The notes under the pieces: model-generated
The model's database searches: none
Seen by the model: the letters and a program-made list of their open reading frames with translations, nothing else
What the model was told of the DNA's origin: nothing
Source of the DNA: a phage
Length of the DNA: 64,000 bases
Sequence record: OZ335958.1
Reading direction: 5' to 3' (one strand)
Shown: positions 1-64,000 of the stretch, piece by piece
Numbering within the stretch: position 1 is the first letter of the stretch
How the letters are laid out: the number at the start of each line of letters is the position of its first letter
Made by a program: the position numbers and the translations under genes

Positions 1-369
1 GGAACGAAGATGCCGCTGAGACTCTGCTAACCCTGAACGGTCAAATTCATCAATAACGATTACTTTTTGACGACCATCAAATGAAGCTGCGCTAGCAAAA
101 TTAGTCAAAGGACCACGAACGAAATCAATTTTACAATCTGACCCATTTACAAACATCATATCAGCATTTACATCATGACACAATGCTTTTGCTACAGTTG
201 TTTTACCTGTTCCTGGAGAAGGAGAATGAAGAATAATATGTGGAATCTTACCTTTACTTGTAATAGATTTAAAGGTTTCTTTATCAAAGGCGGGAAGAAT
301 ACATTCATCGATAGTAGATGGACGATATTTCTGTTCAAGAATGTGTTCTTTTTCATTTACAGTAATCAT
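1..369 (-). CDS. 44: Clamp loader large subunit gp44, N-terminal portion (gene continues beyond window start)
   Basis: Reverse-strand translation begins MITVNEKEHILEQKYRPSTIDEC and contains P-loop HSPSPGTGKTT; matches T4 gp44 as recalled; start codon at 367-369. Confidence 0.9.
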   Translation of the reverse strand, partial: MITVNEKEHILEQKYRPSTIDECILPAFDKETFKSITSKGKIPHIILHSPSPGTGKTTVAKALCHDVNADMMFVNGSDCKIDFVRGPLTNFASAASFDGRQKVIVIDEFDRSGLAESQRHLRS

Positions 370-402
370 AATTTCCTCATTCAAGTTTTAGTGTAAATTA
401 TA

Positions 403-420
403 AAGGGCCGAAGCCCTTTA
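403..420 (-). other. Intercistronic GC hairpin; minus-strand RNA reads GGGCUUCGGCCC (UUCG tetraloop)
   Basis: Perfect inverted repeat aaagggccgaagcccttt between genes 44 and 45. Confidence 0.45.
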
Positions 421-1107
421 TTAAAAATCGTGGGTAGAATCAGCTTCAAGAGCTACTACATAATTCGCATGTTCACCTTCAAATTTAGCAGCACCTTGTT
501 TACCTTTTGCCCAGAGCAGAAGTTTATAATTTCCTGGTTGCATTTTCATATTTGCCATATTGATAATGAAATTAAATGTATTTTCACCATCATAATCACC
601 AAGAGTCAAAGAATATTTAACACGGGTCAAAGCAGAATCTTCTACTTTGTTAAAACCGTTAATTACGATTTTACCTTCTTTTACTGTGATAGCAATTGTA
701 TCAATCTGCAGACCACGAGATACACGCAACAGCTGTTGAAGGTCTTCAGCTTTAATTTCGGTAACAACAGATGCTACCGGGAATGGAATTGGTTTATTAG
801 GAGCAACTACTGTACTTGGATCGGCTGCTGGCCAAAAAATTGTTGAACGAGCATCAGCAATTTTAATATTTCCATCTTCTGACTGGGAAATTTCTGCATC
901 GTCATTAACTAGGGACAGAATACCGAGAAAACCGTTCAAATCGTAAATTGCTACATCAAAATCAATAGTGTCAGAAATATTTGCTTCTGCATAAGTTGTA
1001 CCATTAACTGCGCGAGTCATAATAAATTGACCAGATTTAAGCATAATACCAGAGTTAATAGTAGCGAAATTTTTAAGCAGAGCAGTAGTATCTTTAGACA
1101 GTTTCAT
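421..1107 (-). CDS. 45: Sliding clamp gp45
   Basis: 228 aa ORF, MKLSKDTTALLKNFATINSGIMLKSGQFIMTRAVNGTTY; matches T4 gp45 length and sequence as recalled. Confidence 0.92.
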   Translation of the reverse strand: MKLSKDTTALLKNFATINSGIMLKSGQFIMTRAVNGTTYAEANISDTIDFDVAIYDLNGFLGILSLVNDDAEISQSEDGNIKIADARSTIFWPAADPSTVVAPNKPIPFPVASVVTEIKAEDLQQLLRVSRGLQIDTIAITVKEGKIVINGFNKVEDSALTRVKYSLTLGDYDGENTFNFIINMANMKMQPGNYKLLLWAKGKQGAAKFEGEHANYVVALEADSTHDF

Positions 1108-1162
1108 GTAATTTCCTTCAATTCAAATGAGATTTAATTTTATAACTAATTTAATAAAGCAA

Positions 1163-1552
1163 TTAACGATTAAAATCGGCAGCAATTGTTTCCGCAACAA
1201 TTTGAGCAGCGACAATTAGGCGTTCATCTGCATTACCACAATAATCATCTTCAAGACGTTCACCGCATGAAGTCATAATAAATTTAGCACCAGCATTTAA
1301 AGATTCTGTCGTATGTTTGCGCATTAGTTCAATCCATTTATTGCTTACTTCACGATCGATAGCTTCATAATACGCATGACGAGCAGGTGCAGATTTAATT
1401 TTATTCTGAATAACTTCCATCGCGTTATCAGAAAGAGACAAAACCCATGCTCGACGAATTTTATTTTGATTTTGTGGATTTGATTCAGAACGCACGTGTT
1501 TTGGCTGAATATCTTTTACATCAACAGTATAATTCACAGTAATTTTAGTCAT
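1163..1552 (-). CDS. rpbA: RNA polymerase-binding protein RpbA
   Basis: 129 aa ORF immediately downstream of gene 45, the position and size of T4 rpbA. Confidence 0.75.
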
Positions 1553-1561
1553 AATACACCT

Positions 1562-1750
1562 TTAGTCATAATAATCAGTAACAGTCCAAGCTTCATTTCT
1601 GTTGGACATTATTTTCGTATATTCTGCTTTAAATGCATTCTTAAGCATAGATTCAGTAACTATATGCTCTTCATTAGAAAAATTATTTCTCAGAATATAT
1701 CGTTTTATTTCAGGAATAGTTAATAGATGCTGTCCAGTTGAATATTCCAT
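1562..1750 (-). CDS. Hypothetical small protein (T4 45.2 position)
   Basis: 62 aa ORF on the operon strand between rpbA and gene 46. Confidence 0.55.
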   Translation of the reverse strand: MEYSTGQHLLTIPEIKRYILRNNFSNEEHIVTESMLKNAFKAEYTKIMSNRNEAWTVTDYYD

Positions 1751-1805
1751 GTTTTTCCTCCATAGAGATTATACTCTAATAAATTAAAGCATAATCTCTT
1801 ATAAA

Positions 1806-3488
1806 TTAAACCATTACAGTAAATCGACCAACTTTCTTCATTTGAAGATGCTGACCATATGCTTGTGGGTCGTGGTCTCTATGTGAAATAACAAAAACAT
1901 TAGTATTTTTTAAACTATCTAAAATAGTTGAAATAGCTTTTACACCTTCAACGTCTGTTGCTGAATCAAAAACTTCATCAAGAATTAACGTGTTTATTTT
2001 AACACCTGAAACTTTTTCAGCAATATCACGCCAAGTAAATAAAAGAGCAATATCAATTCGTGCTTTTTCGCCTTGACTGAATGAAGCATAACTAAAATCT
2101 TCACGACCACGGGATTTAATTGTCTCATTAAATTCTTCATCTAATGTAAACACATAATCCGCTTCCATTATTTTAAGATAATGATTAATCTGCTTATTAA
2201 ATAACGGAATGTACTTTTTAATAATAGCACCTTTAATACCAGAATCTTTGAGCATATCAGTCAAAATTCCTCTGTGGTATTTTTCCATTACTAAATTAGT
2301 TTTTGTCTTAACAATTTTATCAAGTTCTTCTTGAAGCAGTGCTATTTCATCAGCATGGTCAATAAACTCGGATGATGCTTTTTCTATAGCCGCTTTAACT
2401 TTTTTAGCTTTATCTACCGTCGTGATTAGAGATTGCTTTTTATTGCGAATATCATTCGCCAACGTCTGCTGGGTTTTAATATTATCTCGGTATTCATCAA
2501 CAAGAACTTTTAAATTATCACGATGTGTTGAAAGCTGTTCGAACGAATGTGTGCATTCAGAAACTTTATCTTTAATTTTAGAAACAACTTTATCACCGGA
2601 ACTTAATTGTGACAAACAGGTTGGACATAATCCACCTTCGTGATACATATTAATGACTTTATTATACGAGTCAATTTTTGATTTAATTAAAAATGCTTCT
2701 TGACCGATTTTATTAAATGCATCAGTCGGGTCTTCATCCAAAACAATATTAACTAATCTTTCATTAGCTTCTTCTATTTCCGATTTTAACGTTCTAGCTT
2801 CTTTTGCCAAATCATCATACATATTCTGCAGACGAGTAAGGTTATCACCAGTTAATTTTTTCTGGCGTTCAACGTTATCATTATATATTTTAATTTGCTG
2901 GATAATACTATCTTTTTTAACATCAAGCACTTGGTTTTGTGAATTTAATTCACGTATTAGTGCTTTATTAAGCTTATCCATTTCAGCTAATGTTCCTACC
3001 TCGAGTAGGTCTTCGACGAGTTTTCTTCTTGCAGGAGTGGATAAGCCCATAAAAGGGGTATATCCAGCCGTGCCGAGTACGACGATCTGTTTGAAACTGG
3101 CGTATGACATTCCGATAAGCTGTTCAAATTCTGCTTGGAAATCTTTACTGCTGGCAGATTCATTAAGACGTGTACCGTTAACGGTGATTTCGAAAACATT
3201 CGGTTTTTGTCCTCTTTTGATATAGTACTTTTTCTCATCATATTCCATCCACAGTTCAACTAAAAGTTCTTTCTTATTTGTGCTGTTTATTAATTGACCT
3301 TTCTTTACATCACGAAATGGCTTGCCAAAAAGCCCAAATGTGATGGCTTCTAACATAGTAGACTTACCACCGCCATTTCGTCCAGTAATAAGAGTTTTTT
3401 GAACCTTATCTAGTTGAATGTCAATAGGATTTCCACCTACTGACATTATATTTTGATACCTAACTCGGTTTAGTTTAAAATTCTTCAC
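1806..3488 (-). CDS. 46: Recombination endonuclease subunit gp46 (Rad50/SbcC-like ATPase)
   Basis: 560 aa ORF with Walker A GRNGGGKST, central coiled coil with CPTC zinc hook, C-terminal LILDEVFDSATD Walker B; matches T4 gp46. Confidence 0.92.
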   Translation of the reverse strand: MKNFKLNRVRYQNIMSVGGNPIDIQLDKVQKTLITGRNGGGKSTMLEAITFGLFGKPFRDVKKGQLINSTNKKELLVELWMEYDEKKYYIKRGQKPNVFEITVNGTRLNESASSKDFQAEFEQLIGMSYASFKQIVVLGTAGYTPFMGLSTPARRKLVEDLLEVGTLAEMDKLNKALIRELNSQNQVLDVKKDSIIQQIKIYNDNVERQKKLTGDNLTRLQNMYDDLAKEARTLKSEIEEANERLVNIVLDEDPTDAFNKIGQEAFLIKSKIDSYNKVINMYHEGGLCPTCLSQLSSGDKVVSKIKDKVSECTHSFEQLSTHRDNLKVLVDEYRDNIKTQQTLANDIRNKKQSLITTVDKAKKVKAAIEKASSEFIDHADEIALLQEELDKIVKTKTNLVMEKYHRGILTDMLKDSGIKGAIIKKYIPLFNKQINHYLKIMEADYVFTLDEEFNETIKSRGREDFSYASFSQGEKARIDIALLFTWRDIAEKVSGVKINTLILDEVFDSATDVEGVKAISTILDSLKNTNVFVISHRDHDPQAYGQHLQMKKVGRFTVMV

Positions 3489-3748
3489 AAAAGATTCCTT
3501 TTAATGTATCTTTTAGACCATTCTATCATATCATCATAATCTAAAAAGTATTCATCAAATTCAGCCATGCAAACAACACCTTGCGCTGCTTTTGATGTGA
3601 TATAAATTATTCCAACATATCTAGAATCTTCTTCGGTGTAATCAATATTTGCTATGAATTCATCGTTAATGTCAAATGTCGAAAACTTCACAGTATGCAT
3701 CCTTAATACAAGATACAGCCATATCTTGTAATGATTTAGGTGTGTCAT
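3485..3748 (-). CDS. Hypothetical protein (T4 46.1 position); true start may be the internal Met near 3700
   Basis: 87 aa ORF; overlaps the next ORF by 77 bp unless an internal start is used. Confidence 0.5.
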   Translation of the reverse strand: MTHLNHYKIWLYLVLRMHTVKFSTFDINDEFIANIDYTEEDSRYVGIIYITSKAAQGVVCMAEFDEYFLDYDDMIEWSKRYIKRNLL

Positions 3749-3935
3749 TATCTAAAATGTTGAAGTTAAAAGATACAGCCCAGTCAGTGCAGACCGTAAC
3801 CTTTTTAATACAATTATCTTCAACCTCTAGCGGTTCAAACCAATATTCAATAATTTCTTTATGCCCAATATCATCTTTTACTTCGCATTCAAAATGCTGA
3901 CTCATCATAACATTTTTAAATTCATCAAAAGTCAT
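3672..3935 (-). CDS. Hypothetical protein (T4 46.2 position)
   Basis: 87 aa ORF between genes 47 and 46 on the operon strand. Confidence 0.55.
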   Translation of the reverse strand: MTFDEFKNVMMSQHFECEVKDDIGHKEIIEYWFEPLEVEDNCIKKVTVCTDWAVSFNFNILDNDTPKSLQDMAVSCIKDAYCEVFDI

Positions 3936-4951
3936 TGTGTTGCCTCTACATATAACTGATTTGCATATTGAATAAGTGCTTCGCGGTCAGAATCAGTGAT
4001 GTCTGGAATTGCATTAATGTATTCTTCCATCAACGTCTGAAGAGATTGAACTTCAACTTCTTCACTATCATCTGACTCGACAGAGTTATCAATCTTTGAC
4101 ACAACTCGTAATGAATGCACAACTTTTTCTAGTTCAGATTCGAACTTCGTTAGATTTTTGTCTACTTCAGTTACTATAACACGTACTGATAGATTTGTAA
4201 AATCTTTATAGTCAATTTTTCCCTTAAATGGATATTGAATTCGACGATGCCAGGTGGTGTTGTTTGGAATAAATTCCATTCGTTCTGTTTCTGTATCAAA
4301 CATCCAGAACCCGCGAGGGTCATTCTCGTCACCTGCAGTTAGTGTCCATGGTGTCCCAATATATCTGACGTTAGCAGCCTCAGAGATAGTATGGAAGTGA
4401 CCAGACCACACCTCTTTATAAGTCTTAAGGAAATCAGGTTCAAGACCGTGAGATTTCATTCCTTTATAAAAATAAAATCCATTCAGTTCCCAGTGACCAA
4501 CACAAAAAGAAGCAGATGAAGTTTTGATGTGTTCAAGAATTTCACCAGTATTTTCTTCGCACATCCAAGGAATTAAATCAATCAAACATCCGTCAAAATC
4601 TACTGTAGTAGGCTTATCATATACTTTAACATTAGGATATTTAGCCAAAAGCTCAGTAGAAGCATTTGGAGTTAAAGTATTTTTAAAGTGCATATCATGG
4701 TTTCCTACAACAGTATGTAGGGTAATACCAGCATCATCAAGCATTTGAACTATTTCACGAGCGAACTCCATAGTTTTATGTGTGATTGCTTTTCGCACAT
4801 CAAAAATATCGCCGTATTGAATCCATGTAGTAATTCCGTTTTTCTTAGAATATTCTATTGCTTGTTTAATTCCATCCAACTGAATGGATTGAACCCACTC
4901 ATCATCAGCTTTAACACCTAAATGCCAATCACCTAAATTTAAAATTTTCAT
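3932..4951 (-). CDS. 47: Recombination endonuclease subunit gp47 (Mre11/SbcD-like phosphoesterase)
   Basis: 339 aa ORF MKILNLGDWHLG...GNHDMH calcineurin-like phosphoesterase motifs; matches T4 gp47. Confidence 0.92.
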   Translation of the reverse strand: MKILNLGDWHLGVKADDEWVQSIQLDGIKQAIEYSKKNGITTWIQYGDIFDVRKAITHKTMEFAREIVQMLDDAGITLHTVVGNHDMHFKNTLTPNASTELLAKYPNVKVYDKPTTVDFDGCLIDLIPWMCEENTGEILEHIKTSSASFCVGHWELNGFYFYKGMKSHGLEPDFLKTYKEVWSGHFHTISEAANVRYIGTPWTLTAGDENDPRGFWMFDTETERMEFIPNNTTWHRRIQYPFKGKIDYKDFTNLSVRVIVTEVDKNLTKFESELEKVVHSLRVVSKIDNSVESDDSEEVEVQSLQTLMEEYINAIPDITDSDREALIQYANQLYVEATQ

Positions 4952-5111
4952 ATATCAAGAACCGTCATTGAAATGCAAAATAAAATTATTGAAATAAATC
5001 CATCTGGAGTGCTAAAGAACCCAATCCAACATGCTCTAGTGAATAGATAAAATGCGAGAAAAAGTATCACATATCCAAGAAATATCATTATATCAAACTC
5101 CGTATAAAGCT

Positions 5112-5129
5112 AAAGGGCCGAAGCCCTTT
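5112..5129 (-). terminator. GC hairpin (GGGCUUCGGCCC on minus-strand RNA) followed by U-rich tract; overlaps the a-gt stop codon
   Basis: taaagggccgaagcccttta palindrome with A-run on the plus strand upstream (U-run on minus-strand RNA). Confidence 0.5.
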
Positions 5130-6330
5130 ATTTTGTAATAATGTCAAACTGTTCTTTAAAGCAGAAGCTTGAATCTTGATGCTGATACAAAAATTCATAA
5201 GCTTTTTCGCGTTCACGGTCATAAAGAGCTCGGTCAGATGACAGTTCTTTAATACGTTCAAATGTTGATTCCATGTCATTTTCATCAAACCAAACGATAC
5301 CGCTATCATGTGAAATTAACGGAGTATTATCAACACGGAATTTTAAATTTTCACCAGTAGATTTCCAAAATACTGGAATTGTTCCACATGCACCAAGCTC
5401 GAGATGAGTATATTCTAAAGAACGCTGTAGATATTTTTTGTCCAACTTACTCAGCTGATAACCAAATCCGGATTTACTCATGCGTTCAAGCATTTCGCTA
5501 TTTACATAACGGTCAAGAATTTGCGTTGGCAAATTAGGAGCAATTTTAATTTGGTCTACTTGATGAAGACGATAATACTCATATGGAATTCCTTTTTCTT
5601 TAATAGGAATGAACGCTGGAGAACGTTCCAGACCTTCCATAATAGTACTTAGCCCAGCAGGTTTAAGATGTTTTTCGTGAAAATCAAACATCTGATAAAA
5701 ACCTTTCCATGTAGTCGTACGACCAATCCAACGGTTGACATTCATGTTAATTTCAGAAACATCTTTCCAGTAGGTTGATCGAACCTTAGCAATATCCATA
5801 GGAGGCTGAAAGTTGTATACAGTCGGTGCTTCTTCAATATCGTCAAACAGTGAAACAGTTTCTGGATACCATTCTTTCATCAGAACTTTATTAAAATCAC
5901 CATTATCAGAATGACTAAAAATAACATCAGCTCGGCGAACAGTTTCTTCTAATCCCAAATTTCGGCGCAAAGAAAGAGAAGAATGGTCATGTTGATAAAC
6001 TACAACACGAACCGAAGGTTTAATGTTATCAATAATTTTTTTATAGTTATTAATAGTGTCTTCTTCGACTGAAGTAGCAGGAACTGAATTGATAATTAGA
6101 ATATCACAATCATTTACCAGCTTAAGTGTTTTATCGTATTCTTTTGCCAATAAAACCGGAATTGAAAATGATTTATAATCATGCGCGCAATTACGGGTAA
6201 ATGATTTATCTTTAGCATAAACCAAAGTTACTTCATGACCATTTTTAATAAACCAATCACGTTGCTCAAGAGAAAATTTAGTTACGCCACAACCTTCAAG
6301 ACCTCGAGCCATAAAAATGCATACTTTCAT
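5128..6330 (-). CDS. a-gt: DNA alpha-glucosyltransferase (glucosylates hydroxymethylcytosine)
   Basis: 400 aa ORF MKVCIFMARGLEGCGVTKFSLEQRDWFIKNGHEVTLVYAKDKSF; matches T4 AGT as recalled. Confidence 0.88.
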   Translation of the reverse strand: MKVCIFMARGLEGCGVTKFSLEQRDWFIKNGHEVTLVYAKDKSFTRNCAHDYKSFSIPVLLAKEYDKTLKLVNDCDILIINSVPATSVEEDTINNYKKIIDNIKPSVRVVVYQHDHSSLSLRRNLGLEETVRRADVIFSHSDNGDFNKVLMKEWYPETVSLFDDIEEAPTVYNFQPPMDIAKVRSTYWKDVSEINMNVNRWIGRTTTWKGFYQMFDFHEKHLKPAGLSTIMEGLERSPAFIPIKEKGIPYEYYRLHQVDQIKIAPNLPTQILDRYVNSEMLERMSKSGFGYQLSKLDKKYLQRSLEYTHLELGACGTIPVFWKSTGENLKFRVDNTPLISHDSGIVWFDENDMESTFERIKELSSDRALYDREREKAYEFLYQHQDSSFCFKEQFDIITK

Positions 6331-6382
6331 TTAATATCCTCATTGTTTTGGTTTATTTTACCAAAAATTTATAAAGCAATAT

Positions 6383-6399
6383 AGGAGCCGAAGCTCCTA
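6383..6399 (-). other. Intercistronic GC hairpin (GGAGCUUCGGCUCC on minus-strand RNA)
   Basis: aggagccgaagctcct inverted repeat upstream of a-gt. Confidence 0.4.
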
Positions 6400-6570
6400 T
6401 CCGCATAATACACCATACAGAGGCTCATTAGAGCTTCTAAATTTTATGCGTTTATGTGTTATAGTTCCTGCTTTAGCTTTATCATGAGACTCTTTAAAGC
6501 GTCTCATCATTTCTACTTTAGAGGAACGAATTTTATTATAATCTATTTCACAAGTCTGGGCGTTCATCTT

Positions 6571-6777
6571 TCACAGTTGCCACCATTTTTTGACTTGATA
6601 GGAATCAACCCACACTTTCATATTAGGGTCTGCTCTTACAATAGGAGGATTAACTTCTTTAATTGAACTATCGTGGTATTCTTTTTCAGAAATTTTCACA
6701 CAAAGATGACCATTCAAAGATTCAGTAAATCCTGCATTAATTTTAAGACGCTTGAATTTTACGTGTGTAAGCATCAA
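6571..6777 (-). CDS. Hypothetical small protein
   Basis: 68 aa ORF on the operon strand; start position uncertain (35-bp overlap with upstream ORF). Confidence 0.4.
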   Translation of the reverse strand: MMLTHVKFKRLKINAGFTESLNGHLCVKISEKEYHDSSIKEVNPPIVRADPNMKVWVDSYQVKKWWQL

Positions 6778-7060
6778 TCATATCCTCAATCTGCGATCTA
6801 GTAGTCTTCCAAAGAATACTAATGAGTTCATCGTTATATGGCTGTTTTAGAATATCCCGACTTTTCTTGATAGCATATTCGTATTGAGCAAAATTATTGT
6901 TTTCAGCTGCAATCTGAGCGTGCTTATAAAGACGGTTCAGTTCGCGTTTGTTTTTAGACAATAACTTATTTGCTTTTCTTTCTGCTTCAAGACGGTTCTT
7001 TTCTTCAAGAGAAGAAATAAGCTTTTCCACTTCATCATTAATTTCGGGTTTATCAGTCAT
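6743..7060 (-). CDS. Hypothetical protein, charged/helical
   Basis: 105 aa ORF tightly packed after gene 55. Confidence 0.5.
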   Translation of the reverse strand: MTDKPEINDEVEKLISSLEEKNRLEAERKANKLLSKNKRELNRLYKHAQIAAENNNFAQYEYAIKKSRDILKQPYNDELISILWKTTRSQIEDMIDAYTRKIQAS

Positions 7061-7061
7061 A

Positions 7062-7280
7062 TTATTTCTCTAATATAAAATAAAAATCATCATCTGTTAA
7101 ATGATACCGATAATTTAATTCTACACCGTTAGATTTAAAAGCGGTATCATACGGATTTTCTGGATCAATATCAATGTCAAGAGCTAAAACTTCCCTGAGA
7201 TACATTTTAAGTAAATAGGGAATAGCTTCAACTTCAGGTATTTCTTCCAAGAATCCGGAGAGGTTAATCGTTAGCCTCAT
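7062..7280 (-). CDS. Hypothetical small protein
   Basis: 72 aa ORF, 1-nt spacing from neighbour. Confidence 0.5.
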
Positions 7281-7827
7281 ATAAAAAATCCAAACTAGGA
7301 GAATCGTCTACAACACTTTTCTTTTCAGCCCCCGGTGTTCTATAGGTTGATTCTTCGTAATGCGTCATTTTATCGTAGATGTCTTGAATAAAAGTTTCAT
7401 CTACTAACGCAACCATATCGTCGTCACGACTGTCATAGACATTGTGAACGAAGTAACTATATTTCTTTGCAACTTCCTTACGTTCTTTTTTAATACGTTG
7501 GACGAATGCATTAAAACAAGCTTGAGTTATATATGCATGTGGGTTTTTATATTTCGTTTCATCAAAATTATGAAGCCCCTTAATAGAAGCTTCTATACCA
7601 TCTGCAATCATTTCTTGTTTCCAAGATTGGGTGTATCCTGAAAAGTTGAAACGTTTAGATAAGCCTTCTGCGATAAGCATAATGGCTAATCCGATAGTAT
7701 CATTCTGACGAACTACTTTATTTGGGTCTTTATTATTTGCTAATTCTGTTTTCCAATCAATAATAGCTTGTAAAAGCTCTTTATTGTTTACGTAATTATA
7801 TTTAGGCTTAGTTTCTGACATTTTCAC
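7264..7827 (-). CDS. 55: Late-transcription sigma factor gp55
   Basis: 187 aa [33 protein letters not shown]; matches T4 gp55. Confidence 0.9.
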
Positions 7828-7899
7828 CTCTTAGCTCAATTCATAGATCTATTATATCATAATATTTGAAGATCTATCTTAAAGCATAGAGGGTATCAG

Positions 7900-8169
7900 T
7901 TATCTAAGTAAGCAGTATGCTTGGAATACTTTCTCCATCATCTTTTTAAATTCATGAATATCTATATAATGACTAGTTAAATCAGCATGATATAAAAAGT
8001 CTAAAAACTTTTCATGTGTGCTAACATATTCACTTTCATTTAATTCAGAAACATGGCTTTCCCAATATCCAACACCAGTCTTATTTGGGAAAAATGAAAT
8101 TTTCATATATTGGTCAACATAGAAAATTCCATAATTTTCAATAGTAATAGAAATATTAATAAATTTCAT
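7900..8169 (-). CDS. Hypothetical protein
   Basis: 89 aa ORF on the operon strand. Confidence 0.5.
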   Translation of the reverse strand: MKFINISITIENYGIFYVDQYMKISFFPNKTGVGYWESHVSELNESEYVSTHEKFLDFLYHADLTSHYIDIHEFKKMMEKVFQAYCLLR

Positions 8170-8387
8170 ACATTCATCAACTTAGCCGCTTCAAGAGCTG
8201 CATCTAACGAATCAAACTGGTCAACGTATTCAATCAATTCGCCATAATTAGCATATAACCACCATTGACTAAATTCATACTCAAGGATGAATCCATTTCC
8301 TTCAATTTGAGTTAAACCAATGCCGTTTGTATTTACTTCATATCCGGCAAGACGCAAATCGTTAATAAGAGCTTCGTTCATATTCAT
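8166..8387 (-). CDS. Hypothetical protein
   Basis: 73 aa ORF with 4-nt overlap to neighbours (translational coupling). Confidence 0.5.
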   Translation of the reverse strand: MNMNEALINDLRLAGYEVNTNGIGLTQIEGNGFILEYEFSQWWLYANYGELIEYVDQFDSLDAALEAAKLMNV

Positions 8388-8710
8388 ACCTTAGCAATTT
8401 TCAGGTCAGCAAATTTTTTCTTGCGTTGATTTTTCATACGACGAATAGTTTTATCAGAAATTTCATGCTTTTGATAAGCTTTAGATTCTACACCAAAAGC
8501 TTTAACATCAAATTCTGACAAGATATATTGAACCAACAATTCACGGACAGTATTGCGTCCAATTTTCTGATCATTCTGTTTCATCGTCTGATGAAGCTCT
8601 TTTTCCCATTTATCCAAAATTTGAGGAGTTACAATATCGCCTTTTTCTAGCAAAGAAACTACTTTATCATATGCGTAAGAATTGATGGCGTTTTTAATTT
8701 GAATAGTCAT
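8384..8710 (-). CDS. Hypothetical protein, basic C-terminus
   Basis: 108 aa ORF. Confidence 0.5.
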   Translation of the reverse strand: MTIQIKNAINSYAYDKVVSLLEKGDIVTPQILDKWEKELHQTMKQNDQKIGRNTVRELLVQYILSEFDVKAFGVESKAYQKHEISDKTIRRMKNQRKKKFADLKIAKV

Positions 8711-8747
8711 ACATTATCCTCAATTACATTAAAATTTTATTATCCAA

Positions 8748-8765
8748 AAAGGGCCGAAGCCCTTA
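8748..8765 (-). other. Intercistronic GC hairpin (GGGCUUCGGCCC on minus-strand RNA)
   Basis: aaagggccgaagccctt inverted repeat. Confidence 0.4.
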
Positions 8766-8963
8766 GCTAAACTTTTTGGCACCCTTCCAGCCTTCGTACA
8801 TCATTGCGACTGACAATGACAAAGCTCCTTCACATGCTGTATACTTATTATTCCAGAACCAATTTAGAAAAACTTCATCCTCAATACCATTATGTTTCAT
8901 GTTCTGGAAAAATTTGGCACGTTCTTCAGCAATTCGTTGCGATAATTTAGATTCAGGATTCAT
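8763..8963 (-). CDS. Hypothetical small protein
   Basis: 66 aa ORF. Confidence 0.45.
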   Translation of the reverse strand: MNPESKLSQRIAEERAKFFQNMKHNGIEDEVFLNWFWNNKYTACEGALSLSVAMMYEGWKGAKKFS

Positions 8964-9179
8964 TTAAATTTTCCAGTTACCATTTTCATCAATAAATTTA
9001 ATCCAGTCATTTACTGACCACTTGATCGTATCGCCCTTTGGAGCAACATTTAAAGTGTATAATCCTTGTTTAAAAAGCATGCGTTTGATATTCATATTTT
9101 CCTCAGCTGTAACGATAGCACTCGTTTGATTTACGCTTAGCAACTCGTTGAGAAGTATTGTAATCAAAATCATCGTCAA
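8964..9179 (-). CDS. Hypothetical small protein (start probably the internal Met near 9095)
   Basis: 71 aa ORF; N-terminal part overlaps the upstream ORF. Confidence 0.4.
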   Translation of the reverse strand: MTMILITILLNELLSVNQTSAIVTAEENMNIKRMLFKQGLYTLNVAPKGDTIKWSVNDWIKFIDENGNWKI

Positions 9180-9396
9180 TGTAAACTGATTTTTTCAACT
9201 TTCTTACTTCACCGCGTAATTGGCGATTTAGCTCATCTTTAACTTCTGAATCAATGCCTTTCATTCTACGCCATTTATCAGAGCGAAAAATGTTTTCAAC
9301 CATATCTTTATGACTTACACCATCAGGAGCTTTACGCTTTCCGAAATAGTCATAATCACGAACTTTCAAGTCTTTACGACGATACGTTTTACCCAT
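9103..9396 (-). CDS. Hypothetical basic protein (start taken at internal Met)
   Basis: ORF 9103-9441 with Met 16 giving a non-overlapping start. Confidence 0.45.
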   Translation of the reverse strand: MGKTYRRKDLKVRDYDYFGKRKAPDGVSHKDMVENIFRSDKWRRMKGIDSEVKDELNRQLRGEVRKLKKSVYIDDDFDYNTSQRVAKRKSNECYRYS

Positions 9397-9571
9397 GGAG
9401 TTTAATTTCCTTAGCAACTGAACTAAATACAGCACGGTCACAAATCATCTGTTTATGTAACTTGAGTATAAGATAATAAACTTCAAAACCGTTTACATAA
9501 GTAACACGAACAACATTACCATTAATAAAATAATATTGTCCCTTTTTAATTTCTTTATCAACCACAACCAT
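9389..9571 (-). CDS. Hypothetical small protein
   Basis: 60 aa ORF preceded by an early-promoter-like motif at 9601-9631. Confidence 0.4.
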   Translation of the reverse strand: MVVVDKEIKKGQYYFINGNVVRVTYVNGFEVYYLILKLHKQMICDRAVFSSVAKEIKLHG

Positions 9572-9600
9572 ATCAAATCCTCAAAGGCAATTCATATGTT

Positions 9601-9631
9601 AATAATACCACAGTTTGAACTTCTTGTAAAC
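9601..9631 (-). promoter_or_regulatory. T4-type early promoter candidate (-35 GTTTAC with upstream TTTGTGAAA-like element)
   Basis: Plus-strand aataataccacag...cttgtaaac is the reverse complement of GTTTAC(17)-10-like; shared motif with other intergenic sites. Confidence 0.4.
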
Positions 9632-9729
9632 AACTTTATGAAAATTATTTTAGGGAACGATAAGAAGGGAACGATAGCTTAGAATGGTAATATACAGAAT
9701 GTGAGAAAGAAAGGCCCAGAGGGCCCGTC

Positions 9730-10182
9730 TTAGTCTTCTATGATATCTCTATCATATCCAAGTGAAATGAGAGTTTCTTTGAAGTGTTTAATGTTCTTTT
9801 GTCTAGAATCATTAATGAAAATGACTGGATAACGAATATTAAGAGATGTGAATCCAGCGCGTTTAGCAAGAGATACAATCAGTGGACGATCATACTCAAT
9901 CTTACCATTATTTGTAAGAACTTTATAGAAAGTAAAAGGAGCATTGAGCTCCTTTAAAAGTTTTGTAACTGATTGACATCCAGGACAACGACCAACTTCA
10001 TCTGGAATTCCATAGACTTCAATCTTATTCTTTAAGTTCGAGTTTTGTTCCACGAGAAATAATTCCTTGATAAGCCCAATATGGCGGATTAACAGAATCC
10101 TCACCAGAATTTTCTTCAGGAAAATAAACCTGGATAACAAATCCAGATGCATCAAAGGTAAAATAAACTGTAGGTAATTCAC
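9730..10182 (-). CDS. Glutaredoxin/NrdH-like redoxin (CPGC active site); real start probably downstream of the ORF-track start
   Basis: C-terminal ~95 aa YGIPDEVGRCPGCQSVTKLLKEL is thioredoxin-fold like; N-terminal part overlaps the upstream ORF and is likely not translated. Confidence 0.55.
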   Translation of the reverse strand: MNYLQFILPLMHLDLLSRFIFLKKILVRILLIRHIGLIKELFLVEQNSNLKNKIEVYGIPDEVGRCPGCQSVTKLLKELNAPFTFYKVLTNNGKIEYDRPLIVSLAKRAGFTSLNIRYPVIFINDSRQKNIKHFKETLISLGYDRDIIED

Positions 10183-10336
10183 CTAACAATTCAGCACGAT
10201 TATTAATTTCTTCGAGTTCTCGTTCACGTCCGGCCCAAAAACTAGGATTTAGACTACATTCATAGAAATAATAGTCATTACCGAACATATCAAAACCTTT
10301 CCAACTCTCTACCACATATCGCTCAAAACTAATCAT
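10025..10336 (-). CDS. Hypothetical protein
   Basis: 103 aa ORF. Confidence 0.5.
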   Translation of the reverse strand: MISFERYVVESWKGFDMFGNDYYFYECSLNPSFWAGRERELEEINNRAELLGELPTVYFTFDASGFVIQVYFPEENSGEDSVNPPYWAYQGIISRGTKLELKE

Positions 10337-10338
10337 AA

Positions 10339-10554
10339 TTAAGCCTTTTTATCAAGAACAGCATTCAGCTTGTTAGTAATTTTATCCAGGCGCTCATTGA
10401 ACTCGCTAGAAGATAGACCTTTTTCTGGAGAAATCAAACTAATTACGAAAAATATAACAATAAAAGGAATAAGGAAAATAGCTCCAACTGCCATAAACAG
10501 AAAGAATGTTACAGTTGTAAGAAAATCAGCTAAACCTTTACGAAATTTATACAT
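10339..10554 (-). CDS. Small membrane protein (one TM helix)
   Basis: 71 aa, hydrophobic stretch VTFFLFMAVGAIFLIPFIVIFFVISLI. Confidence 0.5.
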   Translation of the reverse strand: MYKFRKGLADFLTTVTFFLFMAVGAIFLIPFIVIFFVISLISPEKGLSSSEFNERLDKITNKLNAVLDKKA

Positions 10555-10669
10555 ATTTTACCCTTAATTGATTAACCAAGCATTGATAAGCACTAAACTA
10601 TATTGCGAATAAAATTCTGGACCAAAATGAAAAATCATATCATTTATAGTGTCCATAATATAATTCAAT

Positions 10670-11140
10670 TTAATCATGTTTCCACACCCCATCGGTATTT
10701 GACCAAAGTCGCTGATTATCTGATCCTCGCCACAGCTTTTTGGTCGGAAGATTTTTCTCATACTTCCCATCAATAATAACATCAACATATTTAAGCATTT
10801 CTAGTTGTTTAATATCTTCAAACTTATATCCTGTCCACAACCAAATGCTTTTATTGGGATAAAGATTTTTTACTGTTTGAACAATGCAATGAATAACATC
10901 TCGGTTATCAGGATAAAGAGGGTCACCTCCAGTTATAGTTAATCCTTCTATATAATCATTATTCAAACATTCAATTAATTGTTCTAGTGTTTCACCAGTG
11001 AATGGAACGCCATTTCTAGCATTCCATGTTGATTTATTATAACACCCTTCGCATTTATGCAAACAACCTGTAACGAAAAGAACGACCCTGCATCCAGGGC
11101 CATTCACAAAATCGCAGGGATAAAATCTATCGTAATTCAT
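10670..11140 (-). CDS. nrdG: Anaerobic ribonucleotide reductase activating protein NrdG (radical SAM)
   Basis: 156 aa, Cys cluster CLHKCEGCYN typical of glycyl-radical activases; directly follows nrdD with 4-nt overlap. Confidence 0.88.
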   Translation of the reverse strand: MNYDRFYPCDFVNGPGCRVVLFVTGCLHKCEGCYNKSTWNARNGVPFTGETLEQLIECLNNDYIEGLTITGGDPLYPDNRDVIHCIVQTVKNLYPNKSIWLWTGYKFEDIKQLEMLKYVDVIIDGKYEKNLPTKKLWRGSDNQRLWSNTDGVWKHD

Positions 11141-12954
11141 TGGTGTTTAACCCTATGCATGATTTCTTTATTTTTGCCGAGATTAAATCCGCGTTCGTTC
11201 GGATTTCCCAAATAACCACAAGTTCTTCTTATTGTGTTCATCTTTTTAGGATCAGTTTCTCCACAAATAGAACAAACAAATCCGTTTTCAGTAGGAGTCA
11301 TTTCATGTGTACTTCCACACGTAAAACATTTATCTACTGGCATATTAACACCAAAATAATCTAAATGTTGTGCAGCATAATCCCATACAGCCTCAAGACC
11401 TTTTAGGTTATTTTTCATATCAGGAAGTTCAACATAAGAAATGTGACCACCTGTCGCAATGAAATGATATGGTGCTTCTCGAGAAATCTTTTCAAACGGA
11501 GTAATATTTTCTTCTACTGAAACGTGGAAACTATTAGTGTACCATCCTTTATCAGTAACATCTTTTACACTTCCATATTTCTCAGTATCAAGTTTACAGA
11601 AGCGATAGCACAGATTTTCAGCAGGTGTAGAATACAAACTAAAAGCAAAACCGGTTCTTTCAGTCCACTGTTTAAGACGAGCATTCATTTTAGTTAAAAT
11701 TTCCTGTCCAATATCACGACCGACAAGAATATTCAATTCGTGAATACCAATGTATCCTAAGGACACTGAACTTCTACCGTTTTTAAATAACTCAATTATG
11801 TCGTCATCAGGTTTAAGACGAACCCCGAATGCACCTTCTTGGTAAAGAATAGGAGCAACAATCGCTTTAACTCCTTTTAAGGAACTAATTCTACACATCA
11901 AAGCTTCAAAACACAAATCCATTCGTTCATTGAACAATTCGGCAAATTTCTGTTCATTGAATTGTGTTCCAATATAAGAATCTAACGCAATACGAGGAAG
12001 ATTCAGTGTTACAACACCAAGATTATTACGTCCATCAAGAATTTCATTACCAGTCGAATCTTTCCATACGCTTAAGAAACTACGGCAACCCATTGGAGAA
12101 ACAGGAATAGATGAACCGGTGATAGCTTTATTGTTCTTAGCTGAAATAATATCAGGATACATTCTTTTGCTTGCACACTCTAAAGCAAGCTGCTTAATAT
12201 CATAGTTCGGATCATCTTTATAAAGATTAACACCTTCTTCAACGAACATAACAAGTTTAGGGAAAATAGGAGTTATCCCATCGCGACCAAGGCCTTTAAT
12301 ACGATTTTTCAGAATTGCTTTCTGAATCATTCGTTCAGTCCAGTCAGTTCCAGTACCAAATGTAATTGTTACAAAAGGCGTTTGTCCGTTTGAACTAAAG
12401 AGAGTATTTACTTCATATTCATAAGCTTGGAATGCATCGTATACGTCTTTTTCTGTTTTAGATTGGGCGTAATTCAACGCATCAGCGATTTGCCATTTTT
12501 CTGCATCCTCAATATGTTTTGCATAGGTGCGTTTAACATAAGGAGAAAGTACTTTATCTACATTCGCAAAAGTCGTTCCACCATATTGATGAGAAGCAAC
12601 CTGCGCAGTAATTTGTGCCATAATTGCAGTAGCAACGCCGATTGATTTAGGAGTTTCAATCTGCGCATTACCGAGCTTAAATCCATTCTCAAGCATTCCT
12701 TTTAAATCTACTAAACAGCAATTAGTAAATGGAAGAGCAGGTGAATAATCAATATCATGGAAATGAATAATTCCGCTTTCATGCGCTTTCATAATAAAAG
12801 ACGGGACCATATTTTTGGCAATGTGTTTAGACACAATACCAGCCATAAGGTCCCGTTGAGTTGGAAAAACACGAGAATCTTTATTAGCATTCTCGTTTAA
12901 AAGGTCTTTATTAGTTTTATGAATCAATCCTTCAATTTCTTTTTCAATTGTCAT
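11137..12954 (-). CDS. nrdD: Anaerobic ribonucleoside-triphosphate reductase NrdD (glycyl radical enzyme), uninterrupted
   Basis: 605 aa ORF with C-terminal glycyl-radical motif RRTCGYLG and C-x2-C zinc ribbon; no intron interruption seen. Confidence 0.9.
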   Translation of the reverse strand: MTIEKEIEGLIHKTNKDLLNENANKDSRVFPTQRDLMAGIVSKHIAKNMVPSFIMKAHESGIIHFHDIDYSPALPFTNCCLVDLKGMLENGFKLGNAQIETPKSIGVATAIMAQITAQVASHQYGGTTFANVDKVLSPYVKRTYAKHIEDAEKWQIADALNYAQSKTEKDVYDAFQAYEYEVNTLFSSNGQTPFVTITFGTGTDWTERMIQKAILKNRIKGLGRDGITPIFPKLVMFVEEGVNLYKDDPNYDIKQLALECASKRMYPDIISAKNNKAITGSSIPVSPMGCRSFLSVWKDSTGNEILDGRNNLGVVTLNLPRIALDSYIGTQFNEQKFAELFNERMDLCFEALMCRISSLKGVKAIVAPILYQEGAFGVRLKPDDDIIELFKNGRSSVSLGYIGIHELNILVGRDIGQEILTKMNARLKQWTERTGFAFSLYSTPAENLCYRFCKLDTEKYGSVKDVTDKGWYTNSFHVSVEENITPFEKISREAPYHFIATGGHISYVELPDMKNNLKGLEAVWDYAAQHLDYFGVNMPVDKCFTCGSTHEMTPTENGFVCSICGETDPKKMNTIRRTCGYLGNPNERGFNLGKNKEIMHRVKHQ

Positions 12955-13424
12955 TTTAAACTCTTTCTAAGCTGCTTCTTAAATGAAGCTATTAATTGTG
13001 TTTTAGTGTCAGATTCATTATATTCAAATCCTCTTTGAAGCATCTCAGCCATCATTTCCTCTTTTCCTAAACGAGAAAATTCCTTTGATTTATCTCCAAC
13101 GAAGTTAGGGTGAATATTATTTTGGGTGTAATCGGATTTTAAATAAGTAAGTAAATTTTCTAACCATTCAAGATAATCAACGCCTTGTCCCTTTAAGCCA
13201 GAACGATTAAATTTGTGCTTCATTTGACCTTCCGCTGCATTGCAAAGATTACAGAGCAATCCACGTACCTTTCCTGCTTTTGGTCCATTTAATTCATGGT
13301 CATGGTCAAGGTGATTAGCTTGAACATCAGGATTTAGTTCTCGTTGGCAAATTAAGCATTTACCGTTTTGTGCGTTATAAAATTTTTGTTTTTCTTCTTT
13401 ATATAATTTGCCAGTCAATAACAT
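12951..13424 (-). CDS. 49: Endonuclease VII (Holliday junction resolvase) gp49
   Basis: 157 aa, zinc-binding CLICQ...CNLCN and HLDHDHE motif; size matches T4 endo VII. Confidence 0.85.
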   Translation of the reverse strand: MLLTGKLYKEEKQKFYNAQNGKCLICQRELNPDVQANHLDHDHELNGPKAGKVRGLLCNLCNAAEGQMKHKFNRSGLKGQGVDYLEWLENLLTYLKSDYTQNNIHPNFVGDKSKEFSRLGKEEMMAEMLQRGFEYNESDTKTQLIASFKKQLRKSLK

Positions 13425-13465
13425 AATAAACCCTTACCTTAAATAGATAAGGGTATTTATTATTT

Positions 13466-13642
13466 TCAAGTATTGTAAAACATTCGATGCAATCGCTTAT
13501 ATTGTCGAATCATCTTTTTAGTAGGACGAGAATAAGTTCCTACACAAGTGGTCATATTAGGGTCTGTAGAATTTCCTTTAATAAAAAGTTTCCAGACTTT
13601 ACCACCATTTAGCTTTTCAGTATAAATCAATTCAGTTTTCAT
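13466..13642 (-). CDS. Hypothetical small protein (58 aa, below ORF-track cutoff)
   Basis: Hand translation MKTELIYTEKLNGGKVWKLF...; start overlaps upstream stop as TAATG. Confidence 0.3.
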   Translation of the reverse strand: MKTELIYTEKLNGGKVWKLFIKGNSTDPNMTTCVGTYSRPTKKMIRQYKRLHRMFYNT

Positions 13643-14106
13643 TAGAATGGCCTATCAGAAAAAGAAATTTGAGTTTCAAGCCATTCAATATATTCTGCCG
13701 CAGCTTGCATCAAATTTCCTTCATAACCATCGTTATTTTCTTGTGCAGCTAATTTAGCTAATGCGTATGAAATGCGTTCACCTTGAAAAGCGGCTTTAGG
13801 TTTATGAATAACTTGATCAACTCGTTCTACAACTTCTTCAATTTCGCCATTTTCTGCTGATTCAGTATTCCACAAGCACCAATATGTAATTGGCTTATCA
13901 TAGATGTTAATAATCTTTCCATCAGAAAGTTCAATTTCAATAATTCCAGTATCAGGTTCTATGTCATCTTCACATTCTTTTACAAGTTCACGAACTTTAA
14001 AGACAGTACCTGCACTAAGTTCCGGCCAGTAATTACACAGCCCTTTATCAGCACGATTAATTCTAAACCACTTATCTACTGCAATCATGTCCCATCTCCA
14101 TATCAA
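13642..14106 (-). CDS. Hypothetical protein (ORF-track start is TTG; an ATG 6 codons in is more likely)
   Basis: 154 aa ORF, acidic. Confidence 0.5.
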   Translation of the reverse strand: MIWRWDMIAVDKWFRINRADKGLCNYWPELSAGTVFKVRELVKECEDDIEPDTGIIEIELSDGKIINIYDKPITYWCLWNTESAENGEIEEVVERVDQVIHKPKAAFQGERISYALAKLAAQENNDGYEGNLMQAAAEYIEWLETQISFSDRPF

Positions 14107-14211
14107 TTAAGTCGTTTATCGTCGGTTCATTATATACTGTTTCTTCATCAGTGTAAACCGGTTCTTCCGGCTCTGGCTCTACAGTTTCCCATCTAGCCGC
14201 CCACCAAGGTT

Positions 14212-14559
14212 TTATAGCGTAATCCATTCTCGTACTGTCTGAGTTACTACACGTTCACGGGGCTCGACTAGTTCAACAGTCGGAACTGCATAATACCAGT
14301 CAGAATGATAAGAACCTGAGCGAGATTCATTTACAGACACATGAACGTTATGTTTTGGACTAAAATAAATGCACTGCCGGTATTGACATTTGCCGTCTTG
14401 TACCCAATCTTCTATTTCGATAGGTTTAAGATAATCTGAAAAATCGAAATCATAATTTTCTGAAAATGCATCATGGTCTTCAATGATTTCACCCAGAACT
14501 GCATCAACATCGTAAATCATATTTACCCCAGTTTGACCATACAATCGCCATATTTCCAT
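14212..14559 (-). CDS. Hypothetical protein
   Basis: 115 aa ORF. Confidence 0.5.
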   Translation of the reverse strand: MEIWRLYGQTGVNMIYDVDAVLGEIIEDHDAFSENYDFDFSDYLKPIEIEDWVQDGKCQYRQCIYFSPKHNVHVSVNESRSGSYHSDWYYAVPTVELVEPRERVVTQTVREWITL

Positions 14560-14738
14560 TTAGAAATAGACTTTTCACCATTAAAATAATAAACTTCGAG
14601 TTTAGCACGATTATTTTTAATTTGAATAACCTTGGCTGTCATCAAAGTTCCATACCCATAATAAACTGCAACCTCATCACCTACATATACCGCGCTTCCG
14701 CGGTAGTCATGGATATAATCAGTTCCTTCGAGCATCAT
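14523..14738 (-). CDS. Hypothetical small protein
   Basis: 71 aa ORF, 4-nt overlap with nrdC. Confidence 0.45.
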   Translation of the reverse strand: MMLEGTDYIHDYRGSAVYVGDEVAVYYGYGTLMTAKVIQIKNNRAKLEVYYFNGEKSISKWKYGDCMVKLG

Positions 14739-14998
14739 TTAAAATATTCCCGCAATTGGTCAAATCCACCAATATAACTTCCATCAGGAGCAAATACTTG
14801 TGGCATCGTCAAACCAATTTGAGTATCACGACCTAGTTTCGTCAGAAGCTCAGCGATTTTCTCATCATCAAAAACACCTTTTTCTGGCATAATGTTGATA
14901 AATTCAAACGGCTGTTTCTTCACAGCCAAAAGACGTTTTGCATTATCGCAATACACACATTTATGGATACTGCTATCATAACCATATACTTTAAACAT
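14735..14998 (-). CDS. nrdC: Thioredoxin/glutaredoxin NrdC
   Basis: 87 aa, active-site CVYC, MFKVYGYDSSIHKCVYCDNAKRL; matches T4 thioredoxin. Confidence 0.85.
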   Translation of the reverse strand: MFKVYGYDSSIHKCVYCDNAKRLLAVKKQPFEFINIMPEKGVFDDEKIAELLTKLGRDTQIGLTMPQVFAPDGSYIGGFDQLREYFK

Positions 14999-14999
14999 A

Positions 15000-15257
15000 T
15001 TATTCCTTAATTCCTAGTACTTGTTTAAAAGTCTCGTCGTAATCAAGACTTTGGCCCGTTTGTTCTTTATGTTTGTATATAATATCACTTATTTCTGATA
15101 GCATATTTTTATATGAACGAGTTAAAGCAGATTTAAGCACGCTGTATCTATCAGGAAATTTACCGTGTTCATTATAATACGCTATTGCTAATTCACGGAC
15201 TGCCTTTTCAGCAATCTCCATATATTCTTTACGCTTGGTCATTTTCTTCTCGGTCAA
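15000..15257 (-). CDS. Hypothetical protein
   Basis: 85 aa ORF. Confidence 0.5.
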
Positions 15258-15546
15258 ATCGGTGTTTGCAATGACGGCATTTATAACGAAGATTACTAGT
15301 CTGCCAATGAACTAATTGTACCTGTTCAGTACCGCATTCAGGACAATTAGGAACGTTTTTAGAAGCCCTTTCGCGACGTTCAACCATAGCCATAATGGCA
15401 TCCCAAGCTGGAGGTTTAAAATCTAAATCGTCACAACCATGAATCTTTCCACGCATTTCCAGATCGTCTTCTTCACCAGCCATAATAATTTTAATTAGAC
15501 TGGAATTACTTGAAGCTGCAATATCTTCTAATAGACGCTTTTTCAT
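15229..15546 (-). CDS. Hypothetical zinc-ribbon protein
   Basis: 105 aa with CPECG...CRHCKH. Confidence 0.5.
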
Positions 15547-16472
15547 TTCAGCACCTCAATAGCATTACGTAAACCATTTGCTTTTGCATTAAGAGCTTTT
15601 AACAATTTGGTGTGTTCGGCAATCTGGGCTTCAACTTCAATCAAACGAGCATTGAGATATTCACGTTCTTCGCTCAAGTTATCAATCTTTTCTACTTTAG
15701 GCTCTTTTACAACTGTCTTATATGTATTAGGGTTCTTCAGTTTAATTAGAATGCGTGAACTGTATAACATTGAACCATTATCTTCGGTTTCGTCATACAT
15801 TTCTACTACGTCCATGATTTTTAACATCATGCGAAGTTTATAAGACAACGAACGAATAGTTTTGTTGTGCTTATTAATTTCTTTAGAGTTCATGGTGCCG
15901 AGATTACGTGAGTAATAATAAGGAACCTGGATATTAATTAATACTGATGAACCACCTGGCTTGTGTGTTACTTCATCAGCAATAACCCAGTCCTTAACAT
16001 GAACTGTATTTGTACGGTCATCACCCGCGGTAAACAGTTTGCGAGCATGCTTAAAAAGCATATTCACTTGGGTATTGAATTGACAAGCAAATTTATCAGC
16101 AAATTTAGTTTCAGGAATGGTAGATAGCCAATCAGCTAAATGGGTCTTTTTAACATCGTTAACAATAGTAAATTCAACCAAATCGGTTATAGATGTCGCA
16201 GATTTAATGAAGCTCGGCTTCATAAAGTTTTTAATGTTATCACGAGCTACAGTAGAAGATAACATACGAGAACGTTTAAACCATTCAAGCAAATTGCCTA
16301 ATGAATGAGAATAGGCGTTCTGAGTATCTTTACAGATATGATTTTCCTGGCCAACATATTGAAGGAAATCACGAAGAATATTATTGATTACTGCTCTGTG
16401 TCCGATCTGATAATTACGATGTTTAGTAATAAGACTGTCAAAATAATCAATATAATGTTTACGAGTTTTCAT
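15543..16472 (-). CDS. Paralog-array member 1: uncharacterised protein with C-terminal coiled coil
   Basis: 309 aa, N-terminus MKTRKHYIDYF, C-terminal heptad-rich [42 protein letters not shown]. Confidence 0.6.
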   Translation of the reverse strand: MKTRKHYIDYFDSLITKHRNYQIGHRAVINNILRDFLQYVGQENHICKDTQNAYSHSLGNLLEWFKRSRMLSSTVARDNIKNFMKPSFIKSATSITDLVEFTIVNDVKKTHLADWLSTIPETKFADKFACQFNTQVNMLFKHARKLFTAGDDRTNTVHVKDWVIADEVTHKPGGSSVLINIQVPYYYSRNLGTMNSKEINKHNKTIRSLSYKLRMMLKIMDVVEMYDETEDNGSMLYSSRILIKLKNPNTYKTVVKEPKVEKIDNLSEEREYLNARLIEVEAQIAEHTKLLKALNAKANGLRNAIEVLK

Positions 16473-16524
16473 GTTCTTCTCACTTGGTTAATGATTTATG
16501 CTCCGAGCCATCCTTGGCTTTAAA

Positions 16525-17526
16525 TTACTTAATTAATTGTAAAGCTTGTTCAAGACGATCTAGGCGATTAACAGATTCTTCCCAAATCCTTTTAGCCTGC
16601 TCATAATCTTTCTGCGCTTTATTAGAAATTTCTAGAACTTCTTTATAAGCTTTTTCTAGTGCAATAACTTCTGGACGAATTTCTACCGGTTCAGGTGAAT
16701 CGTCAAGACATTCCATTAGTTCCTCAAGGGTAGTTTCTTCTTTAGGAGTATTCACAATTTCATCACATTTTTGTTGGTAAATTTCTTTATCAGTCGGTGA
16801 GTACGCACACTTTACTTCACGGAGACTAACTACAATTTTATATCCTTCCCAACCGCATATATTCTTAAAAGGATAAGTATGAATATTTTCTACTGTTTCC
16901 ATACAAAGTAATGCGGTCTCTAACTGACGAGTTATATCGCTAGCAATTGAGAAAAATTTATTAATGTTCTTTTGATTAGCTTCTGGTGTAAAAAATTCAT
17001 AATTCACAAAAATAGCTGCTTTATTTTTATCAAGCTCATATTCTTTTATGATAATCATATCAGAAGCCCAAGGATGGATTTGACGATAATCACCATAGCA
17101 TAATTTAGAAGCTGATTTTAGAAGTTGCTTCTTGAAAAGTCTGAAATTACTAATCCAACGACGAGTAAAAATATTCTCAGGGTCTTCTTTATTATTAAGA
17201 TGATAAGAATTAACATCACCGAACCAATTATATCCTACTACATCTTTAGTTCGTTTAATTTCTTTCCCAAATTTACTAAGAATATCTCTGTTGACTAAGT
17301 ATGAAAGAAGACGAGAACCTTTAAAGGTTTCCTTAATATCATCTTTATATTCGCAACTAGAAATTTTATGAACTTCATGAATAAATTTGTCGGAAGAAAC
17401 AATACTTGCATCAGTATTGTTGAGCCACTGATTGATAATAGAAAGAACACTATTCTGACTAGACATAGATTTAACTTTATCATCAATAACGCTATTGAAT
17501 GATTTGATATATTCGTTACGAGTCAT
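16525..17526 (-). CDS. Paralog-array member 2 (start at MTRNEY with GAGGAG Shine-Dalgarno)
   Basis: ORF-track 16525-17556 trimmed to Met 11; C-terminal coiled coil EVIALEKAYKEVLEISNKAQKDYEQAKRIWEESVNRLDRLEQ. Confidence 0.6.
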   Translation of the reverse strand: MTRNEYIKSFNSVIDDKVKSMSSQNSVLSIINQWLNNTDASIVSSDKFIHEVHKISSCEYKDDIKETFKGSRLLSYLVNRDILSKFGKEIKRTKDVVGYNWFGDVNSYHLNNKEDPENIFTRRWISNFRLFKKQLLKSASKLCYGDYRQIHPWASDMIIIKEYELDKNKAAIFVNYEFFTPEANQKNINKFFSIASDITRQLETALLCMETVENIHTYPFKNICGWEGYKIVVSLREVKCAYSPTDKEIYQQKCDEIVNTPKEETTLEELMECLDDSPEPVEIRPEVIALEKAYKEVLEISNKAQKDYEQAKRIWEESVNRLDRLEQALQLIK

Positions 17527-17549
17527 ATTAATCTCCTCAGTAGAAAGTA

Positions 17550-17584
17550 AGAACATTATACCACATCCTTGTGGCGAAGTAAAC
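17550..17584 (-). promoter_or_regulatory. T4-type early promoter candidate
   Basis: gaacattataccac...gtaaac on the plus strand, i.e. GTTTAC -35 and TATAAT-like -10 for minus-strand transcription. Confidence 0.4.
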
Positions 17585-18609
17585 TAGTTTAGTGCATTTA
17601 GTGCATTGTTCAGTTTAGAACGTTGCTTCGTGAGATTTTTGACTTTTTCTTGAGCTTTTTCTAGTATCTTTTCAGCTTCTAACACTTCATTAGTTGCTTT
17701 AATGAGTTCATCATCTACTGCCTTGATAGACTTCTCAATCGCATCTGCATGCCATTTTTCAACAGGTTTAAGACTCGGATTTTCAACAGGAAGAAAATTC
17801 GCTTTATTGAATTTCCATGCATCCTTATTACCTGAACTATACATCCAAAATTTAGGATCGTTTGATGAGTAATTGGATAAATTTAAGTTATAGTTATCTT
17901 GTACTTCCTGCTTTTTCTCTTGCGGGATTTCGTCCTTTCTCAAAAAATCATATTTAAATGAAACGATCATATCAAGTTCATACGTTGTTGTATGTTCCCA
18001 ATTTCGCTCAAAATGAGGTAAAATCTTAGACTGAACCGCGGCAACTACATCCATATACTTAAATGCTTCTGTCAACTGTGATTTAAGGCATTCACAAATT
18101 GAAAGAGAATTTTTTGTATTAGGTTTAAAGCTAATTCGTGCAGTTCTGTTATTTTCTTTTAATGGTCTTACTTCCATCTGAAGAGTATAACCATCAAATT
18201 TCAGATTCTTTAAGTTAATATCAGAACCTTTTAATCGACTCGCAATTGATAAAATTTGTTTTAATTGTTTACGGAATAGAGCAATAAATCTCCATTCAAT
18301 ACGATAATGATTTGGATTGAAAAATCCAGATGATAAATCGACCTTACTTTGACCAACGCCTTGAACAAATAGAGGATTTTTATAATCAATAGTTTTACAG
18401 AAATCGGTGAGCTGCTCACGAGCAGTCATTTGTGTAATATACCCCGCTTTACTAAAATGACGTAACCATTCACTGCTATTCATATATTTAAAGTGAATAT
18501 CACTATTAACTTTATCAGGGTCTAAATTATTTTGACACAAAAATGTCATAACATCACGAGTATAGCTGGCATTACGAACCATATCTTCAATTTGAGAACG
18601 AGTTTTCAT
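17584..18609 (-). CDS. Paralog-array member 3
   Basis: 341 aa, N-terminus MKTRSQIEDM, C-terminal coiled coil DDELIKATNEVLEAEKILEKAQEKVKNLTKQRSKLNNALNAL. Confidence 0.6.
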   Translation of the reverse strand: MKTRSQIEDMVRNASYTRDVMTFLCQNNLDPDKVNSDIHFKYMNSSEWLRHFSKAGYITQMTAREQLTDFCKTIDYKNPLFVQGVGQSKVDLSSGFFNPNHYRIEWRFIALFRKQLKQILSIASRLKGSDINLKNLKFDGYTLQMEVRPLKENNRTARISFKPNTKNSLSICECLKSQLTEAFKYMDVVAAVQSKILPHFERNWEHTTTYELDMIVSFKYDFLRKDEIPQEKKQEVQDNYNLNLSNYSSNDPKFWMYSSGNKDAWKFNKANFLPVENPSLKPVEKWHADAIEKSIKAVDDELIKATNEVLEAEKILEKAQEKVKNLTKQRSKLNNALNALN

Positions 18610-18617
18610 GGTGTTCC

Positions 18618-19529
18618 TTAAGATTTAAGTAAATCAACAATTTTAATTAACTTTTCACGCTCAGATTTAGCTTTACTACTCAGTCCAGATAGTCTGAAAA
18701 TTTCATCATCATATTGTTGAATGGAAATATTCAGCTCTTCAATCTGTTTATTAAAATAATCAATTTGTTCAGAATGTTTTTCGTTACTACGAACTGGTAC
18801 AGGTTTCGTAGGCAATGTAGTTGAACTGGATTCATCCGGGCGATAAATTAAAATACAACTTGAACCAATAGGGCATTTTGCACCAGATGAATATTCTAAT
18901 GTTCCAGCTTCTTTTAAAACTTCAAAAGCTAAACAGAGATGATGCCCCATATTAACATAATCTGTGGAGCGAGCTCTGATGTAATAATCATCGCCACGAA
19001 TACTAAATTTAAAGCATTTAAGGTCTTCCGTATTATTGGTCTTAAAAATCATTTGTTTATCTAGACCTTTAGCTAATCGAGCGCCTAATGCTAATAATCG
19101 TCGTTGATTTTCCCACAAATCCACAATCATTTGATCGAATGATAATTTCGGCATTAGTCGACCATAAAGGTCATATCCTTTATTATAATTACGAAGGATT
19201 TCACTCGCGTTAATACGAGACAATGCTCCAATTTTATTAAGAGCTTTCATAATGCGATTAGATAAACTCATTCCAGACCCATTTGTTCGCTGTAAATGTT
19301 TTTCTAATCCAAATCCAATATCAACTTTAAACTTATCTAAAATTTCTGCATGAACATCTCTGTCGATAACATTCAAATCCAAAGTTGGGTTAAATCTATG
19401 AAAAAATTTATCTGGCTCTGCACTGCGAAATACAGTCCATTCATTCATCATTTTTTTATTAACTAAAGATTTAATTACTGCATTGACATTATTAATTACT
19501 ACTGACATATTTTCCTCACTCAATTTCAA
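18618..19529 (-). CDS. Paralog-array member 4
   Basis: 303 aa, central segment alignable by eye to members 2 and 3, C-terminal coiled coil QIEELNISIQQYDDEIFRLS...REKLIKIVDLLKS. Confidence 0.55.
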   Translation of the reverse strand: MKLSEENMSVVINNVNAVIKSLVNKKMMNEWTVFRSAEPDKFFHRFNPTLDLNVIDRDVHAEILDKFKVDIGFGLEKHLQRTNGSGMSLSNRIMKALNKIGALSRINASEILRNYNKGYDLYGRLMPKLSFDQMIVDLWENQRRLLALGARLAKGLDKQMIFKTNNTEDLKCFKFSIRGDDYYIRARSTDYVNMGHHLCLAFEVLKEAGTLEYSSGAKCPIGSSCILIYRPDESSSTTLPTKPVPVRSNEKHSEQIDYFNKQIEELNISIQQYDDEIFRLSGLSSKAKSEREKLIKIVDLLKS

Positions 19530-19923
19530 TTTTACTAAATATACAGAATAAGATGGAACAGACTATATAAGCACCACACACAGATTGAACTAATACCATT
19601 CCAAAGAACCAAACAATATTATCAAACAATGTCTGTTTTACGTCGAAAGGACGTAAACTTACAGTAATATTATCACCTTTTTCTATTGAAGAATACATCT
19701 CTGGGGAAATATATTCACTAAATCTATAACCGTCTTTGAGTTCATATACGGCAATAAACGATAAACTAGACCCTTTTCCTTGCGTTCCTGTAATGGTATT
19801 AACTACAGTAACATCATAATCTTTATAATGCATATAATCATTAATTGCGTAATAACCATATGCAATTACTACACATAAACAACATATCAATAAATTCAAT
19901 CTTTTAATTATCAACTGTTTCAT
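19516..19923 (-). CDS. Membrane protein (N- and C-terminal TM helices)
   Basis: 135 aa, LNLLICCLCVVIAYGYYAI and VWFFGMVLVQSVCGAYIVCSILFCIF hydrophobic segments. Confidence 0.5.
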   Translation of the reverse strand: MKQLIIKRLNLLICCLCVVIAYGYYAINDYMHYKDYDVTVVNTITGTQGKGSSLSFIAVYELKDGYRFSEYISPEMYSSIEKGDNITVSLRPFDVKQTLFDNIVWFFGMVLVQSVCGAYIVCSILFCIFSKIEIE

Positions 19924-19978
19924 AATAATCTCAATTAAAAGGGCTTAGAACCATTATACCATCCTTGGTATAAAGCGG

Positions 19979-20506
19979 TTATGCGAGTACCGTCTTTAAC
20001 CGTTCTTCAAACTTCCGAAGAGTATTTTGGCGTTCAGCTCTTTGCTTTTTGTAAGTTTCAATACGCTCTGAAATGAGAGTGTATCGTTCATTTACTGATT
20101 CTTTCATAAAATCAGGAATTTCACGAGAAGCTTTAATCTCGTCAAATTTATCAATAACAGCTTGCTCTTCAGCAATTAAGTTATCATACATTAAAATATC
20201 TTTCTTGATGAACTCAATATCTTCTTGAGTTACACGAGATAATTTAGATGCTTTATCCTTTTTGTACTGTTCGTTAGTATCACGAGACCAGTGTAATGTA
20301 CGATTTTTATTCGTATTTTTGTAAATTTCTACAATACCGATCTCATCAATAATAACGATCCAATTCCAACGGGATTTGTAAATTTGTCCTCCATCAACAG
20401 TGATTTCACCTCCGATTGAGATGTCATTAAAGAACTTGCTTTGTGCCTCAGATTTAAATTTACCATCGTTGTAATTTACCAAGTTGAAAATATCTTTAGC
20501 GTTCAT
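19979..20506 (-). CDS. Hypothetical protein, C-terminal helical/charged
   Basis: 175 aa ORF preceded by an early-promoter motif. Confidence 0.5.
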   Translation of the reverse strand: MNAKDIFNLVNYNDGKFKSEAQSKFFNDISIGGEITVDGGQIYKSRWNWIVIIDEIGIVEIYKNTNKNRTLHWSRDTNEQYKKDKASKLSRVTQEDIEFIKKDILMYDNLIAEEQAVIDKFDEIKASREIPDFMKESVNERYTLISERIETYKKQRAERQNTLRKFEERLKTVLA

Positions 20507-20523
20507 TTTCTGTTCCTCCGTAG

Positions 20524-20564
20524 TTGATAGGGTAATAGTACCACAGAGGAACAGTCTTGTAAAC
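20524..20564 (-). promoter_or_regulatory. T4-type early promoter candidate
   Basis: ttgatagggtaatagtacca...gtaaac (reverse complement GTTTAC ~17 bp TACTATTACCCTATCAA). Confidence 0.45.
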
Positions 20565-20566
20565 CA

Positions 20567-20881
20567 CTAAAAGAAACTTCTTTCACAATTTTTTCCACTG
20601 AACCATGCACTCACTGCTTTCTTAGTCTCAGGAGCAGTGTTATCCATAAACCATTCAAAGGCAGCCTTTTTATGATTCTGGAGGGCTTCTCGGGCTTTAA
20701 TCTGCTCACGGTCTATTAACACTAACATATGAGCCTTTCTTGTCACCATGGGCTTCTTATGATTTTTTGAATACTCCCAGTCATTTGTCCATCGCATTGT
20801 CGTTGCGAACTTAAATACTTCTTCTTTAATTTTAGTTTCGTAAATTTCACGAGCCTTTGAGTATAACATCATTACCTCCAT
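20567..20881 (-). CDS. Hypothetical protein
   Basis: 104 aa ORF. Confidence 0.5.
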   Translation of the reverse strand: MEVMMLYSKAREIYETKIKEEVFKFATTMRWTNDWEYSKNHKKPMVTRKAHMLVLIDREQIKAREALQNHKKAAFEWFMDNTAPETKKAVSAWFSGKNCERSFF

Positions 20882-20970
20882 TCACCAGTTTAATTCTAGT
20901 CATCTTTTTAATGGCAGTCCATATAATCTATTTCTGAACTGCCTTTTTGTCATAGAAGTCCTCTTATGAA

Positions 20971-21957
20971 TTATTTCAGAAGAGTAACCTCAGCGATTTC
21001 TTCCCAACCGTTTTTGTCGGTCATAATAAAGTCAGCAAGATAAAGAGCAGTACGCAGTGAAACATTGCGTAAACGATTAACATTAACTTTCATCCATGAT
21101 AATGCTTTATAAGTTTCTTCATCAGAAAGACCGCGCTTTTGCATCATGTCAGTTGAAAGAATAACATCTTCAACCCTGACCATAATTTCTTCATTAGTAT
21201 GAACACCCAAATCCAAATAAACTGAGCGGGACACTAATGCTTGTAAATGTGGAGCAAGTTTAGTACCGCGGTCTAATTCGCGGTCAATGTCAACGTTTGT
21301 GATAAAAACAATCGTTCCTTTAAATTCAAACTCACGCTCAATGCCTTTTTCTTCTAAGTAAGAAGACGCAGTGCTCCAGCAGACTTTACGGGTCTCTCCA
21401 GTGTCCAGAGCGGCTTTTAGAAGATTAAGAATGTCCATATCAGAGAAAACATCCACATCATCAATCAAAAGGACAGAATTCTCTTCACGATTATTCCAAA
21501 GCTGCTCATAAAGACCAATACCAGAGATTTTACCATTAATGCTTTTATATTCAATGTATCCAATATCATTTGCTTTATTCAAAGCTTTATCTAAAGAATA
21601 CGTTTTACCAATACCTGCTGCACCAGAGATAATCAATGAACGAATATTTCCATTAATAATACCATTCGTCATCATTCCCATAACATTAAATCTTTTATTA
21701 ATGCGGGTTTTCATATCTTCATACGATTCTTTAACTTCTTCAACTTTTACACCATCATATGAAATATCTGATTTGTAAACCCAAACACCGCGACGTTTAC
21801 CGTCAATTTCAACAAAAACTTTACCATCTCCTTGTGCATCTACCGGAGCATTATCTGGGAACCATTCGCCTAAGAGCTCAAAAGTTCCAGAGATTTCTTT
21901 ACCGAAGTAGATACCCTTATTGATAGTTACAGTTTTCATTTTATTCTCCAATTTCAC
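20971..21957 (-). CDS. P-loop NTPase (AAA-like ATPase) of unknown function
   Basis: 328 aa; Walker A GAAGIGKT and Walker B LLIDDVD after a ~100 aa N-terminal domain. Confidence 0.6.
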   Translation of the reverse strand: MKLENKMKTVTINKGIYFGKEISGTFELLGEWFPDNAPVDAQGDGKVFVEIDGKRRGVWVYKSDISYDGVKVEEVKESYEDMKTRINKRFNVMGMMTNGIINGNIRSLIISGAAGIGKTYSLDKALNKANDIGYIEYKSINGKISGIGLYEQLWNNREENSVLLIDDVDVFSDMDILNLLKAALDTGETRKVCWSTASSYLEEKGIEREFEFKGTIVFITNVDIDRELDRGTKLAPHLQALVSRSVYLDLGVHTNEEIMVRVEDVILSTDMMQKRGLSDEETYKALSWMKVNVNRLRNVSLRTALYLADFIMTDKNGWEEIAEVTLLK

Positions 21958-21964
21958 ATTTGTT

Positions 21965-22005
21965 TTGATAGGGTAATAGTATCACACTACTACCCTACTG
22001 TAAAC
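21965..22005 (-). promoter_or_regulatory. T4-type early promoter candidate
   Basis: ttgatagggtaatagtatcac...ctgtaaac motif. Confidence 0.45.
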
Positions 22006-22008
22006 AAT

Positions 22009-22272
22009 TTATTTTAATGTTTGCCAAATTTTTACTGCTTCGCGACGAGATACTTCTACAGCTCCAAGTTCTACGGCTTTTTGGCGTCGGCGAGCATGTA
22101 AGTCATAATGTTTAATGCGTTTATCTTGAAACCAAGAACGTTTCATTCCTATTGCTTCTGCCATTTTATGAAGCTCTTCAATATCTCCATCAGTGAACAT
22201 ATGACAATTTTTAGTTGGATGACCGCGAAGTTTCCATCCATGATTCATTAAAACATCTACGTAAACTGTCAT
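22009..22272 (-). CDS. DUF4031-like small protein
   Basis: 87 aa MTVYVDVLMNHGW...CHMFTDGDIEELHKMAEAIGMKRSWFQ...HYDL...KAVELGA resembles the DUF4031 pattern as recalled. Confidence 0.5.
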   Translation of the reverse strand: MTVYVDVLMNHGWKLRGHPTKNCHMFTDGDIEELHKMAEAIGMKRSWFQDKRIKHYDLHARRRQKAVELGAVEVSRREAVKIWQTLK

Positions 22273-22418
22273 TGATTCTGCTCCAAATATGTTTCTATAA
22301 TTTTCTGAGCGAGATAAACTGCGTTATCTTCAGTTGCATCTTCTAAGAAATTTTCAAAATAAGCTGAAATTTCTTCTGTATCAATCAACTTTTTTACTTC
22401 AATTAACGTAGTTTTCAT
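22269..22418 (-). CDS. Hypothetical acidic small protein (49 aa, below ORF-track cutoff)
   Basis: Hand translation MKTTLIEVKKLIDTEEISAYFENFLEDATEDNAVYLAQKIIETYLEQNQ; ATGA overlap with downstream gene. Confidence 0.3.
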   Translation of the reverse strand: MKTTLIEVKKLIDTEEISAYFENFLEDATEDNAVYLAQKIIETYLEQNQ

Positions 22419-22444
22419 TTTATTCCCCAAATCCGTATCAGTTG

Positions 22445-22482
22445 ATAGTTGTATAGTACCATAAAGCTTTATGCTTGTAAAC
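22445..22482 (-). promoter_or_regulatory. T4-type early promoter candidate
   Basis: gttgatagttgtatagtacc...cttgtaaaccgttttgtgaaaaaatttt; near-identical to the motif at 37440-37470. Confidence 0.45.
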
Positions 22483-22510
22483 CGTTTTGTGAAAAAATTT
22501 TGAAATAAAA

Positions 22511-22532
22511 AAGGGAGCCCGAAGGCTCCCTA
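22511..22532 (-). other. GC hairpin (GGGAGCCUUCGGGCUCCC on minus-strand RNA)
   Basis: aagggagcccgaaggctccctat inverted repeat. Confidence 0.4.
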
Positions 22533-23546
22533 TCATTTATAATAACTTCGATGGTTTTCAAGATAAATCCTCTCAAGGAAGTCATCCCAGAAACCCATGT
22601 CTACTTTTTGCTGCATACCGTTCTTAGAAGCTTCAATGGAAGCTGCTTCTACTTGATCGACTACATCTTCCAAAAACTCTTGAACAGTTTTAAATGGATG
22701 TTTACCCAACTTCACGTCGAGAATAAATGGAGCATCTTGAAGTGGATAGACTAAGTCACCAGTTTTGTAAATTTCCAATAGTTGGAGTCCACCACGGCAA
22801 GCATGACTCAGAGCTTTCCAGTCAATGCCCTCATTAGCTTCGGCCTTACGAGCGCGTTCGCCGTATTCAGCATCAAGTTTATTCAAAGATTGCTTAAGCT
22901 CGATAAGAGAAAGCGTTGTTTGATATTTACGACCCAACACGGTGTAGAACGTTTGTGGTCCTGTTTTCTCATGATTATGGAATACCCATTCACAGAATTC
23001 GTTCTCTGGAAGACGATGCTTAATATCTTCAACTTTAGTTCGACGCTGCTTAATGGAACCGTCTTCTTGGTAATCAACCCATTGCTCAGGGATTTGATTA
23101 ACTACTTTCAATACATCACGTAATGCGGCCAAACGAGAACCCTTGACACCATATTTAGAAGCTTGCTTGCGAACATATCCTAAATAGGATTTCATGTTAG
23201 TCGTATAAAAACGAGAACGATTGTCTTGAATAAACTTCCATACATCAGGCAAATCAGATTTAACTACCAGTTCAGGTGGAGTATGGAGCATATCCAATGC
23301 TACAGTTTCACCATCTGCTGCTAATTTAAAGAAATACTTAAGACTGTATAGTTCATGGTCAATATCATCTTTAGTGTTTTTAGATGATGTGTTGTTAGTG
23401 TTTTTACTCATATGCTCTTTAACATTTCCGATAAGAATATCACGAGCAGGAGGAACAAAGATTTCTTTAAAATCTACATCAGATTCTGGAGTAGAAGTTC
23501 CATAAAGATGACTACCAAAATAGCTTTTCATTACTGTTTTCATCAT
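22533..23546 (-). CDS. Pol-beta-superfamily nucleotidyltransferase-like protein
   Basis: 337 aa; N-terminal hG[GS]-x(9-13)-D-h-[DE] signature YFGSHLYGTSTPESDVDF and a later acidic residue in ETVALDMLH; C-terminal helical domain. Confidence 0.5.
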   Translation of the reverse strand: MMKTVMKSYFGSHLYGTSTPESDVDFKEIFVPPARDILIGNVKEHMSKNTNNTSSKNTKDDIDHELYSLKYFFKLAADGETVALDMLHTPPELVVKSDLPDVWKFIQDNRSRFYTTNMKSYLGYVRKQASKYGVKGSRLAALRDVLKVVNQIPEQWVDYQEDGSIKQRRTKVEDIKHRLPENEFCEWVFHNHEKTGPQTFYTVLGRKYQTTLSLIELKQSLNKLDAEYGERARKAEANEGIDWKALSHACRGGLQLLEIYKTGDLVYPLQDAPFILDVKLGKHPFKTVQEFLEDVVDQVEAASIEASKNGMQQKVDMGFWDDFLERIYLENHRSYYK

Positions 23547-24004
23547 TCAGCCTTATATTCAATAACAGGACATACTTTAGCTTTACGCGCTTTTAAAAAT
23601 TCGACGATAATAGATTTCTTGGGTTGAATAGGAGGTAAACCTTTATACGCCCTATCAATATTTTCTACATGTAAAGCATAATCCTTTTTCCATTTATAAT
23701 CTTTATATTTTTCATGCAGTTGTGCAGGAATAACAAATGAACCAATAATAAGTAAAACAAGCAAAATGGCAAGTATAAATGCTGATGGAATAAGAGTCCA
23801 TAAACTACCAAAAATAAGCCATTTCTGTATGATTTCTGCACAGATAATAGTTAGACCTGCGAGTATAGTACATCCGAAAAAAGAAACGAAAAATGCAGGG
23901 ATAACAATAGACCAAAAATATGCACAAAGTGTCTTAGGTCGTTTCCATTCGTCGTTAAACATTTTGAATAATTTATAATGCCAAGAGTTTTCATTAATAA
24001 TCAT
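23543..24004 (-). CDS. Membrane protein (2-3 TM helices)
   Basis: 153 aa, hydrophobic segments FWSIVIPAFFVSFFGCTILAGLTIICA and LIPSAFILAILLVLLIIGSFVI. Confidence 0.5.
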   Translation of the reverse strand: MIINENSWHYKLFKMFNDEWKRPKTLCAYFWSIVIPAFFVSFFGCTILAGLTIICAEIIQKWLIFGSLWTLIPSAFILAILLVLLIIGSFVIPAQLHEKYKDYKWKKDYALHVENIDRAYKGLPPIQPKKSIIVEFLKARKAKVCPVIEYKAE

Positions 24005-24006
24005 AA

Positions 24007-24528
24007 TTATCCTTTCATTGAAGGTGTAACAGTTGTTAAATACTTAATCATAGCTTCAGCTTCTGATTTTGATAATGAAATTTCTCCATTATTTTGACGA
24101 ATAGAAATAAAATCCGGATGACGGTCACCACCAGCTTTTAAAACACACATATAAGTATCAGTTTCATCTTCAATATTTGAAATGATTGAAGCAGTTCCAC
24201 ATGAATGTGGTTTTTGATAAACTAATACAGCTTTTCTTCCACCGTTTGACTGTTCATAAACTTTTAATACATCAAACAAATCACTTCTTTTATCAATAGC
24301 TAAGATGTTGTTTTCATCTTCAATGTTAAATCCTTCGGATACTTCATAAAGTGTCACCCATAAATCGCCAATATCAATAACAGCGTTCACTTTTCCATGA
24401 CTTTCAAGAGCATGACAAATTTTCTTGATTTCATCATAACTCATTTTAATAATATCATCTCCTTGAATAAGAAAGATGTCATTTTTAAATTCAACACGAA
24501 TTAAACCGCTTTCACTTGAAATAAACAT
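24007..24528 (-). CDS. Hypothetical protein, paralog of adjacent ORF
   Basis: 173 aa; C-terminal LSKSEAEAMIKYLTTVTPSMKG resembles neighbour's FTKDEAIALKTYLDSVIPTMISK. Confidence 0.5.
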   Translation of the reverse strand: MFISSESGLIRVEFKNDIFLIQGDDIIKMSYDEIKKICHALESHGKVNAVIDIGDLWVTLYEVSEGFNIEDENNILAIDKRSDLFDVLKVYEQSNGGRKAVLVYQKPHSCGTASIISNIEDETDTYMCVLKAGGDRHPDFISIRQNNGEISLSKSEAEAMIKYLTTVTPSMKG

Positions 24529-24534
24529 ATTTCC

Positions 24535-25092
24535 TCACTTTGAAATCATAGTTGGAATGACAGAATCAAGATAAGTCTTTAGCGCAATAGCTTCGTCTTT
24601 GGTAAATGTGACAATATGTGATCGAAAATCATCAATTTGACGAATAGTTAAGACATCTCCATCTTCATAACATTTTGATAAATTTAAAACAGTTTCATCA
24701 TTTTGATTGCAAGCGTTAGTAATAATAGCATTGCAATTTTTGAGCCATTTTAAACTATGTTTTCTTTCATTAGAATAATAAAAATATTTAATCTTATCTA
24801 TAAAACTATCCCAATGGATAACTGATAAACACATTGACTCACTTTTAATATTAAATCCTGGGCATGAAGAATAAAAATGAATTTTGTGCTCATCATTGAT
24901 GCTTACTATTTTATCAGTATAAGGATATTCAATTTGGGTTAAATGAATGATTTCACTAGGCGTAAAATATAGCATATCGTCTTCTTGTGTCAAACGATAC
25001 ATATTATTTACTTTTTCTATAGCTAATTCACCAAAAAGCGGACTAACTTCTAATACTAATCGTTTCATATTGATTCTCTTCGACTCACTCAC
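24535..25092 (-). CDS. Hypothetical protein, paralog of adjacent ORF (ORF-track start is GTG; ATG at ~25068 possible)
   Basis: 185 aa; shares C-terminal motif with 24007-24528. Confidence 0.5.
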   Translation of the reverse strand: MSESKRINMKRLVLEVSPLFGELAIEKVNNMYRLTQEDDMLYFTPSEIIHLTQIEYPYTDKIVSINDEHKIHFYSSCPGFNIKSESMCLSVIHWDSFIDKIKYFYYSNERKHSLKWLKNCNAIITNACNQNDETVLNLSKCYEDGDVLTIRQIDDFRSHIVTFTKDEAIALKTYLDSVIPTMISK

Positions 25093-25221
25093 AATTACAT
25101 ACTCCTTTGAATAATATCAATAATGTTGTTCACCAGATTATAAGTAAACATTGGATAATTATATTGAATCATCACATACACAACAAACAAAACTTTCATT
25201 CTCTTCTCCTTGGCAGTTGAC

Positions 25222-25257
25222 AAGATTACTATATCATAACCTTGCCAACTTGTAAAC
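25222..25257 (-). promoter_or_regulatory. T4-type early promoter candidate
   Basis: attactatatcat...cttgtaaac. Confidence 0.4.
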
Positions 25258-25259
25258 CA

Positions 25260-25433
25260 TTAAATGACGTTTTCAATAAAATTCTGAAGCTTTGTGTGAG
25301 CATCAACCATGATTTTCATTTCTTCCTTTGCGAAAGCTGTACCTCTTTCCCTAGCAGAATACTCATAGTCAGAAACTGCGTTAGCATATTCTTCAATTAG
25401 CTTCATTAAAAACATCTGCTTTTCAGTTTTCAT
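25260..25433 (-). CDS. Hypothetical small protein (57 aa, below ORF-track cutoff)
   Basis: Hand translation MKTEKQMFLMKLIEEYANAVSDYEYSAREG... Confidence 0.3.
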   Translation of the reverse strand: MKTEKQMFLMKLIEEYANAVSDYEYSARERGTAFAKEEMKIMVDAHTKLQNFIENVI

Positions 25434-25617
25434 TATTCCACCTAATCATTTCAAGATATTGAACTAACTTAGCTTTGGATTTATCCAAATCCTTTTTAGC
25501 TGCTTCTATACCATCGTATGAGTATCCTTCACAATGCTCAACTGCTAATTGATATGAATCTATTTCAACATCACGTGCTAATTTAATAATTTTTTCAAAC
25601 TGTTCACGTGTTAGCAT
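25423..25617 (-). CDS. Hypothetical small protein
   Basis: 64 aa ORF. Confidence 0.45.
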   Translation of the reverse strand: MLTREQFEKIIKLARDVEIDSYQLAVEHCEGYSYDGIEAAKKDLDKSKAKLVQYLEMIRWNNEN

Positions 25618-25619
25618 AC

Positions 25620-25859
25620 TTAAACTCTCGTATTATGATCGATAATTTCATCAAGAAACATATCTAAAGCTTCTACAGCATTATCAACTTTAGCTTCAAA
25701 TTTTTCAATACCTTTATTTGCAATGCCTGCCGAAAACCAAGCAAAGTCACTAAGTTCCTCATCTGCTTTGCGAATTAAAGCTACCAATTCTTTAATTTTA
25801 TCTGCTTGTTCAATTCTAGTCATTATTCCACCACATATGAAAGAGAGAATATTGCACAC
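25620..25859 (-). CDS. Hypothetical small protein
   Basis: 79 aa ORF. Confidence 0.45.
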
Positions 25860-26011
25860 GCCATATGAGTTGCAGCTTCATCACACATATCATAACGTTT
25901 CTTAAGAAGTTCTACAAGTTCTTCACTAGTAACTTCATCCATGTCGACGAAAAAATCACCATTAATGATGACATAGATATTTCCTTCTTGATTGAGTGCT
26001 TCAATTTTCAT
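25823..26011 (-). CDS. Hypothetical small acidic protein (start at internal Met with AAGAGGAG Shine-Dalgarno)
   Basis: ORF-track 25823-26056 trimmed to Met 16; the upstream codons are occupied by the promoter. Confidence 0.45.
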
Positions 26012-26029
26012 GATGTTCTCCTCTTTATC

Positions 26030-26069
26030 CGATGGTTGTATAGTATCACAGCTCAAATTGAAAGTAAAC
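26030..26069 (-). promoter_or_regulatory. T4-type early promoter candidate
   Basis: ggttgtatagtatcac...aaagtaaac. Confidence 0.4.
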
Positions 26070-26083
26070 CGGTAAAATGAAAA

Positions 26084-26103
26084 AAGTCTCCCGAAGGAGA
26101 CTA
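26084..26103 (-). other. GC hairpin (AGUCUCCUUCGGGAGACU on minus-strand RNA)
   Basis: agtctcccgaaggagact inverted repeat. Confidence 0.4.
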
Positions 26104-26106
26104 ATG

Positions 26107-26493
26107 TTATTCGAGGGAAAGAAGATATTTACTCTGGTAAAACATCCCAGTGATATCATCTATCGTGCTTTGAATGGCTGGAGGCATTTCTTTATAAATG
26201 CTGTTAGATTGATCTAGTATGTGATCAATCATTTTAATTGTATCGGTAGGAAGTTTACTGGCGTCTGGAATAGAAGGCGTGTATTTTCTACCAGAATACC
26301 CTAAATATTGCTCACCAAATTTATCAATCAAATCTGGCAATTCAGAGAAAATAAAATCGTATGCTTTGTGTCTAGCATAACTTTTAGTTTCAAAATGTGC
26401 AGAATGAAAATAAGCTTGTGCAGCCATTAATAAACCTAAGTATTCATCTGCCTTTGAAGGTTTTCCACTTTGTGAAAAGTCGCTGAATTTCAT
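26107..26493 (-). CDS. Hypothetical protein (T4 rI.-1 position)
   Basis: 128 aa ORF immediately downstream of rI. Confidence 0.5.
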
Positions 26494-26783
26494 TCAGTCT
26501 CCAATTTAATGTTCATAATTCTAGCGTATGATTGTGCCATCTCCGCGCCTCGCTCTATACATTCAAAATCGGAAGAGCACGGGTCATTTTTATAAGTCGT
26601 TCGCATAAAACTATAGAACTGTTCAGATGATTCTACGCTTTTATTTTCAAAAAGCATATAAACGTGTCTAATACCAGATTCCATAAATTTATCAAAATGA
26701 GGATCGACATTCGCTTCAATTGGTGGAGATAAAGCAAACGCTAATCCTAGCATGGCAAATAGTGCCGTTGCTTTTAAGGCCAT
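26490..26783 (-). CDS. rI: Lysis-inhibition regulator rI (periplasmic, signal peptide)
   Basis: 97 aa with N-terminal signal-anchor MALKATALFAMLGLAFALSPPIEA; size and sequence as recalled for T4 rI. Confidence 0.7.
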   Translation of the reverse strand: MALKATALFAMLGLAFALSPPIEANVDPHFDKFMESGIRHVYMLFENKSVESSEQFYSFMRTTYKNDPCSSDFECIERGAEMAQSYARIMNIKLETE

Positions 26784-26795
26784 AAAGGCCTCCTA

Positions 26796-27008
26796 TCATT
26801 TTTGTCCTGTATTTACTTTATGCCGATGCACGGCCTTAACTTTATCAAGGTATTTTTCAAAATTTCGCAATCTAGTATAGTCTGCCGGAGATTGGTTGAG
26901 TGATACTTCTCGACGCAAAGCTGAAATGATATTTCCAACTTCCCTACGAATTTCATCTAATTGAAGAACAGTAAGATTGCGAAGTTGCTTTTCAGTTAAT
27001 TGTAGCAT
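26796..27008 (-). CDS. Hypothetical small protein (T4 rI.1 position)
   Basis: 70 aa ORF. Confidence 0.45.
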
Positions 27009-27050
27009 ATATACCCCTTTAGTTAGATAAACCTATTTATAACTTTTGCA

Positions 27051-27632
27051 CTAACCGAGCTTTTTAGTTAATTCATTCCAATGTTTTCTACACAAAGAAA
27101 CATAAATTTCATCACCAATACAGATTTGATTACCTTCTTTAACCGGTGTTCCATCTTCCATTAATCGAGCTGTCATAATAGCCTTTTTACCACAATGACA
27201 AACTGCCTTTAGTTCAATAAGTTTATCTGCAATCGCCAAAAGTTCTTTAGAACCTTCAAATAATTTTCCAGCGAAATCAGTCCTTAGTCCATAAGCCATA
27301 ACAGGAACACTATATGTATCAACAATTCGGCTTAATTGATGCACCTGTTTAGTTTTTAAAAACTGGGCTTCATCTACAAATACACAATGAATATCTTTTT
27401 GTGCTTCAGCCCATTTATAGAACTCAAAAATATCCATATCATCCGTAATAATATTCGCTTCCTGCTTAATTCCAATGCGAGAAACGACTTCACAGACAGA
27501 ATCACGAGTATCAATAGCAGGCTTAAGAACTAATACACCCATTCCGCGTTCTTTATAATTATGTGCAGCAGTCAAAAGAGAAGCAGATTTTCCAGCATTC
27601 ATTGCTGCGTAAGTAAAAATTAAACTCGCCAT
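27051..27632 (-). CDS. tk: Thymidine kinase
   Basis: 193 aa, P-loop AAMNAGKSASLL and C-terminal CHCGKKA...C zinc ribbon typical of TK. Confidence 0.9.
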   Translation of the reverse strand: MASLIFTYAAMNAGKSASLLTAAHNYKERGMGVLVLKPAIDTRDSVCEVVSRIGIKQEANIITDDMDIFEFYKWAEAQKDIHCVFVDEAQFLKTKQVHQLSRIVDTYSVPVMAYGLRTDFAGKLFEGSKELLAIADKLIELKAVCHCGKKAIMTARLMEDGTPVKEGNQICIGDEIYVSLCRKHWNELTKKLG

Positions 27633-27641
27633 ATCACCTTC

Positions 27642-27827
27642 TTAAAGCGTATTCACATAAGCTATTAATTCGTTTTCTTTCTTATCAAACCGATCAGCAA
27701 ATTCTTCTTGCTGATCGGGAGATAGCGGGCCGTATTCATCATAAAAGGTGTTTGCTTCTGTATGCTCATCTAGAAGTTCATGGATAAGCTCAAACAATTT
27801 ATCTTTTTGTTCTTTACTCAGACTCAT
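27642..27827 (-). CDS. Hypothetical acidic small protein
   Basis: 61 aa ORF. Confidence 0.45.
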   Translation of the reverse strand: MSLSKEQKDKLFELIHELLDEHTEANTFYDEYGPLSPDQQEEFADRFDKKENELIAYVNTL

Positions 27828-27997
27828 ATATTAATTTCCAGGAGTTTTAAAATAATTCGCTTTTGCTTAAATATTTCCATAGTTAAATGACCAGTATCTT
27901 TTTGACCGATTCCAATGGCAAAACCTTTATTGACAGCGAGTTCAATTAAATTATCAAGCTCACGTAACACTTCATATTGTAACTCAAAACTATTCAT
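27824..27997 (-). CDS. Hypothetical small protein (57 aa), translationally coupled
   Basis: Hand translation MNSFELQYEVLRELDNLIELAVNKGF...; ATGA overlaps at both ends. Confidence 0.35.
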   Translation of the reverse strand: MNSFELQYEVLRELDNLIELAVNKGFAIGIGQKDTGHLTMEIFKQKRIILKLLEINI

Positions 27998-28200
27998 TTC
28001 GGTTTACCTTCTTTAACGAAATCGGGATAAGGATAAAATCCTGAATAAAATCCTTCACCTTTATGATTGATGCATCCTTTATTAGAACAATAGCACCAAT
28101 AATCGAAATCACAAGCCATTTCATCATTACATAAAGCAAAAACAACTGGCCATTCACACTTTTCGCAGTGGGCATTTTTAAGAATACTTGTTTGGCTCAT
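27994..28200 (-). CDS. Cys-rich small protein (gene B), probable zinc binder
   Basis: MSQTSILKNAHCEKCEWPVVFALCNDEMACDFDYWCYCSNKGCINHKGEG; start set at the Met that forms an ATGA overlap with upstream gene A1. Confidence 0.5.
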   Translation of the reverse strand: MSQTSILKNAHCEKCEWPVVFALCNDEMACDFDYWCYCSNKGCINHKGEGFYSGFYPYPDFVKEGKPK

Positions 28201-28382
28201 AACCATGTAACCTTTAAACAATATTCTTCTACGTGTTGTTTACGACCTTTCTTATCAATAAAGGTATATTCAACGAATGTTCCAATATAGTCTTTATCTA
28301 CACCATGTGGACTATTAATTGGGCATTTAGTACGGCAAATGCGTTCCCATTGACGAATAATTTCCACTTTGTTTTTAGTCAT
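28197..28382 (-). CDS. Small protein gene A copy 1 (61 aa, N-terminus created by the duplication junction)
   Basis: MTKNKVEIIRQWERICRTKCPINSPHGVDKDYIGTFVEYTFIDKKGRKQHVEEYCLKVTWL. Confidence 0.45.
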   Translation of the reverse strand: MTKNKVEIIRQWERICRTKCPINSPHGVDKDYIGTFVEYTFIDKKGRKQHVEEYCLKVTWL

Positions 28383-28455
28383 TACATAAAGCAAAAACAA
28401 CTGGCCATTCACACTTTTCGCAGTGGGCATTTTTAAGAATACTTGTTTGGCTCAT
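28375..28455 (-). pseudogene. Truncated 5' copy of gene B (26 codons) generated by the tandem duplication
   Basis: MSQTSILKNAHCEKCEWPVVFALCND then stop at the repeat junction. Confidence 0.5.
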
Positions 28456-28664
28456 AACCATGTAACCTTTAAACAATATTCTTCTACGTGTTGTTTACGA
28501 CCTTTCTTATCAATAAAGGTATATTCAACGAATGTTCCAATATAGTCTTTATCTACACCATGTGGACTATTAATTGGGCATTTAGTACGGCAAATGCGTT
28601 CCCATTGACGAATAATTTCCACTTTGTTTTTAGGATCAAACGGATGCGGGTAATGTACTTTCAT
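28452..28664 (-). CDS. Small protein gene A copy 2 (70 aa, likely ancestral N-terminus)
   Basis: MKVHYPHPFDPKNKVEIIRQWERICRTKCPINSPHGV...; C-terminal 57 residues identical to copy 1. Confidence 0.5.
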   Translation of the reverse strand: MKVHYPHPFDPKNKVEIIRQWERICRTKCPINSPHGVDKDYIGTFVEYTFIDKKGRKQHVEEYCLKVTWL

Positions 28665-29115
28665 AATCCATCACTATTAAATCAATATCAGGAGTAAACA
28701 TGTCGATTAATTTAGAAACCTTATCCCAATCGCCGCCAGCAATACCGCAACCTATACGTGGAATGTAAATTACTGGTTTAAACAAAAGGGTTTCTGCCTG
28801 TAGATTTAATTCTATCATGCAGTTTACTAAAGCACCATAATCAAGATTAGGACCCGGTTCGTATTGTGTATACAGGTTATAGCATATACCAAATCCCGTA
28901 GGGCTATGTTTAAAAACAATAGACATATCGCCTAATTTATCACGAGAACCGTACTCGGTAGTGGTTTTATCTATTTCTAAAATTTTGGGATAGGCTCTTG
29001 CTAATTGACCCGCTACGCCAGAGCCCATTGTGTGGAAGCAATTGCACCCGTGCGCAATAATATTACCTTGAAGAAATAGGGCGACAATATCGCCCTTGAT
29101 ATATTTTACAATCAT
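28636..29115 (-). CDS. Macro-domain protein (ADP-ribose binding/processing fold)
   Basis: 159 aa; KGDIVALFLQGNIIAHGCNCFHTMGSGVAGQLA matches the macro-domain G-D-I ... N-x-x-N ... G-x-G-V-A signature. Confidence 0.55.
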   Translation of the reverse strand: MIVKYIKGDIVALFLQGNIIAHGCNCFHTMGSGVAGQLARAYPKILEIDKTTTEYGSRDKLGDMSIVFKHSPTGFGICYNLYTQYEPGPNLDYGALVNCMIELNLQAETLLFKPVIYIPRIGCGIAGGDWDKVSKLIDMFTPDIDLIVMDYESTLPASV

Positions 29116-29459
29116 CTAGTACTCAATCCTCGATTATAAGAATCTACTAAACGGTCAACCATTGAATGACAAGCGGCTTTATCTTTCTCCTCCGCAACTG
29201 AACATTCTAAAGTATTCCACTTTTTAGCATATCGTTTTAACAATGTATCATTTTTGTATCTGCTTGATTTATCTCTTTCTCCGTCTTTATATGCATATAT
29301 TAATTTCTGCGCAAATTCAGCTTGGCATGCTTTATTTTTCCCACAATAATCCGCGGCAGTACGGTTTACATACTCTCTAATTTCAGTATATGATGTATCT
29401 GCTAACGCAGAAGCAGAAAATGAAATTAATCCTATACATAAAACCAAAATTTTAGTCAT
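29112..29459 (-). CDS. Secreted/periplasmic small protein (signal peptide)
   Basis: 115 aa, MTKILVLCIGLISFSASALA signal peptide, 4 Cys. Confidence 0.5.
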   Translation of the reverse strand: MTKILVLCIGLISFSASALADTSYTEIREYVNRTAADYCGKNKACQAEFAQKLIYAYKDGERDKSSRYKNDTLLKRYAKKWNTLECSVAEEKDKAACHSMVDRLVDSYNRGLSTR

Positions 29460-29997
29460 TTACTATTTCCAAAAGTTTATTATTTTTAAGGTAATTAGCC
29501 TTTTCTAGGACTTCAGAAGCATATTTAGAACCTGCTTTAACATTCCATCCCGAATTATAAGAGGATATCGCCTTTCTTATATCGCCCTTATGTATATTTA
29601 ACCAATAAGAAAGTTCAATGTACGCCCAGGAAGCTGAATTGGACCGTTTATTCAACATTCTTTTTATTTCAGCATCGGTCATATTATAACCAAGTTCCTT
29701 AACTCTTGCTCGCATAGTAGGCAAATAATTTTGGAACATTCCATAGGCATGATGCTTTGGTTTAGATTTTAAATTAACTCCGGCAGAGCTTTCTTGCCAT
29801 AAAATAGCAGCCATTATATGACCTAATCCGCTCTTGTGGATATTTTTGTGTGTTTTATATTTTCCATCCTTAGAAAATTGTTCCCCGAATTGATACGCGT
29901 AACGCATGTTATCGAGTTGGACATTACTGAAAGTATGCTCGGAGCTATGCGCCATCATTGAAATGGCCAATAGACCAGCGAGTAGTGCTTTTCTCAT
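29452..29997 (-). CDS. Lytic transglycosylase-like periplasmic protein
   Basis: 181 aa, signal peptide MRKALLAGLLAISMMAHS and SLT-type motif ILWQESSAG. Confidence 0.55.
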   Translation of the reverse strand: MRKALLAGLLAISMMAHSSEHTFSNVQLDNMRYAYQFGEQFSKDGKYKTHKNIHKSGLGHIMAAILWQESSAGVNLKSKPKHHAYGMFQNYLPTMRARVKELGYNMTDAEIKRMLNKRSNSASWAYIELSYWLNIHKGDIRKAISSYNSGWNVKAGSKYASEVLEKANYLKNNKLLEIVND

Positions 29998-30004
29998 GCT
30001 TACC

Positions 30005-30466
30005 TCATTGAGTTTTAATTACTGCTTTAGAAGCCTTTCCTGGTAAACGACGACTGTTGATAATTGCCATCCTGCATTGAAGCGACGGGTCTTTGAACTT
30101 CGCATTAGGTTTACAAACTGTAAATCCAAGCCAAAGATTTCCATCTGTGATTTCTAAACGTCCAGGACGGTATTCAACCCCATCAATAAAATCCTCATCA
30201 ATGTCAGGACGCGGAGGCATACTCAGGAATTCATTAACTTCTAAAACATGGTCTTTTATTTTGTGGAATAATTCAAAAACATATGTCTCATCAATCTCCC
30301 GTTGAATTGCACGATCAAGAAGATGCTGAGAATATTTTAGATGAAACGATGAGACCCCTGCTGCTTTTGATGCCTCACGAATCTCATTGTTAATTTGACG
30401 AAACTCCGACTCAAAGTGACGACGAAGCTTATTTCGACGGATAAAAACTTCTGTGTTGATAGTCAT
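30005..30466 (-). CDS. regB: Sequence-specific endoribonuclease RegB
   Basis: 153 aa MTINTEVFIRRNKLRRHFESEF; matches T4 RegB as recalled. Confidence 0.85.
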   Translation of the reverse strand: MTINTEVFIRRNKLRRHFESEFRQINNEIREASKAAGVSSFHLKYSQHLLDRAIQREIDETYVFELFHKIKDHVLEVNEFLSMPPRPDIDEDFIDGVEYRPGRLEITDGNLWLGFTVCKPNAKFKDPSLQCRMAIINSRRLPGKASKAVIKTQ

Positions 30467-30487
30467 GTTATTCTCCTCTTAACTGAT

Positions 30488-30523
30488 AGAAAAATTATAC
30501 CACAGTCAAGAGGAAAAGTAAAC
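30488..30523 (-). promoter_or_regulatory. T4-type early promoter candidate upstream of regB
   Basis: aaaattataccacag...aaagtaaac. Confidence 0.45.
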
Positions 30524-30525
30524 AG

Positions 30526-30804
30526 TTATTCTTTAAATCTAATCAATTTATTCATAGACTTTGAAACTTCTGCACGGACCTCATGTAGGTTTTTAAGCTG
30601 TTCAAGACGCTGCTCATAGTAAGCAATTTCATCTTCTTCGAGACAGTCCTGTGAATCTTCTTTAAGATAACGTGCATAGTCCTGGAAAGCTTTACGGACT
30701 ACTTCTTGGAAGTCATCAAGACTTTGAATTTTCTTAGGAGCAACAGATACACGACGAGGGGCAGTATAATACTCATAACCAAACCCTGCGCTTAATTGAG
30801 CCAT
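30526..30804 (-). CDS. Hypothetical protein (T4 vs.3 position; start at internal Met)
   Basis: ORF-track 30526-30846 trimmed to Met 15 giving a TAATG junction. Confidence 0.45.
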
Positions 30805-31106
30805 TAATATTTTTCCTCTGGTTGGAACACAGCACGACAAGCCCACATACTAGCTTCTTTGAGTTTCGTTTTAGCAATAGTTAACTGATCGAGGCTTTCA
30901 GCATAATTCTTTGCGAATTCGTAGTCTTCACAATTATCTAGTGCTTCCCAGAATTCATCATATAAAGCGTCAAAGATAAGTCCTAAACGAACTTCAGCGT
31001 CTTTGATAGCATTCACTTTATCGATTTTCTCTTCAGTGTGCGGCTTATAACCTTTAATATCTTCAATCATATTTGACTTCCTCGCCCGTTCCCAAATCAT
31101 ATTCAA
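30804..31106 (-). CDS. Hypothetical helical protein (T4 vs.4 position)
   Basis: 100 aa ORF. Confidence 0.5.
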
Positions 31107-31284
31107 CTAAACGAATAGGTTCATGAATGCCATATCCCTGAACAGAAATTTCTGTCGTAGGATAAATTCCACTAATATCACCCATATTCCACGCTTCATT
31201 AAATTGCTGTTCGCCTGAATTACTAAACCATTCTGCGAAAGCATTTAACACATCTTTAGAACCTTCAATAATTATCTTTGCCAT
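31063..31284 (-). CDS. Hypothetical small protein
   Basis: 73 aa ORF. Confidence 0.45.
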   Translation of the reverse strand: MAKIIIEGSKDVLNAFAEWFSNSGEQQFNEAWNMGDISGIYPTTEISVQGYGIHEPIRLVEYDLGTGEEVKYD

Positions 31285-31646
31285 TACAAGCTCTCAGTAA
31301 AGGTACGAGCGATAACGTCGCGCTGCTGTTCCGGAGTCAGAGAGTTAAAGCGAACTGCATAACCGGATACACGGATGGTCAGCTGCGGATATTTTTCCGG
31401 ATGCTTAACTGCATCTTCCAGAGTTTCACGACGCAGAACGTTAACGTTCAGGTGTTGACCACCCTCAATTTTAACTGTAGGTTGTGTTTCAATTTCAATT
31501 TCACGGGCATGCAAACCATAGAAAATTTCTGGGTCTACAAAAGAGTCCTCTTTAAAGGTTTTAGAGACAATAATTCGTGCTTGAATACCATCTTCAAAAT
31601 AAATAGTACCTCTATGTGTGCCTTCAAGAATTTGATATGCTTTCAT
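31284..31646 (-). CDS. Autonomous glycyl-radical cofactor (GrcA/YfiD-like)
   Basis: 120 aa; C-terminal [24 protein letters not shown] is the glycyl-radical motif of pyruvate formate-lyase C-terminus/GrcA. Confidence 0.7.
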
Positions 31647-31652
31647 ATAACC

Positions 31653-31982
31653 TCAATTAGAAAATAAATTTATCCAAGATTGTTCTTTAATTAAAAATGG
31701 CTCAGAATCATATGCCATTAAACTTTGTGTGATTAGTCCTTTAAAAGGCCCATCAATAAATTCCATAGTAAAATATGGAATTTTATTCATTAGTCGTGCA
31801 TTAGGAGCAGTGCACAAAACTCTGCATCCTTTGAATACGCCTTTTTGTAATTTGTACTGCTTAGGATAAAATTCGCTCAAGACGTTATTATTTGCCAAAA
31901 TTTCAAAATGATTCACCAACTTATTTTTAATAGTTTTTGGTGAAAAATAAAGATATTCGAAAAGCTGTGTGTCTGTCATCAT
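31653..31982 (-). CDS. Hypothetical protein (start at internal Met forming ATGA overlap)
   Basis: ORF-track 31653-32033 trimmed. Confidence 0.45.
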   Translation of the reverse strand: MMTDTQLFEYLYFSPKTIKNKLVNHFEILANNNVLSEFYPKQYKLQKGVFKGCRVLCTAPNARLMNKIPYFTMEFIDGPFKGLITQSLMAYDSEPFLIKEQSWINLFSN

Positions 31983-32566
31983 TGCATTCCAATCACAAAA
32001 AATTGAGGACGAGTAATACCGCCAATGCAGCATTTACTGTTGCAGCAGTGTTGCACAGTTTCAATATGAATATCATAAATTTTATCCATATCAGGAGATT
32101 TAACAGGCTCATCGATTATATACAAGATTCGAGAAAGCGATAAACCTCTGAACTTGCTACCTCTATTACCAATAAAACTACGGACAGAATCGGTAAATAA
32201 GCGGAATCGGATATCATCGCTAGAATAACGAGAAAATTCTTTTTTAATGTGGCCTGCAGAAATTTTAGCGTAAGCTGAAGTGTTAGAAAGAACAATAACT
32301 GTTCCACCATCATACAGCCAATTAGCAGCAAAATTAGTCACAGCAGTTGATTTACCGGATTGACGTCCACCATCTAGTCGAAGTGTACAATACTGTTTGA
32401 GCAAGTCTTCAAATGGTAGGATATAATCGTTTTTACAAATTTCTTCTACTCTAGCATCAGAATGGTGTGTAAAAGCATTCATCAGGGATAGATAAGGACC
32501 AGTTAAAAATGTTCTCATTTTATTCTCTCTAAATTTGGGCCATTCCATGGCGCGTGAATTGTCCAT
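31979..32566 (-). CDS. P-loop NTPase-like protein
   Basis: 195 aa with Walker A GGRQSGKST. Confidence 0.5.
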   Translation of the reverse strand: MDNSRAMEWPKFRENKMRTFLTGPYLSLMNAFTHHSDARVEEICKNDYILPFEDLLKQYCTLRLDGGRQSGKSTAVTNFAANWLYDGGTVIVLSNTSAYAKISAGHIKKEFSRYSSDDIRFRLFTDSVRSFIGNRGSKFRGLSLSRILYIIDEPVKSPDMDKIYDIHIETVQHCCNSKCCIGGITRPQFFVIGMQ

Positions 32567-32671
32567 TTCTGTATTTACCCATTACCGCACTTGGGCTCGA
32601 CCTTATTACAGGTTGGCGGGAATCCCTCATAGAATCATGAAGTCCAGCTTGTTCCCATATTTCTTATTTGC

Positions 32672-33145
32672 TTATTTGAATGATTTGACGTACTGAATAG
32701 AGCCTTTGCTATTCACGAAAGCGATTTTACCATTTTTGTTATACATGGTAGCAGTACGCTGATAGCCATAAGTTTGCTTACCAGATTGATAACCAACTAG
32801 TGCGAAATTATCTTCACCCATTTTATTCTGCTTAGCGCGGATACGTTCATGACCGTGCGCCATAAGAACCTTAGCATCACCAGTTGCAATGGATCTACGA
32901 GTTTTTTCATCTTCAACTGTATTAACAAAGTCGTCAAATGAATCAAATTTAGCATGAGATTTATTATACAGTTTTCCATCTACTGCATAATTATATCCCT
33001 GTACATCCATCTCAACTTCTGTACCATCATCTAATACAGCAGTGATTTTTTGACCTTTTTTAAATTTCAAAAGATCAGTAAAAGATTCAGCAATAATTTG
33101 AGAATTAATAGCTGCTTCAGTGATAAATTCTTGATATGTTTTCAT
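32672..33145 (-). CDS. Internal-protein-like protein with capsid-targeting leader
   Basis: 157 aa starting MKTYQEFITEAAINSQIIAES: T4 IP capsid-targeting sequence consensus with I-x-E prohead-protease sites. Confidence 0.6.
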   Translation of the reverse strand: MKTYQEFITEAAINSQIIAESFTDLLKFKKGQKITAVLDDGTEVEMDVQGYNYAVDGKLYNKSHAKFDSFDDFVNTVEDEKTRRSIATGDAKVLMAHGHERIRAKQNKMGEDNFALVGYQSGKQTYGYQRTATMYNKNGKIAFVNSKGSIQYVKSFK

Positions 33146-33154
33146 GTGTTTCCT

Positions 33155-33571
33155 TTAAATGTAAATATTTTTGCCGTAGTATTTATACCAGTGTGGCTTC
33201 ATTAAAATTTTTTCATCGAGTCGTTGTTGACTCAATTTAATAGCCGATTTGCATTGGTTATAATCATTTTTCCATTCTGCTGGAATATCGCTGATGTCAG
33301 GAACTTCAGTATCTTTTATACTAAACCCACGTTTTAAGCATTCCGCTATAATGTCTGATTGACGCTTTCGCAAAAATTCTAACTTATCATAAAAGAACGT
33401 AACATGACCAGAACCTAAAATAAACTCGGAAGATATTTTAAAATCTTTAACCCGCTTACCATTTGCCACATGTTTACGAACTATACCAAAAACACGTGGC
33501 AATTCACGGTATTCTGCGATTAAATGTTGATCAGCAAGTTCAGATACTAAAGTCAAATTAATACGAGTCAT
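33155..33571 (-). CDS. denV: Endonuclease V (pyrimidine-dimer DNA glycosylase) DenV
   Basis: 138 aa [29 protein letters not shown]; matches T4 DenV. Confidence 0.92.
33179..33186 (-). promoter_or_regulatory. Late promoter (TATAAATA on minus strand) upstream of the IP-like gene
   Basis: Plus-strand tatttata ~34 bp upstream of the 33145 start. Confidence 0.5.
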
Positions 33572-33589
33572 TTTATCCCTCCTAGAATT

Positions 33590-33625
33590 GTGAATATACT
33601 ATCACAATTCTAGGAGAAAGTAAAC
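33590..33625 (-). promoter_or_regulatory. T4-type early promoter candidate upstream of denV
   Basis: gaatatactatcac...aaagtaaac. Confidence 0.45.
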
Positions 33626-33629
33626 AACT

Positions 33630-34160
<531 letters not shown>

Positions 34161-34616
34161 TTAAAAGAGGCTGTTCATTATTCGGTAAAGTGAAGGACCC
34201 ATCACATATTGCCACTGAGTACGAGGAATAAGAGCAAAAGCATCCATCTCTGGAATCATAACGCCATCTTTATTTTCAAAATAAGACTCGCAATGGCAAT
34301 TTCTAAACATCTCATGCTCTACTGGAATCGTATAATAAAATAACTGTAAGTCTTTATTACTAGAATATTTAAATACACCTAAGTCTTCTAGAAGGTCTGG
34401 ATTATAATCGATAAAACCAGTCTCTTCTGAGCATTCTCTTTTTGCAGCTTCCAGTGCATTCAAATCAGAACTTTCTACACGCCCCTTTGGAATATCCCAG
34501 CGATGTGCCATCATTCCAGGTTTACGAGAACCGGTAACTCGTCCCATAAATAAATCTTTATCTTCTGTCATAAAGATAATACCAGCTGATAATGTTTTCA
34601 TTTTAATTTCCTGCAT
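34161..34616 (-). CDS. nudE: Nudix hydrolase NudE
   Basis: 151 aa with Nudix box GRVESSDLNALEAAKRECSEETG. Confidence 0.85.
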   Translation of the reverse strand: MQEIKMKTLSAGIIFMTEDKDLFMGRVTGSRKPGMMAHRWDIPKGRVESSDLNALEAAKRECSEETGFIDYNPDLLEDLGVFKYSSNKDLQLFYYTIPVEHEMFRNCHCESYFENKDGVMIPEMDAFALIPRTQWQYVMGPSLYRIMNSLF

Positions 34617-35086
34617 TCAGTGATAAAATTATTTAAATTTTGAGCATATTTCTTTTCATCAAAAATCTTTTGTTGTCTGCGCATCCGCCATGGCATTTCA
34701 ATGAACATGTACCATATTCCTGATAATATTGATGCTGTAAAAATATTAACAAGTATAATTAAAAGAATCCAATCTCCCGTTCTGCCTACTGGACTTTCTC
34801 CAAAGAAGCAAAATACAAATGATGTCACAGGAAAACTAATAATATACCACAGAATCATAATCTTATCTGTGAACCAATCAGCGTTCGTTAATTTAGCGCG
34901 ACCGTTTCGAATACACACGAATTTATCATCTGTCGCAGTAGATGGCTTAGCTGCTTGATATCCCATTCTAAACTCCCTAATTAATCGTTTCTTTGTATCT
35001 TCAGAACAGCCGCTCCAGTCAACTCTATCAACTGAAATGCCATCGTCCCCATCATCTAAATCATACCAGCGAGTTTTTAAAATCAT
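34598..35086 (-). CDS. Membrane protein
   Basis: 162 aa with TM segments IMILWYIISFPVTSFVFCFF and WILLIILVNIFTASILSGIWYMF. Confidence 0.5.
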   Translation of the reverse strand: MILKTRWYDLDDGDDGISVDRVDWSGCSEDTKKRLIREFRMGYQAAKPSTATDDKFVCIRNGRAKLTNADWFTDKIMILWYIISFPVTSFVFCFFGESPVGRTGDWILLIILVNIFTASILSGIWYMFIEMPWRMRRQQKIFDEKKYAQNLNNFITECRKLK

Positions 35087-35445
35087 TTAATTTTCCTACA
35101 ATCACTCACAAACTCTTCCATTGATTCTTTTTCAATATAAGACATATAGCTATTATATTCCTTTAATTGTATTTTGTAATCCTTTTTTCTTTGCCAATTT
35201 ATTTTAAAATTATCATAATGAAAATATAACATGGTACCAAAGAATGAAAATAATGAAATCGCTATAGTAAAACGAAGTTCACTCCAAACCTCTATTATAA
35301 TTACTGTGCCGTCGATGTTTAAAATAAAACAGTCAATTAACAATCCAATAAGACTACCCGCAAGAGCTGCAAATACTGATACAGCAAGAATTAATAGTGC
35401 CTCAGGAAACGAATATTTGACTTTATTTAGTTTTGGCTTTTGCAT
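35083..35445 (-). CDS. Membrane protein
   Basis: 120 aa with two hydrophobic helices. Confidence 0.5.
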   Translation of the reverse strand: MQKPKLNKVKYSFPEALLILAVSVFAALAGSLIGLLIDCFILNIDGTVIIIEVWSELRFTIAISLFSFFGTMLYFHYDNFKINWQRKKDYKIQLKEYNSYMSYIEKESMEEFVSDCRKIK

Positions 35446-35840
35446 CGTGATTCCTTAACAAATTTCATAATTTCATCAAATTCATACATATCTAGCTTAA
35501 GCTGGTGTTCCTTTTTAATCTTTTTACACTGAGCTTTCCAATCACGTACACGTTTACGATAATGTCTTCCTTGATACCAGTATCCTACCCAATTTACAGG
35601 TACTAATAAAAGCGGAACTACCAATGGAAGAATTAGTGTTGCTCCAAATATTACACCAGATTCAATATCAGTCATAACGTCTATAACCATTCCAGCAATC
35701 ACCAAAATCACAAATGATACAGCTACCACAGGACCTATTAACACATCAGTAGAAATTAGCTGACGCTTTGGTTCATACTTCACAGGTTTACTTGGAAGGT
35801 ATAGTGATGGCTTTGACATATTCTCTACATTCCTTAACAA
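35427..35840 (-). CDS. Membrane protein
   Basis: 137 aa with two hydrophobic helices. Confidence 0.5.
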   Translation of the reverse strand: MLRNVENMSKPSLYLPSKPVKYEPKRQLISTDVLIGPVVAVSFVILVIAGMVIDVMTDIESGVIFGATLILPLVVPLLLVPVNWVGYWYQGRHYRKRVRDWKAQCKKIKKEHQLKLDMYEFDEIMKFVKESRCKSQN

Positions 35841-36402
35841 ATTTTTCTAATAATAAATCACTTTCAAAATTGGGATTTTCTACGAATTTATCAAAAAGAT
35901 CATCAACAATAGTTAAGATATTCTTTTTACTAAGAATACGCTTATTTTCATATTTTGTTTCAGAGTCAACTATAAGAGTAAAGAAATATTTCTTTCCCTG
36001 AAATTTTACCGTAGTATCAATATAAAATAAATTTGATTTTTGTAAATTACGTTTAAACCATGCATCACTTAAACTATAAACGCCAAGATAATCATAATCG
36101 TCGTTTAAATAACAAACCGTCCATTCAGGAGAAATGAAATCAGTAAATTCAACATCAAAATCACACGTCAATGAATGAATTGATTCAATACTGTTAATGA
36201 GTATTCCAGGACGTATTAAAGACTTTTTACCTCTAGAAAATCTTCCGGAAAGGCTTTCATCAGTTTCATATGAAGACCCCCAATAGTAATTACGTCCTTC
36301 TGCCATGCGTTTAAGAGCATTTAGTAATTGGTCTGGAACATCAACCTGTCTTTGGAACTCTTCAAACATTGAATTGAAATCACTTTGCATTTTCATTTTC
36401 AT
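35788..36402 (-). CDS. Hypothetical protein
   Basis: 204 aa ORF. Confidence 0.5.
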   Translation of the reverse strand: MKMKMQSDFNSMFEEFQRQVDVPDQLLNALKRMAEGRNYYWGSSYETDESLSGRFSRGKKSLIRPGILINSIESIHSLTCDFDVEFTDFISPEWTVCYLNDDYDYLGVYSLSDAWFKRNLQKSNLFYIDTTVKFQGKKYFFTLIVDSETKYENKRILSKKNILTIVDDLFDKFVENPNFESDLLLEKFVKECREYVKAITIPSK

Positions 36403-36420
36403 TCCTATTTACTCCAAGTA

Positions 36421-36440
36421 TAAGGGGCCGAAGCCCCTTA
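36421..36440 (-). other. GC hairpin (GGGGCUUCGGCCCC on minus-strand RNA)
   Basis: taaggggccgaagcccctta inverted repeat. Confidence 0.4.
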
Positions 36441-36443
36441 TCA

Positions 36444-37037
36444 TTATTTCAGAGAATTAATGTATTCCTGAACATCGGCAGAGGTAGTTTCAACCCCAGA
36501 AATATTACCATTAAAGGTTTCAACTCGAGCAAGGGTATCTTCAATATCAACCTTAGTCAGTGCTGCAATTTCAACTACATCATCGGCAGTACTAATTCCA
36601 AGGGCATTTGCCGCACGAGTTTCACGGATATATTCCAATTTAACTGCAAGCTCTTGACGAGCATCATCTAACTCAACTACTTTCTTGGCGATTTCAATTC
36701 GCATTTCAGCATAACCGTCAGCCTTAGTAGTCAACTGCTCAGCTGTTCGACGATATAGTAAACCGAGTTTAGCATGCATTGTTACATCTTGGCCTTCGGA
36801 AAGAAGTTTACGAATTTCACGCTCTTTTGATTCGGCCTGTCGATTCTTTTCGATAACAAGTTCACGAATACGTTTTTCTTCGTTAATAGATTTAACAGAA
36901 GCAGTTTTTAGATCTTTAATTTTATCAAGTAGTTTTGCTGCTGCAGCAGTATACTGTTCTTCGACAGATAGATTTTTAGCCATAGCAGAACCAAGTTTAG
37001 TGCGAATAAACTCAACAATTTTCTTCAGTGTGTTCAT
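36444..37037 (-). CDS. Coiled-coil protein, PspA/IM30-like architecture (tentative)
   Basis: 197 aa, long charged helical repeats; family assignment not verified. Confidence 0.45.
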
Positions 37038-37141
37038 AGTATTTCCTTAGGTTGATTAAGATTTAAAATCCGTAAAAGTAGTATTATACTCTATCATCAA
37101 GTTACAGGCTCATAATATCTCAATCATGAGCCTATGTAAAC

Positions 37142-37405
37142 TTATTTCATATTATTGAAATATTCTTCTGCGATTTCGTCGTTATCGTGGTAAACTTTAG
37201 AAGACAGTTTAACATAACCTTCTGCTGTGAACATATTAATCACAACCTTTACAGTATACCACTGTCCGTCTTCATTACCCATTACTGCGTAAGTTTCAAA
37301 CATCGGATGGTCAGGACCGATAACTTTAATATCATTCACTGTACGACCGAAATCTTCTGAAACGCATTTCATAAAGAAGTTGAACAGTTCGCCGTAATTA
37401 TCCAT
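37142..37405 (-). CDS. Hypothetical protein (start at MDNYGELF with GGAGAA Shine-Dalgarno)
   Basis: ORF-track 37142-37459 trimmed; upstream codons coincide with the promoter motif. Confidence 0.5.
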   Translation of the reverse strand: MDNYGELFNFFMKCVSEDFGRTVNDIKVIGPDHPMFETYAVMGNEDGQWYTVKVVINMFTAEGYVKLSSKVYHDNDEIAEEYFNNMK

Positions 37406-37439
37406 TTCATTCTCCAAGTTGTTTTTCTGTATCAGTAGT

Positions 37440-37470
37440 TGATAGTTGTATAGTACCATGGAAGAACAGG
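37440..37470 (-). promoter_or_regulatory. T4-type early promoter candidate
   Basis: gttgatagttgtatagtacc...ggatgtaaaccgttttgtgaaaaaattttt. Confidence 0.45.
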
Positions 37471-37612
37471 GATGTAAACCGTTTTGTGAAAAAATTTTTA
37501 AAAAGTTTTATGGAATTCTGGGGCAGGGAGGGGCAATTAAAAGGTAGGATAATATATTATAAAGGGTATAAACTAAATGATGCCTAGAGAGGCCCGGAAA
37601 GGCCTAGATACC

Positions 37613-37640
37613 AAAAAGCCCCAACCTTTTGGTCGGGGTT
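37613..37640 (-). terminator. Rho-independent terminator (minus strand)
   Basis: Minus RNA: CCCCGACC-AAAA-GGUUGGGG followed by CUUUUU; 8 nt after the stop of the IP-like gene. Confidence 0.55.
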
Positions 37641-37647
37641 AAGAATG

Positions 37648-38121
37648 TTATTTGATTTGTTTAGCAGACCAAATGCGGTCTTTAATAATTTTTTGAATGT
37701 CTTCAACATACTCAAGAGAGTGAACGTGTGGATTATCTTTGAAACTATAAGCACGGGCTAACTTTTGGCCTTCGGTTTTGATTACTAAAAGCTCTTTAAG
37801 GATAGCTTCATATTTAGCGATAATTCCTTTAACGATATTTTTTTCTTGTGCCGCTTTAGGATCTGCTTTAGGAGCAGGTTTACCCGAAGGCTTTGCAAAA
37901 GCAGCTCCAGTAGCAACTAAACTTTTCCAGGCCATACTAACTGCATTTCCCGTAAATCCTTCTGCTTTCATGTCGCGAGCAAATTGGAATCGTGATTCGT
38001 CAGAAGCATCTTTATAGGAATATTTACCCGCTGCAATGGCTGCTTTTGCGACAGCTTGAATTTCGGTGCTAGATGCTTCATTTAACACCGCTTCATTTAA
38101 AAATTGAGCATATGATTTCAT
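37648..38121 (-). CDS. Internal-protein-like protein with capsid-targeting leader
   Basis: 157 aa starting MKSYAQFLNEAVLNEA (IP leader with L-N-E cleavage motifs), Ala/Lys/Pro-rich centre. Confidence 0.55.
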   Translation of the reverse strand: MKSYAQFLNEAVLNEASSTEIQAVAKAAIAAGKYSYKDASDESRFQFARDMKAEGFTGNAVSMAWKSLVATGAAFAKPSGKPAPKADPKAAQEKNIVKGIIAKYEAILKELLVIKTEGQKLARAYSFKDNPHVHSLEYVEDIQKIIKDRIWSAKQIK

Positions 38122-38161
38122 CTTATTTCCTGTTTTAATTCGTGGATTTAATATACTACTA

Positions 38162-38169
38162 TATTTATA
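38162..38169 (-). promoter_or_regulatory. Late promoter (TATAAATA on minus strand)
   Basis: tatttata on plus strand ~40 bp upstream of 38121 start. Confidence 0.5.
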
Positions 38170-38171
38170 CT

Positions 38172-38199
38172 AAAAAGCCCCAACCTTTCGGTCGGGGCT
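38172..38199 (-). terminator. Rho-independent terminator closing the tRNA/stable-RNA operon
   Basis: Minus RNA: AGCCCCGACC-GAAA-GGUUGGGGCUUUUU; near-identical to the hairpin at 37613-37640. Confidence 0.55.
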
Positions 38200-38204
38200 A
38201 AGCC

Positions 38205-38500
38205 TTGCGGCAACCTTGTCGGGGTTCCACCTGCTAAGGCAAGTGTTTGTACGAAACGCCGGGATTCGAACCCGGTTATTAAGTAGTTGACGCTACTCAA
38301 TATTTTTAAAAGGCCATATCTCGACCATATCCGAACGTTCCGTCAAAAACGCTACTCGGCTTACGGCAAAGATATTTCCTCGAATCGATAATTCGGTGCG
38401 CCGTTTCAGCTGTGATAGTAAAGAACCAGAACACAGTAAAACTGTGGGAGGAACTATACTCCAGGGAACATCAGTCCGACGACTTACCGGTAACGACCCG
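38205..38500 (-). ncRNA. Putative small stable RNA(s) with tRNA-like T-arm (possible counterpart of T4 species 1/2 RNAs)
   Basis: No ORF; minus-strand ACCGGGUUCGAAUCCCGGCG T-arm-like element at ~38256-38279; bounded by the terminator. Confidence 0.25.
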
Positions 38501-38505
38501 GTTTC

Positions 38506-38856
38506 TTAATATTCTTTTAAAGTATCAATCTGTTCACGACGTTTACGCCATAAATCAATTGCTTCATACGCAGATTCAGCATTTCTAATTAGTCGGCATT
38601 TGTGTAAAGACTTATGATTTTGATATTGTGTAGATAACGGAATTTTATCTAAAAGGTCTTTACGTTCAAAGTATTCATAACCATCTAAGCCAAATGAACG
38701 ATTTTTAAGAAATTGCCAATGACCGTATTCGTTTTCGACATAAACATAATCTGCGTGCTGATAAAGCAAATTAATTACACGTTCAGAAATAACAGTGTCA
38801 TTATGATTAAAATAGAATGTTAAATCATGAACTACTAAATAAACATTACCTTTCAT
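38506..38856 (-). CDS. Hypothetical protein encoded within the tRNA region
   Basis: 116 aa ORF with GAGGAAAAU Shine-Dalgarno directly after tRNA-Arg. Confidence 0.55.
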   Translation of the reverse strand: MKGNVYLVVHDLTFYFNHNDTVISERVINLLYQHADYVYVENEYGHWQFLKNRSFGLDGYEYFERKDLLDKIPLSTQYQNHKSLHKCRLIRNAESAYEAIDLWRKRREQIDTLKEY

Positions 38857-38872
38857 ATTTTCCTCACTTAAT

Positions 38873-38948
38873 TGGTCGAGGCAGTAGGGATCGAACCTAC
38901 GACCCAGGACTTAGAAGGTCCTTGCTCTTCCTTCTGAGCTATGCCTCG
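38873..38948 (-). tRNA. tRNA-Arg (anticodon UCU)
   Basis: Hand-folded cloverleaf: acceptor CGAGGCA/UGCCUCG, anticodon loop CUUCUAA, T-loop UUCGAUC, CCA encoded. Confidence 0.8.
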
Positions 38949-38952
38949 GATT

Positions 38953-39027
38953 TGGCGGACGTGATAGGATTCGAACCTATAACCAATCGCTTAACAGGCG
39001 ATCGCTCTGCCATTGAGCTACACATCC
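38953..39027 (-). tRNA. tRNA-Asn (anticodon GUU)
   Basis: Acceptor GGAUGUG/CACGUCC, anticodon loop CUGUUAA, T-loop UUCGAAU, CCA encoded. Confidence 0.75.
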
Positions 39028-39031
39028 AAAT

Positions 39032-39118
39032 TGGTGGGGAGTGATGGAGTCGAACCACCCGAGTCGCAATGACAATGGATTTACAGTCCACACCGCTACC
39101 TCTACGGGATAACTCCCC
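39032..39118 (-). tRNA. tRNA-Tyr (anticodon GUA), long variable arm
   Basis: Acceptor GGGGAGU/ACUCCCC, anticodon loop ACUGUAAAU, T-loop UUCGACU, CCA encoded. Confidence 0.75.
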
Positions 39119-39127
39119 AAATTAATT

Positions 39128-39202
39128 TGGTGGCCCTGGGTGGAATTGAACCACCATCTGGCGATTATGAGTCGCTTGCTTGAACCTTCCAGCTACAGGG
39201 CC
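39128..39202 (-). tRNA. tRNA with anticodon CAU (Met, or Ile if lysidine-modified)
   Basis: Acceptor GGCCCUG/CAGGGCC, anticodon loop CUCAUAA, T-loop UUCAAUU, CCA encoded. Confidence 0.75.
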
Positions 39203-39203
39203 T

Positions 39204-39279
39204 TGGTGCTGATTGACGGAATCGAACCGCCGACCTTCTCATTACAAGTGAGTTGCTCTACCTACTGAGCTAAATCAGC
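39204..39279 (-). tRNA. tRNA-Thr (anticodon UGU)
   Basis: Acceptor GCUGAUU/AAUCAGC, anticodon loop CUUGUAA, T-loop UUCGAUU, CCA encoded. Confidence 0.8.
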
Positions 39280-39284
39280 AAAAC

Positions 39285-39374
39285 TGGCGGAGGCGATAGG
39301 ATTTGAACCTATGAGTCGCCGGAGCGACTGCCGGTTTTCAAGACCGGTGCATTAAACCACTCTGCCACGCCTCC
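39285..39374 (-). tRNA. tRNA-Ser (anticodon UGA), long variable arm
   Basis: Acceptor GGAGGCG/CGCCUCC, anticodon loop CUUGAAA, T-loop UUCAAAU, CCA encoded. Confidence 0.8.
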
Positions 39375-39376
39375 AG

Positions 39377-39450
39377 TCTCCATACAAGGATTTGAACCTT
39401 GGACCTCCTGATCCCAAATCAGGCGCTCTACCAAACTGAGCTACACGGAG
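39377..39450 (-). tRNA. tRNA-Pro (anticodon UGG), CCA not encoded
   Basis: Acceptor CUCCGUG/UAUGGAG, anticodon loop UUUGGGA, T-loop UUCAAAU; abuts tRNA-Ser as in the T4 Pro-Ser dimeric precursor. Confidence 0.75.
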
Positions 39451-39460
39451 TAAATTAAAT

Positions 39461-39534
<74 letters not shown>

Positions 39535-39539
39535 AAATT

Positions 39540-39626
39540 TGGTGCGAGAAGTGGGACTCGAACCCACAAGGAAATCATTCCGCAGCATTTTAAGTGCTGT
39601 GCCTTTACCAATTTGACCATTCTCGC
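39540..39626 (-). tRNA. tRNA-Leu (anticodon UAA), long variable arm
   Basis: Acceptor GCGAGAA/UUCUCGC, anticodon loop CUUAAAA, T-loop UUCGAGU, CCA encoded. Confidence 0.8.
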
Positions 39627-39627
39627 G

Positions 39628-39700
39628 CTGGGAATAAAGGACTCGAACCTTTGCATCCTGGAATCAAAATCCAGTGCCTTACCAACTTGGCTAATTCCCA
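39628..39700 (-). tRNA. tRNA-Gln (anticodon UUG), CCA not encoded
   Basis: Acceptor UGGGAAU/AUUCCCA, anticodon loop UUUUGAU, T-loop UUCGAGU; abuts tRNA-Leu as in T4 Gln-Leu precursor. Confidence 0.75.
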
Positions 39701-39786
39701 ATTATTAACAAAGGCTCTTAAGCAAGAACCCTTGATGATAGAGGGTATTAATCAGTGCGATATGAGTTAATAATAACAAATAATTC

Positions 39787-40302
39787 TTAAAGCAAATTAA
39801 ACATTTTAACGGTCGGCAAAACAATTTCTTCTTCTATATAAGAGTATTTAACACTCTCAACTACACGCAAAAAATCATAATCATAATACTCAGAAGCATT
39901 ACCTAAAATATTAATAAGTCCTTCAAGCACTTTATTACCATTCACAAAAAATAAGTCAAATACACGTTCTTCATCTTCTTCAGATTTATTACCAAGATCA
40001 ACTTCTATGCGAAAGACCTTTTTAATGAATTCTGGATAAAGCTGGTCTGAGAACAGTCCTTCAACCAAGTATTCATAAATAAAAAGAGATTGCTCGCTGA
40101 ACAAACCATTACCGCAATAGCGCTCAATTTTAGTACTAGAATATCTGCTTTTAAATTTCTTTAAAAGATACTGAAATTGTAAGATTTCATGCTCTTCTAC
40201 GCCAAACAGTGTTTTAGTTTTATAGTTGTCACCATCATTTTCCCAGGTAGTGACATCAATTACGTAGCCCTGCGGAATTGTAGTACCTAAACAAATATTC
40301 AT
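39787..40302 (-). CDS. Hypothetical protein
   Basis: 171 aa ORF. Confidence 0.5.
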   Translation of the reverse strand: MNICLGTTIPQGYVIDVTTWENDGDNYKTKTLFGVEEHEILQFQYLLKKFKSRYSSTKIERYCGNGLFSEQSLFIYEYLVEGLFSDQLYPEFIKKVFRIEVDLGNKSEEDEERVFDLFFVNGNKVLEGLINILGNASEYYDYDFLRVVESVKYSYIEEEIVLPTVKMFNLL

Positions 40303-40305
40303 TTT

Positions 40306-40596
40306 TCACCACGCTGCGTTAATGTAAGTATATTTAATACATTCAAGACCCAAAGGATTCTTGAAAATATCATATTCAAGAGGACCTTTTTCTGTTTCAA
40401 TAAAGAAATCAAAATTTACTGTATTAAATTTACGTTCTTCCTTCACTAATTTAACTTGAGAAGATGAACGGTCAATGTAAACCTTTTCAACTTCAAAACA
40501 TGTTAAAATGCCATAATCATCAATCAAAGCTTTAGCCGCGTCTTGATCATATTTATATCCATTTTCAATGGATGATACTTTCGCATAAAGAATCAT
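40306..40596 (-). CDS. Hypothetical protein
   Basis: 96 aa ORF. Confidence 0.5.
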   Translation of the reverse strand: MILYAKVSSIENGYKYDQDAAKALIDDYGILTCFEVEKVYIDRSSSQVKLVKEERKFNTVNFDFFIETEKGPLEYDIFKNPLGLECIKYTYINAAW

Positions 40597-40598
40597 TA

Positions 40599-40997
40599 TC
40601 AGCCTTCATCAACAATAGTGTGAGTATTGGCATTTACGATTTGCCACCAATCAAAGCGATTAGAATCCATCGGTTTGTTTTCATTTTCTTTGATAATGTC
40701 ACGGAGTTCATCTTCAGAGAATGCTTTAGCAATTAAATCGGTATACCCACCACGGGGATAATAATTATCACCTGCAAACAAAAGGAAATTTACCTTCCCG
40801 GAAGGAACATATGCTTCCTTAGGATACTTGTTTCCTGCGTGGTCAACCACTTCAATATAACGGTAAGGAATATCGGTTCTTTCAACCCATTGCCATGCCG
40901 CTGCAGGGGAATCGAAAGCATCTACACCTAAACGATTATCTTCATCTTTAGACGGATTATTTTCGTAATCCGCATATACATAATATTCAACGTTCAT
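40599..40997 (-). CDS. Hypothetical protein
   Basis: 132 aa ORF. Confidence 0.5.
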   Translation of the reverse strand: MNVEYYVYADYENNPSKDEDNRLGVDAFDSPAAAWQWVERTDIPYRYIEVVDHAGNKYPKEAYVPSGKVNFLLFAGDNYYPRGGYTDLIAKAFSEDELRDIIKENENKPMDSNRFDWWQIVNANTHTIVDEG

Positions 40998-41182
40998 TAT
41001 TCACCTTTAGAAATTTTATCCATAACAATAGCAATTAAACCAATTAAAAATGCTACTACAAGTGAAAAAACATTTTCTGCCGTAGTCAATAATCCGCATA
41101 TAAATCCAACAAACATTGAAAAACTGAAAGCGGAAGCAGAAATTGCAATAGCAACATTTCGAATTAATTCACAACGTTTCAT
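40997..41182 (-). CDS. Small membrane protein (start at MKRCELIR with GAGGAGAA Shine-Dalgarno)
   Basis: ORF-track 40997-41323 trimmed; two hydrophobic helices. Confidence 0.5.
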   Translation of the reverse strand: MKRCELIRNVAIAISASAFSFSMFVGFICGLLTTAENVFSLVVAFLIGLIAIVMDKISKGE

Positions 41183-41240
41183 TTTATTCTCCTCAGTAGT
41201 TGATAGGGTAATAGTATCACTACCCCATCTAAAAGTAAAT

Positions 41241-41474
41241 TTATTTTTTACGAAAAATTGATTTATTTTCTGCTGCCCATTTTTCAATAACTGCAGCAGG
41301 ACCAGTAACAACAATTTTATCACCGTAATCTTCTGCGGCGAGTTGACCGAAATTATCTAATGCATCACGAAGAACTCCATGAGGCATTTCACCCATTTTA
41401 TCTTTCTTGCCGGTGTAAATAAACTCAACTTTTACATCAGAAGATTCAGCGATAAATTCTTGATAAGTTTTCAT
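41241..41474 (-). CDS. Internal protein (IPI-locus type) with capsid-targeting leader
   Basis: 78 aa from MKTYQEFIAESSDVK..., exact T4 IP leader MKTYQEFIAE. Confidence 0.65.
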   Translation of the reverse strand: MKTYQEFIAESSDVKVEFIYTGKKDKMGEMPHGVLRDALDNFGQLAAEDYGDKIVVTGPAAVIEKWAAENKSIFRKK

Positions 41475-41502
41475 TTTAGTTTCCATTCGATTGTTTTGTT
41501 TT

Positions 41503-41541
41503 GATAGGGTAATAGTATCACAACTAAAACCCTATGTAAAC
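41503..41541 (-). promoter_or_regulatory. T4-type early promoter candidate
   Basis: ttgatagggtaatagtatcac...ctatgtaaacaactttgtgaaattatttt. Confidence 0.45.
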
Positions 41542-41553
41542 AACTTTGTGAAA

Positions 41554-41811
41554 TTATTTTAAATCTTCTAATCGTTTCTTCATCTTAGAACCATTTTTAG
41601 CAATTTCTCCTGCATCGGAGCATAATGCTAAAAGTGCTTTAACTTTCGTTTGGTCTCCTTTAAAAGATGAAGGATCTACTGCAGCAGCAAGTTCTTTAAT
41701 ACGAGAGAAAAGACGCTCAGCTTCAGCTAAAGCCATTCCAAGCTTTACTTCCATACCGTGGGAAGATTCAGTGATAGTAGTTTTTGCAGCAAACTCTTTG
41801 AAAGTTTTCAT
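41554..41811 (-). CDS. Internal-protein-like small protein with IP-type leader
   Basis: 85 aa starting MKTFKEFAAKTTITES (leader variant with I-T-E site). Confidence 0.55.
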   Translation of the reverse strand: MKTFKEFAAKTTITESSHGMEVKLGMALAEAERLFSRIKELAAAVDPSSFKGDQTKVKALLALCSDAGEIAKNGSKMKKRLEDLK

Positions 41812-41832
41812 TTTATTTTCCTAATTAATTTT

Positions 41833-41871
41833 GATGAGGTAATAGTATCACTACCTCATCAGCATGTAAAC
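41833..41871 (-). promoter_or_regulatory. T4-type early promoter candidate
   Basis: ttgatgaggtaatagtatcac...catgtaaacaactttgtgaaattatttt; near duplicate of 41503-41541. Confidence 0.45.
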
Positions 41872-41883
41872 AACTTTGTGAAA

Positions 41884-42568
<685 letters not shown>

Positions 42569-42569
<1 letters not shown>

Positions 42570-43294
42570 TATAGTACCTTTAGTGTATTTTTAATTTTAG
42601 AAAAAAGTTCTTCAAGAGAACCATCGTTTGTAATTACTAAATCGCCATCACGAATTGGCAATCCAGCTTCTGTAATATGAGTATCATTGGATTTTTGACC
42701 AGGACGAACTACATGAATTACTGTAGCACCCATCGCCCTAGCCGCATCCATTTCATGATCTTGACGAGTATCAGGAACGATATAATAATCATAACCTGAG
42801 TTAAATTTATCAAGATAATCTAAAGCAAATAATTTTACCCAATACATGCGGTCGAAGTTATTAACAATCAAATCCGTACCTAGGGCTTGCATCAGACGAC
42901 GGATTGACCATTGATCTTCAATATTATTTATAACGTCAGCAATCTTGTTAAATGCTACGAAATTAACTGATTCTTTTCCTTCGTCATCAAAAACAAACAC
43001 ACCTTTAATTGGGCTTTTACTATTAAGATAGCAAAATGCTTGTTCCATAATCGTAATTACTTCTAATTTAGTCAGATTTAAATTAGTCTCACGATCATAG
43101 TCAATTCCTTCAAACTCTCTACGAGTTAAGCAAGGATAGTCAGTGTTTGCTGCAAATACAGACCATGCATAAGCCAATGCATCCTTAATAGGACCAGCAA
43201 GTTGATATTTAACTGCAGAATAATTATTCATGATAAAATCTGCAGTAGTATCTTTTCCACTACGCTTTACACCACTTAAAAAGATTAGTTTCAT
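42569..43294 (-). CDS. 1: Deoxynucleoside monophosphate kinase gp1
   Basis: 241 aa, P-loop GVKRSGKDT; matches T4 gp1. Confidence 0.9.
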
Positions 43295-43343
43295 ATGTTT
43301 CTCCTCAAATTTAGTTAAGATTATAACACATGAAACTGAAGCA

Positions 43344-43874
43344 TTAAACTTCTGCTATAATTTTACCATCTTTTTCTACTTGAAAATACGTATAAGGAAT
43401 CGTTGCTGTGCATACTAAAGCTGGGTCTGAATCTTCCGTGTAGCTGAATTCTACTTCAGATAGGTCAGAAACCCAGGGCTTATAAAAATTTATTGACATC
43501 ACGATTTCAGTTTTACTATTATCTAAAATGTAAAGCGTAATGTATTCAGGACCTGTTTTTTGGGCAGTATTTTCACCTGTAAGATAGTTACTAGTTCCTA
43601 GCATCCATTCATACATTCCTATCCACGACTTAAGCTCTTCATCAACTATAAATCTCACGATGAGTGGATCGTACTCAAATGTAACTCCTGGACGTTGTGC
43701 TCTACCTAGTCCAAACGGCCCAGTCACGGTATCAGTAACAGGTATCCTAATTCCTGGAATAGGAACTGACTGAGCATTTAAAGTAAAAGCAGATGTAGTA
43801 TTACTATGCGGTATTGATACTACAAAGTTAGTTGTATTTGCTTGGTTAAAAATTTGTTGTAGTGCTTGCGACAT
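43344..43874 (-). CDS. 3: Tail completion / tube terminator protein gp3
   Basis: ORF-track 43344-43955 trimmed to Met 28 (GAGG Shine-Dalgarno) giving 176 aa as in T4 gp3. Confidence 0.8.
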   Translation of the reverse strand: MSQALQQIFNQANTTNFVVSIPHSNTTSAFTLNAQSVPIPGIRIPVTDTVTGPFGLGRAQRPGVTFEYDPLIVRFIVDEELKSWIGMYEWMLGTSNYLTGENTAQKTGPEYITLYILDNSKTEIVMSINFYKPWVSDLSEVEFSYTEDSDPALVCTATIPYTYFQVEKDGKIIAEV

Positions 43875-43980
43875 ATATTCCTCATAATGCTTCATAAATG
43901 TTGGTGGTATAATGGGTCTAAGTCCCTTCCATTCAATTCCAATTAGAACAAACAATAGAAAAGAATGGAAGATAATAGAA

Positions 43981-44805
43981 TTAGATATTTGACCAGACTT
44001 TGTTTGCAGAGAAACGTTTTCCTTTTGAAACGAACTGCTGAAGTGGCATTAACACAACGTTCGCCCAGTCTTTCGGGGCGATTTCAACAAGGCTACCCAT
44101 AATATTACCGGGTATATATGCCTTAATCATTTGGTCTGCACCCCTAAATCCTTTCACTTGACTCCAATCAATTTTTAATTTCGTTTTATTAGTAATAGTA
44201 GGCGTATTTGAATATTGCTTTAAAAGCTCTTCTAGAAACTGTTGACGAGCTTTAGGTGGAATATAGTGCAAGTTCAATCCATACATTAAATTGTGTTTAC
44301 CTAAACCGAGGTAAATTATCAAAGGAAATTTATCCCAATAAGGAAGAGTTTCCTTGTGTTTAGCATCATAAGCAAAAGCATATATTCGTCCCGGCTGCGG
44401 GCGAACAACTTTGTGTCCTTTTACTTGCTTGATAGTTTCAGCAAACCACTTTCTGGTTTTATTATTAATTGCTGCGCCTTCATTACGAATTTTATCACGC
44501 AATGTTTGCCTGAATGAATTTATCATAAGCAGTTGTCTTTCTTGCTTATTGAGTTTATTCATTGGTTTTGATTCAAGCTTTTGAATCTTTTCAGCTGTTT
44601 TAATTCCTGAAGCATATTTTGACATTGCTGAAGTAAACGTAGAGTATTTGATTCCTCTTTCTTCGGCAAATTGCTTTCCTGTCATTCCTTTTGCTTTGGC
44701 CTTTTTGTATTCAAGACCTATCTGAATCCATTTCTTTTCGTTTAATGATTGCTTAACCTTTGGAACTTGGGGAGTGCTTTCATTAATTATTTGAAAAATA
44801 GCCAT
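43981..44805 (-). CDS. 2: DNA end-protector protein gp2
   Basis: 274 aa in T4 gene 2 position, basic. Confidence 0.8.
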
Positions 44806-45257
44806 TATGCCCCCTTAAAGCCAAGAGCTCGTAATCCATCTTCTGTTAAAATTCTAAATTTTATTCCACGCTTTTCAGCTAAAGATTGCGCTGCTTTCCA
44901 TTTGTCAGTATTAACGGAATATGTATAAATTTCATTCATAAATCTTTTCTTCGCTGCAGTTGTTAGATGTGCCGGTTTAACTGGTGGTTGTGTTTCTTTT
45001 TTAGGTTTTATTTCAATAAAAAATTCTTGTCCAGAAGAATCTTTCATCCAAATATCCATGAAGTATCTACGTTTTTTCCCTTCTGCATTACAAAAATAAG
45101 GAATTACTGCTGTTTCACTACCCCATGCAATAATTTCTGGATTTTTATCTAACCATTCAAAAAAGAATTTTTCCCAATTTGATCTATACGTAATTTTTTT
45201 AGGGTCACCTCTATATTTTGATATATTTTTAGGAACCCATTTTCCAGAATATGCCAT
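44805..45257 (-). CDS. 4: Head completion protein gp4
   Basis: 150 aa [30 protein letters not shown]; matches T4 gp4. Confidence 0.85.
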
Positions 45258-45268
45258 TGGATTCTCCT

Positions 45269-45276
45269 TATAAATA
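45269..45276 (+). promoter_or_regulatory. Late promoter TATAAATA for gene 53
   Basis: Exact TATAAATA ~29 bp upstream of the 45305 start. Confidence 0.6.
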
Positions 45277-45283
45277 GATAATA

Positions 45284-45291
45284 TATTTATA
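45284..45291 (-). promoter_or_regulatory. Late promoter TATAAATA for gene 4 (divergent)
   Basis: tatttata on plus strand ~27 bp upstream of the 45257 start. Confidence 0.55.
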
Positions 45292-45304
45292 AACAGGAGG
45301 GCCC

Positions 45305-45895
45305 ATGCTCTTTACATTTTTTGATCCGATTGAATATGCGGCCAAAACGGTGAATAAAAACGCGCCGACTATTCCTATGACAGATATTTTTAGAAACTAT
45401 AAAGACTATTTCAAACGTGCTCTTGCAGGATACCGCTTACGCACTTATTATATTAAAGGTTCACCACGTCCGGAAGAATTAGCAAATGCTATATATGGAA
45501 ATCCGCAGTTGTATTGGGTTTTATTGATGTGTAATGATAATTATGATCCGTATTATGGATGGATTACTTCGCAAGAAGCTGCTTATCAAGCATCTATACA
45601 AAAATACAAAAACGTAGGTGGAGACCAAATAGTATATCATGTGAATGAGAACGGTGAAAAATTTTATAATTTAATATCATACGATGATAATCCATATGTT
45701 TGGTATGACAAAGGCGATAAAGCTAGAAAATATCCTCAATATGAAGGAGCACTTGCTGCGGTCGATACGTATGAAGCTGCTGTTCTTGAAAATGAAAAAC
45801 TTCGTCAAATAAAAATAATAGCAAAATCAGACATCAATTCATTTATGAACGACCTTATACGTATAATGGAGAAATCTTATGGAAATGATAAGTAA
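45305..45895 (+). CDS. 53: Baseplate wedge protein gp53
   Basis: 196 aa MLFTFFDPIEYAAKTVNKNAPTIP; matches T4 gp53. Confidence 0.9.
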   Translation: MLFTFFDPIEYAAKTVNKNAPTIPMTDIFRNYKDYFKRALAGYRLRTYYIKGSPRPEELANAIYGNPQLYWVLLMCNDNYDPYYGWITSQEAAYQASIQKYKNVGGDQIVYHVNENGEKFYNLISYDDNPYVWYDKGDKARKYPQYEGALAAVDTYEAAVLENEKLRQIKIIAKSDINSFMNDLIRIMEKSYGNDK

Positions 45896-47606
45896 TAACC
45901 TTAATTGGTTTGTTGGTGTTGTTGAAGATAGAATGGACCCATTAAAATTAGGTCGTGTTCGTGTTCGTGTAGTTGGTCTGCATCCACCTCAAAGAGCACA
46001 AGGCGACGTAATGGGTATTCCAACTGATAAATTACCATGGATGTCAGTTATTCAACCTATAACTTCTGCAGCAATGTCTGGAATTGGAGGCTCCGTTACT
46101 GGTCCGGTAGAAGGAACTAGAGTCTATGGTCATTTTTTAGACAAATGGAAAACTAACGGAATTGTCCTTGGCACGTATGGTGGAATAGTTCGCGAAAAAC
46201 CTAATAGACTTGAAGGATTTTCTGATCCGACTGGACAGTATCCTAGACGTCTAGGAAATGATACTAACGTATTAAACCAAGGCGGAGAAGTAGGATATGA
46301 TTCGTCTTCTAATATTATCCAAGATAGCAATCTAGACACTGCGATAAATCCTGATGATAGACCGCTATCAGAAATTCCAACTGATGATAATCCAAATATG
46401 TCAATGGCTGAAATGCTTCGCCGCGATGAAGGATTAAGACTAAAAGTTTATTGGGATACTGAAGGATATCCGACAATTGGTATTGGTCATCTTATCATGA
46501 AGCAGCCAGTGCGTGATATGACCCAAATTAATAAAGTTTTATCAAAACAAGTTGGTCGTGAAATTACCGGAAATCCAGGTTCTATTACAATGGAAGAATC
46601 GGTAACTTTATTTGAACGCGATTTGGCTGATATGCAACGTGACATTAAATCACATTCTAAAGTTGGCCCAGTTTGGCAAGCAGTTAATCGTTCTCGTCAA
46701 ATGGCATTAGAAAATATGGCATTTCAGATGGGCGTTGGCGGTGTAGCTAAATTTAACACAATGTTAACTGCTATGTTAGCCGGAGATTGGGAAAAGGCAT
46801 ATAAAGCTGGTCGTGATTCATTGTGGTATCAACAAACAAAAGGCCGTGCATCTCGTGTTACCATGATTATTCTTACAGGTAATTTGGAATCATACGGTAT
46901 TGAAGTGAAAACACCGTCTAGGTCTTTGTCAGCAATGGCTGCTACTGTAGCAAAGTCTTCTGATCCAGCTGACCCTCCTATTCCGAATGATTCGAGAATT
47001 TTATTTAAAGAACCTGTTTCTTCATATAAAGGTGAATATCCGTATGTTCATACAATGGAAACTGAAAGCGGTCATATTCAGGAATTTGATGATACCCCTG
47101 GGCAAGAACGATACAGATTAGTTCATCCGACTGGAACATATGAGGAAGTATCACCCTCAGGAAGAAGAACAAGAAAAACTGTTGATAATTTGTATGATAT
47201 AACAAATGCTGATGGTAATTTTTTGGTAGCCGGTGATAAAAAGACTAACGTCGGTGGGTCAGAAATTTATTACAACATGGATAATCGTCTCCACCAAATA
47301 GATGGAAGCAATACAATATTTGTACGTGGCGATGAAACTAAGACGGTTGAAGGTAATGGAACTATCCTAGTCAAAGGTAATGTTACTATTGTAGTTGAAG
47401 GTAATGCTGACATTACAGTTAAAGGAGATGCTACCACTTTAGTTGAAGGAAATCAGACTAATACAGTAAATGGAAATCTTTCTTGGAAAGTTGCTGGTAC
47501 AGTTGATTGGGACGTTGGTGGTGATTGGACAGAAAAAATGGCATCTATGAGTTCTATTTCATCTGGTCAATACACAATTGATGGATCGAGGATTGACATT
47601 GGCTAA
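45879..47606 (+). CDS. 5: Baseplate hub/central spike with tail lysozyme domain gp5
   Basis: 575 aa; lysozyme-like middle domain (MAEMLRRDEGLRLKVYWDTEGYPTIGIGHL) and C-terminal VxGxxxxx beta-helix repeats. Confidence 0.95.
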   Translation: MEMISNNLNWFVGVVEDRMDPLKLGRVRVRVVGLHPPQRAQGDVMGIPTDKLPWMSVIQPITSAAMSGIGGSVTGPVEGTRVYGHFLDKWKTNGIVLGTYGGIVREKPNRLEGFSDPTGQYPRRLGNDTNVLNQGGEVGYDSSSNIIQDSNLDTAINPDDRPLSEIPTDDNPNMSMAEMLRRDEGLRLKVYWDTEGYPTIGIGHLIMKQPVRDMTQINKVLSKQVGREITGNPGSITMEESVTLFERDLADMQRDIKSHSKVGPVWQAVNRSRQMALENMAFQMGVGGVAKFNTMLTAMLAGDWEKAYKAGRDSLWYQQTKGRASRVTMIILTGNLESYGIEVKTPSRSLSAMAATVAKSSDPADPPIPNDSRILFKEPVSSYKGEYPYVHTMETESGHIQEFDDTPGQERYRLVHPTGTYEEVSPSGRRTRKTVDNLYDITNADGNFLVAGDKKTNVGGSEIYYNMDNRLHQIDGSNTIFVRGDETKTVEGNGTILVKGNVTIVVEGNADITVKGDATTLVEGNQTNTVNGNLSWKVAGTVDWDVGGDWTEKMASMSSISSGQYTIDGSRIDIG

Positions 47607-47640
47607 TATACTTCCAATGAGCGCTGATTTAGGAGAATCC

Positions 47641-48135
47641 ATGGAAGGTTCTTCTATCGACGTCACCTTTACTGCTCAATTAGAAACAGGTGAAACGTTA
47701 GTATCTATAAATATAACTAGTTACGAAGAAACTCCTGGGGTTTTAGTAGAAGAAAATCGTTTATATGGAACGTATGAATCCGTGTTTGGATTCGGAAATG
47801 ATGCGTTGAAATATCGTTTAGATAATGAATTTAAAACCGCTGCTTCATGGGAAGACCTTCCAACTGATTCTAATACTCAGTTATATTTATGGAAAGCTCC
47901 TCAGAACCTCCAGAAGACATTCACTTACGAAGTAACATTAATATATGACTACCAAGAACAAAGTGAATCTGGAGGTTCTGGCAGTAATTCTAGGTCATCT
48001 TCTGATACTACTGAACCAACGGATCCTCCTGCTCCAATAAGAAAAACTCTTGTTAAAAATTACACAAAAACTATAGTTGGAAATTGGAGTCGTTGGGCTA
48101 ATAAATTGAGAAGCTACGTATATGAGAGGCAATAA
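47641..48135 (+). CDS. Hypothetical protein (T4 5.1 position)
   Basis: ORF-track 47578-48135 trimmed to Met preceded by AGGAGAA. Confidence 0.5.
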   Translation: MEGSSIDVTFTAQLETGETLVSINITSYEETPGVLVEENRLYGTYESVFGFGNDALKYRLDNEFKTAASWEDLPTDSNTQLYLWKAPQNLQKTFTYEVTLIYDYQEQSESGGSGSNSRSSSDTTEPTDPPAPIRKTLVKNYTKTIVGNWSRWANKLRSYVYERQ

Positions 48136-48429
48136 ATGTCAGGATTAAGTTATGATAAGTGTGTTACTGCTGGCCATGAAGCATGGCCTCCAACAGTTGT
48201 GAATGCTACACAAAGTAAAGTATTCACTGGAGGAATTGCTGTTCTCGTAGCAGGTGATCCAATTACGGAACATACAGAAATTAAAAAGCCATATGAAACA
48301 CATGGCGGAGTGGCACAACCTAGAACTTCTAAGGTATATGTCACTGGAAAGAAAGCTGTTCAAATGGCTGATCCAATATCATGCGGTGATACTGTGGCTC
48401 AGGCATCATCTAAAGTATTCATTAAATAG
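48136..48429 (+). CDS. 5.4: PAAR-repeat spike tip protein gp5.4
   Basis: 97 aa [43 protein letters not shown]; PAAR-like. Confidence 0.85.
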
Positions 48430-48437
48430 GATTTAAA

Positions 48438-50420
48438 ATGGCAAATACCCCTGTAAATTATCAATTAACAAGAACAGCAAATGCTATTCCCGAGATATTC
48501 GTCGGGGGTACATTTGCTGAAATAAAACAAAACCTCATTGAATGGCTTAATGGCCAAAATGAATTTTTGGATTATGATTTTGAAGGCTCAAGATTAAACG
48601 TTCTGTGTGACCTTTTGGCTTATAATACATTGTACATTCAGCAGTTTGGTAATGCTGCCTTGTATGAAAGCTTTATGCGTACTGCTAATTTGCGTAGTTC
48701 AGTAGTTCAAGCTGCACAAGATAATGGATATTTACCTACTTCAAAATCAGCTGCTCAAACTGAAATTATGCTAACTTGCACAGACGCATTGAATAGAAAT
48801 TACATTACTATTCCTCGCGGTACTCGCTTTTTAGCATATGCAAAAGATACTTCCGTTAATCCTTATAACTTTGTATCTACTGAAGATGTTATTGCTATTC
48901 GCGATAAAAATAACCAATATTTTCCGCGTTTAAAATTAGCCCAGGGGCGTATAGTAAGAACTGAAATCATTTATGATAAATTAACACCTATTATCATTTA
49001 TGACAAAAATATAGATAGAAACCAAGTTAAGCTGTATGTTGATGGAGCAGAATGGATTAACTGGACAAGAAAGTCAATGGTTCATGCTGGTTCTACATCA
49101 ACAATTTACTACATGCGTGAAACTATTGATGGAAATACTGAGTTTTATTTTGGCGAAGGCGAGATTTCTGTTAATGCGGCAGAAGGAGCATTGACTGCTA
49201 ATTATATTGGAGGTCTTAAACCTACCCAGAACTCTACGATTGTTATTGAGTACATCAGTACTAACGGTGCAGATGCGAATGGCGCAGTCGGATTTTCATA
49301 TGCAGATACATTAACAAATATAACTGTCATCAACATTAATGAAAATCCAAACGACGACCCAGATTTTGTTGGAGCAGACGGCGGCGGTGACCCAGAAGAT
49401 ATTGAGCGTATTCGCGAATTGGGTACTATTAAACGCGAAACCCAACAACGCTGCGTAACTGCGACTGATTATGATACATTCGTTTCAGAGAGATTTGGTT
49501 CTATTATTCAAGCAGTTCAGACGTTCACTGATTCTACAAAACCCGGTTATGCATTTATTGCTGCTAAACCTAAATCAGGTCTGTATTTAACTACTGTACA
49601 GCGTGAAGATATTAAAAATTATCTCAAAGACTATAATTTAGCTCCTATTACACCATCAATTATTTCTCCTAATTACCTTTTTATTAAGACTAATTTAAAA
49701 GTCACATATGCTTTAAATAAGCTGCAAGAATCTGAACAGTGGCTTGAAGGTCAAATAATTGATAAAATTGATCGTTATTATACCGAAGACGTAGAAATTT
49801 TTAACTCATCTTTCGCTAAATCTAAGATGTTGACATATGTAGATGATGCAGATCATTCTATCATTGGCTCATCAGCGACAATTCAAATTGTTCGTGAAGT
49901 ACAAAACTTCTATAAAACGCCTGAAGCAGGTATTAAATACAATAATCAAATAAAAGACCGTTCTATGGAATCTAATACGTTTTCATTTAATTCTGGACGA
50001 AAGGTTGTAAATCCTGATACTGGTTTAGAAGAAGATGTATTATATGACGTTCGCATAGTATCAACAGACCGAAATTCTAAAGGAATTGGTAAAGTTATTA
50101 TTGGTCCATTTGCTTCTGGCGATGTTACAGAAAATAAAAACATTCGTCCATATACAGGCAACGATTTTAATAAATTAGCAAATTCTAGTGGACGCGACAA
50201 ATACTATGTTATCGGTGAAATAAATTATCCAGCTGATGTGATTTATTGGAATATCGCTAAAATTAATTTAACATCTGAAAAATTTGAAGTTCAGACTATT
50301 GAATTATATTCTGACCCAACCGATGATGTTATCTTTACTCGCGATGGTTCACTGATTGTATTTGAAAATGACTTACGTCCACAATACTTAACTATCGATT
50401 TGGAGCCTATATCACAATGA
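48438..50420 (+). CDS. 6: Baseplate wedge protein gp6
   Basis: 660 aa; size and sequence as T4 gp6. Confidence 0.9.
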   Translation: MANTPVNYQLTRTANAIPEIFVGGTFAEIKQNLIEWLNGQNEFLDYDFEGSRLNVLCDLLAYNTLYIQQFGNAALYESFMRTANLRSSVVQAAQDNGYLPTSKSAAQTEIMLTCTDALNRNYITIPRGTRFLAYAKDTSVNPYNFVSTEDVIAIRDKNNQYFPRLKLAQGRIVRTEIIYDKLTPIIIYDKNIDRNQVKLYVDGAEWINWTRKSMVHAGSTSTIYYMRETIDGNTEFYFGEGEISVNAAEGALTANYIGGLKPTQNSTIVIEYISTNGADANGAVGFSYADTLTNITVININENPNDDPDFVGADGGGDPEDIERIRELGTIKRETQQRCVTATDYDTFVSERFGSIIQAVQTFTDSTKPGYAFIAAKPKSGLYLTTVQREDIKNYLKDYNLAPITPSIISPNYLFIKTNLKVTYALNKLQESEQWLEGQIIDKIDRYYTEDVEIFNSSFAKSKMLTYVDDADHSIIGSSATIQIVREVQNFYKTPEAGIKYNNQIKDRSMESNTFSFNSGRKVVNPDTGLEEDVLYDVRIVSTDRNSKGIGKVIIGPFASGDVTENKNIRPYTGNDFNKLANSSGRDKYYVIGEINYPADVIYWNIAKINLTSEKFEVQTIELYSDPTDDVIFTRDGSLIVFENDLRPQYLTIDLEPISQ

Positions 50421-53400
50421 CAGTAAAAGCACCTTCAGTCACTAGTCTCAGAATTTCCAAGTTATCCGCAAATCAGGTGCAAGTACGCTGGGATGACGTT
50501 GGTGCTAATTTCTACTATTTTGTAGAAATCGCTGAGACAAAAACAAACTCGGGGGGAAATCTCCCGAGTAATCAATACCAATGGATTAACTTAGGATATA
50601 CTGCAAATAACAGCTTCTTTTTTGATAATGCTAATCCATTGACATCGTACATTATTAGAGTAGCTACAGCTGCGCAGGATTTTGAGCAATCTGATTGGAT
50701 TTATACCGAAGAGTTTGAAACTTTTGCTACAAACGCTTATACATTTCAAAACATGATTGAAATGCAATTAGCTAATAAATTCATTCAGGAAAAATTTACT
50801 CTTAATAATTCTGACTATGTTAATTTTAATAATGACACTATAATGGCTGCATTGATGAATGAATCATTCCAATTCAGCCCATCATATGCTGATGTTTCAT
50901 CAATAAGTAATTTTATTATTGGTGAAAATGAGTATCATGAAATACAAGGTTCTATTCAGCAAGTATGTAAGGATATTAACCGAGTTTATTTGATGGAATC
51001 AGAAGGGATTCTATATCTTTTTGAGCGCTATCAGCCTGTAGTTAAAGTATCCAATGATAAAGGACAAACCTGGAAAGCTGTAAAGCTCTTCAATGACCGT
51101 GTAGGATATCCTTTATCTAAGACTGTATATTACCAATCTGCGAGCACAACATATGTTCTAGGATACGACAAGATTTTCTATGGCCGCAAATCTACTGATG
51201 TTAGATGGTCAGCTGATGATGTCAGATTTAGTTCGCAGGACATAACATTCGCTAAACTTGGTGATCAACTTCATTTGGGATTTGATGTTGAAATCTTTGG
51301 TACTTATGCTACATTACCTGCAAATGTGTATCGTATAGCTGAAGCTATTACTTGCACCGATGATTACATTTACGTTGTCGCCAGAGACAAAGTTAGATAT
51401 ATAAAAACGAGCAATGCACCTATAGATTCTGATCCATTATCTCCAACATATTCAGAAAGGCTATTTGAACCTGATACAATGACTATAACTGGAAATCCTA
51501 AAGCAGTATGCTATAAAATGGATTCTATTGGTGATAAAGTTTTTGCTCTTATTATCGGTGAAGTTGAAACATTAAATGCTAATCCTAGAACGTCAAAAAT
51601 AATTGATTCTGCTGATAAAGGAATATATGTTTTAAATCATGACACAAAAACGTGGAAAAGAGTTTTTGGCAACACTGAAGAAGAAAGAAGACGTATTCAA
51701 CCTGGGTATGCGAATATGTCAACTGATGGTAAATTAGTTTCTCTATCTTCGAGTAATTTTAAATTTTTAAGTGATAATATTGTTAATGACCCTGAAACTA
51801 TAGCAAAATATCAGTTAATCGGTGCCGTTAAATATGAATTTCCTCGTGAATGGTTAGCTGATAAGCATTATCATATGATGGCATTTATAGCAGATGAAAA
51901 GTCTGATTGGGAAACCTTTGCTCCACAACCAATGAAATATTATGCTGAACCTTTCTTTAACTGGTCTAAAAAGTCTAATACACGGTGCTGGATAAACAAC
52001 TCTAATAGGGCTGTGGTAGTTTATGCAGATTTAAAATATACTAAAGTTATTGAAAATTTTCCAGAAACATCGCCAGATAGATTAGTTCATGAATACTGGG
52101 ATGACGGCGATTGCACTATAGTAATGCCAAACGTTAAATTCACGGGATTTAAAAAATATGCGTCTGGGATGCTTTTTTATAAATCCTCTGGTGAAATAAT
52201 TTCTTATTATGATTTTAACTATCGAGTGAGAGACACGGTTGAAATAATTTGGAAGCCAACTGGAATATTTTTAAAAGCATTTTTACAAAACCAAGAGCAT
52301 GAAACTCCTTGGTCACCAGAAGAAGAGCATGGATTAGCTGACCCTGATTTAAGACCATTGATTGGCACAATGATGCCTGATTCTTATTTACTGCAAGATT
52401 CGAATTTTGAGGCATTTTGCGAAGCATATATTCAGTATCTTTCTGATGGATATGGAACTCAGTATAACAATTTACGAAATTTAATTCGTAACAAATATCC
52501 ACGAGAAGAGCATGCATGGGAATATTTGTGGTCAGAGATATATAAAAGAAACATTTATTTAAATGCTGACAAACGTGATGCTGTTACAAGATTTTTCGAA
52601 TCACGTAGCTATGATTTTTATTCTACTAAAGGAATTGAAGCATCATACAAATTTCTTTTTAAAGTTCTTTATAATGAAGAGGTTGAAATTGAAATCGAAT
52701 CTGGGGCTGGTACTGAATATGATATAATCGTTCAATCTGATTCTTTGACTGAAGACTTAGTAGGACAAACGATTTATACGGCTACGGGAAGATGTAATGT
52801 TACTTATATAGAAAGAAGCTATTCTAATGGTAAATTGCAATGGACCGTAACTATTCATAATCTTTTGGGAAGATTAATTGCTGGTCAAGAAGTTAAAGCA
52901 GAAAGACTTCCGAGTTTTGAAGGCGAAATTATTCGTGGGGTTAAAGGAAAGGATTTGCTTCAAAATAATATAGACTATATTAATAGAAGCCGATCATATT
53001 ATGTAATGAAAATTAAATCCAATTTACCTTCTTCCCGCTGGAAATCTGACGTTATTCGTTTTGTTCATCCAGTAGGATTTGGATTTATAGCAATTACCCT
53101 TTTAACGATGTTTATTAATGTTGGTTTAACTCTTAAACATACAGAGACTATAATTAATAAATATAAAAACTACAAATGGGATTCTGGATTGCCTACTGAA
53201 TATGCTGATAGAGTAGCTAAATTGACTCCAGCTGGTGAAATTGAACATGATTCAGTAACAGGCGAAGCAATTTATGAACCTGGCCCAATGGCTGGTGTAA
53301 AATATCCTCTTCCTGATGACTATAATGCTGAAAATAATAATTCAATATTTCAAGGTCAATTGCCTTCTGAACGACGCAAATTAATGAGTCCTCTATTTGA

Positions 53401-53515
53401 CGCATCTGGAACAACATTTGCACAGTTTAGGGATTTAGTTAATAAACGTCTAAAAGATAATATAGGAAATCCAAGAGACCCTGAAAATCCAACACAGGTT
53501 AAAATAGATGAATGA
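50417..53515 (+). CDS. 7: Baseplate wedge initiator gp7
   Basis: 1032 aa; size/order as T4 gp7. Confidence 0.9.
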   Translation: MTVKAPSVTSLRISKLSANQVQVRWDDVGANFYYFVEIAETKTNSGGNLPSNQYQWINLGYTANNSFFFDNANPLTSYIIRVATAAQDFEQSDWIYTEEFETFATNAYTFQNMIEMQLANKFIQEKFTLNNSDYVNFNNDTIMAALMNESFQFSPSYADVSSISNFIIGENEYHEIQGSIQQVCKDINRVYLMESEGILYLFERYQPVVKVSNDKGQTWKAVKLFNDRVGYPLSKTVYYQSASTTYVLGYDKIFYGRKSTDVRWSADDVRFSSQDITFAKLGDQLHLGFDVEIFGTYATLPANVYRIAEAITCTDDYIYVVARDKVRYIKTSNAPIDSDPLSPTYSERLFEPDTMTITGNPKAVCYKMDSIGDKVFALIIGEVETLNANPRTSKIIDSADKGIYVLNHDTKTWKRVFGNTEEERRRIQPGYANMSTDGKLVSLSSSNFKFLSDNIVNDPETIAKYQLIGAVKYEFPREWLADKHYHMMAFIADEKSDWETFAPQPMKYYAEPFFNWSKKSNTRCWINNSNRAVVVYADLKYTKVIENFPETSPDRLVHEYWDDGDCTIVMPNVKFTGFKKYASGMLFYKSSGEIISYYDFNYRVRDTVEIIWKPTGIFLKAFLQNQEHETPWSPEEEHGLADPDLRPLIGTMMPDSYLLQDSNFEAFCEAYIQYLSDGYGTQYNNLRNLIRNKYPREEHAWEYLWSEIYKRNIYLNADKRDAVTRFFESRSYDFYSTKGIEASYKFLFKVLYNEEVEIEIESGAGTEYDIIVQSDSLTEDLVGQTIYTATGRCNVTYIERSYSNGKLQWTVTIHNLLGRLIAGQEVKAERLPSFEGEIIRGVKGKDLLQNNIDYINRSRSYYVMKIKSNLPSSRWKSDVIRFVHPVGFGFIAITLLTMFINVGLTLKHTETIINKYKNYKWDSGLPTEYADRVAKLTPAGEIEHDSVTGEAIYEPGPMAGVKYPLPDDYNAENNNSIFQGQLPSERRKLMSPLFDASGTTFAQFRDLVNKRLKDNIGNPRDPENPTQVKIDE

Positions 53516-54512
53516 TTCAAGTGTTATCTATCGTGCGATAGTTACTTCAAAATTTAGAACAGAAAAAATGTTGAATTTTTATAATTCAATTGGGAGTGGT
53601 CCGGATAAAAACACTATCTTTATCACATTTGGAAGATCAGAACCGTGGTCATCAAATGAAAATGAGGTGGGCTTTGCTCCACCTTATCCAACTGATTCTG
53701 TATTGGGTGTAACTGACATGTGGACTCATATGATGGGAACCGTAAAGGTTCTTCCATCTATGCTTGATGCGGTTATTCCTCGTAGAGATTGGGGAGATAC
53801 TAGATATCCGGATCCATACACATTTAGAATTAACGATATTGTAGTGTGTAACTCAGCTCCTTACAATGCTACTGAATCAGGCGCAGGCTGGCTAGTATAT
53901 CGTTGTTTAGATGTTCCTGACACAGGAACATGCTCAATAGCATCTTTGACTGACAAGGATGAATGTATTAAGTTAGGTGGAAAATGGACTCCTTCTGTTA
54001 GGTCAATGACTCCTCCTGAAGGTCGAGGAGACGCGGAAGGAACAATCGAACCTGGAGACGGATATGTTTGGGAATATCTTTTTGAGATTCCGCCTGATGT
54101 ATCTATAAATAGATGCACAAATGAATATATCGTAGTTCCTTGGCCTGAGGAATTAAAAGAAGACCCAACTAGATGGGGGTATGAAGATAATCTCACTTGG
54201 AAACAAGATGATTTTGGATTAATTTATCGCGTTAAGGCAAACACTATACGTTTTAAAGCATATTTAGATTCAGTTTACTTTCCTGATGCTGCATTACCGG
54301 GAAATAAAGGATTTAGACAAATATCAATAATCACCAATCCTCTTGAAGCTAAAGTTCATCCAAATGACCCAAACGTTAAAGCTGAAAAGGATTATTATGA
54401 TCCGGAAGATTTAATGAGGCATTCGGGCGAAATGATTTATATGGAAAATAGGCCACCTATTATCATGGCAATGGATCAAACAGAAGAAATCAATATTCTG
54501 TTTACATTTTAA
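53508..54512 (+). CDS. 8: Baseplate wedge protein gp8
   Basis: 334 aa MNDSSVIYRAIVTSKFRTEKMLNFYNS; T4 gp8. Confidence 0.9.
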   Translation: MNDSSVIYRAIVTSKFRTEKMLNFYNSIGSGPDKNTIFITFGRSEPWSSNENEVGFAPPYPTDSVLGVTDMWTHMMGTVKVLPSMLDAVIPRRDWGDTRYPDPYTFRINDIVVCNSAPYNATESGAGWLVYRCLDVPDTGTCSIASLTDKDECIKLGGKWTPSVRSMTPPEGRGDAEGTIEPGDGYVWEYLFEIPPDVSINRCTNEYIVVPWPEELKEDPTRWGYEDNLTWKQDDFGLIYRVKANTIRFKAYLDSVYFPDAALPGNKGFRQISIITNPLEAKVHPNDPNVKAEKDYYDPEDLMRHSGEMIYMENRPPIIMAMDQTEEINILFTF

Positions 54513-54516
54513 ATTA

Positions 54517-54543
54517 AGGGAGCCCATAGGCTCCCTTTTTTCT
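54517..54543 (+). terminator. Rho-independent terminator after gene 8
   Basis: GGGAGCC-CAUA-GGCUCCC followed by UUUUUUUCUUU. Confidence 0.6.
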
Positions 54544-54544
54544 T

Positions 54545-54552
54545 TATAAATA
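54545..54552 (+). promoter_or_regulatory. Late promoter TATAAATA for gene 9
   Basis: Exact TATAAATA ~25 bp upstream of 54577. Confidence 0.6.
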
Positions 54553-54576
54553 CTATAAACTCATAAGGAAACCGCT

Positions 54577-55443
54577 ATGTTCATTCAAGAACCAAAGAAA
54601 TTGATTGATACCGGCGAAATTGGTAACGCTTCTACTGGTGATATCTTATTCGACGGTGGTAATAAAATTAATAGTGATTTTAACGCAATTTATAATGCGT
54701 TTGGCGATCAGCGCAAAATGGCAGTAGCAAATGGCACTGGAGCAAATGGCCAAATTATCCATGCTACTGGATATTATCAAAAGCACTCTATAGCAGAGTA
54801 TGCAACTCCAGTAAAAGTTGGCACTAGACATGATATTGATACCTCTACTGTAGGTGTTAAAGTTATCATTGAAAAAGGCGAACTTGGCGACTGTGTTGAA
54901 TTTATTAACTCAAATGGGTCAATATCAGTTACTAATCCTTTAACAATTCAGGCTATTGATTCAATCAAAGGTGTTTCGGGTAATTTGGTAGTAACTAGCC
55001 CATATAGTAAAGTTACTTTACGATGTATTTCATCTGATAATTCTACGTCTGTTTGGAATTATTCTATTGAAAGTATGTTTGGCCAAAAGGAATCACCGGC
55101 CGAAGGTACATGGAATATTTCTACGTCTGGATCAGTTGACATTCCGCTATTTCATCGTACTGAATATAATATGGCTAAATTGTTAGTTACATGCCAATCA
55201 GTAGATGGAAGAAAAATTAAAACAGCAGAAATAAATATTCTTGTAGATACTGTTAATTCAGAGGTCATTTCTTCTGAATATGCTGTCATGCGAGTTGGGA
55301 ATGAAACTGAAGAAGACGAAATCGCTAATATTGCATTTAGTATTAAAACAAATTATGTAACAGCGACTATAAGTTCTTCAACTGTCGGTATGAGAGCAGC
55401 AGTTAAAGTTATCGCTACGCAGAAAATCGGGGTGGCTCAATAA
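54577..55443 (+). CDS. 9: Baseplate wedge / long-tail-fibre socket protein gp9
   Basis: 288 aa MFIQEPKKLIDTGEIGNASTGDILFDGGNKINSDFNAIYNAFGDQRK; T4 gp9. Confidence 0.9.
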   Translation: MFIQEPKKLIDTGEIGNASTGDILFDGGNKINSDFNAIYNAFGDQRKMAVANGTGANGQIIHATGYYQKHSIAEYATPVKVGTRHDIDTSTVGVKVIIEKGELGDCVEFINSNGSISVTNPLTIQAIDSIKGVSGNLVVTSPYSKVTLRCISSDNSTSVWNYSIESMFGQKESPAEGTWNISTSGSVDIPLFHRTEYNMAKLLVTCQSVDGRKIKTAEINILVDTVNSEVISSEYAVMRVGNETEEDEIANIAFSIKTNYVTATISSSTVGMRAAVKVIATQKIGVAQ

Positions 55444-57248
55444 TGAAACAAAATATTAATATCGGTAATGTTGTTGATGATGGTACCGGTGACTACCTGC
55501 GTAAAGGTGGTATAAAAATAAATGAAAACTTTGATGAACTTTATTATGAACTCGGTGATGGAGATGTTCCATATTCAGCCGGTGCCTGGAAAACTTATAA
55601 TGCTTCATCTGGTCAAACACTAAAAGCTAAGTGGGGAAAATCATACGCTATTAATACCTCTTCTGGAAGAGTAACTTTACAACTTCCTAAAGGAACTGTT
55701 AATGATTATAATAAAGTAATTAGAGCTAGGGATGTATTTGCAACATGGAACATTAATCCAGTTACTTTAGTAGCTGCTTCTGGAGATACAATTAAAGGGT
55801 CGTCATCGTCAGTTGAAATTAATATTCAATTTAGTGATTTAGAGCTCGTTTATTGCGCACCAGGACGTTGGGAGTATGTCAAAAACAAACAAATTGATAA
55901 AATTATTAGTTCAGATATTAGTAATGTAGCTCGCAAAGAATTTTTAGTAGAAGTTCAAGGACAAACTGACTTTTTAGATATTTTCCGTGGAACTAGTTAT
56001 AATGTTAATAACATAAGAGTAAAACATCGCGGTAACGAATTATATTACGGCGATGTATTTAGTGAAAACAGTGACTTTGGCTCTCCAGGGGAAAATGAAG
56101 GTGAATTAATTCCTCTTGATGGATTTAATATTAGGTTAAGACAGCCTTGTAATATTGGTGACACTGTTCAAATTGAAACATTTATGGATGGTGTATCACA
56201 ATGGAGAAGTTCATATACAAGACGCCAAATAAAAGTACTAGATTCAAAACTAACATCAAAGACTTCTTTAGAAGGAAGCATTTATGTTACTGATTTATCG
56301 GCGATGAAATCAATTCCATTTTCTGCATTTGGATTAATTCCTGGTGAACCCATTAATCCTAATTCTCTTGAGGTTCGTTTTAATGGAATTTTACAGCAGC
56401 AGGCTGGAACAGCTGGATATCCTCTGTTTTTGTGCGAAGGCGCTAATTCAGATACGCAAGAAGGATGTATATCTCTTGGTGGCGAATGGAAAGAATCAAA
56501 CACCGATTATTCTATAGAATATGAAGACGGAAAACCTATCAGTCTTTTATTTGATAGAAAATTTGAATCCGGCGACATTATCGTTATAACATGGTTCAAT
56601 AACGATTTAGGAACTCTTTTAGAAAAAGATGACATCATTGAATTGACTGATGACCGTTATGTTAGCAAAGGATCATCTACCGAGGTTACTGGTGATGTAG
56701 CCTTAACGGATTTTGATAAAATTGGTTGGCCAAATGTTGAAAAAGTTGATTCTTATACTAGAACGTATAATTCAATATCATCTATTTTCGACAGCATTTA
56801 TCCAGTTGGTTCAATTTATGAAAATGCTATAAACCCAAATAATCCAGTGACTTATATGGGATTTGGTTCGTGGAAATTATTTGGTAAAGGACAAGTTTTA
56901 GTAGGATGGAACGATGATGTTACAGATCCAAACTTTGCATTAAACAATAATGATTTAGATTCTAGCGGAAATCCTTCACATACTGCAGGTGGAACAGTTG
57001 GAACAACATCAGTAACGCTTGAAAACGCAAATCTTCCTGCGACTAAAACTGATGAAAGAGTTTTAATTGAAGACGAAAATGGATCAGTTATTATTGGAGG
57101 TTGTCAATATGACCCAGATGAAACTGGTCCTATATATACAAAATATCGTGAAGACTACGCAACAACAAACTCTTCACATACTCCTCCTGCTAATATTAGT
57201 AATATTCAACCATCTATTACTGTATACCGTTGGATAAGGATTGCATAA
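55443..57248 (+). CDS. 10: Baseplate wedge / short-fibre attachment protein gp10
   Basis: 601 aa; N-terminus paralogous to gp9 ([19 protein letters not shown]). Confidence 0.9.
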
Positions 57249-57907
57249 TGAGTTTACTTAATAATAAAGCGGGAGTTATTTCCCGCTTAGCGGATTTTCT
57301 TGGTTTTAGAACTAAGAAAAATGATATTTCGGTTATGAATAATCAACCAGTAGGCGCTGTAACAATTTCACAAATATCAAAAGGTTTTTATGATTCAAAT
57401 GTAGAATCTGCTATCAATGATGTTAGAAATATGGCAGAGCAACAGGTTGGAGCTGTATTAGTTAATATAAGTGGCGTATCTCCTACTGGTGTGCAACAAA
57501 CAGATTATTGGTCATTTGAAGGAACTGTTACTGATACTTCAGCAAAACCGGGTGACCCAGTTATTGTTAACATGTTTGGTATTCCAGTTAAAGCTACTAA
57601 TGGAATGACTTCAATTGAATTCACAAGTGCCGTTAGAATAGCTCTACAGGAAATGGTTGTAAAATTTATCGCAATTGATTCATTTGAAGACCATCCTACC
57701 ATAGGAAATAAAATACAAGTTAAGTATTTAGATAACCAAGAACATATCTTAGAACAATACTCTGATAAAGGAATTACTTTCAAACAAGAAATAATTTCTC
57801 CTTCTAAACCTGGGTATGGAACTTGGCAATTATTAGGTGCGCAAACTGTTACGCTAGATAGTCACACACAACCTACAGTATTTTATTATTTTGAGAGAAT
57901 AGCATGA
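57248..57907 (+). CDS. 11: Baseplate wedge protein gp11
   Basis: ORF-track 57230-57907 trimmed to MSLLNNKAG (TAATG junction with gene 10) giving 219 aa as in T4. Confidence 0.85.
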
Positions 57908-59454
57908 GTAACAATACATATCAGCACGTATCAAATGAATCAAAATATGTTAAATTCGATCCAGTAGGATCGAATTTTCCTGACACTGTCACGACAGTGC
58001 AATCTGCATTGTCAAAAATAAGTAATATTGGCGTAAATGGTATTCCTGATGCAACTATGGAAGTTAAAGGAATAGCAATGATTGCGTCAGAGCAAGAGGT
58101 TTTAGATGGAACTAATAATTCTAAAATCGTTACACCAGCTACATTAGCAACAAGATTATTGTATCCAAATGCTACTGAAACTAAGTATGGTTTAACGCGC
58201 TATTCAACAAATGAAGAAACTTTAGAAGGCTCAGATAATAATTCGTCAATAACTCCACAAAAATTGAAATACCATACTGACGATGTATTCCAAAACAGGT
58301 ATTCATCTGAATCATCAAATGGAGTTATTAAAATATCATCTACACCTGCGGCTTTGGCAGGTGTAGATGATACTACAGCGATGACTCCATTAAAAACCCA
58401 AAAACTTGCAATAAAATTAATTTCACAAATAGCTCCTTCCGAAGATACTGCATCAGAATCTGTGAGAGGTGTAGTTCAGTTATCAACTGTCGCTCAAACT
58501 CGTCAAGGAACTCTTCGCGAAGGATATGCAATTTCCCCATATACCTTTATGAATTCTGTTGCAACACAAGAATATAAGGGTGTTATACGTTTAGGAACGC
58601 AGTCGGAAATTAACAGTAATTTGGGGGATGTTGCAGTAACAGGTGAAACACTAAATGGTCGAGGAGCTACTGGTTCTATGCGTGGAGTAGTTAAATTAAC
58701 GACGCAGGCCGGTATTGCCCCTGAAGGTGATAGTTCTGGAGCATTAGCATGGAACGCGGATGTAATTAATACTCGTGGTGGACAAACTATTAATGGTTCT
58801 TTAAATTTAGACCATCTTACAGCAAATGGAATTTGGTCACGCGGTGGAATGTGGAAAAATGGCGATCAGCCAGTTGCGACAGAACGTTATGCGTCCGAAA
58901 GAATTCCAGTTGGGACTATTATGATGTTTGCAGGTGATTCAGCACCTCCTGGTTGGCTTATGTGCCATGGTGGAACCGTGTCAGGTGACCAATTTCCTGA
59001 TTATAGAAACGTAGTTGGAACGAGATTTGGTGGGGATTGGAATAATCCAGGGATTCCTGATATGCGAGGTCTTTTCGTCAGAGGAGCTGGCACAGGCGGT
59101 CATATTTTAAATCAACGAGGACAAGATGGTTATGGAAAGGATAGACTTGGCGTAGGATGTGACGGAATGCATGTTGGTGGTGTCCAGGCGCAACAAATGT
59201 CATACCATAAACACGCCGGTGGTTGGGGGGAATATAACAGAGGTGAAGGCCCATTTGGCGCGTCAGTTTATCAAGGATATCTTGGAACTAGAAAATATTC
59301 CGATTGGGATAATGCTTCATACTTCACTAATGATGGATTTGAATTAGGTGGACCGAGAGACGCTCATGGTACACTTAATCGTGAAGGATTAATTGGTTAT
59401 GAAACTAGACCATGGAATATATCATTAAACTATATTATTAAAGTTCATTACTAA
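57904..59454 (+). CDS. 12: Short tail fibre gp12
   Basis: 516 aa; position and N-terminus as T4 gp12. Confidence 0.88.
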
Positions 59455-60921
<1,467 letters not shown>

Positions 60922-60923
60922 CA

Positions 60924-60939
60924 TGGGGCCGCAAGGCCC
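60924..60939 (+). other. GC hairpin with GCAA tetraloop between wac and gene 13
   Basis: GGGGCC-GCAA-GGCCCC; no U-tract follows, so likely a processing/stability element rather than a terminator. Confidence 0.4.
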
Positions 60940-60952
60940 CAAAGGATTTTAA

Positions 60953-62654
<1,702 letters not shown>

Positions 62655-62695
62655 TAAATATTATAAACTAATTAAAGCCCAGATTAGGAGAAATC

Positions 62696-64000
<1,305 letters not shown>

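What the first reader, a model, noticed from the sequence alone, without database searches (positions are those of the whole stretch)
41241..41811. Two adjacent small genes with IP-type capsid-targeting leaders at the ipI locus
The first ORF carries the exact leader MKTYQEFIAE and the second a variant, MKTFKEFAAKTTITE. Each is preceded by a nearly identical early-promoter block. T4 has a single ipI gene here encoding an inhibitor of the GmrS/GmrD restriction enzyme, and this locus is known to be hypervariable among T-even phages. Neither body sequence is one I can assign to IPI with confidence, so these are candidate alternative anti-restriction proteins.
Basis: partly seen in the sequence, partly recalled or inferred. 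Interest (0 to 1): 0.5.

Follow-up and report, generated by a model that had tools for sequence, protein, structure and literature searches.

The report
Known T6-type ip5–ip6 internal-protein genes
The two small genes are the already named internal-protein genes ip5 and ip6 of T-even phages, in the same arrangement as in phage T6; a near-identical copy of ip6 was recently shown to protect a phage from the host restriction enzyme McrBC, so the finding is correct but ordinary.

Summary
On the minus strand, between 57B (an Acb1 homologue) and trna.4, lie two ORFs. One is 41811..41554 (85 aa, MKTFKEFAAKTTITE…) and the other is 41474..41241 (77 aa, MKTYQEFIAE…). Each follows a copy of a ~70-nt early-promoter/stem-loop block, and a third copy precedes trna.4.

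Neither gene is new. The 85-aa protein is Ip5 (98.8% identical to RB14 Ip5; also in T2, T6, RB51, PST). The 77-aa protein is Ip6 (96% identical to the T6 copy). The whole cassette is about 98% identical in DNA to T6 and to BASEL phage Bas37. At least 158 deposited phage genomes carry it.

Outside the leaders, neither protein resembles T4 IPI, IPII or IPIII. MKTYQEFIAE is the IPII/IPIII leader, not the IPI leader. The Ip5 leader is the IPI type.

The Ip6 orthologue Bas37_0260 (75/77 identical) was reported in a 2025 preprint to be required against McrBC. Ip5 has no known target. Published tests of ip4–10 against GmrSD variants found nothing reproducible. That preprint's supplementary data show an uncommented fitness cost of Ip5 disruption on strain CFT073 only.

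Packaging of either protein is inferred from the leaders, not shown. Verdict: already known, low interest.

The parts
41554..41811 (-). ip5 coding sequence (85 aa plus stop), the first IP gene downstream of 57B
   Evidence: ORF. phrog_3499 'internal head protein', E=3.9e-49, full length. 98.8% identical to RB14 'Ip5', PST 'ipV' and fFiEco06 'ip5', and 97.6% to the T2 copy. UniRef name 'Ip5', phage RB70. 84/85 identical to Bas37_0261.
41767..41811 (-). Ip5 propeptide, residues 1-15 (MKTFKEFAAKTTITE). This is an IPI-type capsid-targeting leader ending in the I-T-E cleavage motif of the gp21 prohead protease.
   Evidence: BLASTP aligns it with the T4 IPI leader MKTFKEFTSTTTPVSTITE, 54% over 26 residues and nothing beyond. 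L/I-x-E sites listed. Motif definition from PMC9026906. Cleavage is inferred.
41241..41474 (-). ip6 coding sequence (77 aa plus stop). An alternative in-frame ATG lies at 41486.
   Evidence: ORF. phrog_8111 'internal virion protein', E=5.1e-52. 96% identical to the T6 copy and 75% to VR7 'Ip6'. 75/77 identical to Bas37_0260. dN/dS of 0.17 against VR7.
41445..41474 (-). Ip6 propeptide, residues 1-10 (MKTYQEFIAE). It is identical to the experimentally defined 10-residue capsid-targeting sequence of T4 IPIII and IPII and ends in I-A-E.
   Evidence: 10/10 identity with the first ten residues of T4 IPII and IPIII, by direct comparison of the sequences printed. CTS definition and targeting/processing residues from PMC9026906.
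41829..41899 (-). Promoter/stem-loop block 1 (PeSL-type) upstream of ip5. The -35 TTTACA is at 41870-41865 and the -10 TACTAT at 41847-41842. A 13-bp hairpin lies at about 41861-41832. The block begins in the last codons of 57B.
   Evidence: Repeat family D1. Promoter scan. RNA fold -20.5 kcal/mol, z=-4.95. Nearly identical to the T4, RB14, T6 and T2 57B>IP intergenic blocks.
41499..41569 (-). Promoter/stem-loop block 2 upstream of ip6. The -35 is at 41540-41535 and the -10 at 41517-41512. A hairpin lies at about 41543-41496. The block begins in the last codons of ip5 (GAT TTA AAA TAA, the same as the end of 57B).
   Evidence: Fold -18.2 kcal/mol, z=-3.24. Its upstream half equals the T4 ipI>trna.4 block.
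41198..41268 (-). Promoter/stem-loop block 3 upstream of trna.4. It has a weaker -35 (TTTACT) and a hairpin at about 41229-41202.
   Evidence: Repeat family D1, 61% identical to the reference copy. Core motif hit. Fold -17.1 kcal/mol, z=-3.97. Its downstream half equals the T4 ipI>trna.4 block.
41884..42339 (-). Gene 57B, the upstream boundary of the locus. It is an Acb1 anti-CBASS homologue.
   Evidence: Pfam PF23474 Acb1, E=2.6e-60. Synteny with T4 57B.
40997..41182 (-). trna.4, the downstream boundary of the locus. It encodes a 61-aa hydrophobic protein of unknown function.
   Evidence: phrog_1692, E=6e-35. Synteny with T4 trna.4.

Best explanation
**Identity.** The region is the T6-type allele of the ipI hyperplastic locus of a Tequatrovirus. 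It holds two independent gene cassettes, ip5 and ip6. Each has its own sigma-70 early promoter/stem-loop block, its own Shine-Dalgarno sequence and a short ORF.

**Proposed pathway (inferred from the leaders).**
- The N-terminal leader takes each protein into the prohead scaffolding core.
- The gp21 prohead protease then cuts after the L/I-x-E motif: after E15 in Ip5 and after E10 in Ip6.
- This leaves mature proteins of about 70 and 67 residues. They stay in the head and are injected with the DNA.

**Ip6.** Mature Ip6 is predicted to be a small ferredoxin-like alpha/beta domain with near-zero net charge. It neutralises the type IV restriction enzyme McrBC, most likely by binding the enzyme directly. 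A T6-type phage would need this because it has alpha-glucosyltransferase but no beta-glucosyltransferase. Part of its hydroxymethylcytosine therefore stays unglucosylated and is a target for McrBC.

**Ip5.** Mature Ip5 is predicted to be a basic two-helix hairpin. It is most likely a second, host-specific counter-defence protein whose target is still unknown.

**Cassette exchange.** The repeated promoter blocks extend into the last codons of the preceding gene. They are the homology through which such cassettes are gained, lost and swapped between T-even phages.

**What is shown here.** Gene identity, leaders, repeats, synteny, purifying selection and near-identity to Bas37_0260.

**What is taken from the literature for orthologues.** The McrBC phenotype, the sufficiency of the CTS for targeting, and the gp21 cleavage motif.

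**What is inferred.** Packaging and cleavage of these two proteins, direct binding to McrBC, and any role for Ip5.
For: **Identity and synteny**
- The gene order is gene 1, 57A, 57B/Acb1, ip5, ip6, trna.4, trna.3, trna.2, then tRNAs.
- The 1-kb region is 99.4% identical to Shigella phage SHFML-26. At least 158 phage records cover 80% or more of it.
- The cassette is about 98% identical to T6 and Bas37 over 730 nt.
- Names: Ip5 (for RB70, for RB14) and Ip6.

**Leaders**
- Ip6 matches the IPII/IPIII CTS 10/10. The Ip5 leader aligns only with the IPI leader.
- CTS sufficiency and the L/I-x-E motif are described in PMC9026906.
- L/I-x-E sites fall at E10 and E15.

**Real genes**
- dN/dS is 0.17 for Ip6 against the VR7 copy.
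- Both match PHROG profiles over their full length.

**Function of Ip6**
- It is 75/77 identical to Bas37_0260.
- Insertions in Bas37_0260 are depleted about 30-fold on K-12 BW25113 relative to clinical strains (log2FC +4.6 to +5.0).
- The deletion mutant is specifically sensitive to McrBC.

**Rationale for McrBC**
- T2 and T6 have alpha-GT only, plus an enzyme that extends residues that are already glucosylated.
- Alpha-GT alone reaches about 80% glucosylation, which is reported as the threshold for protection from McrBC/McrA (PMC13216743).

**Structures**
- The Ip5 model has pLDDT 72 and two long helices.

**Cassette repeats**. The PeSL concept and the T4/PST consensus TTTACW-N17-TAYWAT come from PMC4122927.

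**Ip5 lead**
- Insertions in Bas37_0261 give log2FC -2.09 (adjusted p < 1e-5) on CFT073.
- They give -0.01 on CFE299 and on CFE303.
Against: - No virion proteomics or N-terminal sequencing for Ip5 or Ip6 was found in the accessible literature. Packaging and cleavage are therefore inferred from the leaders alone.
- The McrBC result comes from a single preprint, on an orthologue that differs at the first two mature residues (SS here, TA in Bas37).
- Both genes have early promoters, so protein made after infection, rather than injected protein, could give the phenotype.
- Mature Ip6 is about neutral (pI 6.5), unlike the basic T4 IPs (pI 9.0-9.7).
- Ip5 has two further internal L/I-x-E sites, at E30 and E40. 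It might be cut into smaller pieces.
- No late promoter (TATAAATA) lies in the intergenic blocks. The nearest on this strand is at 42925-42932 inside gene 1, so late expression would depend on read-through.
- The CFT073 effect on Ip5 comes from transposon data. It is accompanied by a smaller effect in the upstream gene 57B (-1.56), so polarity or a neighbour effect is not excluded.
- The fold matches are generic and give no hint of mechanism.
Confidence: 0.8

Rival explanations
1. Both proteins are alternative inhibitors of GmrSD-family enzymes, the same job as T4 IPI, each aimed at a different GmrSD variant.
For: - T4 Ip1, Ip2 and Ip3 each inhibit one specific GmrSD variant (PMC12373910).
- The genes occupy the ipI position.
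- CFT073, the only strain where Ip5 disruption costs fitness, carries a GmrSD homologue, c5421 (PMC4437046, Fig. 8 legend).
Against: - T2 carries Ip5 and T6 carries Ip5+Ip6. Both are still restricted by the UT (UTI89_C2960) enzyme and by the ECOR21 GmrSD, and exogenous Ip3 was needed to restore their plaquing on the ECOR17 GmrSD. T2 is also restricted by the CT596 GmrSD.
- ip4-10 were tested against a panel of GmrSD groups, and no interaction was reproducible (PMC12373910 text and Supplementary Fig. 9).
- The Ip6 orthologue maps genetically to McrBC, not to GmrSD.
Confidence: 0.12
2. They are generic head-filling or DNA-associated internal proteins, used for charge neutralisation or packaging. 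They have no specific anti-defence target, and the locus varies by drift.
For: - T4 heads hold about 1000 internal protein molecules, whose lysines contact DNA phosphates (PMC3012670).
- Mature Ip5 is basic (pI 9.2).
- Both Bas37 orthologues are non-essential in the reference library.
Against: - Mature Ip6 has no net charge (11 K+R against 11 D+E).
- Both orthologues show host-specific fitness effects rather than general ones.
- Ip6 is under purifying selection (dN/dS 0.17).
- Every T-even IP with a known function so far is a type IV restriction inhibitor.
Confidence: 0.06
3. The proteins act only as early cytoplasmic proteins made after infection. The leader is an inherited relic, and injection is not needed for function.
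For: - Each gene has its own early-type promoter, and no late promoter lies in the intergenic blocks.
- T4 Ips work when expressed from the host chromosome (PMC12373910).
Against: - The Ip6 leader is 10/10 identical to a sequence that suffices to load foreign proteins into T4 heads (PMC9026906).
- The leader is conserved across Ip6 homologues even where the body has diverged to 75%.
- A restriction enzyme acts on entering DNA before any phage protein can be made. Only a co-injected inhibitor is in time.
Confidence: 0.07

Closest known systems
Ip5 and Ip6 of phage T6 (also T2, RB14, RB51, RB70 and PST for Ip5; VR7 for Ip6); naming attributed to Repoila et al. 1994 (EMBO J 13:4181), which I could not read
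   Same: These are the same genes. The proteins are 96-99% identical, and the order is the same: 57B, ip5, ip6, trna.4. The intergenic blocks match, and DNA identity to T6 is about 98% over the whole cassette.
   Different: Only point differences. Examples are A9 for T9 in the Ip5 leader, SS for TA at the start of mature Ip6, and a 3-nt indel upstream of ip6.
Bas37_0260 of Escherichia phage KarlGJung (Bas37), the McrBC inhibitor reported in bioRxiv 10.1101/2025.11.20.689424
   Same: 75/77 identical to the 77-aa ORF, with the same locus and the same neighbours.
   Different: Two substitutions at mature residues 1-2. The McrBC phenotype was measured in Bas37, not in this phage. The preprint calls the protein previously unknown and does not equate it with Ip6.
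T4 IPI / IPI* (GmrSD inhibitor)
   Same: Same chromosomal slot behind the same 57B-proximal promoter block. The Ip5 leader is of the IPI type (MKTFKEF…ITE). Size is similar, and Ip5 is similarly basic.
   Different: No sequence similarity beyond the leader. The predicted folds differ from the published IPI* description of two beta sheets flanked by terminal helices. Phages that carry Ip5/Ip6 but lack IPI are restricted by CT596 GmrSD.
T4 IPII and IPIII (GmrSD-variant inhibitors at the e/denV locus)
   Same: The Ip6 leader MKTYQEFIAE is identical to theirs. They follow the same packaged-and-injected logic.
   Different: They lie at a different locus and have unrelated mature sequences. Their reported targets also differ: ECOR21 and ECOR17 GmrSD, against McrBC for the Ip6 orthologue.
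PeSL elements (promoter-early stem-loops) of T4-like phages (Arbiol et al. 2010; Comeau et al. 2014, PMC4122927)
   Same: Repeated intergenic blocks containing TTTACW-N17-TAYWAT, a stem-loop, a Shine-Dalgarno sequence and a start codon. They flank variable ORFs in a hyperplastic region.
   Different: Here the strongest predicted hairpin spans the spacer and the -10 hexamer, rather than lying wholly upstream of the promoter as in the published figure legend.

Membership tests
T-even internal proteins (CTS-bearing, head-packaged, injected) | N-terminal capsid-targeting leader of the MKT(Y/F)(Q/K)EF type, with an aromatic residue at position 4 and F at position 7 | tested here: met
   Ip6 matches the IPII/IPIII CTS 10/10. 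Ip5 has MKTFKEF, as IPI does. The residue roles come from PMC9026906.
T-even internal proteins (CTS-bearing, head-packaged, injected) | gp21 protease site L/I-x-E at the end of the leader | tested here: met
   I8-A9-E10 in Ip6 and I13-T14-E15 in Ip5. Actual cleavage was not tested.
T-even internal proteins (CTS-bearing, head-packaged, injected) | Gene located in one of the two IP hyperplastic loci (57B-trna.4, or near e/denV) | tested here: met
   Synteny with T4, RB14, T6, T2 and VR7.
T-even internal proteins (CTS-bearing, head-packaged, injected) | Protein physically present in the mature head and injected with the DNA | not testable with these tools
   No proteomic report for Ip5 or Ip6 was found. 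This is inferred from the leader only.
T-even internal proteins (CTS-bearing, head-packaged, injected) | Small basic protein (a usual property, not strictly defining) | tested here: inconclusive
   Mature Ip5 has pI 9.2 and mature Ip6 has pI 6.5. The T4 IPs range from 9.0 to 9.7.
IPI (ipI orthologues, GmrSD CT596 inhibitor) | Full-length sequence similarity to T4 IPI | tested here: not met
   BLASTP: Ip5 aligns over leader residues 1-26 only. Ip6 shows nothing significant (E=0.087). RB14 carries a true ipI next to ip5 for contrast.
IPI (ipI orthologues, GmrSD CT596 inhibitor) | IPI* fold: two beta sheets flanked by N- and C-terminal helices | tested here: not met
IPI (ipI orthologues, GmrSD CT596 inhibitor) | Protects against CT596 GmrSD | not testable with these tools
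   The literature argues against it. T2 carries Ip5 and no IPI, and it is restricted by CT596 GmrSD (PMC4437046 Table 3).
Ip6 / Bas37_0260 (McrBC inhibitor) | Full-length near-identity and the same locus | tested here: met
   75/77 identity. Same neighbours and 98% DNA identity.
Ip6 / Bas37_0260 (McrBC inhibitor) | Loss of the gene makes the phage sensitive to McrBC | not testable with these tools
   Reported for Bas37 only.
Ip5 (phrog_3499) | Full-length match to the family profile and to named Ip5 proteins | tested here: met
   E=3.9e-49 over residues 1-85 of 85. 98.8% identical to RB14 Ip5. 91% identical to RB70 Ip5.
PeSL promoter/stem-loop cassettes | Repeated intergenic block with TTTACW-N17-TAYWAT, a stem-loop, a Shine-Dalgarno sequence and a start codon, next to variable ORFs | tested here: met
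   The third copy has a weaker -35 and fails the scan threshold.

The most novel reading that the evidence does not exclude
Ip5 is an injected inhibitor of a defence system present in uropathogenic E. coli CFT073 and absent or inactive in K-12, CFE299 and CFE303. One candidate is the GmrSD homologue c5421 in the immigration control region. That would make this locus a two-gene kit against two different type IV restriction enzymes. The only support is an uncommented line in the HIDEN-SEQ supplementary table: Bas37_0261 shows log2FC -2.09 on CFT073 only.
Probability: 0.3. Interest if true: 0.4.

Novelty: already known. Interest (0 to 1): 0.15.

Why it matters
**For the scan.** It matters little. 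The genes, their names, the T6-type arrangement, the variability of the locus and the anti-restriction hypothesis are all published. The function of one gene has already been reported.

**Two small bookkeeping gains.**
- The 'previously unknown' McrBC inhibitor Bas37_0260 is the long-named Ip6 of phage T6. It is present in about 246 deposited genomes.
- Ip5 is present in about 270 genomes at 80% identity or more. It has a host-specific signal on CFT073 in existing data that nobody has followed up.

**Practical use.** The internal-protein content of a phage (here Ip4+Ip5+Ip6, and none of T4's Ip1-3) is a plausible predictor of which type IV restriction systems a therapeutic T-even phage can overcome.

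Tried and rejected
**Searches that gave nothing useful**
- Pfam: no significant family for either protein.
- NCBIfam: none.
- PDB sequence search: nothing below E=0.6.
- Foldseek against the PDB for Ip5: only generic helical hairpins and designed coiled coils, all with E>0.6.
- BFVD for Ip6: only Ip6 itself and weak hits.
- Exhaustive phmmer of mature Ip6 against 1.8 billion representatives: only two Ip6-family clusters, plus an NHL-repeat protein. I judge that match spurious, since it comes from repeated DKDK…G…P…GV stretches.
- The word-indexed homologue searches returned only T-even phage proteins.

**Literature limits**
- Repoila et al. 1994, Bair et al. 2007 and Rifat et al. 2008 are not held in the library. 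What I say about them rests on how held papers cite them and on record annotations.
- A search for 'Ip5'/'Ip6' was swamped by inositol phosphates.
- No virion proteomics for these proteins was found.
- I could not confirm that 'ip5' and 'ip6' in the Silas et al. panel have these exact sequences, because no sequences are in the held supplements.

**Readings rejected**
- Chance ORFs. They are conserved, dN/dS is 0.17, and they match profiles over their full length.
- An ordinary ipI gene. There is no similarity in the body of either protein.
- A DNA mimic of the Ocr type for Ip6. Its net charge is about zero.
Full report
**What is in the sequence.** The finding's coordinates bound two minus-strand ORFs exactly. 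The upstream one, 41811..41554, encodes 85 aa beginning MKTFKEFAAKTTITE. The downstream one, 41474..41241, encodes 77 aa beginning MKTYQEFIAE. An in-frame ATG at 41486 would add four residues. However, the GGAAA Shine-Dalgarno spacing and the RefSeq annotation of near-identical genomes favour the 77-aa start.

The neighbours follow the T4 order:
- gene 1, dNMP kinase (42569-43294);
- 57A (42339-42569; Pfam GP57);
- 57B (41884-42339; Pfam Acb1, E=2.6e-60);
- the two ORFs;
- trna.4 (40997-41182), trna.3 and trna.2;
- an extra 171-aa ORF;
- ten tRNA genes.

T4 has one gene, ipI, in the same slot.

The leader motif MKT[FY][KQ]EF occurs three times in the window, against 0.0002 expected.

**Identity.**
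- A 1-kb query across the locus is 99.4% identical to Shigella phage SHFML-26. It is covered at 80% or more in 158 phage records.
- The 85-aa protein matches phrog_3499 ('internal head protein') end to end. It is 98.8% identical to proteins annotated Ip5 or IpV in RB14, ime09, fFiEco06 and PST, 97.6% to the T2 copy and 95.3% to RB51 Ip5. UniRef carries 'Ip5' from phage RB70.
- The 77-aa protein matches phrog_8111 ('internal virion protein') end to end. It is 96% identical to the T6 copy and 75% to VR7 'Ip6, similar to bacteriophage T6 Ip6'.
- Phage T6 has exactly this arrangement. The window, T6 and Bas37 are about 98% identical in DNA across the whole cassette.
- Other alleles of the slot: ipI alone (T4), ip5+ipI (RB14), ip5 plus a different 102-aa IP (T2), and ip9 with three other ORFs before ip6 (VR7).

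**Leaders and family membership.**
- Pairwise BLASTP against T4 IPI, IPII and IPIII finds similarity only at the N-termini.
- The Ip6 leader is identical to the ten-residue capsid-targeting sequence of IPIII and IPII. That sequence alone is enough to load foreign proteins into T4 heads. Residues 4 and 7 matter for targeting, and residues 8 and 10 for processing (PMC9026906).
- The Ip5 leader aligns with the longer IPI leader MKTFKEFTSTTTPVSTITE.
- Both leaders end in the L/I-x-E motif of the gp21 prohead protease, at E10 and E15. This predicts mature proteins of 67 and 70 residues.
- Mature Ip5 is basic (pI 9.2), like the T4 IPs. Mature Ip6 is about neutral (pI 6.5).
- Ip6 is under purifying selection, with dN/dS of 0.17 against the VR7 copy.
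- Packaging and cleavage of these two proteins are inferred. I found no proteomic evidence.

**The repeated promoter blocks.**
- Three copies of a ~70-nt block lie at 41829-41899, 41499-41569 and 41198-41268.
- The first two match TTTACA-17-TACTAT with an extended TG. This fits the T4/PST PeSL consensus TTTACW-N17-TAYWAT (PMC4122927).
- Each block folds into a hairpin much more stable than its shuffles, with z from -3.2 to -5.0. The stem spans the spacer and the -10 hexamer. No U-tract follows, so it is not a canonical terminator.
- Aligning the blocks from this window, T4, RB14, T6 and T2 shows a mosaic. The upstream half of the block before ip6 equals the upstream half of the T4 ipI>trna.4 block. 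The downstream half of the block before trna.4 equals its downstream half.
- The repeat before ip6 starts inside the coding sequence. Both 57B and ip5 end with GAT TTA AAA TAA (DLK-stop).

This is the anatomy expected if cassettes are exchanged by recombination between the repeated blocks. Comeau et al. make that proposal and note that similar observations were made at the T4 IP locus in 1994.

**Structure predictions.**
- Ip5 (pLDDT 72) is a hairpin of two long helices, with only generic coiled-coil matches.
- Neither fits the published description of IPI*.
- Sequence searches of Pfam, NCBIfam and the PDB, and an exhaustive search of 1.8 billion representatives, place both families only in T-even-type phages.

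**Function of Ip6.**
- The standard view is that T-even IPs are injected anti-restriction proteins. T4 Ip1, Ip2 and Ip3 each block one GmrSD variant (PMC12373910).
- A November 2025 preprint (10.1101/2025.11.20.689424) studied Bas37, phage KarlGJung (MZ501089). Gene bas37_0260 lies in this same slot, and its product is 75/77 identical to the window's Ip6.
- Transposon insertions in it were depleted about 30-fold on K-12 BW25113 relative to clinical strains.
- The preprint reports no such defect on a K-12 strain lacking McrA, McrBC and Mrr.
- The deletion mutant was specifically sensitive to McrBC.
- The authors describe it as previously unknown. By sequence it is Ip6.
- A rationale follows from published glucosylation data. 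T2 and T6 have alpha-GT only, plus an enzyme that extends residues that are already glucosylated. Alpha-GT alone reaches about 80%, which is reported as the threshold for protection from McrBC/McrA (PMC13216743). This step is my inference.

**Function of Ip5.** No function is known.
- T2 carries Ip5 and T6 carries Ip5+Ip6. Both are restricted by the UT (UTI89_C2960) enzyme and by the ECOR21 GmrSD. Exogenous Ip3 was needed to restore their plaquing on the ECOR17 GmrSD. T2 is also restricted by the CT596 GmrSD.
- ip4-10 gave no reproducible inhibition of a GmrSD panel.
- In the HIDEN-SEQ supplementary tables, insertions in the Ip5 orthologue bas37_0261 (84/85 identical) are depleted about 4-fold on CFT073 (adjusted p < 1e-5). 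They are unaffected on CFE299 and CFE303.
- The upstream gene 57B shows a smaller effect on CFT073, so polarity is possible.
- CFT073 carries a GmrSD homologue, c5421. This is a lead, not a result.

**Verdict.** It consists of named genes in the arrangement of a classical phage, present in hundreds of genomes. The proposed function is the textbook hypothesis, and for Ip6 an orthologue has been tested experimentally. I score interest low. The residual open question is the target of Ip5.

Noticed in passing
window 32672-33145 (-): A third ORF with a capsid-targeting leader: 157 aa, MKTYQEFITE…. It is 99.4% identical to RB51 'Ip4' (phrog_3155). It lies downstream of denV (33155-33571), not between e and denV where T4 has ipIII and ipII. 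This phage therefore carries Ip4+Ip5+Ip6 and none of T4's Ip1-3.
   Followed up: partly
window 41884-42339 (-): Gene 57B is a clear Acb1 anti-CBASS homologue (Pfam PF23474, E=2.6e-60). RefSeq and PHROGs label it 'RNA ligase'. Together with the IP genes it makes this stretch a small counter-defence cluster.
   Followed up: partly
window 39787-40302 (-): A 171-aa ORF (phrog_2290, function unknown) lies between trna.2 and tRNA-Gln. It is absent from the T4, RB14 and T6 loci. A CDS of the same size and position is annotated in SHFML-26, and T2 has a 516-nt CDS in the same region.
   Followed up: no
window 38873-39700 (-): Ten tRNA genes lie in one uninterrupted array (Arg, Asn, Tyr, Met, Thr, Ser, Pro, Gly, Leu, Gln). 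T4 and SHFML-26 have a homing-endonuclease gene (segB type) inside the array. The window has no space for one.
   Followed up: no
window 20527-20544 and 21968-21985 (-): Two more copies of the promoter/stem-loop core GTGATACTATTACCCTAT lie elsewhere in the window. They are probably further PeSL-type cassettes in another variable region.
   Followed up: no
window 41554-41565 and 41884-41895 (-): 57B and ip5 end with the same four codons, GAT TTA AAA TAA (DLK-stop). The direct repeat that flanks the ip5 cassette therefore begins inside coding sequence.
   Followed up: yes
L008 (Bas37, MZ501089) 2064-2321; corresponds to window 41554-41811: In the HIDEN-SEQ Extended Data Table 7, insertions in the Ip5 orthologue bas37_0261 show log2FC -2.09 (adjusted p < 1e-5) on CFT073. 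On CFE299 and CFE303 the value is -0.01. The preprint's main text does not mention bas37_0261.
   Followed up: partly
Phage records (e.g. VR25, slur07, Shinka) next to gene e: About 228 records hold an Ip5-like protein (about 47-52% identical) next to the lysozyme gene e. This is the other IP locus, which suggests that IP cassettes move between the two hyperplastic loci.
   Followed up: no
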